Made by a program: the position numbers and the translations under genes. The notes under the pieces are model-generated. The model did not search any database. It was not told where the DNA came from and was given only the letters and a program-made list of their open reading frames with translations. Of a DNA stretch of 37,791 bases, positions 1 to 37,791 are shown in pieces (within the stretch, counting starts at the first letter, position 1; every line of letters begins with the position of its first letter). Location: sequence record SRR22947727_1528, one strand, 5' to 3'.

Positions 1-81
1 TTCGCTGTGTGGATGAACCACGAAGGTAAACACCCCGGACAGTCTAACCATCGTATTTCAGAATCACGTAGTAGCAAATGA
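1..81 (+). CDS. 3' end of a gene truncated by the window edge (…FAVWMNHEGKHPGQSNHRISESRSSK*)
   Basis: Frame 1 is open from base 1 to TGA at 79-81, which overlaps the next ATG (ATGA coupling). Confidence 0.55.
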   Translation, partial: FAVWMNHEGKHPGQSNHRISESRSSK

Positions 82-260
82 TATGGTCCCTTTTACTAAC
101 GGCATGTTTACAGACTACCTGTGCAGAACAAAGCATACAGTGGTTTGAAGAAAAACAACAGTGTATCGAATTTAAAATACTTCACGAAGAACTGCCGCAA
201 GACGGGCATTGGAATACAGTTAAATACGAATGTGTTTTAGTTAACGGAGCGCAAACTTAA
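78..260 (+). CDS. Small Cys-containing hypothetical protein
   Basis: 60 aa with a hydrophobic N-terminus and 4 Cys; abuts the genes on both sides. Confidence 0.65.
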   Translation: MIWSLLLTACLQTTCAEQSIQWFEEKQQCIEFKILHEELPQDGHWNTVKYECVLVNGAQT

Positions 261-476
261 ATGTCTATGTTTAAAATGGAAAATACTGAAGGACATCCGA
301 AAGTAAAAACATATTTAGAGGCTGATATTAAATCTGCAGTTAAAAAATATGTAATGAGTTGGGATATTCAAACTCTTATAGATTATGCTATTGATGGTAC
401 ATATGAAAAGTATATGGACAGAAAACAACCTAGAAAATACATAGACAATTTAATGGAAGAGTTTAATAAAAAATAA
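261..476 (+). CDS. Hypothetical protein
   Basis: 71 aa; GGAG upstream; TAATG coupling to the lysozyme gene. Confidence 0.65.
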   Translation: MSMFKMENTEGHPKVKTYLEADIKSAVKKYVMSWDIQTLIDYAIDGTYEKYMDRKQPRKYIDNLMEEFNKK

Positions 477-961
477 TGAAATACAATCGTTCACATTTTT
501 TAGATAAGCTTGTAGAGCATGAGGGTCTTGTGCTTACAGTTTATAAAGATACATTAGGAATTGATACCATTGGCATAGGTAGAAATTTAAAAGACCGTGG
601 TATCAGTAAAGAGGAGCTAGATTACCTTGACATCCCTAGTATGGAGGTGGTCTATGAACATGGAATATCTGAAGCCGATGCAAGGTATCTAGCCCTCAAT
701 GACATTGCAATAGTAGAGAATGAATTATGTCGTGTACACAAATGTGTACAAGATCTAGACAGTGTACGTCAACTTGTACTGATGGACATGGCATTTAATA
801 TGGGAGTTCCACGTCTATGTAAGTTTAAACTTATGTGGAATGCTATACACGAACAAAATTGGGAAGCCGCATCAAGAGAAATGTTAGATTCTAGATGGGC
901 TAGGCAGGTAGGACGCAGAGCCAAAATTTTGTCAGACGCTATGGCGAGTGGAGAATTTTAA
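476..961 (+). CDS. Endolysin, T4-type/GH24-like lysozyme
   Basis: Catalytic E-x8-D-x5-T pattern (HEGLVLTVYKDTLGIDTIGIG), plus MAFNMG and DSRWARQVGRRA. Confidence 0.9.
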   Translation: MKYNRSHFLDKLVEHEGLVLTVYKDTLGIDTIGIGRNLKDRGISKEELDYLDIPSMEVVYEHGISEADARYLALNDIAIVENELCRVHKCVQDLDSVRQLVLMDMAFNMGVPRLCKFKLMWNAIHEQNWEAASREMLDSRWARQVGRRAKILSDAMASGEF

Positions 962-999
962 AATGTTTGAACAAGTATTAAAAATAACAGGAGAAGCCT

Positions 1000-1386
1000 A
1001 TGTTAAACCTTCTAATAGGACCTATTGCAGAATTAGCAGGTACTTGGTTAAAAGGTTCTGTAGAAACATCAAAGGCCAAGACGGACGCAAAGGTAGCCCA
1101 CGCAAAAGCTGAAGCTATTGTCATGCAGAAGAAGGCCACAGGTGAAATAGACTGGGACCTTAAAATGGCTGATGCTTCTGCGTCTTCTTGGAAAGATGAG
1201 TGGCTTACATTAATTTTCTCAGCACCATTGATACTTAGTTTTTGTGGTGACTGGGGCAGGACAATTGTAGCTGATGGCTTTGGTGCCTTGGCAACTATGC
1301 CTGACTGGTATCAGTACACACTAGGTGTCATTGTCGCTGCCAGCTTCGGTGTCCGTAGTGCTAGTAAGTTCTTCGGGAAACGCTAA
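1000..1386 (+). CDS. Holin (3-TM, GTA-holin-like)
   Basis: SWKDEW motif, hydrophobic segments, basic C-terminus; next to the lysozyme; AGGAG RBS. Confidence 0.75.
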   Translation: MLNLLIGPIAELAGTWLKGSVETSKAKTDAKVAHAKAEAIVMQKKATGEIDWDLKMADASASSWKDEWLTLIFSAPLILSFCGDWGRTIVADGFGALATMPDWYQYTLGVIVAASFGVRSASKFFGKR

Positions 1387-1779
1387 CTCAAAAAGTTGAA
1401 ATGATTTCTCAACACCCATTACTCTGATAGCGTTTACGATTTCCATTTCTAATGTTTCTTCATCTGTGCTGACTTCATCCGCATTGTTTCCTCGTACCCT
1501 TGCAAGAAGTTCAAGAGCCTTGAGAGCAGTGTTTCCATTACCCGCATTACGAGCAACCTCATACTGCTTTTCGATTTCTGAGATAACATCAACATCTGTT
1601 GAGATCTCATTTGTGAGTTCGTCAATCCGTTCTTTGATTCGTTCATCTTGTAATAACCTATGGCCTTGGTTATGGGCAGAGGTCTCACTATATCCTGCAG
1701 TTGCTGCCGCCTTTGTAGCATTTCTGTGCAGGATATAGGCTTGACAAAACCGTTCTTGTTTATCATTAAGCAGCGACAT
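1321..1779 (-). CDS. terS: Terminase small subunit
   Basis: N-terminal LNDKQERFCQAY…NATKAAATAGYS…GHRLL helix-turn-helix typical of TerS; ALKALELLAR segment. Confidence 0.8.
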   Translation of the reverse strand: MSLLNDKQERFCQAYILHRNATKAAATAGYSETSAHNQGHRLLQDERIKERIDELTNEISTDVDVISEIEKQYEVARNAGNGNTALKALELLARVRGNNADEVSTDEETLEMEIVNAIRVMGVEKSFQLFELAFPEELTSTTDTEAGSDNDT

Positions 1780-4051
1780 CTAGCAACTCTGTGTAATACT
1801 TTTCCTTACCACGTTTAGATGCTTCCCAAACTGCAGCGGCAAGAGTACCTTCACCATGAAAATTAATTCCCATGTCCATCTGATCATTATCAAATAGCTT
1901 CTCACAGTCTTGTGCCATAGCTAGTAGTTCACCTGTAGTCCAGAACTTTTCACCACCTGTTTCTACTTGCATATACTTAGGTCGTTGCTTCTCTGTATCT
2001 GTTGTTTCTTTTTTCATTTCCTCTGTTATCTCACCAACAGAACAATCAAACCCAAACAGTTCAAAGTTTCTAAACCCTAGTGTGTGTGCAATGGCAATGG
2101 TACGCATAGCCGCACAAGTACCACCAGTGATAAGAGTAGAACCTTCTTCAATACCTGTTGACTTATCTACTACAATCTTATCTGTAACAGACATATCACG
2201 CAAGGCATCTGAGTAAGCTTGCCAACCTTTTACATTAGCACCCTTCTTGATAAGATGTTTAGTAACTGAAGGATCAGTCATAGATGCAACAAGCATAATT
2301 GTCTGGTCATCTACTTTGTTAAACAAATCTTTACGAACTACACCGTGTGTACTTACCCCATCAATAGGACGTGGATCTAGAATTACACAAGCGAATGGTT
2401 GAATACCTTGCTCCAAAAGTTTTGGATAGCTATGCTTAACACAGAATACTTTACCATTTGTTTTAGCGATACGATCCTTAACTTCCCACCAATCAGTACT
2501 AGTACCACCAGAGACAATGATGGCAGTCTCGTTGTTGATCTTACTTGTTTTGATCCAATCAAAATCTTTAATTAGTTTCTTATTCTCAAGAACATTATTA
2601 ATAATCTCTTCTTTAGGACGAGAATCTTTTGGTGTGACAACAATGGGAACACGTGTCAGTTCATCTGGTATCTTAGGTAGACCCTGCTTCATAGCTACAA
2701 AGCAAAGGTGTGTTACACCGCCACCAAGGACTGCATCAGAAGAAGGTAGAACAACCTTACCATATGCCGTAATCTCTTTCATAAGTTGGTTAACACCATC
2801 GTTGTCTGGCATACGTCCTTCTTTATCTTTAGAAAAGTAATCATCAAACACAAGAATAGGTACGTGCTTTAGATTTTCAAAGTCAGACTTGACTGTTTCG
2901 TATGAATGACCACCATCAATGTATGCAAAGTCTGCTTTCTTGATAGACTTGCAAGCCTTGAGTGTTTTCTTTGTGTCACCTTTATGTAGCTTGAACGTAA
3001 AGATTTTACCCATTGGTTTCATTTTACGTGTAAACTCTTCTAACCTAGCTTCTACAGCTTTCTTAGAATTGTGTGGCTTGCTGTTCAATTCAATATGATC
3101 TAATTCTGGGGTGGCTTCTTCAAACAAATCAAAGCCAGTGTAATGTACCTTATCTGTATGCTTGAATGCTGCAACTGCCATTTGAATAGCACGTCCACCA
3201 TTCCATGTACCAGTCTCTACAATATTGCTAGGCTTGTAGAAAGTAATAAGATCTAACAATTGCTTGTATCGTTTAGGACCATTAACATCAGGTGCCACAG
3301 TTGTATCGCTAACCTTTGATTTTAAATTACCTTTGAAGTGATCAAAGTATTCTGACAAAGGTGACTGAGCAAACGCTGCCAAACCTTTGACACCTTCAGA
3401 TAGGTTGTTAGTTACCATGCCGTGTGCTTTGTAGATATTAAGCAGACGTTCAAAGATAAACCCATCATGCCATTCACGGTAAGCAACTACTTCGCCAATA
3501 GTGTAAGCACCTCTAAGGTCAGCAAGGAGACTGCAAGTATTATGAATGCCCAAGTTAAAGCCCATGAAACTTGTTTCGCTATAGTCTGCATCTGTTCTTC
3601 CTAAGTGTACGAGGTCTGCTTTTTCAGGCAACCATTTTTTAAATTGTTTTACATCAAGCCGTTTTGTTGTTACCGTATCTGCATCTAACCAGATCATCCA
3701 AGTCTCGTGATCATCTTGCTCCATAATTTCAAAGGCAAGGTCAGTCATTGCATACACTTTATGACACCACTTGATTGCATCAAGCCGCCAATTGTACTGC
3801 ATCTTACCACCTTCCGTACCATCATGAAACTTCATACGCTCACGGTACTCAAGCATTTCTTCTACGTCATTAAGATTGCGATACTCAATGTTGTCAGCCA
3901 TAGGGGGAGACACACTTTCAATATCAAAGTCATGGTAATAGGCCACGAGTTTAAACTCTTTTGGGTTCCATTTATCAACCACGCTTTCCAGCATGTTCTT
4001 GGCGTACTCATGGTATCCACTCTCACTAAACGATGTAACAAAAGTATACAT
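1766..4051 (-). CDS. Three-domain fusion: GT-A glycosyltransferase + class I SAM methyltransferase + Maf/MptE-like transferase domain
   Basis: WLDADT DxD motif and WHDGF in the N-terminal domain; IVETGTWNG, YIDGGHSY and VFDDY in the middle; AIIVSGGTS, IQPFACVILDP and AHTLGFRNFELFGFD in the C-terminal domain. Confidence 0.75.
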   Translation of the reverse strand: MYTFVTSFSESGYHEYAKNMLESVVDKWNPKEFKLVAYYHDFDIESVSPPMADNIEYRNLNDVEEMLEYRERMKFHDGTEGGKMQYNWRLDAIKWCHKVYAMTDLAFEIMEQDDHETWMIWLDADTVTTKRLDVKQFKKWLPEKADLVHLGRTDADYSETSFMGFNLGIHNTCSLLADLRGAYTIGEVVAYREWHDGFIFERLLNIYKAHGMVTNNLSEGVKGLAAFAQSPLSEYFDHFKGNLKSKVSDTTVAPDVNGPKRYKQLLDLITFYKPSNIVETGTWNGGRAIQMAVAAFKHTDKVHYTGFDLFEEATPELDHIELNSKPHNSKKAVEARLEEFTRKMKPMGKIFTFKLHKGDTKKTLKACKSIKKADFAYIDGGHSYETVKSDFENLKHVPILVFDDYFSKDKEGRMPDNDGVNQLMKEITAYGKVVLPSSDAVLGGGVTHLCFVAMKQGLPKIPDELTRVPIVVTPKDSRPKEEIINNVLENKKLIKDFDWIKTSKINNETAIIVSGGTSTDWWEVKDRIAKTNGKVFCVKHSYPKLLEQGIQPFACVILDPRPIDGVSTHGVVRKDLFNKVDDQTIMLVASMTDPSVTKHLIKKGANVKGWQAYSDALRDMSVTDKIVVDKSTGIEEGSTLITGGTCAAMRTIAIAHTLGFRNFELFGFDCSVGEITEEMKKETTDTEKQRPKYMQVETGGEKFWTTGELLAMAQDCEKLFDNDQMDMGINFHGEGTLAAAVWEASKRGKEKYYTELLDVAA

Positions 4052-4824
4052 TAATTATCTTCTCCTAAAATAAAAGTCTTCTTCTTTAATTCTTTCCACT
4101 CTGCAGCATAGGCAATATCGGATTGTCTCTTTGGTTCCCACTCAGGTTCAAACCAAGGACCGCCTGTTGTAAAGTGTACGTTCTTAGCATTCATAGCTTC
4201 AGGAGACCAGCCATCTAACCAGTTCCATTCTTCACTGATGGCACCAATCTCATCGTCTTGTAACCAACCAAAGCCATGAAGCCAGCTACCTGGTTTTAAG
4301 TTGGCATCGTCAACAGTAAGATTAAGATTAGACTTATGAGAACAGTTCCAAAGAACAAAGCTAGACCAGTTCTTTCTATTGTAGTTCTGTTGAACTTGAT
4401 TGTCCATCTTCACAGTTGCTGTTGGATTATAGTTATGGTGTACACATTGAATAGCATACTGAGAGTTCTTAGTATACTCATCAAATAACTCTTCGATGTT
4501 AGTCCGAACAAACATATCTGAATCCATAAACAAAGCCCACCCACTATACTGATTCATAGCAGGTATTAAGAACCTTGTGAATGTAAAGTCTGTACTAAAA
4601 GGACGGCAATCAAATTCATCTACTCTTGCAACCTTCTCACCGCTTGCAATATCAAGTCTTACTGTACGGCGGTATAGGCCAGCACGTCTTAGTGAGGTTT
4701 GTACAAGAGGAATAATATCATACTTATCTGTATAACGTAGGATAGATTCTCTGAGAACCTCATATGATTGGTACTCACGAGCATCATATCCTACGTATAT
4801 AACTGGCTTCTTATTGCTAAACAT
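4051..4824 (-). CDS. Glycosyltransferase (GT8-like, GT-A fold)
   Basis: IYVGYD, STDFTFTRF, FMDSDM (DxD), RKNWSS, WNWL and HFTTGGPW motifs. Confidence 0.85.
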   Translation of the reverse strand: MFSNKKPVIYVGYDAREYQSYEVLRESILRYTDKYDIIPLVQTSLRRAGLYRRTVRLDIASGEKVARVDEFDCRPFSTDFTFTRFLIPAMNQYSGWALFMDSDMFVRTNIEELFDEYTKNSQYAIQCVHHNYNPTATVKMDNQVQQNYNRKNWSSFVLWNCSHKSNLNLTVDDANLKPGSWLHGFGWLQDDEIGAISEEWNWLDGWSPEAMNAKNVHFTTGGPWFEPEWEPKRQSDIAYAAEWKELKKKTFILGEDN

Positions 4825-4849
4825 AACACACCTTTGGTTGTAAAGATAT

Positions 4850-4878
4850 ATTATATGACATTTGAATTACAATGTCAA
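4850..4878 (-). promoter_or_regulatory. Consensus sigma70 promoter for the GT-GT/MT-terS unit
   Basis: TTGACA (4878-4873), N17, TATAAT (4855-4850). Confidence 0.85.
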
Positions 4879-4886
4879 GCTTTTTT

Positions 4887-6830
4887 TTATGCCGCATTCA
4901 AGTCAACTACTTCACAGACACCTGCGGTACAAGCCAACTCACGTCCACCTGATGTAGTGTCTTCCTTTTCAAAGTCACTCAGCTTAGACCAATTAACATT
5001 CTTTGGCATCTTAGCTGACCACTCTTTATATGCAACAGCATCAATGTCCTGATAAGGTGCTTGTGCATAAACATGATCATCAAAAGGAAGGAAACTAATA
5101 CCTGACACCTCATCGAAATGTTTATACACCCAAGCACCCACGGTCATCCATTCCGATTCCTTAACTGAAATTGTTACGCTAGGCTTATGTTCGCACCAAT
5201 GTCGTTGATAGGTAAGCCACAACTCTAGCTGTTCAATGGCAGTCATTGCAGTGCGAGTAATAGCACCTTGGGGTGACTTCATTGGGAAGCTAAACACTGT
5301 AGTGCTTTCTGGTTTATTTACATCAGGCTCCGCTGGGATACCTTCAGCAATCAAGAACTGTGTTAGTGGATCTTTGTTGTCACCACGAACAGTACGAATA
5401 TAATATTCATTGTGACGTGCATGAATGCCTGATGCAGCATCAGTAAGCTGAGACACAGTACCACTAGGCTTTACACAAGTAACAGCAGTTGACTGTGGAA
5501 TGTCCAACTTCTTTGCAATATCTTTATTAGTCACTACTGCTTCTTCACGCAGTAATTCTAGTACTGTTTCTAATGTACCACCAATCTGAGATGTTAGTTT
5601 ATTATCCATGATGCCTGTCAAAGACACACCAAGCAACCGTTCTTCTTCTGTATTCTTCTGCCAAATCTTACGCAGATATTTGAAGTTGGTTAGTGTAGCT
5701 TGGAATGTACCAAGAATGGTAGCAAGATTAACCTTTTCACGAAGTGTTTCAACTGTGTCGCTCTCTCGTACCACAACCTCTGACAGATTACAGAACTGAT
5801 ATGGACGTAAGATAATCTCACTACAAGGGTTGCAGCCAAAGTCATGATCAGTTTCACGTCTACCATTCTTAGCTGCTTGCTTGATAGCTGCTTGTCTATT
5901 AAAGATACCACGCTCACCAGAATGTGATTCGTAAAGTGACAACCACTCACGCATGAACGTACCCATCTCTGGCTTTTCTTTGTAAGCTACAGAGTTATTA
6001 GCCAATGCACGTTGACCTTCACGTTTAATTCCAGGCTCATCCCACCACTGCCCTGACTTGGCATGTCGCATCTGATCATCGTTGAGGTTAGACAGGCTGA
6101 TAAGGGCTGATCGGCGTACACCGCCTACCACTACAACCTCACCAATCTTGCACATGATATCATGACATTCAATAGCATATAGCTTACGTCCTGCTGCACC
6201 CTTAAATTTCTTAATACAAAACTCAAACAACTCAATCAACGGTTGAGGACCTGATGCCCTACCACCAAATGTCTTGAGCCTTGCACCTGCAGGACGCACT
6301 TCGCTGACATCGAACTTGGGAACCTGACCAGAGTACAACATAAAGATAAGTTCTTTCAATGACTTAGCCCAGCCTGGACGTGAATCACCTACCTTAATTA
6401 CTGTATCTGTGTCATGAAAATCTTCATTAACTGTTGGTAGTTTGTCAACGATATGTCTTTCAACAGAGAAGCCTACACCTGTACCACACATTAGAATGTA
6501 CATTGTTTCGTCAAAGGCACGAGGGCTGTCAACTGGTACGTAAGAACAATTGTAGCCACCTACATGGCAACGATCTAAGGCAGGACCTGCAGTCATTAAT
6601 GCTCTCATACTTGGCATAATGTTTTGGTTTAATACTGCTTCTTCTAGCTTGCTGCGTAAAGTTTTTGTTATATCATATGAATAATTTTTCTTTAGATGAT
6701 CTTGCATATAATCAAAGTAACGGCTTACTGTTTCAGTCCATGTCTCACGGCGTTGTTCATCTTCTTTCCAACGTGCATATCGTGACAACGCAATAAAATT
6801 TTGGTAGTCTGTAGGTAAAATATTATTCAT
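4887..6830 (-). CDS. nrdJ: Class II (adenosylcobalamin-dependent) ribonucleotide reductase
   Basis: YNCSY, GGVRRSA, NPCSEI, FCNLSEV, TCVKPSGTVSQL and C-terminal CTAGVC; no beta subunit gene nearby. Confidence 0.92.
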   Translation of the reverse strand: MNNILPTDYQNFIALSRYARWKEDEQRRETWTETVSRYFDYMQDHLKKNYSYDITKTLRSKLEEAVLNQNIMPSMRALMTAGPALDRCHVGGYNCSYVPVDSPRAFDETMYILMCGTGVGFSVERHIVDKLPTVNEDFHDTDTVIKVGDSRPGWAKSLKELIFMLYSGQVPKFDVSEVRPAGARLKTFGGRASGPQPLIELFEFCIKKFKGAAGRKLYAIECHDIMCKIGEVVVVGGVRRSALISLSNLNDDQMRHAKSGQWWDEPGIKREGQRALANNSVAYKEKPEMGTFMREWLSLYESHSGERGIFNRQAAIKQAAKNGRRETDHDFGCNPCSEIILRPYQFCNLSEVVVRESDTVETLREKVNLATILGTFQATLTNFKYLRKIWQKNTEEERLLGVSLTGIMDNKLTSQIGGTLETVLELLREEAVVTNKDIAKKLDIPQSTAVTCVKPSGTVSQLTDAASGIHARHNEYYIRTVRGDNKDPLTQFLIAEGIPAEPDVNKPESTTVFSFPMKSPQGAITRTAMTAIEQLELWLTYQRHWCEHKPSVTISVKESEWMTVGAWVYKHFDEVSGISFLPFDDHVYAQAPYQDIDAVAYKEWSAKMPKNVNWSKLSDFEKEDTTSGGRELACTAGVCEVVDLNAA

Positions 6831-6866
6831 GTATATCTCTCCGGGATTATAGTGTGACGAAAAATA

Positions 6867-6895
6867 ATAGTATCACAAACGAATATGAATTACAA
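6867..6895 (-). promoter_or_regulatory. Probable sigma70 promoter for nrdJ
   Basis: TTGTAA-N17-TACTAT in the intergenic gap. Confidence 0.5.
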
Positions 6896-6900
6896 TAGAT

Positions 6901-7236
6901 CTAGTGACCAAGAATAGCATTTATTCTCTTGCGAACAAAGTCTACCTCACCCGATTTAAGTACACGAAAAGCAAATTGTCTCATGTATTCAGGGTTTACA
7001 CCTGCACTATCACACACTTCAGTGAAGTCTTCTGCAGTTACACCGACAGATGCAAAGAACCATGCTATAGCCCTGTCTCTTTCTAGGACTGCATGTTCTG
7101 GTTCTCCATTGTATGAAGGCTTGGTTGCGTCTAGTAATGCTTGAAGGATAACCGCCAGATATAAAGTTTTCTCTGGGGATGATATACTTACTTGGGCATC
7201 ACTAGACAGTACGAGATTGATTTCCGTATCCATCAT
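6901..7236 (-). CDS. Conserved phage hypothetical protein
   Basis: LYLAVILQALLDA…AIAWF…DFTEVCDSAG pattern; coupled to the upstream endonuclease gene. Confidence 0.75.
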   Translation of the reverse strand: MMDTEINLVLSSDAQVSISSPEKTLYLAVILQALLDATKPSYNGEPEHAVLERDRAIAWFFASVGVTAEDFTEVCDSAGVNPEYMRQFAFRVLKSGEVDFVRKRINAILGH

Positions 7237-7640
7237 CAGGTAAGCCAGTCCTGTGGTATCTCTTCATTTAACTTACAGAACTTGAACTTATACTTATCAC
7301 ACCAATCTGCATACGTCATCTTACCACCCTTGTAAAGTTTACGGTAAGGGTTATCAAATATAAAACGTATATCAATATCAGGATGTTGTGATCGAATAAA
7401 CAGATGTTTCTTTCTGTCCTCTAGCATGAACCTGCCTTTGACTTCAAGTATAATACCATTTGGTAACAGGAAATCTGGTATGTATTTCTTGTTCTCAAAC
7501 CATTCATATGCAATGGGATATGGTTCATACTTGAAGTCAATCTTATTCTTGATTAGCTGTTCACTGCAGGAAAGTTCTGAGTTGCTTCTATACTTATGTG
7601 AGTATGAGTTTTTTCTCTGTCTCTTGGTAGTCTTCTTCAT
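7236..7640 (-). CDS. T7 gp3-like endonuclease I / Holliday junction resolvase
   Basis: YRSNSE, FKYE, YIPDF, LEVKGRF, DRKKH and TYADWC motifs. Confidence 0.9.
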   Translation of the reverse strand: MKKTTKRQRKNSYSHKYRSNSELSCSEQLIKNKIDFKYEPYPIAYEWFENKKYIPDFLLPNGIILEVKGRFMLEDRKKHLFIRSQHPDIDIRFIFDNPYRKLYKGGKMTYADWCDKYKFKFCKLNEEIPQDWLT

Positions 7641-8491
7641 GCAGCAACTTCTTCCACATTTGGTAGCTTGGCAGTAACTGTAAGATAACGAACACCGTTA
7701 GAGTATTGGAAGGCACGTAACCCCATACCACCATTGGCATCTGACCAACATGATTTTTTGAATGGGCAGTACACACAACCAATAGCAAGCTTACGATTGC
7801 CTGATGCTCCGTCAGCCTCATCAGTGTAGCAACGTGGTGGTGGAGTATCCTTACCAACAACTGATTTAAGTTCACTGATACGATCACTAGCATTGATCAT
7901 TTGCATTGAATGAACTTTCATTAGAACAAGTTCTGCAGATGATTTATCTATTGCGAAGAACGCTGCTTCCTTGTCACCTTGGGCTTCTGCATACCCAGAA
8001 ATCTGAGCAATATAACCAAAGGGATCATCAGTAGACAAGGTACTGTCCTTGAATTTCTTAAAAGCATAGGGCGATGCTGACTTGACATCTACTAATACTC
8101 CATCAATGCGACAGTCTGTGTGGCCTTTGATACCGTCCACCTCGACAGTCTTTTGTTGTTCCGATACTTCATGGTTTGCTAGTTGTGTAAGACACAGAAG
8201 CAATGATTCAAGAATATCACCAAACAAAAACTTAATCTTTGTTTGACCAGTGATAGGCTCACGGTTTGTATTCTTCATGTCATACCATACTTGACGTGAA
8301 GGCTTTCCAATCTGTGACATACGTAATGTTGGATTAGAGTTGTCACGTTTTTCTGTGACAGCCCTAGTTATTGCTTCCATTACTTCTGTACCACACTTAT
8401 AGATTGCATCACGTTTCTTAACTGTTACGTTATCAATACCGTCTTCAAGTGTTTTATAGATATCATCTATTAGTGTGTCAATATGAGCCAT
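7637..8491 (-). CDS. PD-(D/E)XK, Cas4-like exonuclease
   Basis: LRMSQIG, GHTD…VDVKS, YIAQISGY and C-terminal CVYCPFKKSC. Confidence 0.8.
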   Translation of the reverse strand: MAHIDTLIDDIYKTLEDGIDNVTVKKRDAIYKCGTEVMEAITRAVTEKRDNSNPTLRMSQIGKPSRQVWYDMKNTNREPITGQTKIKFLFGDILESLLLCLTQLANHEVSEQQKTVEVDGIKGHTDCRIDGVLVDVKSASPYAFKKFKDSTLSTDDPFGYIAQISGYAEAQGDKEAAFFAIDKSSAELVLMKVHSMQMINASDRISELKSVVGKDTPPPRCYTDEADGASGNRKLAIGCVYCPFKKSCWSDANGGMGLRAFQYSNGVRYLTVTAKLPNVEEVAA

Positions 8492-8751
8492 TAGCTTTCC
8501 TTTTGTTTTAGTAACCTAGTCAAGTACCAGTTTGCTTTAGCGAGGTCTTCATCTTTATTCTTGTAACTCTCACGCCATGTATACTTGATATTGTTTCCTT
8601 TACAGTAACCACGAAACTCTTCTGGGGTTAGTGCGGCTTCAATTGCTTCAATGCATTCTATACCTGCATGATTGTAGTGAGGTGGATTGTTTACCATGTC
8701 AACATTAGCACCATTCTCAATAAGCTTCTTCATGTATGCTTCATGCCTCAT
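8491..8751 (-). CDS. DUF3310 / T7 gp1.7-like protein (putative nucleotide kinase)
   Basis: DMVNNPPHY, IECIEAI, GNNIKYTWR and EDLAKANWYL motifs. Confidence 0.85.
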   Translation of the reverse strand: MRHEAYMKKLIENGANVDMVNNPPHYNHAGIECIEAIEAALTPEEFRGYCKGNNIKYTWRESYKNKDEDLAKANWYLTRLLKQKES

Positions 8752-8943
8752 AACTCTTCCTCTTCATCTTGATCTTTTAAAAACTGTATGTCAGTAATGT
8801 AATAGTATCCTGATGCATGGACAAACCTAAGTAGTAGGTCTTGTAGTTCCATCCATGTTAGAGCAGAACCCTTAACAACTGTTTCGGTTCCCATGATTGG
8901 ATCACGCTGAATAAGTTCATACTCTTCTGTATATTCGTTCATG
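8748..8943 (-). CDS. Small acidic hypothetical protein (start probably MNEYTEE)
   Basis: GGGAG RBS precedes the ATG at 8943; the ORF track extends it to 9002. Confidence 0.6.
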
Positions 8944-9031
8944 TTTTTCTCCCTGTAAAAATCTGGCGTACCCACCGCAAACTCAAGCCAGACCGCAGCC
9001 ATTCACAATGATGCTGCTCCCTTGATACTAC

Positions 9032-9505
9032 TTAGCTATTGAAAGGAACCTCTTCAGAGATACTGTCTGCTGCAGAGTAACCTGATTCCACAACAGGTAA
9101 CTCATCGTCTAGTTGGTCAGGCAACTCTTCTAGTTTAATAAGCTGTATCTTTTGAAGGTCTGCACCAATACCTGCATTACCTTTATAGTTCCACTCGTAT
9201 GTTTTGTACTGAACATTGACTTCAGAACCTGGACCAATAAAGTTTTTATCAGATGCTAGGATACGTTTATTATGATCAACAAGTTCAGGTACTTCATTAG
9301 GGTTGCCATTATTCTTAGTAACCTTGCGTTTGATTGTAATGAAGTCACCACGCTCATCATTTTTGTTACGCCATTTCAAACCATCAGCTTCTACGATTGC
9401 TTTGTTAGCTTCATCTAAAGCAATATCAATAGACCATGTAGGTTCAAAAGTAGTATTAGCTTCAGGAACAAAAGTCCAATATGCTTTACCAGAAATAACA
9501 CTCAT
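9032..9505 (-). CDS. Single-stranded DNA-binding protein (T7 gp2.5-like)
   Basis: GKAYW, IGPGSEVNV, acidic C-terminal tail ending VPFNS; AGGAG RBS supports a start at 9505. Confidence 0.8.
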   Translation of the reverse strand: MSVISGKAYWTFVPEANTTFEPTWSIDIALDEANKAIVEADGLKWRNKNDERGDFITIKRKVTKNNGNPNEVPELVDHNKRILASDKNFIGPGSEVNVQYKTYEWNYKGNAGIGADLQKIQLIKLEELPDQLDDELPVVESGYSAADSISEEVPFNS

Positions 9506-9560
9506 TGTTTTTATTCTCCTTGTTAAATGTGATTCAACGATCACCGTCTTGATTTTAAGT

Positions 9561-9589
9561 ATTATGCCACACTAAAATATTAATGTCAA
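9561..9589 (-). promoter_or_regulatory. sigma70 promoter for the SSB gene
   Basis: TTGACA-N17-CATAAT with a TGn extended -10. Confidence 0.75.
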
Positions 9590-9592
9590 TAA

Positions 9593-11251
9593 TTAATGTG
9601 TCTCTGCCCAATTATTTCCTATTTTAAATTCACTGTCTAGAGGACAGTTTACTTTGAGTTCTTCTTCAACAAACTTCATTGCATCTTTTGTAATCCTTCC
9701 AAGCTTATCTGCATGTAATGTATTCACTTCAAACTGGTATTCATCGTGGATACTAGCAACAAGTTTATAGTCTATCTTTTCTCTCTCTGCTAGTAGTATT
9801 ATTTTACGAAGCCAAGCCTTACATATGATTGCGCCTGCTCCTTGTAGTAGGAGATTAACAGCGGCATGTTGCTGTCTGACAACCAGTAGTCTACCATCCA
9901 GACCACGAATGAAACCTTCTTGTGCAGCCTTGTCCACTGCATTACGAAGACGCTTCAGTGCTGGCATGTTTGACATAAACTTATTCATAACTGCTTGTCC
10001 TTCTCTGGCACCACCGCCTACGATGGAACCAATCTTGGCTGGACCTGCACCATAAATTAATGCATAGATGAATGTCTTTGCCTGATCCCGGCTATCAAGT
10101 CCAGCATTCTTTTGGTTTGCTGTATGAATGTCACCATCTACTACTTCTCTAGTAAACTCAGCGTCATCCATATAGTGTGCTAGGCAGCGTAATTCTAAAC
10201 CTGACGCATCACAGCCTAACAGTTTGTACGAAGGTGAAGTAGTCTTCCACACTTCTCTGCACTCTTTGCCGTAGGGAGAGTAAACGGCAGGTATCTGTGC
10301 CATGTTAGGACCGTGATGCGCCATGCGTCCAGAGATGGCTTTCAATGTCATCACACGCCCATGAACTTTACCATCTTCTTGGACTACATCCAGCCATGAT
10401 TTAACCTGTGACACCCGCTTCTGAAGGAGAAGATACCTTGCAATCTTTTGTGCTTCAGGTATGTCCACATTCTTTAGCGTACCTTCATCCACAATTGGAT
10501 GTCCAGTAGGTGTATGTTTCTCAGGCTTCCAGCCCTTCTCCATCAGACGAAAGGCTATCTGTTGGCGAGAACCTGGATTGAATACCTCAACCTTATCTTG
10601 CAACCTCTTGCCTGTCTTCTCCGAATATCTTTCATGAACAATAGGCGGGAATATTTCCTGCATCTCTTGTTCGATATCCGCAGCTTCTTCTGCAAGTTTA
10701 GCAACAAGGATAGAAGCCTTTGGTATATCAAGGCTGAATCCATTCTTCTCTTGTCGGTCTATGATGGCACGTATGTCATGCTCTAGTTTGATAGACCTAG
10801 CAGAGAACTTCTGTAGTTTAGGCAACAGGTGTTTGTATAACTTAATAGTTACTTCAACATCCTGTCTACAATACTCTAACATCTCCATGTTAAACTGAGA
10901 GAAGTCAGAGTAATCCATTTTGTATTCCCCTAGTCTTTGACCCCAAGCTTTCAAGCTATGTCCATTCTCTAGGGAAGGGTCTACAATCTGTGATAGTATT
11001 AGAGTATCACGTATCTTAGACAGAGGTATCTTTGCGTCTAGTAGTTTGTTTAATACTGGTGCATCAAATGATACGCCATTGTGCATAACAATAACATCAT
11101 ATGTAGATAGTAATCTAGGCAGGCTGTCAAAGCCATTGTTATTTTCATACCACTCAAACTTTTCTCCTGTGTCTACATCTTGACCACATACACAGTGTAC
11201 TACCTTTGCGTCAATACCATCTGTTTCAATGTCAAGTGCTATACGTTTCAT
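9593..11251 (-). CDS. polA: DNA polymerase family A (T7-like) with 3'-5' exonuclease
   Basis: LDIET, HNGVSFD and YCRQD exonuclease motifs; DASGLELR (motif A), RDQAKTFIYALIYG (B), IHDE (C). Confidence 0.95.
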   Translation of the reverse strand: MKRIALDIETDGIDAKVVHCVCGQDVDTGEKFEWYENNNGFDSLPRLLSTYDVIVMHNGVSFDAPVLNKLLDAKIPLSKIRDTLILSQIVDPSLENGHSLKAWGQRLGEYKMDYSDFSQFNMEMLEYCRQDVEVTIKLYKHLLPKLQKFSARSIKLEHDIRAIIDRQEKNGFSLDIPKASILVAKLAEEAADIEQEMQEIFPPIVHERYSEKTGKRLQDKVEVFNPGSRQQIAFRLMEKGWKPEKHTPTGHPIVDEGTLKNVDIPEAQKIARYLLLQKRVSQVKSWLDVVQEDGKVHGRVMTLKAISGRMAHHGPNMAQIPAVYSPYGKECREVWKTTSPSYKLLGCDASGLELRCLAHYMDDAEFTREVVDGDIHTANQKNAGLDSRDQAKTFIYALIYGAGPAKIGSIVGGGAREGQAVMNKFMSNMPALKRLRNAVDKAAQEGFIRGLDGRLLVVRQQHAAVNLLLQGAGAIICKAWLRKIILLAEREKIDYKLVASIHDEYQFEVNTLHADKLGRITKDAMKFVEEELKVNCPLDSEFKIGNNWAETH

Positions 11252-11718
11252 AGTTCTATCAGTATCGCTTTCTCATAAGGGATGTGAAAAAAGTGTTCGC
11301 CTTTTTTAATGTATCTTCCTTTAGCTTCTTTAACTTCTGACGCTGCAACTACATCATCTTTGATACGCCATGCAGCCTTGAGGTCAGAACGAAGAATGTA
11401 AAAGTTAAAGAAGGAGTTATCTTTTCCAATTGATTTAACCCTATTGATTAGCTTGTGTTTACGATAAGGTATTCGTATCTCTTTCCAGTTTGGATTCCAG
11501 TCACCACTCCATGAGAACTTAACTTCAACCTCACTGAAGTACGAATTATAATTCTTTTCTGATTTAATGTCAACAGAAAAATCTTCTTCACTATCAGTAA
11601 TTGTGTGACCATTCTTAATTAGGTAGGCCATGATCACATCTTTAGCTGACTGATCTGCGAGTTGATATCTGTGCTTTGAGAACGGTATGTTCACTGCACC
11701 TTTGATCGGCTGTAACAT
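11248..11718 (-). CDS. Hypothetical protein, possible restriction-endonuclease-like fold
   Basis: VDI…EVEVK resembles a PD-(D/E)XK motif; coupled to the helicase and polymerase genes. Confidence 0.6.
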   Translation of the reverse strand: MLQPIKGAVNIPFSKHRYQLADQSAKDVIMAYLIKNGHTITDSEEDFSVDIKSEKNYNSYFSEVEVKFSWSGDWNPNWKEIRIPYRKHKLINRVKSIGKDNSFFNFYILRSDLKAAWRIKDDVVAASEVKEAKGRYIKKGEHFFHIPYEKAILIEL

Positions 11719-13388
11719 TATATATAATCTCCAATGTCTGGTTCATTTGCTTTGGCATCGAAGGGATTATCAATCTCTGCCATACGTCCTGTAGTTTTGT
11801 CGTAAAGAAGGTATGTAGCCACACCAGTTTCACCTGCGTAACGGTTCTTCAGGACACGCACAGTCGTTGTATTGGCTGCTACAGGGTCATCAGCCTGTTG
11901 ATCACGTTCAAGCCCTATGACAGCATCTGAAAGCTGGGCAATGCTATGTGATCCACGAAGCATAGACAAGGATATTTCTTTACCTTGTTCTGTTCCCTGA
12001 TCACCAGAGCCACGCCGTAGGTGTGACACCAGAAGCATACCACACTGTGTCTCTTCGACAAGTGAACGTAGCTTAGTCATCAGCATGTCAATGTTTCTAC
12101 GCTCATCACCATCGTCCAAGCCTGACACCAAGATAGATAGGTGATCAATGACAATAAACTTACAGTCCATAGCTTTGACCATGTAACGTACACGAGACAG
12201 GATCTCATCAGTTGTAATAGAACCAAAGTGGTTGAACGATATCAGCCGTGGGTTCTTAATGGTGTCATCAATGTAAGGCTGAAGCTGATCCCTTGTATAC
12301 TTATTACGTTCTTCTTTAATGAAGAGCCTATCGTTAGCAGGGATGGACATCAGATGGAACATAGTCTGCTTCTTGTTTTCTTCCAAGTGAATGATACCAA
12401 TGTTTGCATCTGTACTCTTTAGCATGTGGTACTCTAGTTCGTACATCATGCTGGTCTTTCCGGCTCCTGTACCTGCAGTGATGGTAACGAGTTCACCAGT
12501 ACGCATTCCATACAGCTTTTCATTTAGTCCAGCGAATGGATACATTACAGTTTCATTATCATCTTCTTCAAATAGTGAATCAATATGATCACACAAACGA
12601 ATGATACCTGCAGGTGTGTAAGGTGATGCTGCCCACCAACCACGAGTAAACTCTTCACGTTGGTTCTGCTTCAAGTATTCGTTAGCATCTTTGAGTTTCA
12701 TGTCCATGATCTTACATTTCATAGGCTCAAAGATTTGTGCAATCTTGTTTGCAGCTTCAATTCCTGGACCGTCATTATCAAAACAGATAACAATAGTTTC
12801 AAAAGAGTTTAGGAAATCATACTGTGCTTTGGCATCACGAACAGAACCTTGTGCGCCTGTCTTAACAGATACAACAGGCCACTTAGATCCAAGCAGTTCG
12901 TAGGCAGACATAGCATCTACCTCACCTTCACAGATTGTAATGTACTTACCACCCTTGTTAAACTTTTGCTGTCCAAACAAGGCTGCGTTAGTTACGTTAC
13001 CTTCACAACGAAATGTTTTATTCTCGACTGTTCTTGTTTTGTTAGCGACAATACTCTTGTCATTATCGTAGTATGGGTAGTGATGTGCCATGACATTACC
13101 ATTAGTACCAAGAGTTACCTTGACACCAAAGAACTCACACGTTTCTTTCTTGATACGGCGGTCAGCAATAGGTGCAAACACACCCTTATCTGTAATAGGT
13201 ACATAATTCTTCTGAACTGGTATGATCTGTTGTTGTGCTGTCGATTCCATACTGTTAGCCTTCCAATGTTTATCACATACGAAACAATGCTTGTGTCCAT
13301 CTTGGAACACAACTCTACCGTCAGACGATCCACAGTCACATGCTTCACGTCTTACTTCTATGTCAGATGCATTACGATCCGTCATCAT
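11718..13388 (-). CDS. Primase-helicase (T7 gp4-like)
   Basis: Zn ribbon CDCGSSD…HCFVC; TOPRIM EGEVD and FDND; Walker A AGTGAGKT; IDHL, LRGS and KNRY motifs. Confidence 0.95.
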   Translation of the reverse strand: MMTDRNASDIEVRREACDCGSSDGRVVFQDGHKHCFVCDKHWKANSMESTAQQQIIPVQKNYVPITDKGVFAPIADRRIKKETCEFFGVKVTLGTNGNVMAHHYPYYDNDKSIVANKTRTVENKTFRCEGNVTNAALFGQQKFNKGGKYITICEGEVDAMSAYELLGSKWPVVSVKTGAQGSVRDAKAQYDFLNSFETIVICFDNDGPGIEAANKIAQIFEPMKCKIMDMKLKDANEYLKQNQREEFTRGWWAASPYTPAGIIRLCDHIDSLFEEDDNETVMYPFAGLNEKLYGMRTGELVTITAGTGAGKTSMMYELEYHMLKSTDANIGIIHLEENKKQTMFHLMSIPANDRLFIKEERNKYTRDQLQPYIDDTIKNPRLISFNHFGSITTDEILSRVRYMVKAMDCKFIVIDHLSILVSGLDDGDERRNIDMLMTKLRSLVEETQCGMLLVSHLRRGSGDQGTEQGKEISLSMLRGSHSIAQLSDAVIGLERDQQADDPVAANTTTVRVLKNRYAGETGVATYLLYDKTTGRMAEIDNPFDAKANEPDIGDYI

Positions 13389-13705
13389 TACCTATTATCT
13401 CCTGATCCTTGTAGTGTTCCCTTGCGCTGACGCTCTGCCAGCTTGTACATATTATCTTTTGCTACGTCCTCAAGGCTTACACCAATTACATCTGCCACTG
13501 CAGCCACATACCAAAGTACATCACCAAGTTCACTGATGAGTTCTTTTTCTTTCTCAACTGAGTGACCATCCCGAATGAACTTCTTTACCTTGTTAGCAAT
13601 CTCACCTGCCTCACCAGCCAATCCAAGGGTGGCATAGTATACACCCATGTCTGTTGGAAAGATAGCAGTTTTCATAGCCAACTTTTGATAATCATTCATG
13701 TTCAT
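13388..13705 (-). CDS. MazG-like nucleotide pyrophosphohydrolase
   Basis: LGLAGEAGEIANKVKK…ELGDVLWY motif. Confidence 0.9.
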   Translation of the reverse strand: MNMNDYQKLAMKTAIFPTDMGVYYATLGLAGEAGEIANKVKKFIRDGHSVEKEKELISELGDVLWYVAAVADVIGVSLEDVAKDNMYKLAERQRKGTLQGSGDNR

Positions 13706-14076
13706 GCTTGCACCTCTTTATTTTTCTCTAGCTTGTATTTTAAAACGGTTTCTTCTATAAATTCTTTTATATCTTTTTTATGCCAGTACCATACGGCAAA
13801 ACCTTTTACTCTCCATCGTCTATTTCTTAGTGAAATAATATACCTATTGTTAATAATAATTTCACCAGTACTATACATTTGAATAATAATATCATGTTCT
13901 AGTTCAAGAAGATCTATTAGTTTTGTTAGTCGTTGTGCTTCCCTAGCGTAGGCATCTTCTTCGCCTTTCTCTAATTCCAAGATAGCTTCCGCTAATTCTT
14001 TTTTAAGTCTTGGAAGATCATCTTTTGTTATCTTTGGGTTGTCCAAATATTTTGTAGAATACTTGTACTTAGACAT
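13702..14076 (-). CDS. Hypothetical protein
   Basis: 124 aa; AGGAG RBS; ATGA overlap with the next gene. Confidence 0.75.
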   Translation of the reverse strand: MSKYKYSTKYLDNPKITKDDLPRLKKELAEAILELEKGEEDAYAREAQRLTKLIDLLELEHDIIIQMYSTGEIIINNRYIISLRNRRWRVKGFAVWYWHKKDIKEFIEETVLKYKLEKNKEVQA

Positions 14077-14085
14077 ATTTTTCTC

Positions 14086-14292
14086 CTAGTTCATATGCTT
14101 ATGTTGAAAGTAAGTTCCGTATAGTTCACCCTCATCAAAGATTTGTAACATGTCATTTACAATGACGGCATCGTATCCCATAGTCTTGGCTAGATATGCC
14201 CTGTCTTCCATGAACTCTTTGATGTTGTCCACACCTTCAATGACCGATACTTTCTCTGCTGTTTCAAAATAAATCTTATGATCTCGCTGCAT
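14086..14292 (-). CDS. Hypothetical protein
   Basis: 68 aa; AAGGAG RBS. Confidence 0.7.
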   Translation of the reverse strand: MQRDHKIYFETAEKVSVIEGVDNIKEFMEDRAYLAKTMGYDAVIVNDMLQIFDEGELYGTYFQHKHMN

Positions 14293-14524
14293 CTAGTATC
14301 TCCTTCTTGACAAGTTCAAGCATAAAGATCATGTCAGGTGCGTCATTAACTGCAAGGCTCATAAACAACTGATCGTCTTTTGTCCAACCAAGAATCATTA
14401 CATCTCTAATGTCTTGCTCTAGTGCCTTACTGAATGCTTCCTCTACACTACGATCAATCTCTCTTTCATTATTGTCATCTACTACACTGAAAAGATTGAT
14501 AATTTTATTTTCATCATCCGACAT
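14276..14524 (-). CDS. Acidic hypothetical protein (start probably MSDDENK)
   Basis: Fits the gene packing; the ORF track extends it to 14551. Confidence 0.65.
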   Translation of the reverse strand: MSDDENKIINLFSVVDDNNEREIDRSVEEAFSKALEQDIRDVMILGWTKDDQLFMSLAVNDAPDMIFMLELVKKEILDAARS

Positions 14525-14723
14525 TATCAAGTTCCATCCACTCTCTTGCAAACTCTTTTGCTTCTTTATGTGTTGATCTTGTAAAGAAACCAGTTAGTTT
14601 ATTGTTACGGTATGTTTCAATGTGATATTCTTTTGATCCTCTGAAGTCTCTTCCTGGAATTTCAGATGCTTTTAGTTGTTCAGATAGTTCATACCATGCT
14701 TTGAATACCTTATATCTTTTCAT
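14514..14723 (-). CDS. Hypothetical protein
   Basis: GGAG before the ATG at 14723; ATGA overlap with the upstream gene. Confidence 0.6.
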   Translation of the reverse strand: MKRYKVFKAWYELSEQLKASEIPGRDFRGSKEYHIETYRNNKLTGFFTRSTHKEAKEFAREWMELDNVG

Positions 14724-14929
14724 CTCTCCACACCCATGACCCAATCTTCTGCCATGTTTTCCATGTACTGTTCTGAATGACCAGCCAAATTAAGTTCTTC
14801 AATGATGGCTGCGTCTTGTATCTTTACTATAGTATAGGAACCGTCCGGCTCTTTGAAGATGCTTGCTTTTCTATAGGAGCCATCACCCCTAGAGCAATCT
14901 TCATCACTATAGAACTCATGTAATAACAT
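14720..14929 (-). CDS. Hypothetical protein
   Basis: 69 aa; TAATG coupling; C-terminal HSEQYMENMAEDWVMG. Confidence 0.7.
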   Translation of the reverse strand: MLLHEFYSDEDCSRGDGSYRKASIFKEPDGSYTIVKIQDAAIIEELNLAGHSEQYMENMAEDWVMGVER

Positions 14930-15132
14930 TACTCAACATCTCCCTTACGTTCTACAATTTTAATAAACCTGCTGATACCACTCTGTGCTTTCTCTAAACT
15001 CTCGTGAATGTTATCAAGTAATTTACTTTCTGTCAAGGTCAAAGTGTTTGATGCGCTGATAGCTTTGTCAATTGCACTCTTAACTTTCTTGAAGTCTTCC
15101 ATCTTATTCATTACCTTAACTGTCATCTTCAT
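14929..15132 (-). CDS. Hypothetical helical protein
   Basis: 67 aa; AGGAG RBS. Confidence 0.65.
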   Translation of the reverse strand: MKMTVKVMNKMEDFKKVKSAIDKAISASNTLTLTESKLLDNIHESLEKAQSGISRFIKIVERKGDVE

Positions 15133-15403
15133 CTCCTAAATTAAACTTGAATTTAACTAAGTTATGTGCTTCTTCTAGGTCTTGCATCTCAACCATTGAC
15201 ACCATCCTCATGCCTCCCATGTCGTTGTACATTGCAGTTAGTAACACAGAAGTAAGTAACTTGTCCATGTCCTTTAATGCTTTCAACTGTGAAGGCTCAA
15301 GAAGATCAACGTGCTTCTGTTTGATTTTCTTTTCTTGCTCACGTTTCTTTTCCCAATAGGCCATGCGTTCATTATTCGACATGTTCTCATATTTCTTAGC
15401 CAT
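15116..15403 (-). CDS. Hypothetical protein
   Basis: 95 aa; AAGGA RBS. Confidence 0.7.
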   Translation of the reverse strand: MAKKYENMSNNERMAYWEKKREQEKKIKQKHVDLLEPSQLKALKDMDKLLTSVLLTAMYNDMGGMRMVSMVEMQDLEEAHNLVKFKFNLGDEDDS

Positions 15404-15542
15404 GTTGTTTATCCTTTTCAGCTAAACATTTTTCTAGGTTCTCGTGCAGTTCTGCAATACGAATGTATGCATCCTGCAAGCTCTTCTGTAGCTCATGAAT
15501 ATTATGCATGAGTATTTCTTTTTCTGTAATAACTTTACTCAT
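15396..15542 (-). CDS. Small coiled-coil protein, 48 aa, not in the ORF track (MSKVITEKEILMHNIHELQKSLQDAYIRIAEL…)
   Basis: Hand-translated; fills the gap and overlaps both neighbours by 8 nt. Confidence 0.6.
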   Translation of the reverse strand: MSKVITEKEILMHNIHELQKSLQDAYIRIAELHENLEKCLAEKDKQHG

Positions 15543-15717
15543 CCCATAACGCCTTGTTTATACTATCAACATAGTCGTTTGTATCTGCCATGATATCTTC
15601 TGCTTCTTCCTTGGCAAGTTTCTTTGCTTCCTTCGCATCATATCCTTCGTCAATGTATTGCTGATACAAATCCCGAAACAAACGCTTGCGATCTTTTTCC
15701 CATAGGTTGACAGTCAT
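15535..15717 (-). CDS. Small acidic hypothetical protein
   Basis: 60 aa; AAGGA RBS. Confidence 0.7.
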   Translation of the reverse strand: MTVNLWEKDRKRLFRDLYQQYIDEGYDAKEAKKLAKEEAEDIMADTNDYVDSINKALWDE

Positions 15718-15908
15718 AGTCCTAGTTCCTTTTTTAATTGATGTTTGTTTATCTCATCGAAATCTTTTAAGTAATCTTCAGTATCATTGAGGAAGGAATT
15801 GATTTCATCAATGTCGATTTCGTTTGCAGATACGGCTGCGACTGTCTCTACATAGTCAAGATCGGTTGCAGATATTTCATAGTGATTATTATATTTTCTT
15901 TTTGTCAT
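15714..15908 (-). CDS. Small acidic hypothetical protein
   Basis: 64 aa; AAAGGA RBS. Confidence 0.7.
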   Translation of the reverse strand: MTKRKYNNHYEISATDLDYVETVAAVSANEIDIDEINSFLNDTEDYLKDFDEINKHQLKKELGL

Positions 15909-15981
15909 GACATTATCCTTTCATTACCTGACAAAAATTAAACTTAGCATTCCTAATAGAGCGAACACCAACATAAATAGC

Positions 15982-16010
15982 ATCATACAATACATAATCC
16001 AATATGTCAA
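15982..16010 (-). promoter_or_regulatory. sigma70 promoter for the replication genes
   Basis: TTGACA-N17-TATGAT. Confidence 0.7.
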
Positions 16011-16023
16011 TTTTATTTTCTCC

Positions 16024-16052
16024 TTGACATCAAAATTTTCCAGGTGTATAAT
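16024..16052 (+). promoter_or_regulatory. Perfect sigma70 promoter, antisense to the early arm
   Basis: TTGACA (16024-29), N17, TATAAT (16047-52). Confidence 0.8.
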
Positions 16053-16089
16053 CCTCTTTAGAGAAAGAAAAAGATAATAAAAGATAATA

Positions 16090-16245
16090 CTAGTTACCTT
16101 TATAGCCTTTATAGTCCTCTATTACGGGTGGGAGTTTCTTTCTGTTGAAAGAACCCTTACCTTTCTTAGGTGGCACGACACTAGCCCTACGCCTTGATAG
16201 GGCAATTGCTCTAGCGATAGGATTGATAGGGCTAATGCGTTTCAT
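16090..16245 (-). CDS. ArfA-like (alternative ribosome rescue factor A-like) peptide, 51 aa, not in the ORF track
   Basis: MKRISPINPIARAIALSRRRASVVPPKKGKGSFNRKKLPPVIEDYKGYKGN; KKGKGS[YF]xRK is the ArfA signature; AAGGAG RBS 7 nt upstream. Confidence 0.75.
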   Translation of the reverse strand: MKRISPINPIARAIALSRRRASVVPPKKGKGSFNRKKLPPVIEDYKGYKGN

Positions 16246-16248
16246 TTG

Positions 16249-16527
16249 TCACTCCTTTGGAATAATCTTTGAAGGTTTAAACTTTGACCGTTGGTTTTGC
16301 TGCCACTCTTTAAATGAAGGTTCCATGTTGTTCATGGCTTGAAACTTTAGTTTGTCTAGCAGTTCAGCAACAACTAACTCATCCTCGTACTGTCGCACAA
16401 ACTTATCGAATGGGTGTACTCCTTCTGGATCATTCATCCTGTCTTCCAGTGCTAACCCTGAAGCATATTCAATCAAACCCTCTAACTGTTCTGGTGTATT
16501 AGCAGGTGTTAAGTCTAACTTAGGCAT
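16249..16527 (-). CDS. Hypothetical protein
   Basis: 92 aa; GAGGT RBS. Confidence 0.7.
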   Translation of the reverse strand: MPKLDLTPANTPEQLEGLIEYASGLALEDRMNDPEGVHPFDKFVRQYEDELVVAELLDKLKFQAMNNMEPSFKEWQQNQRSKFKPSKIIPKE

Positions 16528-16530
16528 GGC

Positions 16531-16677
16531 TCACCTCATTTCTTCGTTGATGTAGTACACTAAGGAATCATCGTCAATCAGATCCGTAAGGTATTGATGG
16601 ATTGATTCCTTCAATGCGTCTTCTTCATGTCCAATGTCATCGAACTCTAGGTAAATTGTTACTGTTGTTTTAGGCAT
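16531..16677 (-). CDS. Small acidic protein, 48 aa, not in the ORF track (MPKTTVTIYLEFDDIGHEED…)
   Basis: Hand-translated; fills the gap between flanking genes. Confidence 0.6.
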   Translation of the reverse strand: MPKTTVTIYLEFDDIGHEEDALKESIHQYLTDLIDDDSLVYYINEEMR

Positions 16678-16831
16678 CGTCTTCATCCTCAAACATAATT
16701 GCCCCACCGATTAAATCCAAATCTTCATCTATAAAAAATTTGATTTTAATAGAGCCTTCATCATCACCTATTTGTAACCACTTGTCAGAAGGGCAGCTAT
16801 TCAACCAATTAAAGAAATCTTCTCTACTCAT
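16670..16831 (-). CDS. Small acidic protein (start probably MSREDFFNWL)
   Basis: The ATG follows the upstream gene's stop; the ORF track extends it to 16912. Confidence 0.6.
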   Translation of the reverse strand: MSREDFFNWLNSCPSDKWLQIGDDEGSIKIKFFIDEDLDLIGGAIMFEDEDDA

Positions 16832-16832
16832 A

Positions 16833-17159
16833 TCAATCCATCCTTGTAATGTAGTAACCGTCAGGCGTAGGAAGTGCAGTGATTGCGGACTCATAGAAGT
16901 ATACGTCACCATCCTTTGTCTTCATCTTGGCAATCCAAGGAAGGTCATCGTCATCTTCATGTTCGCTGCAATAGTTTCCATCCTCAGTTACATAGCCACC
17001 AAACTTGTACAGTTCACCGAAGCCATAGCTGTCCTGCATATGCCCCACCAAGTCATCCTTCTCTCGTAAATTATACTCCATCACCCACATAGGTAACAAC
17101 CCTAGTGCCTCTTGGATTTGTTCACGAGGTGCATCAAATACTTTACTATTAATATCCAT
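16833..17159 (-). CDS. Hypothetical protein
   Basis: 108 aa; AGGAG RBS; C-terminal ITRMD. Confidence 0.75.
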   Translation of the reverse strand: MDINSKVFDAPREQIQEALGLLPMWVMEYNLREKDDLVGHMQDSYGFGELYKFGGYVTEDGNYCSEHEDDDDLPWIAKMKTKDGDVYFYESAITALPTPDGYYITRMD

Positions 17160-17170
17160 GTCTGTGTCTC

Positions 17171-17362
17171 CTAATCACACGATGTTTGTCTTGAAATGAT
17201 CACTGTATATACATCAGAACCATCACGTTTGTCAACCCCTTCATTGATAATTCTTGTGTCGTATCCTAGTCGAGGGTAACTGTTGAAGTAACTTGTGATC
17301 TTCTGGTCTAAGATTTCTTTTGTTGGTGCTTCCATGTGTTCCTCTATCGTCTTCATTACCAT
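17171..17362 (-). CDS. Hypothetical protein
   Basis: 63 aa; YFNSYPRLGYDT…SRQTSCD; GAGGT RBS. Confidence 0.7.
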   Translation of the reverse strand: MVMKTIEEHMEAPTKEILDQKITSYFNSYPRLGYDTRIINEGVDKRDGSDVYTVIISRQTSCD

Positions 17363-17766
17363 GACCTCTCCATAATATGTAGTAACTCATTCATTTCCTT
17401 ACGAGAATATGTTTTGTTATCCTCCATTCCTTCGATCATAAACTTAGTTACCTTTGCAATTTTGTGAATCCTGGAAATTCTAATCTTCCAAACGTGACGC
17501 TTGAATGAGATAGATGTGTACAAGTTACCACCAATTACACCAAAGATACCTGCCTTTCCATGTCTCCGCAGCTTCTTGTACTCTAGCAATCGAAACCTGC
17601 CTAAACCTACGTCACCTTCCTTGATCACATCCCAAGGCTTGTTGATGTAAGGTGGTGCTACCCAATCACTGGTAACCTGAACAGGTATAATCTTCCAGCT
17701 TGTTCCGTCACGCTCATTGATCTTTTCAATTCGGCTTTTCATTTTCTCGCTTACTGTACCACTCAT
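17356..17766 (-). CDS. Hypothetical protein (start probably MSGTVSEK)
   Basis: ATGA overlap with the methylase stop codon. Confidence 0.65.
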   Translation of the reverse strand: MSGTVSEKMKSRIEKINERDGTSWKIIPVQVTSDWVAPPYINKPWDVIKEGDVGLGRFRLLEYKKLRRHGKAGIFGVIGGNLYTSISFKRHVWKIRISRIHKIAKVTKFMIEGMEDNKTYSRKEMNELLHIMERSW

Positions 17767-18713
17767 AGTTCCATTCCTTTCATGATGTGTGTGATAACGT
17801 CCACTGTCCAACCATTGCCCAGCATCTTGTATCGTTGTGTATTGCTGACGTGTGCAGTGTACCCATCAGGTACAGTTTGCAGTCGCTCACACTCAAGCGG
17901 TGTCAGCTTACGCCATGTCATGTCTTCGACAACTACACTGTCTTTGTATACTGTCGATAAGCAATTTGTTTTATCGTCCTCTCTCACCTCGACACGAGGC
18001 TGTAATGGTATGCTCTTGTCGTAGTCTTTGCGTGTACCATTCTCGTCCAGCCTACGGTTCACTATGCGTCCACCCTTTATGTCTAAGTCAAACACAAGTT
18101 GCCGCCTATGTTTCTCAAAGTATGATTTGAGATTACCACCCTTGAAATAGTTAGCATCAATACAATGTGCCTTGTCTCTATCAACTATTCCTTCTTCCAG
18201 TATGTCACGCAACATAATACCTTTGTCTTCTGGCACACCATCTAATGGAATGTTTGTCCAGTAGTATCGTTGTCGGTTCTGTGCAGACACAAGACTGCTA
18301 TTGATAAAGATAGGCTCGACACCTAGTGCCTCAGTGATCACGTCCATGCTTTCCTGTTTCATTCGTACATTTTCAAGCAGGAAATACTTTGGCTTGCACT
18401 CTTTCAAGAGGCGTACATATTCCCAGAATAGTTTGCTTCGGGGATCGTCAAAATTTAATTGCTTGCCAGCAAAGCTGAAGCCTTGGCATGGACTACCACC
18501 GATCAATAGATCAATCTTGATGCCTTCAAATGTCTCAGGCCACATAACATCCCTAACATCACCAAGGTGTATGGTATTGGGATAGTTAGCCTTTGTTACT
18601 TGGATGGCGTACTTGTCCACTTCGGCTGCAAAATAGTGGTCAGGCTTTATGCCTAGCTTATCTAGTGCAATCTGACCACAAGACATTCCATCGAACAGTG
18701 ATAGTACATTCAT
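17763..18713 (-). CDS. dcm: C5 DNA cytosine methyltransferase (orphan)
   Basis: SLFDG (motif I), GGSPCQGFS (IV), LENV (VI), QNRQRYY (VIII), ECERLQ (IX), LGNGW (X). Confidence 0.95.
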   Translation of the reverse strand: MNVLSLFDGMSCGQIALDKLGIKPDHYFAAEVDKYAIQVTKANYPNTIHLGDVRDVMWPETFEGIKIDLLIGGSPCQGFSFAGKQLNFDDPRSKLFWEYVRLLKECKPKYFLLENVRMKQESMDVITEALGVEPIFINSSLVSAQNRQRYYWTNIPLDGVPEDKGIMLRDILEEGIVDRDKAHCIDANYFKGGNLKSYFEKHRRQLVFDLDIKGGRIVNRRLDENGTRKDYDKSIPLQPRVEVREDDKTNCLSTVYKDSVVVEDMTWRKLTPLECERLQTVPDGYTAHVSNTQRYKMLGNGWTVDVITHIMKGMEL

Positions 18714-18716
18714 TTT

Positions 18717-18833
18717 TTATTCTCCATACAATTCTTTTGATTGTTCTTCTGTCAGGTCAAACCTTCCACATGGGGATTTGTATCTATCAGTAATCCAAAC
18801 CCCCTCAAACTCAAAACCATCTTCGTCATTCAT
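18717..18833 (-). CDS. Small acidic protein, 38 aa, not in the ORF track (MNDEDGFEFEGVWITDRYKSPCGRFDL…)
   Basis: TAATG coupling to the upstream gene; fills the gap. Confidence 0.55.
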   Translation of the reverse strand: MNDEDGFEFEGVWITDRYKSPCGRFDLTEEQSKELYGE

Positions 18834-19207
18834 TACGCAACATCCTTTCCGAAAAATCTTTGGGCTTGCTCTACTGTTATTCTGTATCTGTTGTTGCTTT
18901 CACTTATACCTAGCTTCTGAATTGTAAAGGGTGTTTTCCTTGCTCTGGTATTGAAGCCGACAAGACTGTATTTGTCACCCCTAACTGTTGCAATTTTACT
19001 AGTGTCCAAGTCATATGTATTGGCGTATTTTTCAAGGTCTTTTTCCTCTACAGATGGCGCACCAGCATCTTTTATCACCACCTTAAATGTAACTTGCGTG
19101 GTATCATAGCTTGCATTGCCTACATCAATTTCAAAACCTTCAATGCCATGTTCAGTAAATAAGTTGTTTAGTTTTTCACGAAGAATTTTTGCTGTTGTTC
19201 TATCCAT
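18833..19207 (-). CDS. Hypothetical protein
   Basis: 124 aa; YSLVGFNTRARKTPF segment. Confidence 0.75.
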   Translation of the reverse strand: MDRTTAKILREKLNNLFTEHGIEGFEIDVGNASYDTTQVTFKVVIKDAGAPSVEEKDLEKYANTYDLDTSKIATVRGDKYSLVGFNTRARKTPFTIQKLGISESNNRYRITVEQAQRFFGKDVA

Positions 19208-19349
19208 TTTCTTGCATCTCTCTTTTCATTTCGATTAATTCACCAACTGATCTGCCTGACATACCAGATAGTTCTTCTAATGTCAACACACTTGTATCGT
19301 CTAGCATGTCTATCAAATCTTCGTCCATCATATCGAGTTTCATTTGCAT
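19200..19349 (-). CDS. Small acidic HTH-like protein, 49 aa, not in the ORF track
   Basis: MQMKLDMMDEDLIDMLDDTSVLTLEELSGMSGRSVGELIEMKREMQENG; overlaps both neighbours. Confidence 0.55.
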   Translation of the reverse strand: MQMKLDMMDEDLIDMLDDTSVLTLEELSGMSGRSVGELIEMKREMQENG

Positions 19350-19567
19350 TTGTATGCCCCTTCCATCATGTCAATTCCCACAAGCAAACCCTCCAGATAT
19401 CGGAACATTTCCCTAGCTGGGACACGCCCATATATTATAGTCGAACCTTTGTTGTTTGTTAATTCCCAACCACCATAGCAGGCTTTATTGCAAAGGCCAT
19501 AGCTTCTGCCCAGCCTTTGGTTAATTCTTTGCAATCTATTTTCCAGCATATGTTTTGTAACTCTCAT
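19340..19567 (-). CDS. Hypothetical early protein
   Basis: 75 aa; AGGAGGT RBS. Confidence 0.75.
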   Translation of the reverse strand: MRVTKHMLENRLQRINQRLGRSYGLCNKACYGGWELTNNKGSTIIYGRVPAREMFRYLEGLLVGIDMMEGAYKCK

Positions 19568-19578
19568 TATCTTACCTC

Positions 19579-19755
19579 CTAAGTTGATGCAGGATTTTCA
19601 ATTTGTGACATATGAAGCCTACACATCACATCAAAAATTTCTTCTATTGTTTCACGACACCCTAAAAATTTTCCATGTCTAACTAGGTTCCAGCCGTCAG
19701 GGTCTTCTAATATTTCAAATCCAAACGGCATGTTTTTTATGCTTATGTATTCCAT
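19579..19755 (-). CDS. Hypothetical early protein, 58 aa, not in the ORF track (MEYISIKNMPFGFEILEDPDGW…)
   Basis: Hand-translated; AGGAGGT RBS. Confidence 0.55.
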   Translation of the reverse strand: MEYISIKNMPFGFEILEDPDGWNLVRHGKFLGCRETIEEIFDVMCRLHMSQIENPAST

Positions 19756-19875
19756 TTCATAACCTCCTAAGTTGCAGCTCTCGCCTATAAATTCCAGGAT
19801 TTTTTATCCTACTGAATCATGAAGAAAATCATGACCACCACAAATTCAAATATCAATACTTCCATTTAACAACAC

Positions 19876-20202
19876 TCACATTCTGTGATCTGTGACTAGT
19901 TTACCATTCCGGCAAACATCATCTTCATTCAATTCTTCTTTTGGATATTCCCAAAAACTCCACATGCCACCATTGGCATAGTTTAAATGCTCAACCAATT
20001 CTAGACTGTTAGCGCACCACACAGAATAGTCACCAAGATATTGAACAGTGCCATCGTTATAGATACGCAGGGGTTGCGTTTCAAATATTCCATCCATTAA
20101 ATTTGTTATGGATAAAAAGAATTGCCCTTCCTTTGACCAATACAAGGGGATTTTCACACATCCCTTATGATCTAGTGGGTTGTCATATGATTTTACTATC
20201 AT
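19876..20202 (-). CDS. Hypothetical early protein
   Basis: GAGGT RBS and ATGA overlap support a start at 20202; the ORF track extends it to 20220. Confidence 0.65.
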   Translation of the reverse strand: MIVKSYDNPLDHKGCVKIPLYWSKEGQFFLSITNLMDGIFETQPLRIYNDGTVQYLGDYSVWCANSLELVEHLNYANGGMWSFWEYPKEELNEDDVCRNGKLVTDHRM

Positions 20203-20402
20203 TCTTTCACCTCTTTCCATTCACCATTTTCATATTTGACAATTCGGGCAGTATATCCAAGGTCAAGAATATCTTTGCATTTTACACCAGCCCAGCCAAT
20301 CGTGACATATGTCTTGTCACCATAGCAATTGACCCATCCAGATTTCATTTTCAATTCAACTCTGAAGGTATCATAACCATCATTATAATTTATTGCAGAC
20401 AT
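20199..20402 (-). CDS. Hypothetical early protein
   Basis: 67 aa; GAGGT RBS. Confidence 0.65.
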   Translation of the reverse strand: MSAINYNDGYDTFRVELKMKSGWVNCYGDKTYVTIGWAGVKCKDILDLGYTARIVKYENGEWKEVKE

Positions 20403-20411
20403 TATATCACC

Positions 20412-21011
20412 TCATTTACCTAGTATGAAATCAACATGCATTTGCGAGACGTGTTCACCATCACGATATTTTGTAGGGTGTACCGTTGCCAGATAGTCGC
20501 ACCAGCTATCCCATAGGTGTTCACACCCGCCCAGCTTTTCGCATGTGTCGATATATAATTCTGCTTTTTTACGCATCAAAGCATATGTAGCATTAGCACC
20601 ATACTTGAACGTGCTGGCAGATAATCCGAACCGTTGCAGGTTATGACTATCTAAACAGCCTATTTCGCCAAGAGCCAATTGGATTACGAAACCTGCTTTT
20701 GCTAGGTGAAGATTAGGGCATGATGCCACATATAAAAGCAGATCGGGAAGATCAATTTTGCCAGCTTGATAGTCAATAAATTTTGCATGAATATCTTTTT
20801 TATTCCGCTGGATATATTTATAGGCTTTTGCCTTTACTGCATTGTTCAGATAACGGCTATCCAAACCATTTTGTTTAACGTCAATATTCATATTACCAAC
20901 CAAATACCAATGGGTGCGAATAGAATTAATGACGCAAATCATAGTATCAGCAACGGCTGCAGGGCTTGCTGCGCAGGCCTGGCCTATTTTTGTTTGATGA
21001 TTTTTGAACAT
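20412..21011 (-). CDS. HhH-GPD superfamily (Ogg/EndoIII-like) DNA glycosylase-like protein
   Basis: CPNLHLAKAGFVIQL…GCLDSHNLQR resembles the helix-hairpin-helix Lys plus the LDxH catalytic Asp. Confidence 0.6.
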   Translation of the reverse strand: MFKNHQTKIGQACAASPAAVADTMICVINSIRTHWYLVGNMNIDVKQNGLDSRYLNNAVKAKAYKYIQRNKKDIHAKFIDYQAGKIDLPDLLLYVASCPNLHLAKAGFVIQLALGEIGCLDSHNLQRFGLSASTFKYGANATYALMRKKAELYIDTCEKLGGCEHLWDSWCDYLATVHPTKYRDGEHVSQMHVDFILGK

Positions 21012-21030
21012 TTCAAATCCTTTTGTTTCA

Positions 21031-21346
21031 AGTTAATATAGGCTTGCAATGGATTATTTAAAACCCATTGCAGTCTAATCAATAACCCCTAACAACCTTG
21101 CGAGTAACTTTCAAAAGCCAATGGCGTTTTACGAATTGGCCTGATTTTTTATTACGTCCAACGTGGAAATATGCCCGATTAGTCGAAACATATCCGCCTT
21201 TTGTAAAAAATGCCAAGCGTCCATCACCAATTGGATAATGGTTATTGCGTGTATCTGTCAGAAAATTAAGCATAATAGACCTCATGTATATGAAAGGAAA
21301 CACTAGTCGCCTAGTGCCTTGCAAACATTGCAAGCCTATATTAACT
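21031..21346. repeat. Perfect 21-bp inverted repeat flanking one small ORF
   Basis: AGTTAATATAGGCTTGCAATG (21031-21051) and CATTGCAAGCCTATATTAACT (21326-21346). Confidence 0.9.
21079..21273 (-). CDS. Small basic early protein (start probably MLNFLTDTR)
   Basis: GAGGT RBS before 21273; the ORF track extension to 21381 crosses hairpins. Confidence 0.6.
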   Translation of the reverse strand: MLNFLTDTRNNHYPIGDGRLAFFTKGGYVSTNRAYFHVGRNKKSGQFVKRHWLLKVTRKVVRGY

Positions 21347-21402
21347 CTCAACATTCGGGCGGGTCTTTTGCAGACACACAAGCCCTATATATGGACTAGG
21401 TA

Positions 21403-21603
21403 CTACCTAGCGTGCGCTTTTTTCACTCTTAGCCTTTCCGCAATTGTTGTCATTGGCTCATTGGGCTTTGCCAAGTTTTGGCATACATAGCCCCTATGTG
21501 ATAGGCTTTCAAATTGCCCCATTGGACTAGGTATGTTATGAGATAGGCTTTGCCTTACTCTTAAAGCTTTCCGTCTGTTTGGGTTTAATCTTCGCCTTGC
21601 CAT
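21403..21603 (-). CDS. First early ORF, Arg-rich protein
   Basis: MARRRLNPNRRKALRVRQ; lies directly downstream of a candidate promoter. Confidence 0.55.
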   Translation of the reverse strand: MARRRLNPNRRKALRVRQSLSHNIPSPMGQFESLSHRGYVCQNLAKPNEPMTTIAERLRVKKAHAR

Positions 21604-21640
21604 TGTCTTAATCGCTTTTCTGTTTCGTTCTTGTGATTAT

Positions 21641-21669
21641 GTTATGACCGAAAAAAAAAGCAGCGTAAA
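21641..21669 (-). promoter_or_regulatory. Candidate early promoter
   Basis: TTTACG-N17-CATAAC. Confidence 0.45.
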
Positions 21670-21679
21670 GCATAAAAAA

Positions 21680-21692
21680 TAAGTCATTGATT
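21680..21692 (-). promoter_or_regulatory. IHF consensus site
   Basis: AATCAATGACTTA matches WATCAANNNNTTR, with an upstream A-rich tract. Confidence 0.6.
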
Positions 21693-21733
21693 TTATTGGA
21701 TTTTATTTTGGGTGATTTTTGGAAAACTGGAAT

Positions 21734-21770
21734 GTTCCTGTTTCGTTCCTAGTTCGTTCCTGTTTCGTTC
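21734..21770 (+). promoter_or_regulatory. Tandem alphaproteobacterial LexA (SOS) boxes
   Basis: GTTC at 21734, 21745, 21756 and 21767, giving three overlapping GTTC-N7-GTTC boxes. Confidence 0.75.
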
Positions 21771-21824
21771 TGGTTAATCATGGGAATAATCATTTACACC
21801 TTATAATATATATAAAGGCGTTTT

Positions 21825-21890
21825 AATGTGCTAACACGCTAACACAAATCCCAGCTGGTCGTTTCAATGTGATAGCACGCTAAAACAAAT
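21825..21890. repeat. 25-bp direct repeat x2 with an imperfect internal palindrome
   Basis: AATGTGCTAACACGCTAACACAAAT and AATGTGATAGCACGCTAAAACAAAT (22/25 identical). Confidence 0.85.
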
Positions 21891-21956
21891 AGATAGACTG
21901 TGACATAAATGCTGCAGGTGTTGTAAAAATGTCACACTATACAGATCTTTCGTATG

Positions 21957-22050
21957 ATCAAACCTTGTTAGACTAATCAAACCTTGTTAGGCTTGGCTGT
22001 AAATGTTAGGCATGGCTTAATTTGTTAGGCAGGGGGTGGCTAGTTAGTCT
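21957..22050. repeat. Degenerate 19-bp tandem repeat x5 with a GTTAG core
   Basis: GTTAG at 21967, 21986, 22005, 22024 and 22043. Confidence 0.85.
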
Positions 22051-22103
22051 TGTCTTTATTATATAGGGCAGCCTAAGTGTCAAAAAAATGACGCTTCCAT
22101 AGT

Positions 22104-22118
22104 GAACAAATCGTGAAC
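22104..22118 (-). promoter_or_regulatory. LexA (SOS) box in the opposite orientation
   Basis: GAACAAATCGTGAAC on the + strand = GAAC-N7-GAAC. Confidence 0.7.
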
Positions 22119-22345
22119 AAAAAAAAAGTCAAGCAAAATCTTGTCAATAATTTGACGTATGATGTAGGGAAAAATAGATGAAATAAAAAAACACGGATAC
22201 CTATAGGGTATATTAGCGTTCCTAATAGACATGGAGGACAGCCGGGGGCTTAATAGTCTATATAGTTCTTTAGAACTCTTTAGAGTTTGTTACCATTATT
22301 TATTATTATTACTATCTTTTACTAACTCTTAATAACTATATAGGT

Positions 22346-22374
22346 ATTATAACATTCACTTGTATGTTTGTCAA
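22346..22374 (-). promoter_or_regulatory. Perfect sigma70 promoter firing leftward into the non-coding gap
   Basis: TTGACA-N17-TATAAT with a TGn extended -10. Confidence 0.8.
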
Positions 22375-22389
22375 TAGCTATGGTATACT
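22360..22389 (+). promoter_or_regulatory. Promoter for the packaging genes
   Basis: TTGTAT-N18-TATACT with a TGn extended -10. Confidence 0.6.
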
Positions 22390-22453
22390 TTTATTTGTCA
22401 ACCAGTACATTTTTTAAAAGGTGTGATAAAAATACAACACATAAGGATTAATT

Positions 22454-22654
22454 ATGTTTGAAGCGTTAATTTTAGTTTGTCTAGTCTCTACAGAATGTGT
22501 AGAATTGACAGACACTAGAGGTTTGCACAAAACAGAAATGTCTTGTAAGGCTAGAATAGCCGAGATGGTTAGTGATTTTGTTTCTGATGAAAGAACACCT
22601 CCGGTTATAGGAATAAAATATAAATGTCAAATTAAAAAAGGTACACCTATTTAA
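22454..22654 (+). CDS. Small Cys-containing hypothetical protein
   Basis: 66 aa; AAGGA RBS; TAATG coupling to terL. Confidence 0.7.
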   Translation: MFEALILVCLVSTECVELTDTRGLHKTEMSCKARIAEMVSDFVSDERTPPVIGIKYKCQIKKGTPI

Positions 22655-24213
22655 TGTTAGATAGTCATACTAATGAAGAACTCCCTGATATTCAGGGTGT
22701 GTCAGCCTACTTAACCCTGCGAGAGAAGATTAATAACTACAATAACTACAAAGCCAAGGATGATTTCCTAACCTTTGTCAAGATATTTGCACCCACAATT
22801 GTTTCAGAGTTTGAGATGGGTAGGCATATTGAGCTATTGTGTGAAAAGCTACAGGGGGTTGTTGACGGAACTACCAAACGACTAATGGTATTCCTACCAC
22901 CTCGCTCATCTAAGTCAGTTATCTGTAGTAAACTGTTTCCTGCCTGGTACATTGGTAACTTTGCACACCATGAAATTATGTCAGTGTCTCACTCTGACCA
23001 GCTTGCTAGTGATTTTGGTAGAACTGTCAGGGATATTGTCAATACTGAGAAGTTTCAAAAGATTTTTAGAGGTGTAGCACTACGTAGTGACGTTAAGGCA
23101 GCGGGTAAATGGAAAACAAACCAGAATGGTTCCTATTATGCAGCAGGTGTACGTAGCCAGGTAGCAGGCCGTGGCGCACACGTAGCCCTATTGGATGACG
23201 TAATGTCTGAAGAGGATTCATTTAGCGAGGCAGGCCGTAGATATATCAAGGAATGGTATCCTGCAGGCTTACGTACACGTATCATGCCTAACGGTTCTAT
23301 TATTATTGTCAATACTAGGTATCACTATGACGATCTCTGTGGTTGGCTATTGAAACAAGAGAGTAAGGTAGAAGAAACAACAAACAAATGGGAAGTCATT
23401 AGTATCCCTGCATGGCTTGATGAGGAAGCTGCAGAGCTTCTGGGGCTACCAGAGGGTACTTCGTACTTCCCTGAGTGGAAACCTGACGAAGTTCTTAGGG
23501 TTGACGAACAGGAAATCAGAGCAACCAACGGTGCAAGGTACTGGAACTCTTTGTACATGCAAGATCCTAGTCCAGATGACGGTGGTATTATCAAGAAGCG
23601 TTGGATTGAATGGTGGGAAGATGACGAGCCACCTAACTGTGACTTTATTATCCAGACATATGACACGGCCTTTAGTACCCGCAGGACTGCCGACTACAGC
23701 GTTATCCAGACTTGGGGTATCTTTAGTCAGTTTGAGAAGGACGAGTACGGTGGTGAGCAAATTACGTCCAATCTAATTCTCCTGGGTAACATCCGGGGGA
23801 GGTTTGAATATCCTGAACTGCGTAGGATTGCCCAAGAATTATATCAGGAGTATAGACCCGATGTTTGTATTATTGAAAAGAAAGCTTCAGGACAATCCCT
23901 TATACAGGATATGAGAAGGGCAGGTCTACCTGTACTGGATTATCTACCTGACCGTGACAAGGTTGCAAGGGTATACGCTTCAACGCCTATGATGGAATCA
24001 GGGCGTGTGTGGCTACCAAAGGACAGACAATTTGCAGACGATTTGTTTGAAGAGTGTATGTCATTCCCTAATGGCGCACACGATGACCAAGTTGACTGTA
24101 TGACTATGGCTATTCATTACATGAAGGACAGTTGGAACCTTATCCACCCTGAAGATCCTAATTGGGAAGACGAGCCAAGAACAAGAAAGAGGGTTGCATA
24201 CTGGAGAACTTGA
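22654..24213 (+). CDS. terL: Terminase large subunit
   Basis: LPPRSSKS (Walker A-like), LLDD (Walker B), NTRYHYDDL, YDTAF…DYS, IEKKASG and HDDQVD motifs. Confidence 0.95.
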   Translation: MLDSHTNEELPDIQGVSAYLTLREKINNYNNYKAKDDFLTFVKIFAPTIVSEFEMGRHIELLCEKLQGVVDGTTKRLMVFLPPRSSKSVICSKLFPAWYIGNFAHHEIMSVSHSDQLASDFGRTVRDIVNTEKFQKIFRGVALRSDVKAAGKWKTNQNGSYYAAGVRSQVAGRGAHVALLDDVMSEEDSFSEAGRRYIKEWYPAGLRTRIMPNGSIIIVNTRYHYDDLCGWLLKQESKVEETTNKWEVISIPAWLDEEAAELLGLPEGTSYFPEWKPDEVLRVDEQEIRATNGARYWNSLYMQDPSPDDGGIIKKRWIEWWEDDEPPNCDFIIQTYDTAFSTRRTADYSVIQTWGIFSQFEKDEYGGEQITSNLILLGNIRGRFEYPELRRIAQELYQEYRPDVCIIEKKASGQSLIQDMRRAGLPVLDYLPDRDKVARVYASTPMMESGRVWLPKDRQFADDLFEECMSFPNGAHDDQVDCMTMAIHYMKDSWNLIHPEDPNWEDEPRTRKRVAYWRT

Positions 24214-24222
24214 GGGTATAAT
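24194..24222 (+). promoter_or_regulatory. Promoter for the portal gene
   Basis: TTGCAT-N17-TATAAT. Confidence 0.65.
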
Positions 24223-24263
24223 ATAAAAATTGATTAATACTAATTTACAAGGACACGTAAATA

Positions 24264-26768
24264 ATGGCAACAGAGAAGAACCCTTATGAGGTTGACGCAC
24301 CAGTGAGCAATGTAATTGCACTGGATGTTGAACGAGATCCCGCAGACAATGTAAGTATTGAAATAGATCCAGAAACAGGTGAAGTCGAAGTAGACTTTGG
24401 ATCTGTAGAGGTTGAGATTGACGAAGACGGTATTGCCGTAATGGAAAAAGGCGGCTTCTATGAAAACCTAGTTGAAACTCTGGACGAAGACGAACTACTA
24501 GACATTGGTAATCAGGTATGTGAAAAGTTTGAAGCAGATAGAGATTCTCGTTCTGAATGGGAGTCTATGTTTGAACGTGGCTTTGATCTGCTTGGTCTAA
24601 AGCTTGAAGAAACAACTGAGCCGTTTGAAGGTGCAGCAACTGCAGTGCATCCATTGCTTATTGAATCTGCAGTAAAGTTTCAGTCAAGAGCTTCTCAAGA
24701 ATTATTCCCAGCCGCTGGTCCTGTCAAGACACAGGTACTAGGCGATGCTACAGAAGATAAACAACGTCAGGCGTCACGTGTTCAAAACTATATGAACTAT
24801 CAGTTGACTGAACAAATGCCTGAATACTTTGACGAATTTGAGAGGATGCTGTTCCATCTTCCACTCATAGGTTCTGCGTTTAAGAAAATTTACTATGACG
24901 CAGCAGAAGAACGCCCTGTTAGTGAGTTTGTTCCCATAGATCAATTCTACGTGTCCTACTATGCCACAGACTTACGCAGGGCTGACAGGTATACCCATGT
25001 AATCTACCGCAGTCCACATGAACTGTATCGTCAGATTGAAGCAGGCATGTACGCCGAAATAGATCTGCCAGAAGCTAAACAACCAGAACAGTCTGCTCTT
25101 ACTGAAAAGATGGACACAGTTCTAGGCTTGTCACCTTCGGGCGATGACGATCCTCAGTATGTGTTGCTTGAGCAGCACTGCTATCTGGACATTGAAGATC
25201 ATGGGTATGCCTGTCCCTATATTGTAACCGTTGAAGAACAGTCACGTATGGTATTGTCAATTCGCCGTAACTGGAATGAAGACGATAAGACAAAGAAAAA
25301 GAAAATGTTCTTTACACATTATCGGTTTGTTCCAGGCTTTGGCTTCTATGGTCTAGGTCTTATACATTTCCTTGGCAACCTTACCATGTCTGCAACTGCA
25401 GCTATGCGTAACCTTATTGACGCAGGACAGTTTGCAAACCTTCCGGGCGGCTTTAAAGCAAAGGGTGTACGTATTGTAGGTGACAATGATCCAGTAGCAC
25501 CTGGTGAATTTAAAGAAGTAGAAGCAACAGGCATGGATCTTACCAAGTCTATTGTGCCTTTACCATATAAAGAACCATCTAATACCTTGTTACAAATGCT
25601 ACAGTTTATTGCAGCGGCAGGTCAGAAGTTTGCAGATACTACTGAGCAAGTCATTACAGATGGGGCTAACTATGGTCCTGTCGGTACAACTATGGCATTG
25701 CTTGAAGCATCTAGCAAGTTCTTTTCAGCTATCCATAAACGTCTACATAAGTCACAGAAAGACGAGTTTAAAATTCTTGCTCGTTTGAACTATGAGTTCT
25801 TGCCTAACAGTTATCCGTATGATGTACCAGGCATTACAGAAAATGTCTTTAGGCGTGACTTCGATGGGCGGGTAGATGTAATTCCGGTTAGTGATCCAAA
25901 CATTCCGTCATCCGCACATCGTCTTATGATGACACAGATGGCTATGCAGTTGGCTCAAACGGCTCCTCCTGGCATGTACAACATGGAAGAACTAAACCGT
26001 ACATTATTACATGCGGCTAATATTCCTAACATTGATAAGATCCTTCCAAGTAAACTAGCAGCACAACCTCTTGATCCTGTGTCAGACATTGAAGCCGCAG
26101 TTAAAGGATTGCCTATTAAAGCATTTGCTGGTCAAAATCATGACGCACATATTCAAATCAAGACTATGTACATGCAAGATCCTATGAATGGTGGTAATCC
26201 TATGATGCAACGTATTGCTCCTGTCCTTCAGGCAAACATCCAAGAGCATATGATTATGAAGTATCAGGAACAAATACAAGGTGTAACACGTGGCATGATG
26301 GCAGAGGCACCTGAAGGTGATCCAAATGCTCAGAACCCACAGATTATTGAGATGGTCATGGCTCAAGCTGCACAACAAGTTATGCAAGCTAACCAAGCCG
26401 CTGCCCAAGCTGGTCCTTCACCAGAGCAAGCAATGGTTCAGATGGAAGCACAACGTCTTGACATTGAACAGCAAAAAGTACAGGCACAACTTGCCAAAGA
26501 AGCTGTCGAAGGCGCACTCAAACAACGTGACCTTGACCTTAAAGAACAGAAGCTTTCTCTTGATGCCTATAAGATTGGTGCAGAGAATACCTTGAAGGCT
26601 GACGAAAAAGAAGCTGATCGTAATAACAAACGTACTATTGAAGCACTCAAGATGATTACTGATCTTATTAAAACTCAAGAACAGTTAGATCAAAATGAAG
26701 CTATGAAAGGAATTGATGTTCTTACTAAAGTATTAATGGAAGGGGCGAAAGAAGGTGGCTCTCAGTAA
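24264..26768 (+). CDS. Portal protein (P22-like, long Gln-rich C-terminal coiled coil)
   Basis: Follows terL; GSAFKKIYYD, FGFYGLGLIH, PVGTTMALLE and DVIPVSDPN segments. Confidence 0.9.
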   Translation: MATEKNPYEVDAPVSNVIALDVERDPADNVSIEIDPETGEVEVDFGSVEVEIDEDGIAVMEKGGFYENLVETLDEDELLDIGNQVCEKFEADRDSRSEWESMFERGFDLLGLKLEETTEPFEGAATAVHPLLIESAVKFQSRASQELFPAAGPVKTQVLGDATEDKQRQASRVQNYMNYQLTEQMPEYFDEFERMLFHLPLIGSAFKKIYYDAAEERPVSEFVPIDQFYVSYYATDLRRADRYTHVIYRSPHELYRQIEAGMYAEIDLPEAKQPEQSALTEKMDTVLGLSPSGDDDPQYVLLEQHCYLDIEDHGYACPYIVTVEEQSRMVLSIRRNWNEDDKTKKKKMFFTHYRFVPGFGFYGLGLIHFLGNLTMSATAAMRNLIDAGQFANLPGGFKAKGVRIVGDNDPVAPGEFKEVEATGMDLTKSIVPLPYKEPSNTLLQMLQFIAAAGQKFADTTEQVITDGANYGPVGTTMALLEASSKFFSAIHKRLHKSQKDEFKILARLNYEFLPNSYPYDVPGITENVFRRDFDGRVDVIPVSDPNIPSSAHRLMMTQMAMQLAQTAPPGMYNMEELNRTLLHAANIPNIDKILPSKLAAQPLDPVSDIEAAVKGLPIKAFAGQNHDAHIQIKTMYMQDPMNGGNPMMQRIAPVLQANIQEHMIMKYQEQIQGVTRGMMAEAPEGDPNAQNPQIIEMVMAQAAQQVMQANQAAAQAGPSPEQAMVQMEAQRLDIEQQKVQAQLAKEAVEGALKQRDLDLKEQKLSLDAYKIGAENTLKADEKEADRNNKRTIEALKMITDLIKTQEQLDQNEAMKGIDVLTKVLMEGAKEGGSQ

Positions 26769-27651
26769 ACTTTTAAAATTAGCAATGAAGGGATCTACTA
26801 AAGCTAAGAAGGTTCCTAAAAAAGCTTTAGATGTTCCACCAGGTATAAAAGAAAAACTTGATAAAGAACTTCCATTAGAAGAAAATACACTTCAAAGAGA
26901 GTTTCTTGAAGAACGTACCATTCAAGGAATACCTATGGAAGATATTCGTAAAGGTGGTTTGCCTGACATTGCCGCTAACTTGCCTGGTTATTCTGAGCAA
27001 CCAGCATTGTTAAGACCAAAACGAAATTCCGAACTTGCAGGTTTTAATCCTAATGTAGATAAGTTTGATAATGGTTTGTCTCCGTTTGTTTCTTTAGATA
27101 GTATTAAAGCTATACGTAAAGCAGGTGCAGATATTAGTCCTTCAGAAGTTAAAAAGTATATAGAACTTCAGAAAAAGTATCGTCCAGGTTATAATAAAAA
27201 CCCAGACATTAAAAGAGAAGGTGATAGGGTTATAAGCGTAACATATGAAATTGAAGATGGATTAACTCAATTAGAAAAAGGACAACTTGCTAAAATAAAT
27301 TCTAAAATGATTGAGGTTGACAAACCTATAAAGGACAGAGCTGCTCTTGTTCGTATGGCAAACCAAACAGATCAAGATATATTCATTGATGCTAAAGGAA
27401 TGCAAACACTCGCTGATGATGGTTTTTTTGATAATTTTAATATAGAAGATTATATTAAATCACAGATGGATATTAGAAATCAAGCTATTTTAGATTTAGA
27501 AGAAATAGGATATGTAAAACCAACTACAGATTTTATTCAACGCTCAGAGCCTGGGTTAATGGAAATGCCTACACCAGCTAATGAAAGAAAACGTGGAGGC
27601 TCTGTAATAGAACGTAACCCTTATGGTATTGATTACCAGAAACTAATTTAA
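26755..27651 (+). CDS. Hypothetical protein, possibly virion-associated
   Basis: 298 aa; GTG start overlapping the portal gene; ends RKRGGSVIERNPY…. Confidence 0.7.
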   Translation: MALSKLLKLAMKGSTKAKKVPKKALDVPPGIKEKLDKELPLEENTLQREFLEERTIQGIPMEDIRKGGLPDIAANLPGYSEQPALLRPKRNSELAGFNPNVDKFDNGLSPFVSLDSIKAIRKAGADISPSEVKKYIELQKKYRPGYNKNPDIKREGDRVISVTYEIEDGLTQLEKGQLAKINSKMIEVDKPIKDRAALVRMANQTDQDIFIDAKGMQTLADDGFFDNFNIEDYIKSQMDIRNQAILDLEEIGYVKPTTDFIQRSEPGLMEMPTPANERKRGGSVIERNPYGIDYQKLI

Positions 27652-27842
27652 TGATTTATGAAGAAATTTACAGAACACTGGCAAAAGAAATTGAATCAGT
27701 GAAAAAAACGCTTGCATCTGGCGGTGCTTCGGATTATCATAGCTATACAAATCTAGTTGGGCGTATTCAAGGACTTGAGTATGCCTTAGTGGAAATTAAA
27801 AGTATAGTCAACAAAATGATATACGAAGATGACGAGGAGTAA
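27651..27842 (+). CDS. Conserved small hypothetical protein
   Basis: LASGGASDY…YTNLVGRIQGL; coupled to the upstream gene. Confidence 0.75.
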   Translation: MIYEEIYRTLAKEIESVKKTLASGGASDYHSYTNLVGRIQGLEYALVEIKSIVNKMIYEDDEE

Positions 27843-27844
27843 AA

Positions 27845-28261
27845 ATGCAAGCAGTAGCAATGGAAAAAGCAATGTTGAATGATCAATGGATCTCTGCAGA
27901 TGAAGCACCAGATCCAACTGTTCTTCCACATATCCCAGGTTATCACATTCTTGTAAGACCTGTATCCGTAAAGAAACAAACAAAGGGTGGTATTTTACTA
28001 CCTGATTCTACAGTAAATGATATTTCTATACTTACAACGGTTGGCAAAGTTCTAGCAATCGGTGATACAGCTTATGAGGATGACAAGAAATTTCCAAAAG
28101 GTCCTTGGTGTTCTGTTGGAGATTATGTCTGCTATGGAAAACATACAGGCCAGAAGTTTTTTTATAAGGGAGTAAGAATGCTTTTGATGTTTGATGATCA
28201 AATATCTATGGTCATTAAAGATCCAAAAGAACTAGATCCAACCTTTAATCTATCAAATTAA
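27845..28261 (+). CDS. groES: GroES-like co-chaperonin
   Basis: PGYHILV…TKGGILLPD…GKVLAIG…VGDYV pattern. Confidence 0.85.
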   Translation: MQAVAMEKAMLNDQWISADEAPDPTVLPHIPGYHILVRPVSVKKQTKGGILLPDSTVNDISILTTVGKVLAIGDTAYEDDKKFPKGPWCSVGDYVCYGKHTGQKFFYKGVRMLLMFDDQISMVIKDPKELDPTFNLSN

Positions 28262-28272
28262 CCCACTAGCTA

Positions 28273-28301
28273 TTGTATAACCTACTTAGTTAGTGTATTA
28301 T
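28273..28301 (+). promoter_or_regulatory. Promoter for the scaffold/capsid genes
   Basis: TTGTAT-N17-TATTAT. Confidence 0.6.
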
Positions 28302-28355
28302 AACAATTAAGCGTAATTCGTCAGTGATCGCATCTGACGTTAAAAGGAGAATTAT

Positions 28356-29333
28356 ATGTCTGATAATTGGACAACGGTAAGCCCTCAAGCCGAAAAAGAG
28401 GAAGAGAAGGTAGAGTTTGAAATTGAAAACGAAGCCGCCTCAGAAGAACAACCACAGCTAGACCTTGGAGATGCCGAAGATGTTCAGCAAAAAACCCAAG
28501 AGCAAGGGGTGGCAGAAGAAACTGAAGAAAAAGAATCGGGCGCACAGAAGCGTATTCGCCAGCTTGTTCGACAGCGTAAAGAGCGTGAGCAACAGATTGC
28601 TGAACTGCAGTCTCGTCAAGAAGCTCTTGAAGCTAAACTAAAAGAACGAGAAACAGACTACGCTAACAGCATCAAGAGTAATCTTGATAATAATGAGCGT
28701 TCAATTGCCGATAAGTTAGAAATGTCTAAGAGTGCTTATCGTCAAGCCGTTGAAAGCGGAGATGCCGACAGGATGTTGGCTGCACAGGAAGCTATGACTA
28801 TTGCTCAAACAGAAGCTATGCAGCTTCGGCAAAGTCAATACGCATATCAAAAGTACCAAGAGGAACTTGCGAATAGCCGTGAAGCAACACCTGCACAACC
28901 AGTAGCAGAAAACTACGATCCTAAAGCGATTGCGTGGGCTGCTAAAAATCCTTGGTTCGGACAGGACAATATTCTTACTCAGGCTGCGCTTCAAATTGAT
29001 GCCAGCATGAAGGATGAGGGTTATGACCCATCAGACAACGAGTATTATGAAGAGATTGACAAAAGACTTTCAAGTGCTTTTCCTTCTAGGTTTGAAGCAT
29101 CAGAGAAAGTCGAAACACGGAATGAAGCACCGAGCAAAGCTTCTCAAGTTGTAGCAGGAGCGTCACGCACTCCCAATCCTAGCTCTGGTCGCAAGGTTAA
29201 GTTATCTCAAGAAGATGTACGGCTTGCAGAGAAATGGGGGATACCACTTGAACAGTATGCAGCCGAAAAGCTTAAAGTAGAAAAAGCAGACGGTGAATAT
29301 ACCAGTATCAGCAATCAGCGTGGAGGTTATTAA
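28356..29333 (+). CDS. Capsid scaffolding protein
   Basis: Acidic coiled coil; position between the portal and MCP genes; C-terminal LAEKWGIPLEQYA. Confidence 0.75.
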   Translation: MSDNWTTVSPQAEKEEEKVEFEIENEAASEEQPQLDLGDAEDVQQKTQEQGVAEETEEKESGAQKRIRQLVRQRKEREQQIAELQSRQEALEAKLKERETDYANSIKSNLDNNERSIADKLEMSKSAYRQAVESGDADRMLAAQEAMTIAQTEAMQLRQSQYAYQKYQEELANSREATPAQPVAENYDPKAIAWAAKNPWFGQDNILTQAALQIDASMKDEGYDPSDNEYYEEIDKRLSSAFPSRFEASEKVETRNEAPSKASQVVAGASRTPNPSSGRKVKLSQEDVRLAEKWGIPLEQYAAEKLKVEKADGEYTSISNQRGGY

Positions 29334-29334
29334 C

Positions 29335-29829
29335 ATGGCACGAACAACAATATCACGTAGTGAGGAGTCTCGTGAACTCAATTCTAGAGAGCAAGATGAC
29401 TATGAATATAGGGAACCAAACCTTCTCGATATTCCTGAATCAGTTGAGCATCGTTTTATTGACCAAGGCTTGAAGCTACGGTGGATTAGGATCTTATCAC
29501 GGAATCAGGATGATTATCGAAACGTAGGCAAACGACAAGCTGAAGGTTGGGAATTTGTTACTGTAGATGAAGTTCCAGAGATGGCTCATTCTTCTTTCGT
29601 GAGAGAAGAAGGACGGTATGAAGGCACGGTCTGTCGTGGAGACCTGGCATTGGCAAAGATGCCCTTGCGTAAAGCCCAAAGCCGTAAGGCATATTATCAG
29701 AATCAAAGTAAGGAAATGGTTGACGCAGTTAATGCCCAGCTAATGAACTCCAGCGATTCACGTATGCCAATTCGTAACAATAGTAAAACACAAGTTACTA
29801 GAGGTCGGCCTTCAAAGTTTCAAGACTAA
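29335..29829 (+). CDS. Conserved head-module protein (start probably MARTTISR)
   Basis: GGAGG RBS; LRWIR…EGWEFV…GDLALAK segments; the ORF track extends it to 29293. Confidence 0.75.
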   Translation: MARTTISRSEESRELNSREQDDYEYREPNLLDIPESVEHRFIDQGLKLRWIRILSRNQDDYRNVGKRQAEGWEFVTVDEVPEMAHSSFVREEGRYEGTVCRGDLALAKMPLRKAQSRKAYYQNQSKEMVDAVNAQLMNSSDSRMPIRNNSKTQVTRGRPSKFQD

Positions 29830-29883
29830 TCTTGAACAGGGTCGGTAACTAGTAGTGTCATTTAATTTAATGGGAGAAAAAAT

Positions 29884-30498
29884 ATGACTGCAACTAAAGC
29901 ATTGTCAGGCTTCCGACCTTCTCGCAAACGTGGCGGTAACATGAATAATGATGGGCAAAATGAATACCCAATCGCATCAGGTTACGCCGCAAACATTTTT
30001 TCGGGCGATCTTGTCCGTATTAATGCAGGGAATGTTGAAGTTGTAACAACTGTAACTGAAATCGTTCAGGGTGTATTCATGGGATGCCGCTACGTAGCTA
30101 ATGGTGATCAGAAGTTCAGTAAATACTGGCCTTCAGGCACATCAGCTACAAACGCAGTAGCTATGATTGCTGACGATTCTCGTGCCGTGTTTGAAGTACA
30201 AGCAGATGCATCTGTAACTGCTGGTGATCTTCACGGTTCTCAAAACTTTGCTGTAACACTTGGAACAGGTTCTACTTTCACAGGACAATCAGGTCACGGT
30301 ATCGCTGCTGCTACTCGCACCACTGGTATCGCAATGTGCCGTCCTCTAAATTCAGTAGACGAGCCAGGTAACGATGTAGCTAACGCTGCTGAGAACGCTT
30401 ATCTAAAGTTGAATGTACAACTCATTCAGCACACAGATAACTTCTTGACTGCCGCTGTTTCTGCACCAGCAACAATCACAGCTTACCTACTAGGTTAA
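29884..30498 (+). CDS. Putative capsid decoration/cement protein
   Basis: Beta-rich and Ala/Gly/Thr-rich; IFSGDLV; immediately upstream of the MCP gene. Confidence 0.65.
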   Translation: MTATKALSGFRPSRKRGGNMNNDGQNEYPIASGYAANIFSGDLVRINAGNVEVVTTVTEIVQGVFMGCRYVANGDQKFSKYWPSGTSATNAVAMIADDSRAVFEVQADASVTAGDLHGSQNFAVTLGTGSTFTGQSGHGIAAATRTTGIAMCRPLNSVDEPGNDVANAAENAYLKLNVQLIQHTDNFLTAAVSAPATITAYLLG

Positions 30499-30514
30499 TA
30501 AGGGAGATTAAATC

Positions 30515-31456
30515 ATGGCTATTAATAGAGCAAGTATTGCGAAAGAGCTTCTCCCCGGCCTCAATGCCGTTTTCGGTATGGAGTATGGAGAAGTTAGTGA
30601 CGAACATGCACCGTTGTTTGAGACTGAAAACTCAGATCGTGCATTTGAAGAAGAAGTATTGTTCACAGGATTTGGTACTGCACCTACTAAAGGTGAAGGT
30701 GCCGCTGTATCCTATGACGATGCACAAGAGAGCTACACTGCTCGCTACACACATGAAACCATTGCTTTGGCCTTTGCGGTTACTGAAGAAGCAATGGAAG
30801 ACAACCTGTACGATACCTTTGCGAAGCTTCGTGCAAGAGGTCTAGCACGTGCAATGGCGAACACCAAGCAAGTAAAAGCTGCAGACGTTTTCAATAACGG
30901 CTTCAACTCTACTTACGTAGGTGGTGACGGTGTAGAATTGTTTTCTGCTTCACACGCAACAATTGGTGCTGGACCCCAGTCCAACTACATCGGTGCTACT
31001 GACTTGTCGGAAGCCGCCCTTGAAGCTGCATTGATCCAGATCTCAAAAGCAAAAGATGATCGTGGTATTCTGATTGGTCTGCAAGCTAAGTCTTTGCACA
31101 TTCCATCAGACCTCGCATTTACCGCTGACCAGATCCTGAACAGCACAATGTCAACAACCATTGGGGTAAACCCAACAACTGCAGCAAACGGTGCGACTAA
31201 TGTTAATGACATTAACTCAATCCGTAATCAGGGTCTTGTACCTGGTGGCTTCTACGTGAACCGCCGCTTTACAGATACTGATGCTTGGTTCATTAAGACT
31301 GATTGTCCTAATGGTGCCAAGATGTTTGTTCGTGCGCCTTTGCAAACCAAGATGGAGCCAGACTTCGACACTGGCAACCTTCGGTTTAAGGCTCGTGAGC
31401 GTTACAGCTTCGGTTGGTCAGATTGGCGTGGCTTCTACGGTTCCGAAGGAGCGTAA
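30515..31456 (+). CDS. Major capsid protein
   Basis: MAINRASIAKELLPGLNAVFG…DFDTGNLRFKARERYSFGWSDWRG; strong RBS; followed by a terminator. Confidence 0.92.
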   Translation: MAINRASIAKELLPGLNAVFGMEYGEVSDEHAPLFETENSDRAFEEEVLFTGFGTAPTKGEGAAVSYDDAQESYTARYTHETIALAFAVTEEAMEDNLYDTFAKLRARGLARAMANTKQVKAADVFNNGFNSTYVGGDGVELFSASHATIGAGPQSNYIGATDLSEAALEAALIQISKAKDDRGILIGLQAKSLHIPSDLAFTADQILNSTMSTTIGVNPTTAANGATNVNDINSIRNQGLVPGGFYVNRRFTDTDAWFIKTDCPNGAKMFVRAPLQTKMEPDFDTGNLRFKARERYSFGWSDWRGFYGSEGA

Positions 31457-31483
31457 GGTCTAACCAATAAAAAAATAAAAATT

Positions 31484-31516
31484 AGAGGGGTGTGGCTTTC
31501 ATATCCCTCTTTTTTT
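31484..31516 (+). terminator. Rho-independent terminator, possibly bidirectional
   Basis: AGAGGG…CCCTCT stem followed by a T run, with an A-rich tract upstream. Confidence 0.8.
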
Positions 31517-31572
31517 GTGTATAATATAGTCAATAGTCCATAAACAACTAACTAATTAACAATGAGGAAAAC

Positions 31573-31878
31573 ATGGCTACAAATATTAAACAAGGTTTTG
31601 TTACTGGTAGTGGTGCCGTATTAGATACGACAACTGGTACTACAGTAACCGATACACGTATTAAAGGAATTACATATTCTGGTGTAGGAACATTTACTAT
31701 TACTGGAAATCAAACAGACGCATACGGAAATGTCAATGGTAACAATATTAAATTTGTTGCAACAACTGTTGTAGATGCAGGTGATATTTACGTTCCTGAT
31801 TTTGGTATTAAAGTATATGGTCCTGTAAAAGTTTCTGCCCCTTCATCTGCAGCGACTGTAGCTATTTACTATGGCTAG
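31573..31878 (+). CDS. Putative virion structural protein
   Basis: 101 aa, beta-rich; GAGG RBS. Confidence 0.7.
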   Translation: MATNIKQGFVTGSGAVLDTTTGTTVTDTRIKGITYSGVGTFTITGNQTDAYGNVNGNNIKFVATTVVDAGDIYVPDFGIKVYGPVKVSAPSSAATVAIYYG

Positions 31879-32533
31879 TTATCTTTATCTCGTAGACGAT
31901 ATTACTCAAGCCTGTGAAAACGATGGCACTGAGTTCCAGACCTATATTCCTAAAATGGTTAATAGGGCTGAAGAACGTATGACACGTGATCTAGATGATT
32001 ACGGTCTAGTTACTTATACCTCAGTCGCAATCTCTGCAGACAATAACATTGTTACTCTTCCTGTCGGAACTCGTGTTATTAAAAACTTTACAGTAACACT
32101 TGGAGCATCTGGTAAATCCCCTATCTTACAAAGAACAGATGAGTTTATTAATGACTATTGGCCTGATGCTACTAGTACAACTGACATTCCTGTTTACTAT
32201 GCACGTAGAGACAACACAACAATTATGATTGCACCAACAACAAATGCTACATATGATGCAGAAATTGTTCATGTTGATAAACCAGTAGCCTTAACTACAG
32301 CTACACCAAATAATTATTTTTCAGATTTCTGCTATGATGCTTTGTTTAATGCTTCAATGGTAGAGGCAATGATGTTTATGAAAGACTATCCAACGGCGCA
32401 GTTGTTTGAACAACGCTACGCTCAATCATTACAGACATTACAAAATCAGGCAAGACGTACTCGTAGAGACGATATGGAAATGCCAGCAAGTCCTGCAGGT
32501 GCAGACAACAACTTACGAATAGGAGCAAACTAA
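31871..32533 (+). CDS. Putative head-tail adaptor protein
   Basis: VNRAEERM, PVYYA, IMIAPT and EAMMFMK; position after the MCP gene. Confidence 0.65.
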   Translation: MASYLYLVDDITQACENDGTEFQTYIPKMVNRAEERMTRDLDDYGLVTYTSVAISADNNIVTLPVGTRVIKNFTVTLGASGKSPILQRTDEFINDYWPDATSTTDIPVYYARRDNTTIMIAPTTNATYDAEIVHVDKPVALTTATPNNYFSDFCYDALFNASMVEAMMFMKDYPTAQLFEQRYAQSLQTLQNQARRTRRDDMEMPASPAGADNNLRIGAN

Positions 32534-32534
32534 A

Positions 32535-33134
32535 ATGGCTAAAAAACATACAGTAAGTAAAGGTGATACAGTATCTGATATTGCTAAACTATACGGTGTA
32601 CGTATACAGGATATTATTTCTGCAAATCCAAATCTTAAAGATGTAAACAAAATTAGAATTGATCAGAAACTAAATATTCCTGCAGCTAAAAAAGGTGACA
32701 ACATAGGTTCACAAGGTCCATATGGTCGTACATCACGAACTGAAATGAATATGATGAACCGTAAGGACGATAGCTATACACGTGGTGTTCGTGCTAAAAT
32801 GAAAGCAGGAGCAGAGACTTCGGCAACTCCTAAAGAAAAAGCAAAGCTTGGTAATAAACTTGTAGGCAGTAGTATGTCGGATACAAAAATGGCACAAGCT
32901 AAAAAAGCTATGATGTCATTGCCTAAGTCTAAGCCAGATATGAAAGCTAAAGCTGCTAAGTCTGCTTCAATTAAACCAGCTACTGAAGCTATGAATAAGA
33001 AGCTTGACGAAATGCGTTCACGTTTCCGTTCTAATAAATCTTATGGCGGTAAGATGGTTAAACGTGGACATGGTGGCGGTCTGGGTTGTGGCGTAGCTAA
33101 AAAAGGATTTGGAGCAGTAAGGGGTGCAGAATGA
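32535..33134 (+). CDS. LysM-domain protein with a basic C-terminal tail
   Basis: HTVSKGDTVSDIAKLYGV…IISANPNLKDVNKIRIDQKLNIP is a LysM domain. Confidence 0.85.
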   Translation: MAKKHTVSKGDTVSDIAKLYGVRIQDIISANPNLKDVNKIRIDQKLNIPAAKKGDNIGSQGPYGRTSRTEMNMMNRKDDSYTRGVRAKMKAGAETSATPKEKAKLGNKLVGSSMSDTKMAQAKKAMMSLPKSKPDMKAKAAKSASIKPATEAMNKKLDEMRSRFRSNKSYGGKMVKRGHGGGLGCGVAKKGFGAVRGAE

Positions 33135-33325
33135 CTAATAGAAAATCTGAAGAGGATCGTGAGTACGAAGATCTTATAAAAGAAATCGAAGCTGCTCAAA
33201 ACGATAAGTTTCTTCTTGATGAAGACTTTGACGAAATGGGTTATGCTTACGGTGGTAAGATTATGAAGAAAAAGCTAGGCGGTCCTATGCGTGGTTATGG
33301 CAAGGCTCGTTTACAGAGACCATAA
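33131..33325 (+). CDS. Small protein with an acidic N-half and a basic xGG-motif tail
   Basis: 64 aa; ATGA overlap. Confidence 0.65.
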   Translation: MTNRKSEEDREYEDLIKEIEAAQNDKFLLDEDFDEMGYAYGGKIMKKKLGGPMRGYGKARLQRP

Positions 33326-33327
33326 CA

Positions 33328-33528
33328 ATGCGTTCTAAACCTAAAAGACCTAAATCTAAAAGCACAGTCAATAAAGCAGGTAACTATACCAAACCTACTA
33401 TGCGTAAACGTTTGTTTGAAAAAATTAAAGCGGGTACTAAGGGTGGTGCATCTGGTCAATGGTCAGCACGTAAGGCACAACTACTAGCTTCTGAATATAA
33501 AAAAGCAGGTGGTGGATATAAGTCGTGA
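33328..33528 (+). CDS. Small basic protein (GQWSARKAQ family)
   Basis: YTKPTMRKRLF…GQWSARKAQLLASEYKKAGGGYK. Confidence 0.75.
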   Translation: MRSKPKRPKSKSTVNKAGNYTKPTMRKRLFEKIKAGTKGGASGQWSARKAQLLASEYKKAGGGYKS

Positions 33529-33713
33529 TAGAGTTTCTTCTTGTTGTTTATATAGGAGCAACAAAGATAGATGAGACACAAAAATTTAAAGATGTGGATA
33601 GATGTTTGTACTTTGCAGAAAGGTTATCTAAACAAAGACCTGTTCCAGCGGGGGATAATAGAAAATTAAATATAACAGCAGTTTGTAAACCAATACCTAA
33701 GTTAGGACAGTAA
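33525..33713 (+). CDS. Small hypothetical protein
   Basis: 62 aa; GTGA overlap. Confidence 0.65.
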   Translation: MIEFLLVVYIGATKIDETQKFKDVDRCLYFAERLSKQRPVPAGDNRKLNITAVCKPIPKLGQ

Positions 33714-33714
33714 T

Positions 33715-34203
33715 ATGATTGCAGAAACTTTAGCAGGTATTGCGTTAGTAAAAAGTGCAGTAGACGGTATTAAATCTGCTATTGGTACAGCAAAAGACAT
33801 TGGTGAAATTGCTGGATATGTTGATCATCTATTTGAAGGTGAAAAACAAATACAACACCAACGTGCTAAAAAATCTGGAATAAGTGTTGGTGATCAGTTT
33901 GGTATTAAGTCTGTAGCGCAAGAGGTCATTGATGCTAAGTTAGCACAAGAAAAAATGGCTGAGATGAAACAACTAATTGATATGCGTTTTGGTCATGGAA
34001 CTTGGCAAGGTATTATAGATGAACGTGCTAAAAGAATACAAGAGGCTAAAGAAGCAGAACTAAAAAGAAAACGTGAAGCTAGGATTGCTCACGAAGAAAT
34101 GATGCACAATATTAAAGTAACTTCAATTGTTAGTATTATTGTTGGAGCATTGATAGGTTTATTATTTTTAGCTATAGTTCTTTTTCCTAGAGCTGCCTAC
34201 TAA
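33715..34203 (+). CDS. Membrane-anchored coiled-coil protein
   Basis: C-terminal TM helix (IVSIIVGALIGLLFLAIVLF) and an amphipathic N-terminus. Confidence 0.75.
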   Translation: MIAETLAGIALVKSAVDGIKSAIGTAKDIGEIAGYVDHLFEGEKQIQHQRAKKSGISVGDQFGIKSVAQEVIDAKLAQEKMAEMKQLIDMRFGHGTWQGIIDERAKRIQEAKEAELKRKREARIAHEEMMHNIKVTSIVSIIVGALIGLLFLAIVLFPRAAY

Positions 34204-34207
34204 ATGA

Positions 34208-34236
34208 TTGTATATATAAATATAAGGTGATATAAT
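34208..34236 (+). promoter_or_regulatory. Late promoter
   Basis: TTGTAT-N17-TATAAT with a TGn extended -10. Confidence 0.7.
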
Positions 34237-34248
34237 AAGGAATGTTAA

Positions 34249-34506
34249 ATGGGATTAGCTGCATCACAAAAAAGTTTAAAGAAGTGGACAAAGCAAAAGT
34301 GGAGAACCAAAAGTGGTAATCCATCCACGCAAGGTTCAAAAGCAACAGGTGAGCGTTACTTACCAGAAAAAGCTATCAAAGCGTTATCCGCAAAAGAATA
34401 TGCTAAGACTTCGGCAGCTAAAAGAAAAGGACGCAAGGCTGGAAAACAACATGTTAAACAACCTAAAGCTGTAGCTAAAAAAGTTAGAAAGTATAGGAAG
34501 GCATAA
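34249..34506 (+). CDS. Small basic protein (QKSLKKWT…GERYLP family)
   Basis: 85 aa; AAGGA RBS. Confidence 0.75.
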   Translation: MGLAASQKSLKKWTKQKWRTKSGNPSTQGSKATGERYLPEKAIKALSAKEYAKTSAAKRKGRKAGKQHVKQPKAVAKKVRKYRKA

Positions 34507-34859
34507 TGACAGTAGGAAAGTATCCAGGCGTTAAACGCTTACCATCAGGAGGAATTGAGTATCGTGGTAAAAAATTTGCTGGTTTTAATAAGCCTAGAAA
34601 ATCTGACCGATCAGGTAAAAAGGGTATGGTCTTGGCTAAAGAAGGTGACAAAGTTAGACTTATACATTATGGCGATTCGTCTATGGGTCACAACTACTCC
34701 GATACTGCTCGCCGTTCATTTAAAAGTCGCCATGCAAAAAACATTGCAAAGGGTAAAATGTCTGCTGCATACTGGGCTGACAAAGCTTTGTGGACTAAAG
34801 GTGGTTCTAAAAAATCTCCTCCAAAAAGTCAGAAACATAAAAAATATGGTAAAGCGTAA
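34506..34859 (+). CDS. Small basic conserved viral protein
   Basis: KKGMVL…LIHYGD…RRSFKSRH…SAAYWA; TAATG coupling. Confidence 0.75.
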   Translation: MTVGKYPGVKRLPSGGIEYRGKKFAGFNKPRKSDRSGKKGMVLAKEGDKVRLIHYGDSSMGHNYSDTARRSFKSRHAKNIAKGKMSAAYWADKALWTKGGSKKSPPKSQKHKKYGKA

Positions 34860-34870
34860 GGGAGATTAAA

Positions 34871-35143
34871 ATGCAGTCACCAGATGATATGATGCTTGAA
34901 GGACCACAAGGAACACCAAAACCTAAAAAGTCTATGAATGATATGACTGCTTCGGAGTTTTCTAAATGGTCACAAAAGAAAGCATCTAAAGAAGGATTAA
35001 GTGAAAGCCAATGGGATTCTAAGTATGGAGCAACCTACCGTAAAAAACTAAAGGCTGAAGGTACAACATCTAAAAAGTATGGCGGTAAGATTGCAAAACG
35101 TAAAACAACCAAAAGTGTTTCTGGACATAACAGGCTCTATTAA
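34871..35143 (+). CDS. Small basic hypothetical protein
   Basis: 90 aa; GGGAG RBS; ends GHNRLY. Confidence 0.7.
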   Translation: MQSPDDMMLEGPQGTPKPKKSMNDMTASEFSKWSQKKASKEGLSESQWDSKYGATYRKKLKAEGTTSKKYGGKIAKRKTTKSVSGHNRLY

Positions 35144-35145
35144 AA

Positions 35146-35283
35146 ATGGCTATCGGGCGTGGAAAAATTGGTCAACAGATTATGAAGCCAGGATCGACAA
35201 GGAAATTGAAGAAGACTTCTGGACGAATGAGTGGCAGAAAGAATACAGCCCGATCAAAGCAGAGAAAGAATAGGTTATATTAA
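35146..35283 (+). CDS. Small basic protein, 45 aa, not in the ORF track (MAIGRGKIGQQIMKPG…KNRLY)
   Basis: Hand-translated; fills the gap, and its stop abuts the ATG at 35284. Confidence 0.7.
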   Translation: MAIGRGKIGQQIMKPGSTRKLKKTSGRMSGRKNTARSKQRKNRLY

Positions 35284-35955
35284 ATGGCTACTTCAGGTAC
35301 TTTTAATTTTACTATGGACATTGACGAAGTAATCCAAGAAGCTTTGGAAATGATTGGCGGTGAGCAAACACTAGGTCATGAACCTAAGTCTGCTAGGCGT
35401 TCTATTAACTTGCTTCTTCAGGATTGGCAGAACCGTGGTGTCATGCTTTGGACTGCTAATACTTCTGTGGTTACTCTTGCAACAAGCGTAACTACCTTCA
35501 GCCTTGCATCAGCTACTATTGATGTGCTTGAAGCTGTAGTTAATCGTAGTGGTACAGATACTCAACTAGAACGTATTTCAATGCAAGAGTATTTAAAGAT
35601 CCCTAATAAAAGCCAAAAAGGTAGACCTACACAGTATGCTGTACGACACACTCGTGCTAATCCGGTTGTTAATCTTTGGCCTATTCCAGAAAATTCTACA
35701 GACGAAGTTAAGCTTGAACTTGTACGTTATATGGAAGATGTAGATAAATCAGCTACACAAAATGCTGACATATCTCGTAGGTTCTTACCTTGTCTAACTG
35801 CAGGTCTTGCATACTTCATGGGAATGAAACGGCCTGGAGTTGATGGTGGTCGTATCCAAATGGTTAAACAAGAATATGAAGAAAGACTTGCACGTGCTAT
35901 GGAAGAAGATAGGGAACGTGTAAGTATTTTTATTAAACCAAGGGTTATGGTATAA
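35284..35955 (+). CDS. Putative tail adaptor / tubular protein A-like
   Basis: MATSGTFNF, ARRSINLL…WQNRG, GRPTQY, LWPIP and FLPCLTAGLAY segments. Confidence 0.7.
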   Translation: MATSGTFNFTMDIDEVIQEALEMIGGEQTLGHEPKSARRSINLLLQDWQNRGVMLWTANTSVVTLATSVTTFSLASATIDVLEAVVNRSGTDTQLERISMQEYLKIPNKSQKGRPTQYAVRHTRANPVVNLWPIPENSTDEVKLELVRYMEDVDKSATQNADISRRFLPCLTAGLAYFMGMKRPGVDGGRIQMVKQEYEERLARAMEEDRERVSIFIKPRVMV

Positions 35956-36233
35956 TGCCTTCTAGAAAGAATGTTTATGGTTTATGTGATGTATGTGGAT
36001 TTAGATATAAATTAAATCAGCTAAAGAAAAACAGCTATGGGTTGATGGTTTGTAATAATGATTTTGATGCTGGGTATGATTTAAAAAACCATCCTCAGAA
36101 TAAATCAGCACGAATAGATGAAAGATATATGATCAAGGATATTCGTCCTGACCCTAATATAGACCGTAATGGTACTTGGGTTGCACAAACCACAGCATTT
36201 AATTCAACACTTCAATTTTGGAACTTGATATAA
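35955..36233 (+). CDS. Zn-ribbon-like small protein
   Basis: CDVCGFRY…VCNND…HPQ…RPD. Confidence 0.7.
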   Translation: MPSRKNVYGLCDVCGFRYKLNQLKKNSYGLMVCNNDFDAGYDLKNHPQNKSARIDERYMIKDIRPDPNIDRNGTWVAQTTAFNSTLQFWNLI

Positions 36234-37791
36234 TGGCAGATTTAACAGGTAAATTAATAGCAAACAGTTATAGAAATCTTTTACAAGCACCAGGGCCTAA
36301 TGATGACGGTCTTGCAAGTGGACAATCTATTACTATTCAAGATGGTTCTGGTAATGGTTCAGGGCTTGCTTTATCTCAGGCAGGTGTTGCACTAACTGGT
36401 ACTATTAACATTCAAGGTAGCCAGTTTACAGGTACAGGCTCACAACTAAATACTGCCGTTGCAAATGCAGGTACTTTTGTTGTGGGTATGGTTGCTCAGA
36501 ATGGCGTACAATCATTTGGTCGTACTCTTACAGCTTCAACTGGTGTAAGTATTTCTAACGCAACAGGAACAACTGGTAATCCTACATTTTCATTAGCTGA
36601 TAGCGGTGTAACATCTGCAACATATGGACCAACTACTATGTTGAATATTGATTCAACTGGTCGTGTTATTTCAACTGAAACTACTGCAGTTATATCTGCA
36701 ACAACTTTTGAAGGTTCTAATGTTAATGCACAATATGGTAACTTTACTACTGATGTATCTATAGGTGGTCAACTAACAGTTACTGGTTCTTTCCAACCAA
36801 CAAATATTTCTACAAGTATTGTAAGCGCAACTAACATTGCAGCTAGTGTAGCCACTCTTAGTAGCCTTACTGTAAGTGGCAATGTAACAGCCACTGCTTA
36901 TTATGGTGATGGTTCTAATCTTACAGGTATTGTTGCGGCATCTGCAACTAATGCAAGCTATGCAGCATCTGCAGGTGAAGCAGCCGTAGCTGTCAGCGCA
37001 CATCATGCATCTAGCGCAACTTTTGCTACAAGCGCAGACACTGCTAACTTTGCTACCACAGCAACAAATGCAAGCTTTGCTATTTCAGCTACTAATGCTA
37101 CTAATGCAGTATCTGCAGTATTTGCTTCATCAGCTACCAACGCAACAACTGCGATTACTGTAAACTATGGTGGTGTAGTACAGACAAGTACAGCTAATAT
37201 TGGTGACGTATCTGCTTCAAGTCTTTTTGTAAGTGGTAATGTATCTGCAGACGGAACACTTACTGTTGGCGGTCAGGTGTCTATTGGTGGTGGTATTAAA
37301 GTTGTAGGAGATGTGTCTGCAGGTAATGTTCATGCAGGTGGTACTATTTATGGAGATGGTTCAGGTTTATTTAATCTTCCTTCGGGACAAGGTGGTACTG
37401 TAAAATCTGTAAAAGCAGGAACAGGTATTCATACAACTCTTAATGGTACAACTACAACTAATCCTATTACTACGAGTGGTACAATGGCTCTTAATGCTAA
37501 CCAATCTTTTGGTACAGTAAGTGCTACATCTTTTGTGCTTGCTGGTTTAGGTGCGCTTATTACTGAAACAAGTGCAACAGCCTTAGTAGCTGCCTTGTCA
37601 ACAACAATGGCAACCAGTATTAATAACAGTAATACTAATATTACAACTAATACTAATGCCATTACATCTATTAATTCTATAATAGGCGATGGTACTGGCT
37701 TTGCTACTGATGCTGAACTAGCTGCTTTATCTGCAACAATGGCAACAAGTATTAATAATAGTAATACAAACATTACTACAAACATAAATGC
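36233..37791 (+). CDS. Tail fibre-like protein, truncated by the window end (not in the ORF track)
   Basis: TAATG coupling; reads MADLTGKLIANSYRNLLQ…; GDGSNLTGI motif, A-x-x repeats, Ser/Thr/Ala/Asn-rich; same frame holds at the repeats near the window end. Confidence 0.85.
   Translation, partial: MADLTGKLIANSYRNLLQAPGPNDDGLASGQSITIQDGSGNGSGLALSQAGVALTGTINIQGSQFTGTGSQLNTAVANAGTFVVGMVAQNGVQSFGRTLTASTGVSISNATGTTGNPTFSLADSGVTSATYGPTTMLNIDSTGRVISTETTAVISATTFEGSNVNAQYGNFTTDVSIGGQLTVTGSFQPTNISTSIVSATNIAASVATLSSLTVSGNVTATAYYGDGSNLTGIVAASATNASYAASAGEAAVAVSAHHASSATFATSADTANFATTATNASFAISATNATNAVSAVFASSATNATTAITVNYGGVVQTSTANIGDVSASSLFVSGNVSADGTLTVGGQVSIGGGIKVVGDVSAGNVHAGGTIYGDGSGLFNLPSGQGGTVKSVKAGTGIHTTLNGTTTTNPITTSGTMALNANQSFGTVSATSFVLAGLGALITETSATALVAALSTTMATSINNSNTNITTNTNAITSINSIIGDGTGFATDAELAALSATMATSINNSNTNITTNIN
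37589..37791 (+). repeat. 44-aa (132-nt) period repeat inside the tail fibre gene
   Basis: AALSTTMATSINNSNTNITTNTNA at 37589 and AALSATMATSINNSNTNITTNIN at 37721. Confidence 0.85.

Follow-up and report, generated by a model that had tools for sequence, protein, structure and literature searches.

Ribosomes that stall at the end of truncated messages can be released by small bacterial rescue factors such as ArfA, and an open reading frame (ORF) of 51 codons in a stretch of phage DNA raises the question of whether phages bring such a factor of their own. The stretch, referred to below as the window, comprises 37,791 nucleotides of sequence record SRR22947727_1528. A preliminary description of this DNA had reported a 51-amino-acid ORF with a good ribosome binding site (RBS) that contains NPIARAI...RASVVPPKKGKGSFNRKK, and this was borne out by the coordinates, the translation and the AAGGAG sequence ahead of the gene (Table 1). 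The ORF starts with ATG and is closed by an in-frame TAG at 16090-16092. Because the TGA stop (16249-16251) of an upstream 92-codon ORF is located 3 nt before this ATG, in between the AAGGAG and the start codon, the ORF is packed into an operon. The AGGAG core was kept in all six of the six aligned relatives. The ORF product has a pI of 11.46, with 14 Lys and Arg residues versus 2 Asp and Glu residues, and within this small and very basic protein residues 27-37 read KKGKGSFNRKK, corresponding to the ArfA-type motif KKGKGSYxRK. The pattern KKGKGS[FY] occurred a single time in the six-frame translation of the window, where 1e-4 occurrences were expected from the residue composition, and was found in 0 of 300 mononucleotide shuffles of the window; its presence in the ORF is not a product of chance.

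Table 1. Position and basis of the features of the ArfA-like locus (window coordinates).
Feature	Position	Strand	Basis
ArfA-like ORF, 51 aa	16090..16245	minus	ORF list, Pfam ArfA match, viral family, codon-level selection
Shine-Dalgarno sequence AAGGAG	16252..16257	minus	6 nt 5' of the ATG; direct sequence reading
Codons 8-17, NPIARAIALS	16195..16224	minus	N-terminal family signature (N, P and A nearly invariant) and predicted short helix
Codons 23-37, VVPPKKGKGSFNRKK	16135..16179	minus	Putative counterpart of the RF2-adjacent strand of ArfA, followed by the tunnel-entering segment (Pfam, hhalign)
Codons 38-51 and stop, variable tail LPPVIEDYKGYKGN	16090..16134	minus	A1 alignment; predicted to be disordered

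Relatives of the ORF proved to be widespread among viral sequences. A word-indexed search revealed seven of them, one bearing the JGI name 'stalled ribosome alternative rescue factor ArfA', and an exhaustive HMMER search with the alignment of these seven relatives yielded 80 cluster representatives at E<=1e-3 (10 of which at E<=1e-10). Scanning of IMG/VR gave 189 pattern matches, 96 of them encoding a relative, nearly all of 43-60 codons, and the best 80 of these 96 loci were taken further. The exact ORF protein itself was present on 23 public contigs. In a 45-sequence alignment of the phage family (A2), with a mean column identity of 30%, residues G29 and K30 were invariant, while N8, P9, A11, K27, K28, G31, S32, Y33 and R35 were conserved in at least 90% of the sequences, the consensus reading xxIKxINPVAKAxAxxRRRxxVVPPKKGKGSYxRKK. 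In the tail, the copy number of a YKG unit differed among close relatives, which exist as 51-aa and 54-aa forms (A1 alignment).

At the codon level, 43 distinct cores of 30 codons taken from viral contigs were compared, and 57% of the codon pairs that differed were synonymous. Comparison of 40 cores with the window yielded amino acid identities of 63-80% (leaving out the near-identical copies L002 and L004) and nucleotide identities of 60-73%, and the amino acid identity equalled or exceeded the nucleotide identity in all but three of these 40 cores (L058, L064 and L069, which fell short by 1-3 points). Specifically, the core of relative L010 was 61% identical to that of the window in nucleotides versus 77% in amino acids, with 17 synonymous versus 7 non-synonymous codon changes. 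This synonymous excess, together with amino acid identities at or above the nucleotide identities, indicates that the ORF frame is under purifying selection, and the ORF is a real protein-coding gene of a large viral family. Its shortness, and a Pfam score under the family cut-off (see below), might still hint towards a chance ORF or a non-functional remnant, but with an RBS, relatives at 96 viral loci, the synonymous excess, the 1e-4 motif expectation and the exact protein on 23 contigs, such an origin is extremely improbable. To the extent that sequence data can decide this question, the conservation described here already refutes a chance ORF.

An HMM search against the ArfA family (PF03889), which had been put forward as a check on the ArfA assignment, had a split outcome. 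Taken alone, the ORF product scored 22.8 bits (E 6.4e-5), which is below the 25.5-bit gathering cut-off of Pfam ArfA, the sole Pfam family that it matched, and the match was limited to residues 21-37 (profile positions 25-41 of 44). Taken as a family, 43 of the 45 members matched Pfam ArfA at E<=0.01, with a best value of 5.7e-10. Moreover, the preliminary description had named a lack of similarity beyond the short motif as grounds for rejecting its assignment, and profile alignments did reveal similarity beyond this motif. A2 aligned by hhalign with 12 enterobacterial ArfA sequences over 31 columns (94.5%, E 7.6e-8), with residues 12-42 of the window protein facing residues 17-48 of E. coli ArfA and one gap; this enterobacterial set is narrow (80-93% identity), consisting of close relatives from a search with E. 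coli ArfA, which was used because only 3 matches, and thus too few sequences, were obtained when 151 genomes of the class to which G002 belongs were surveyed with Pfam ArfA. Alignment of the phage family with the short ArfA-like proteins of Pelagibacterales described below extended over 36 columns, or about the whole length of the latter (98.9%, E 1.6e-17). In E. coli ArfA (N14, K33), in the Pelagibacterales proteins and in the ORF (N8, K27) alike, KKGKG begins 19 residues after the conserved Asn, and with this Asn as anchor the N-terminal signature NPIARAIALS aligned with residues 14-23 of E. coli ArfA.

In the ESM Atlas, 27 of the 30 feature matches to the ORF were ArfA-named clusters, the top score being 0.93. 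Because of the family-level profile matches, the bridge formed by the Pelagibacterales proteins and these ESM Atlas neighbours, we took homology to ArfA as established, and the alignments make it very probable that the ORF product is a divergent ArfA homologue whose likeness extends beyond the motif. Other collections were searched as well. NCBIfam contained no match to the ORF, and PHROGs returned only phrog_37108 (function not known) at E 0.017. A phmmer search of PDB sequences with the single ORF found no ArfA chain, and the A1 profile reached ArfA chains at E 0.6-2.6, through the motif alone. Pfam DUF7230 matched neither the ORF (E<=10) nor the 45 family members (E<=0.01). In the phage collection, megablast with positions 14000-18000 and tblastn with the ORF gave no match, the 51-aa low-complexity sequence being a weak query.

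The preliminary description had also called the peptide unannotated, and this is true only in part, as five of the eight related clusters that were looked up carry the JGI ArfA name. Furthermore, a 2025 paper refers to gp30 of pelagiphage HTVC027P as ArfA by virtue of its Pfam domain (PMC12753301), and g10 of the Citromicrobium phage RXM is annotated as ArfA (PMC8953757). With JGI-named relatives and with gp30 so called in PMC12753301, a phage ArfA is not new at the level of annotation. A full-text literature search found no functional or biochemical test of any phage ArfA. The gp30 protein of this cultured pelagiphage, which is listed as a hypothetical protein in GenBank and whose exact sequence is found on 505 public contigs, matched the profile of the phage family at E 1.6e-11 (40.3 bits). 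It combines an NPVAK element with a KPKKGRGSF motif and, like the ORF product, scores below the Pfam ArfA cut-off (20.2 bits). It differs from the ORF product by a 24-residue N-terminal extension and by a Tyr at the position of Phe25 of E. coli ArfA. Its gene adjoins the small terminase gene, whereas the ORF is located in the replication block, and the terminases of HTVC027P and the window phage are 37.8% identical.

The closest cellular relatives of the ORF that we found were short proteins of Pelagibacterales (SAR11), marine Alphaproteobacteria. When prokaryotes were scanned at one genome per species with the single pattern PKKGKGSY and a 24-sequence alignment, 52 loci were confirmed, 46 of which were labelled Pelagibacter, Pelagibacteraceae or Pelagibacterales, a share that is biased because only this one pattern was used. 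The Pelagibacterales proteins are 36-45 aa long (consensus MKKRNxxAKDLFSxKYKKRIVKPKKGKGSYxRKK) and aligned with E. coli ArfA over 32 columns without gaps (hhalign, 95.7%, E 9.8e-9), and against Pfam ArfA three of them reached 26.1-33.6 bits, above the cut-off of 25.5. The gene order was identical in all five loci examined. At one locus, Pfam identified an OmpR-type regulator, a PfkB kinase, an HhH-GPD glycosylase, DapB and DnaJ as neighbours, and the stop codon of the OmpR-type regulator gene overlaps the start of the ArfA-like gene. These relatives are host genes and not prophage debris. In a separate observation, a match in a metagenome-assembled genome labelled 'Cellvibrionaceae' (L108) lay amid phage-type genes (exonuclease, nucleotidyltransferase and cytidyltransferase/NUDIX).

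A survey of 151 genomes of the order Pelagibacterales with Pfam ArfA gave matches in 91 at E<=1e-3 (90 of 150 when G237, flagged as unpublished, is left out) and in 42 of the 151 over the cut-off. This result is at odds with the zero count reported by a 2024 survey with nucleotide profiles, which lists arfA in 0 of 2,376 Alphaproteobacteria (PMC11633108). One Pelagibacterales genome contained genes for both RF1 (with PET) and RF2 (with SPF); no third RF-1-domain gene was found in this genome, which is incomplete and hence provides no proof that ArfB is absent. The RF2 frame carries a Trp in a GWG context, which may correspond to the switch-loop Trp319 of E. coli RF2. The Pelagibacterales proteins share with the ORF product the start of the core (N-x-x-A-(K/R)), equal spacing, the P-KKGKGSY motif and a stop codon of their own. 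They differ from it in having Tyr or Phe at the Phe25 position (Y16 being nearly invariant), in a tail that ends 13-15 residues in, in having four instead of seven residues before the conserved Asn, and in the location of their genes in a conserved housekeeping neighbourhood.

In its general layout, E. coli ArfA (YhdL; PF03889) resembles the ORF product as well, both being small and basic, with KKGKGS(Y/F)xRK, an Asn 19 residues upstream of this motif and an R-x-x-V-(V/E) stretch ahead of it. As described in PMC5378476, residues 31-48 of E. coli ArfA occupy the mRNA tunnel, and truncation at Asn47, which leaves 15 residues counted from K33, does not abolish activity. The tail of the ORF product comprises 25 residues counted from K27 and, judged by this E. 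coli requirement, is long enough to fill the tunnel. The same source describes residues 2-16 of E. coli ArfA as a minidomain (Ile11, Ala18) of which Thr7 and Lys8 bind h44, and has Leu19, Leu24 and Phe25 bind RF2 (Trp319, Val198 and Phe217), including a contact between Phe25 and Trp319 (PMC5378476). The N-terminus of the ORF product is six residues shorter than that of E. coli ArfA, and because only 7 residues, versus 13, precede the conserved Asn, counterparts of Thr7 and Lys8 are absent.

When anchored on this Asn, the ORF product has Arg18 and Arg19 at the positions of Leu24 and Phe25, and among 35 Asn-anchored representatives the Phe25 position was taken by R or K in 27 and by Y in three. 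Neither the hydrophobic RF2 patch nor the N-terminal minidomain of E. coli ArfA could be recognized in the ORF product. The one-residue gap introduced by hhalign places Ala13 of the ORF product on Ala18 of E. coli ArfA, a position that is ambiguous. The KH motif (K44-H45), which is located in the tunnel and common to E. coli ArfA and BrfA according to PMC8012679, corresponds in position to L38-P39 in the ORF product, and KH was present within the first 20 tail residues of 4 of 64 representatives. AlphaFold2, supplied with the family alignment, predicted a single helix (residues 9-17) with the remainder disordered at a mean pLDDT of 70.6, block means being 89 for residues 1-10 and 85 for residues 11-20. 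In this model, one helix amid disorder fits a protein that would fold only on its target.

Because several of the residues through which ArfA contacts RF2 or the ribosome have changed in the phage protein, the possibility of an inhibitory mimic, raised in the preliminary description next to that of a rescue factor, was kept alive. The protein, although derived from ArfA, might then bind the tunnel without activating RF2. As a competitor that occupies the vacant mRNA tunnel of stalled ribosomes, it would block the tmRNA-SmpB and ArfA of the host, so that phage products could be kept untagged or a rescue-reliant defence could be blunted; alternatively, it might recruit another release factor. 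In line with this, the tunnel-binding motif is the best-conserved part of the ORF family, residues that activate RF2 in E. coli are altered (Phe25 replaced by Arg, a much shorter minidomain and no KH), and the host-type proteins of Pelagibacterales keep Tyr or Phe at the Phe25 position whereas most phage forms do not. Moreover, trans-translation can reportedly be inhibited with a synthetic version of the SmpB tail, and ArfT is reported to be a small factor that uses both RF1 and RF2 (PMC8012679). However, the NPxA(K/R)A helix is conserved like the tail and aligns with the region of ArfA that meets RF2, while it would be superfluous for a pure plug. The Tyr of HTVC027P gp30 indicates in turn that the change at the Phe25 position is not shared by the whole family, and a gain for the phage from blocked rescue would be hypothetical. 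On balance, a mere tunnel binder seems unlikely to us.

The same sequence features could mean that the phage family has a variant mechanism. It is conceivable, yet rather doubtful, that the family represents a re-tooled ArfA that has kept the tunnel-sensing tail and serves as a competitor or works with a different release-factor partner. On this view, an Arg triplet would have replaced the aromatic residue that contacts RF2, KH and the larger part of the N-terminal minidomain would have been given up, and the protein would no longer be subject to tmRNA feedback. That it would act unlike the short ArfA of the host itself is, again, a tentative suggestion. Should it nevertheless be true, marine phages would be actively reshaping ribosome quality control in those bacteria that are most abundant in the ocean.

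Escape from feedback would concern the way in which ArfA is normally kept in check. The arfA gene of E. coli, as summarized in PMC8012679, is 72 codons long, and a stem-loop within it gives rise to non-stop mRNA, as a result of which tmRNA keeps ArfA low. Unlike E. coli arfA, the ORF is phage-borne, has its own stop codon and has no internal hairpin. The fold of its 3' part was no better than that of shuffles (z 0.22), and no terminator-like site was found within 15500-16800. Among 53 distinct loci of the family, a terminator-like hairpin was present inside the ORF in none and after the stop codon in 10. An Rfam search over 15400-16900 gave no match. Expression from a non-stop mRNA is a regulatory trait and not a prerequisite for activity. 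On the opposite strand, a putative antisense transcript folded no better than shuffles (z -0.09), and an antisense promoter was rejected as a family-wide feature, being present in only 3 of 51 distinct downstream regions, all in the window's own clade.

Weighing these data, we favor the reading of the ORF as a phage-supplied rescue factor of the ArfA type that would operate without tmRNA feedback, to which we assign a probability of roughly 0.58. By analogy with E. coli ArfA we infer that the protein binds the ribosome, recruits RF2 and benefits the phage. In the mechanism that we propose, the basic segment from about P25 onwards (PPKKGKGSFNRKK...) would enter the mRNA tunnel left empty when a 70S ribosome stalls at the 3' end of a truncated message. 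The RF2 of the host would then be engaged by the V-V stretch together with the short helix, with the short N-terminal helix (NPIARAIAL) helping RF2 to open and to hydrolyse the peptidyl-tRNA, and the freed ribosomes could rejoin the pool during infection. Because the gene ends in an ordinary stop codon and contains neither a hairpin nor a terminator, the factor would be made constitutively from the early/replication operon, outside of the tmRNA feedback that limits bacterial ArfA. BrfA of Bacillus and ArfT of Francisella are comparable to this proposed mechanism in being small, release factor-dependent proteins with a basic tail in the tunnel, but in PMC8012679 they are described as unrelated to ArfA in sequence, and ArfA was the one Pfam family that the ORF matched. 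According to the same review, ArfA-RF2 pairs are adapted to their own species.

If the ORF product is active in this way, many marine phages would bring their own release factor for stalled ribosomes, free of the tmRNA brake on bacterial ArfA. This might in turn indicate that non-stop ribosomes are a real bottleneck during infection, for instance after breakdown of host mRNA or in the face of an RNase-type defence. Moreover, the forms of 36-51 residues constitute a natural minimal ArfA that could help to define which parts of ArfA are needed.

As to its genomic setting, the window derives from a tailed phage of about 57 kb, in which the ORF lies amid early and replication genes. The nearest record is a viral contig of 57,282 bp, estimated to be 97% complete, which encodes a protein 98% identical to the ORF product. 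On the minus strand, PHROGs calls comprised a ribonucleotide reductase, a family-A DNA polymerase, a primase/helicase, MazG, a Cas4-type exonuclease and two DNA methyltransferases, and those on the plus strand a large terminase, a portal and a major head protein. The ORF is embedded in a run of small minus-strand genes with a C5 DNA methyltransferase (17763-18713) on one side and MazG and the primase/helicase on the other, and similar types of neighbours surround the relatives at nine other viral loci that were scanned. Pfam yielded two matches among 32 window proteins, both distant from the ORF: a phage endonuclease I at 7236-7640 and a methyltransferase at 1766-4051. The terminase shares 37.8-39.4% identity with its counterparts in Pelagibacter phages HTVC023P and HTVC027P and 39.1% with the one in a lake phage, and the G+C content of the window is about 40%. 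The phage host is likely a marine or estuarine bacterium, perhaps an alphaproteobacterium.

This setting also bears on whether the ORF might encode a small basic protein that binds nucleic acids or ribosomes in some other role, for instance in shutting off translation on vacant ribosomes or in binding RNA or DNA, and that has only ancestry or the motif in common with ArfA. The protein is indeed very basic and mostly disordered, and it is encoded in an early gene block, the site of host-takeover genes. Its context lends no support to a role in translation, with none of the 27 small neighbouring ORFs (13702-22654) having a Pfam match, and the window holds no tRNA or tmRNA gene. Against such another role, the homology to ArfA extends over 31-36 columns with a fixed spacing, and the residues that do not vary coincide exactly with those of the ArfA core. 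The retention of KKGKGSYxRK at a mean column identity of 30% would likewise be unexpected for generic basic peptides, and we consider a role unconnected to that of ArfA to be quite improbable.

Transcription of the ORF was looked at in RNA libraries over 15500-17200, where parts without cover are uninformative. Contigs from two runs of different studies overlapped the ORF. In one run (X14), contigs spanning 15973-16140 and 16116-16296 together covered the whole ORF, and in the other (X17) a contig spanning 15979-16127 covered its 3' end only. Because their strand is not given and DNA in the library is a possible source, these contigs are a weak hint of ORF transcription. For the relative in the cultured pelagiphage, the infection time course in PMC12753301 reports gp30 transcripts of HTVC027P to be high both early (3 h) and late (12-15 h) in infection.

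The intergenic region downstream of the ArfA-like ORF holds two back-to-back sigma-70 consensus promoters (see table). The minus-strand promoter serves the downstream genes, and the plus-strand promoter is directed into the ArfA-like ORF, in antisense orientation. Across six aligned relatives, three of which share only 70-73% identity with the window, the hexamers of both promoters were kept and the spacers were variable. Of 51 distinct family loci, just 3 had the antisense promoter, and these belong without exception to the window's clade; the putative antisense RNA was not predicted to fold better than shuffled sequences. The same intergenic region also contains a 28-codon ORF that returned no match in a Pfam scan; three diverged relatives (L008, L066 and L009) keep it as a hydrophobic peptide, and its product may be a small membrane protein.

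Features of the window considered in this part
Feature	Coordinates	Strand	Remarks
761-aa protein	1766-4051	minus	methyltransferase domain and MptE-like domain
Intergenic region	15909-16089		holds the promoter pair at 15982-16052
28-codon ORF	15924-16010	minus	TTG start; AAGGAG 9 nt before start; very hydrophobic
Sigma-70 consensus promoter	16010-15982	minus	11/12 match to consensus
Sigma-70 consensus promoter	16024-16052	plus	TTGACA-17-TATAAT; 12/12 match
92-codon gene	16249-16527		immediately upstream of ArfA-like ORF

In four related contigs that are otherwise 93% identical (L004-L007), the 92-codon gene is replaced by unrelated sequence, which is local mosaicism; despite this swap, the ArfA-like gene and the intergenic region downstream of it are unbroken. 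Further upstream, contigs from two RNA libraries (X14 and X16, salt-marsh samples from the same year) joined position 16674 to 16829, skipping 154 bases. Instead of RNA processing, this junction in the RNA-library contigs may reflect a deletion in some strains.

Within the ArfA-like family, the copy number of a C-terminal YKG unit (window 16090-16134; cluster representative P0001) differs among near-identical relatives, and the 51-aa and 54-aa forms of the protein correspond to this copy number. A sub-variant without the G-K-G-S residues, whose representatives include P0025, P0037, P0044 and P0055, carries the motif (V/I)(V/I)(P/K)NKKKYNRKK. An ORF of this sub-variant is found in the Pelagibacter phage HTVC023P (L149:1501-1623), where the match to the family profile is weak (E 8.9e-4).

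An ArfA-like gene of 36-45 codons was also found on Pelagibacterales chromosomes (L084-L135, e.g. L091:3989-4105), in a conserved neighbourhood of housekeeping genes; it often begins with a TTG or GTG that overlaps the stop codon of a gene for an OmpR-type regulator. At E<=1e-3, 91 of 151 Pelagibacterales genomes carried the gene, and 42 of the 151 scored above Pfam's cut-off; a published survey records arfA in 0 of 2,376 Alphaproteobacteria (PMC11633108). In a MAG labelled Cellvibrionaceae, the ArfA-like ORF of contig L108 is surrounded by phage-type genes (exonuclease, nucleotidyltransferase, cytidyltransferase/NUDIX and phosphatase), and the same genome encodes another ArfA elsewhere that passes Pfam.

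Follow-up and report, generated by a model that had tools for sequence, protein, structure and literature searches.

The gap between the two divergent gene blocks of an uncultured marine phage (positions 21604 to 22453 of the window, i.e., of the whole 37,791-nucleotide stretch analysed here) is probably the central, bidirectional control region for the early and late genes of a genome of approximately 57 kb, and thus a cis-regulatory hub. The leftward early and replication block and the rightward packaging and structural block would both be driven from the gap that separates them. The anatomy of the gap can be read directly from its sequence; its motifs are confined to it and are conserved as classes in related phages. 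From this anatomy, we infer that its promoters fire and which proteins bind its sites; the candidate binders are small phage proteins, host factors (LexA, for instance) or both.

An abundant marine phage and its repeat-rich gap

The window covers about 38 kb of the approximately 57 kb genome of a marine phage that is abundant and uncultured. Its closest complete relative, G002 (57,282 bp), is 89-97% identical over most of the window. The two ends of G002, located in the DNA polymerase gene, share an overlap of about 149 nt, and the record therefore assembles as a circle. Outside the window, G002 has a further 16.5 kb with structural and tail genes only, and no RNA polymerase, integrase or repressor was found with PHROGs among the 13 ORFs scanned in this part. 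Named phages gave no DNA-level matches to the window; the nearest ones by protein are Pelagibacter and Roseobacter phages, with 39% identity of the large terminase (TerL) to that of HTVC023P and 47% identity of the DNA polymerase to that of HTVC103P. A comparison of TerL with PDB sequences gave no match. IMG/VR holds 468 TerL relatives, 80 loci of which were analysed, and most counts given below use the 42 or 43 loci with at least about 1.2 kb of upstream sequence. Of 20 listed sequencing runs, all of DNA type and all represented by Logan contigs, 19 carry part of the stretch; these are marine, seawater, sponge, salt-marsh, aquatic and wastewater metagenomes. The phage looks virulent and probably depends on the host RNA polymerase.

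The leftward block on the left of the gap comprises small ORFs and the genes for a DNA methyltransferase, MazG, a T7 gp4-like primase/helicase, DNA polymerase A, a Cas4-like exonuclease, endonuclease I, ribonucleotide reductase and the small terminase. Its first, early gene forms the left border of the gap (21403-21603, minus strand) and encodes a protein of 66 amino acids with a pI of 11.9 and an arginine-rich N-terminus; the gene is real, as the protein is kept in L014 and L015, where the DNA is unalignable. The rightward block consists of another ORF of 66 amino acids and the TerL gene (together 22454-24213, plus strand; ORF calls, PHROGs/Pfam), followed by genes for the portal, a GroES-like protein and the capsid.

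The gap was predicted to be non-coding, and this was borne out, since no credible ORF lies inside it. Small ORFs of 50 amino acids in the window and of 89 and 69 amino acids in L003 were rejected as spurious-looking; they are of low complexity and their tails shift with the rearrangement described below. All motifs listed in the original prediction were found in their places, and its observation that no repressor is recognisable holds for the 37 window proteins compared with Pfam and the 20 compared with PHROGs. The gap contains 97 repeated 8-mers, compared with 45 ± 13 in 500 first-order resamples (maximum 96), and within the window the repeats are confined almost entirely to it. The DNA of the gap can be aligned solely with that of the closest relatives; however, three motif families, referred to as classes A, B and C, still recur beyond these, which suggests that the motifs behave as functional protein-binding sites. 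The order of the elements, including the blocks D, D2 and E, and their distance to the late gene are kept across clades.

Promoters and operator-like sites

The original prediction that most motifs lie away from promoters is contradicted by two conserved, overlapping promoters at the right end of the gap. The leftward one (22374 to 22346, minus strand) is a perfect sigma-70 consensus promoter, TTGACA-17-TATAAT with an upstream TG, matching at 12 of 12 positions. It is overlapped by the rightward promoter of the late operon, TTGTAT-18-TGgTATACT (22360-22389, plus strand). The hexamers of the leftward promoter, and the overlapping pair as such, are kept in six relatives (L003, L008 and L012-L015), and the rightward promoter reads TTGCAT-17-TGtTATAAT in L014 and L015. 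An extended -10 element is found 26-70 nt upstream of the first small late ORF in 18 of the 23 relatives in which this ORF was called. The late extended -10 promoter would thus sit back-to-back over the leftward consensus promoter, and, because the two overlap, competition for polymerase would be expected.

The leftward promoter may give rise to a transcript of only about 150 nt, ending at a hairpin followed by a T-run. About 150 nt downstream of the promoter, a terminator-like region with hairpins and a subsequent run of seven Ts (22185-22227, minus strand) contains the predicted ATACC-N5-GGTAT element, which is present at 22197-22211, and a second palindrome, TATTAG-CGTTC-CTAATA, at 22211-22227. 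In all nine aligned relatives, a T-run follows a GC-containing hairpin, the sequence of which differs. A simple terminator scan did not flag 22185-22227. No support was obtained for a structured small RNA, with a fold z-score of -0.69, no consensus pairs, no Rfam match and an unconserved transcript body.

Class C sites are 20 bp long and consist of NTGT[G/T][G/A]CA-N4 and the mirror half-site. The original prediction had described a duplicated 18-bp TGT...ACA dyad; one of these copies is a full site (21918-21937), the other (21899-21918) has a degenerate right arm, and a third copy, GTGTGATAAAAATACAACAC at 22421-22440, had been overlooked. The latter follows the late promoter and precedes the ribosome-binding site that serves the first late gene, a position in which it would act as an operator, and the pair at 21899-21937, about 500 bp upstream, would suit looping or cooperative repression. 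Class C occurs in 33 of 43 loci (the window counted), with 89 sites in 64.5 kb of gaps versus 5 in 125 kb of coding control sequence, and in many relatives a copy precedes TerL at a fixed distance of 232-264 nt, which places it shortly before the first late ORF. Only one of 45 distinct sites is fully self-complementary; hence, conservation acts on the sequence of the half-sites rather than on their pairing, as expected of a protein site and not of an RNA hairpin. Class C was also rejected as a sigma-54 promoter, as the GG-to-GC spacing is about 3 nt too short (a by-eye reading of the sites), and as a CRP site due to its wrong spacing. We know of no host motif that matches class B or class C.

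In the middle and left part of the gap, class B palindromes would serve as further operators, and a GTTC array lies near the first early gene. Class B is represented by two 16-bp palindromes of the type TGTCAA-N4-TTGACG (22078-22157), which flank a 48-nt segment with an inverted GTTC-N7-GTTC and an A9 tract. The TGTCA-N6-TGACG dyads reported at 22078 and 22142 were recovered as the sole two TGTCA-N6-TGAC dyads in 37.8 kb, a number that is statistically weak on its own (12 of 100 shuffles reach two). At least two class B copies (GTCAA-N4-TTGAC) are present in 16 of 42 relatives, 15 of which share at least 82% TerL identity with the window, the exception being L062 (74%), and in five records, of which three are near-complete, the copies are found almost exclusively in the gap or next to it. 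Like class A, class B is patchy, and about half of the relatives lack it. The class B arms do not qualify as -35 elements, as a -10-like hexamer at the right distance follows 9 of 90 arms compared with 181 of 1720 random positions.

Class A comprises direct repeats of GTTC. The four phased half-sites of the original prediction (21734-21770, plus strand) are indeed four 11-bp-phased units, i.e., three overlapping GTTC-N7-GTTC motifs, and they are enriched over shuffles; the GAAC-N7-GAAC box at 22104 proved to be a GTTC-N7-GTTC on the minus strand (22104-22118), the inverted copy between the class B dyads. The window contains five GTTC-N7-GTTC motifs, four of them inside the gap, compared with 1.05 expected, and none of 100 shuffles reached five. 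A weak promoter-like site on the minus strand (9 of 12 positions) lies upstream of the array at a distance of 35-100 nt, and 131 nt separate the array from the first early gene. Class A was found in the gaps of 20 of 43 relatives, including clades at 74-76% TerL identity, with at least two copies in 14 of them, and is absent from the gaps of the other 23. In whole records, five of five copies in G010 and five of six in G002 fall in the gap region; G009 has none, and G008 and G011 show scattered matches only. The full class A unit is TTTGTTCAC plus two variable bases and is more specific than the LexA box. A 15-mer, GTTCACGATTTGTTC, is identical between the window and G010, and L062 carries nine overlapping GTTC-N7-GTTC motifs, with runs of up to four units, twice over.

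The most conserved elements of the region are the blocks D and D2, which consist of CCCCCACC with an A-run, a spacer of about 12 nt and TATATATAATATACCCCTGNCATATA, and which are found in 33 of 42 relatives and in all clades. They are oriented and single-copy, keep a constant distance to the first late gene and are followed by block E, CCGGGGGCT (22242-22250 in the window, plus strand), which is likewise conserved across clades. Block D was rejected as a small coding sequence, as the changes in length of the D-D2 spacer are not multiples of three, and an early stop interrupts the frame in L038 (by-eye reading of the sequence).

D and D2 are missing from the window itself. Compared with eight relatives, the segment 22077-22158 is inverted in the window and about 220 nt are lacking, with which the near-universal block D/D2, a class C site and three dyads are absent; recombination between the palindromic dyads could give rise to this form. 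The long-type, inverted joint was seen in four of four Logan runs from four studies, and the long-type junction was found in four metagenome contigs. Window-type junctions occur neither in IMG/VR nor in the metagenome collection, so the window form is either a rearrangement private to this sequence or the product of an assembly that collapsed at the dyads. Given the loss of the most conserved block, the window's copy of the gap may be atypical, and work on the motifs is better based on the long form of the relatives than on this rearranged and shortened copy.

Possible binders and alternative roles of the gap

The phage encodes about 30 small early proteins without an assigned function, several of which are basic, and these basic proteins are candidate binders of the operators. 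Among the 22 of 43 loci whose upstream sequence reaches 4 kb or more, no cluster of early proteins showed clean co-occurrence with class A or B, and the ESM Atlas gave no match for the 66-aa protein. A conserved neighbour of 199 amino acids, for which no PDB or Pfam sequence match was found, was modelled with a pLDDT of 92; its best fold matches are glycosylases of the Ogg and endonuclease III types (E ~0.04, TM ~0.5). It is unlikely to be an operator protein, as the model suggests a DNA-glycosylase-like fold and not that of a regulator.

In addition to its role in transcription, the gap may, tentatively, be a replication origin, judging from its repeats and base composition. Five 19-bp direct repeats centred on TGTTAG (21957-22050, plus strand) have the appearance of iterons, which agrees with the 5 x 19-bp GTTAG repeat of the original prediction; TGTTAG-N13-TGTTAG has four matches compared with 0.34 expected, and none of 100 shuffles reached this number. 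They are limited to the closest relatives. Together with the adjacent (TA)-rich DNA, in a region where G+C drops to 0.31 (22001-22500), these 19-bp units would form the candidate origin; at least three phased repeats of 17-22 bp beside AT-rich DNA are the mark of iteron origins. A (TA)-rich TTATAATATATATAAAGG element and the weak leftward promoter-like sequence TTAGCA-18-TATATT (9 of 12) occupy 21800-21834 on the minus strand, and the TATAATATATA motif is found in the gap only, both in the window and in G002. The predicted duplication of a TGTG-TAGC palindrome at 21825 and 21866 stands as a duplication; however, it is a 31-nt direct repeat rather than a palindrome (21819-21849 and 21860-21890, plus strand, 87% alike), each copy of which holds GCTAACAC-type units that read TGTTAG on the minus strand. 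The cumulative GC skew is close to its minimum at the gap, but the turn falls at the same place as the switch in transcription direction, so that the skew alone is no proof of an origin. No replication initiator protein was recognised among the window proteins with Pfam and PHROGs.

The original prediction went further and saw in the gap a set of host-regulator-like operators that serve as decoys. Its first part was upheld for class A only, which has the form of the LexA box: GTTC-N7-GTTC is given as the LexA motif of alphaproteobacteria in three publications (PMC8565304, PMC3323433 and Table 1 of PMC9578287), and the phage motif shows the same, exact spacing in both orientations and is enriched in the gap. 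The IHF consensus WATCAANNNNTTR is present (21680-21692, minus strand) at chance level, with three matches in the window, one of them in the gap, compared with 3.47 expected, and 68 of 100 shuffles reach three. Were the phased GTTC arrays true sites for the LexA of an alphaproteobacterium, damage to the host's DNA would feed into early transcription or replication of the phage. The restriction of the motif to the gap in whole records, its presence in clades with few early genes in common and the fact that the nearest named phages infect Pelagibacter and Roseobacter are in line with such a host SOS input. Against it, the conserved unit is longer than a LexA box, and its runs of three to nine overlapping boxes are a form more like iterons or response-regulator-type repeats; the motif is also lacking in more than half of the relatives' gaps, and five named Pelagibacter and Roseobacter phages have scattered GTTC-N7-GTTC matches at control level and no arrays. 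Furthermore, the sole genome bin with a relative is of high G+C content and its two lexA loci (about 3.2 kb each) lack GTTC-N7-GTTC; the relative, a 3.4 kb contig in a bin of 5.9 Mb, is probably mis-binned, and the bin was discarded as a lead to the host. Weighing these points, host SOS input via the arrays appears unlikely, and the broader proposal that they are genuine LexA-binding arrays, which either sense the SOS state or drain LexA as phage DNA multiplies, strikes us as rather improbable. The decoy role proper, in which the sites mainly titrate host transcription factors during multiplication of the phage DNA, can point to the large number of sites in each genome, not all of which adjoin a promoter, to class B arms not followed by a -10 element, to the long GTTC runs of L062 and to the fact that no phage regulator was recognised with Pfam and PHROGs in the window and the scanned ORFs of G002. 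However, only one class has a known host counterpart, about 30 small early phage proteins could be the binders, and the sites are not detached from the phage's own genes: their order and their distance to the late gene are conserved, they overlap promoters or lie beside them in the style of cis-regulators, and class C has a fixed place downstream of the late promoter and ahead of the first late gene. Among the literature found, judged by titles and abstract openings, no phage decoy array is described. A decoy role is unnecessary to explain the anatomy of the gap and is, in our estimate, extremely improbable.

A different explanation, also part of the original prediction, regards the gap as the joined genome termini, or as a pac or cos site. 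It would account for the position of the gap directly upstream of the TerL operon and for the single-copy, oriented and highly conserved block D/D2; in addition, of the 80 IMG/VR contigs, 34 have an end in the bin 100-1300 nt upstream of TerL, compared with 7 of 80 in the matching bin downstream, and 8 of 16 long contigs that end at most 6 kb upstream do so within the gap. These ends do not converge, however, but are dispersed over 128-1296 nt upstream of TerL, often at repeat copies, which fits assembly breaks at repeats and strain variants. The gap is bridged by Logan contigs from two studies, the ends of G002 overlap inside the DNA polymerase gene, and two records to which IMG/VR assigns direct terminal repeats have their ends 5-6 kb and about 21 kb away from TerL, so that these three complete, circular-type assemblies are opened at three different places, none of them in the gap. 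The small terminase gene (1321-1779, leftward, PF03592) is 20 kb away from the gap and on the opposite strand to TerL; its PDB matches 3zqp, 2cmp and 4zc3 we take to be SF6/SPP1-type small terminases, which would imply headful packaging from near terS. Taken together, the claim that the gap holds the joined termini is not supported, and a terminus or packaging site in the gap is very unlikely.

Comparison with known phage control regions

A bidirectional control region of early and late genes invites comparison with the immunity regions of lambdoid phages, in which the oR and oL operators accompany the back-to-back promoters PR and PRM. Like these, the gap is gene-free, lies between divergent operons, contains several sites of 14-20 bp with two-fold symmetry and has overlapping divergent promoters with an operator between promoter and first gene. 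In contrast to lambdoid regions, neither a CI- or Cro-like gene nor an integrase gene was found in the window or the scanned ORFs of G002, the gap spans 0.85-1.1 kb and carries at least four unrelated motif families instead of one, and the phage looks virulent. With respect to replication, the origin of lambda consists of four 19-bp repeats and AT-rich DNA and is bound by O, and ori and crr of P4 contain TGTTCACC iterons, which are bound by the alpha primase-helicase. The five 19-bp direct repeats beside (TA)-rich DNA of 31% G+C, with a T7-like replisome encoded nearby, resemble such iteron origins, and the 11-bp-phased TTTGTTCAC units of the relatives include a P4-like core, TGTTCAC. However, the primase-helicase of the phage is T7 gp4-like and not P4 alpha-like, no initiator was recognised in the window, and the 19-bp repeats are restricted to the closest relatives. 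In T7, the early region has the strong host promoters A1-A3, and the primary origin is made up of promoters and AT-rich DNA. The phage shares with T7 a gp4-like primase-helicase, DNA polymerase A and endonuclease I, as well as consensus host-type promoters beside AT-rich DNA; it differs from T7 in that no RNA polymerase was found in the window and the scanned ORFs of G002, in its many operator-like repeats and in that no evidence places the gap at a genome end.

If the class A arrays did bind LexA, abundant and apparently virulent marine phages would read the SOS state of their host via GTTC arrays or, alternatively, these arrays would drain LexA and thereby switch on the repair and nucleotide-supply genes of the host. 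Together with the second and third operator families, the gap would then be a multi-input sensor composed largely of sites for host factors. The phage group is common, yet no cultured member is nearer than 39% TerL identity. For the cis-regulatory hub favoured here, the gap provides a map that can be tested, with two overlapping promoters, a short terminated transcript, three families of sites and a near-universal block, from which both halves of the genome of these phages would be controlled.

Conserved gap element and its loss from the window

Among relatives selected from IMG/VR by their TerL sequence, the gene-free gap between the early and late blocks carries a single-copy, oriented element, block D/D2, in which a CCCCCACC-A-run is followed after about 12 nt by TATATATAATATACCCCTGNCATATA. 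This block is present in 33 of the 42 relatives and kept in all clades (for instance, at 5345-5400 in L003 and at about 5470-5530 in L038), and its distance to the first late gene, which lies downstream, is fixed. It may serve as an atypical promoter, as an element for unwinding a replication origin or as a packaging signal. Comparison of window 22077-22158 with L003 5202-5506 revealed an inversion and a deletion of around 220 nt in the window, both located between palindromic dyads, and it is through this rearrangement that the near-universal block was lost from the window. The resulting short form was absent from every other record of IMG/VR and the metagenome collection and from the four Logan runs, and thus could represent either a variant private to the window or a collapse during assembly.

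In L014, a relative whose gap DNA does not align with that of the window, about five CTTGTAACAAG palindromes occupy an AT-rich stretch after the leftward promoter (5570-5700), replacing the window's sequence; they form a further clade-specific operator-like family. Within the window, the density of repeated 8-mers peaks at 36300-37700 (plus strand), inside a 3'-open ORF starting at 36218; a structural or tail protein rich in repeats is the probable cause.

Proteins of the early block

The first early gene (21403-21603, minus strand) encodes a protein of 66 amino acids with a pI of 11.9, which starts with the arginine-rich stretch MARRRLNPNRRKALRVRQ, a sequence similar to the motif with which lambda N-type antiterminators bind RNA. 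Between this gene and the strong leftward promoter (22374..22346) there is a terminator-like signal (22185..22227, minus strand). The conserved 199-amino acid early protein (20412-21011, minus strand) has a sequence match in neither Pfam nor PDB; its fold, predicted confidently (pLDDT 92), resembles HhH-GPD DNA glycosylases (Ogg2/endonuclease III). The final gene of the leftward early block codes for the small terminase (PF03592; 1321-1779, minus strand). This gene and that for TerL are on opposite strands and 20 kb apart, and the small terminase gene adjoins the point where both gene blocks converge.

Paralogues, repeats and a swappable cassette in the early block

Two adjacent small early genes (19876-20220 and 20199-20402, minus strand) are paralogues, and both align with a single ORF of the relative L006 (1403-1678), whose N-terminal part is like one paralogue and whose C-terminal tail is like the other. 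In relatives such as L030 and L020, early genes are separated by palindromic hairpin repeats. In the window, a 28-nt inverted repeat, whose arms (21024-21051 and 21326-21353) are 89% complementary, encloses a small basic ORF (21079-21285). One environmental contig carries 266 other nucleotides in place of 253 nt between the arms, which makes the enclosed segment a swappable early-gene cassette.
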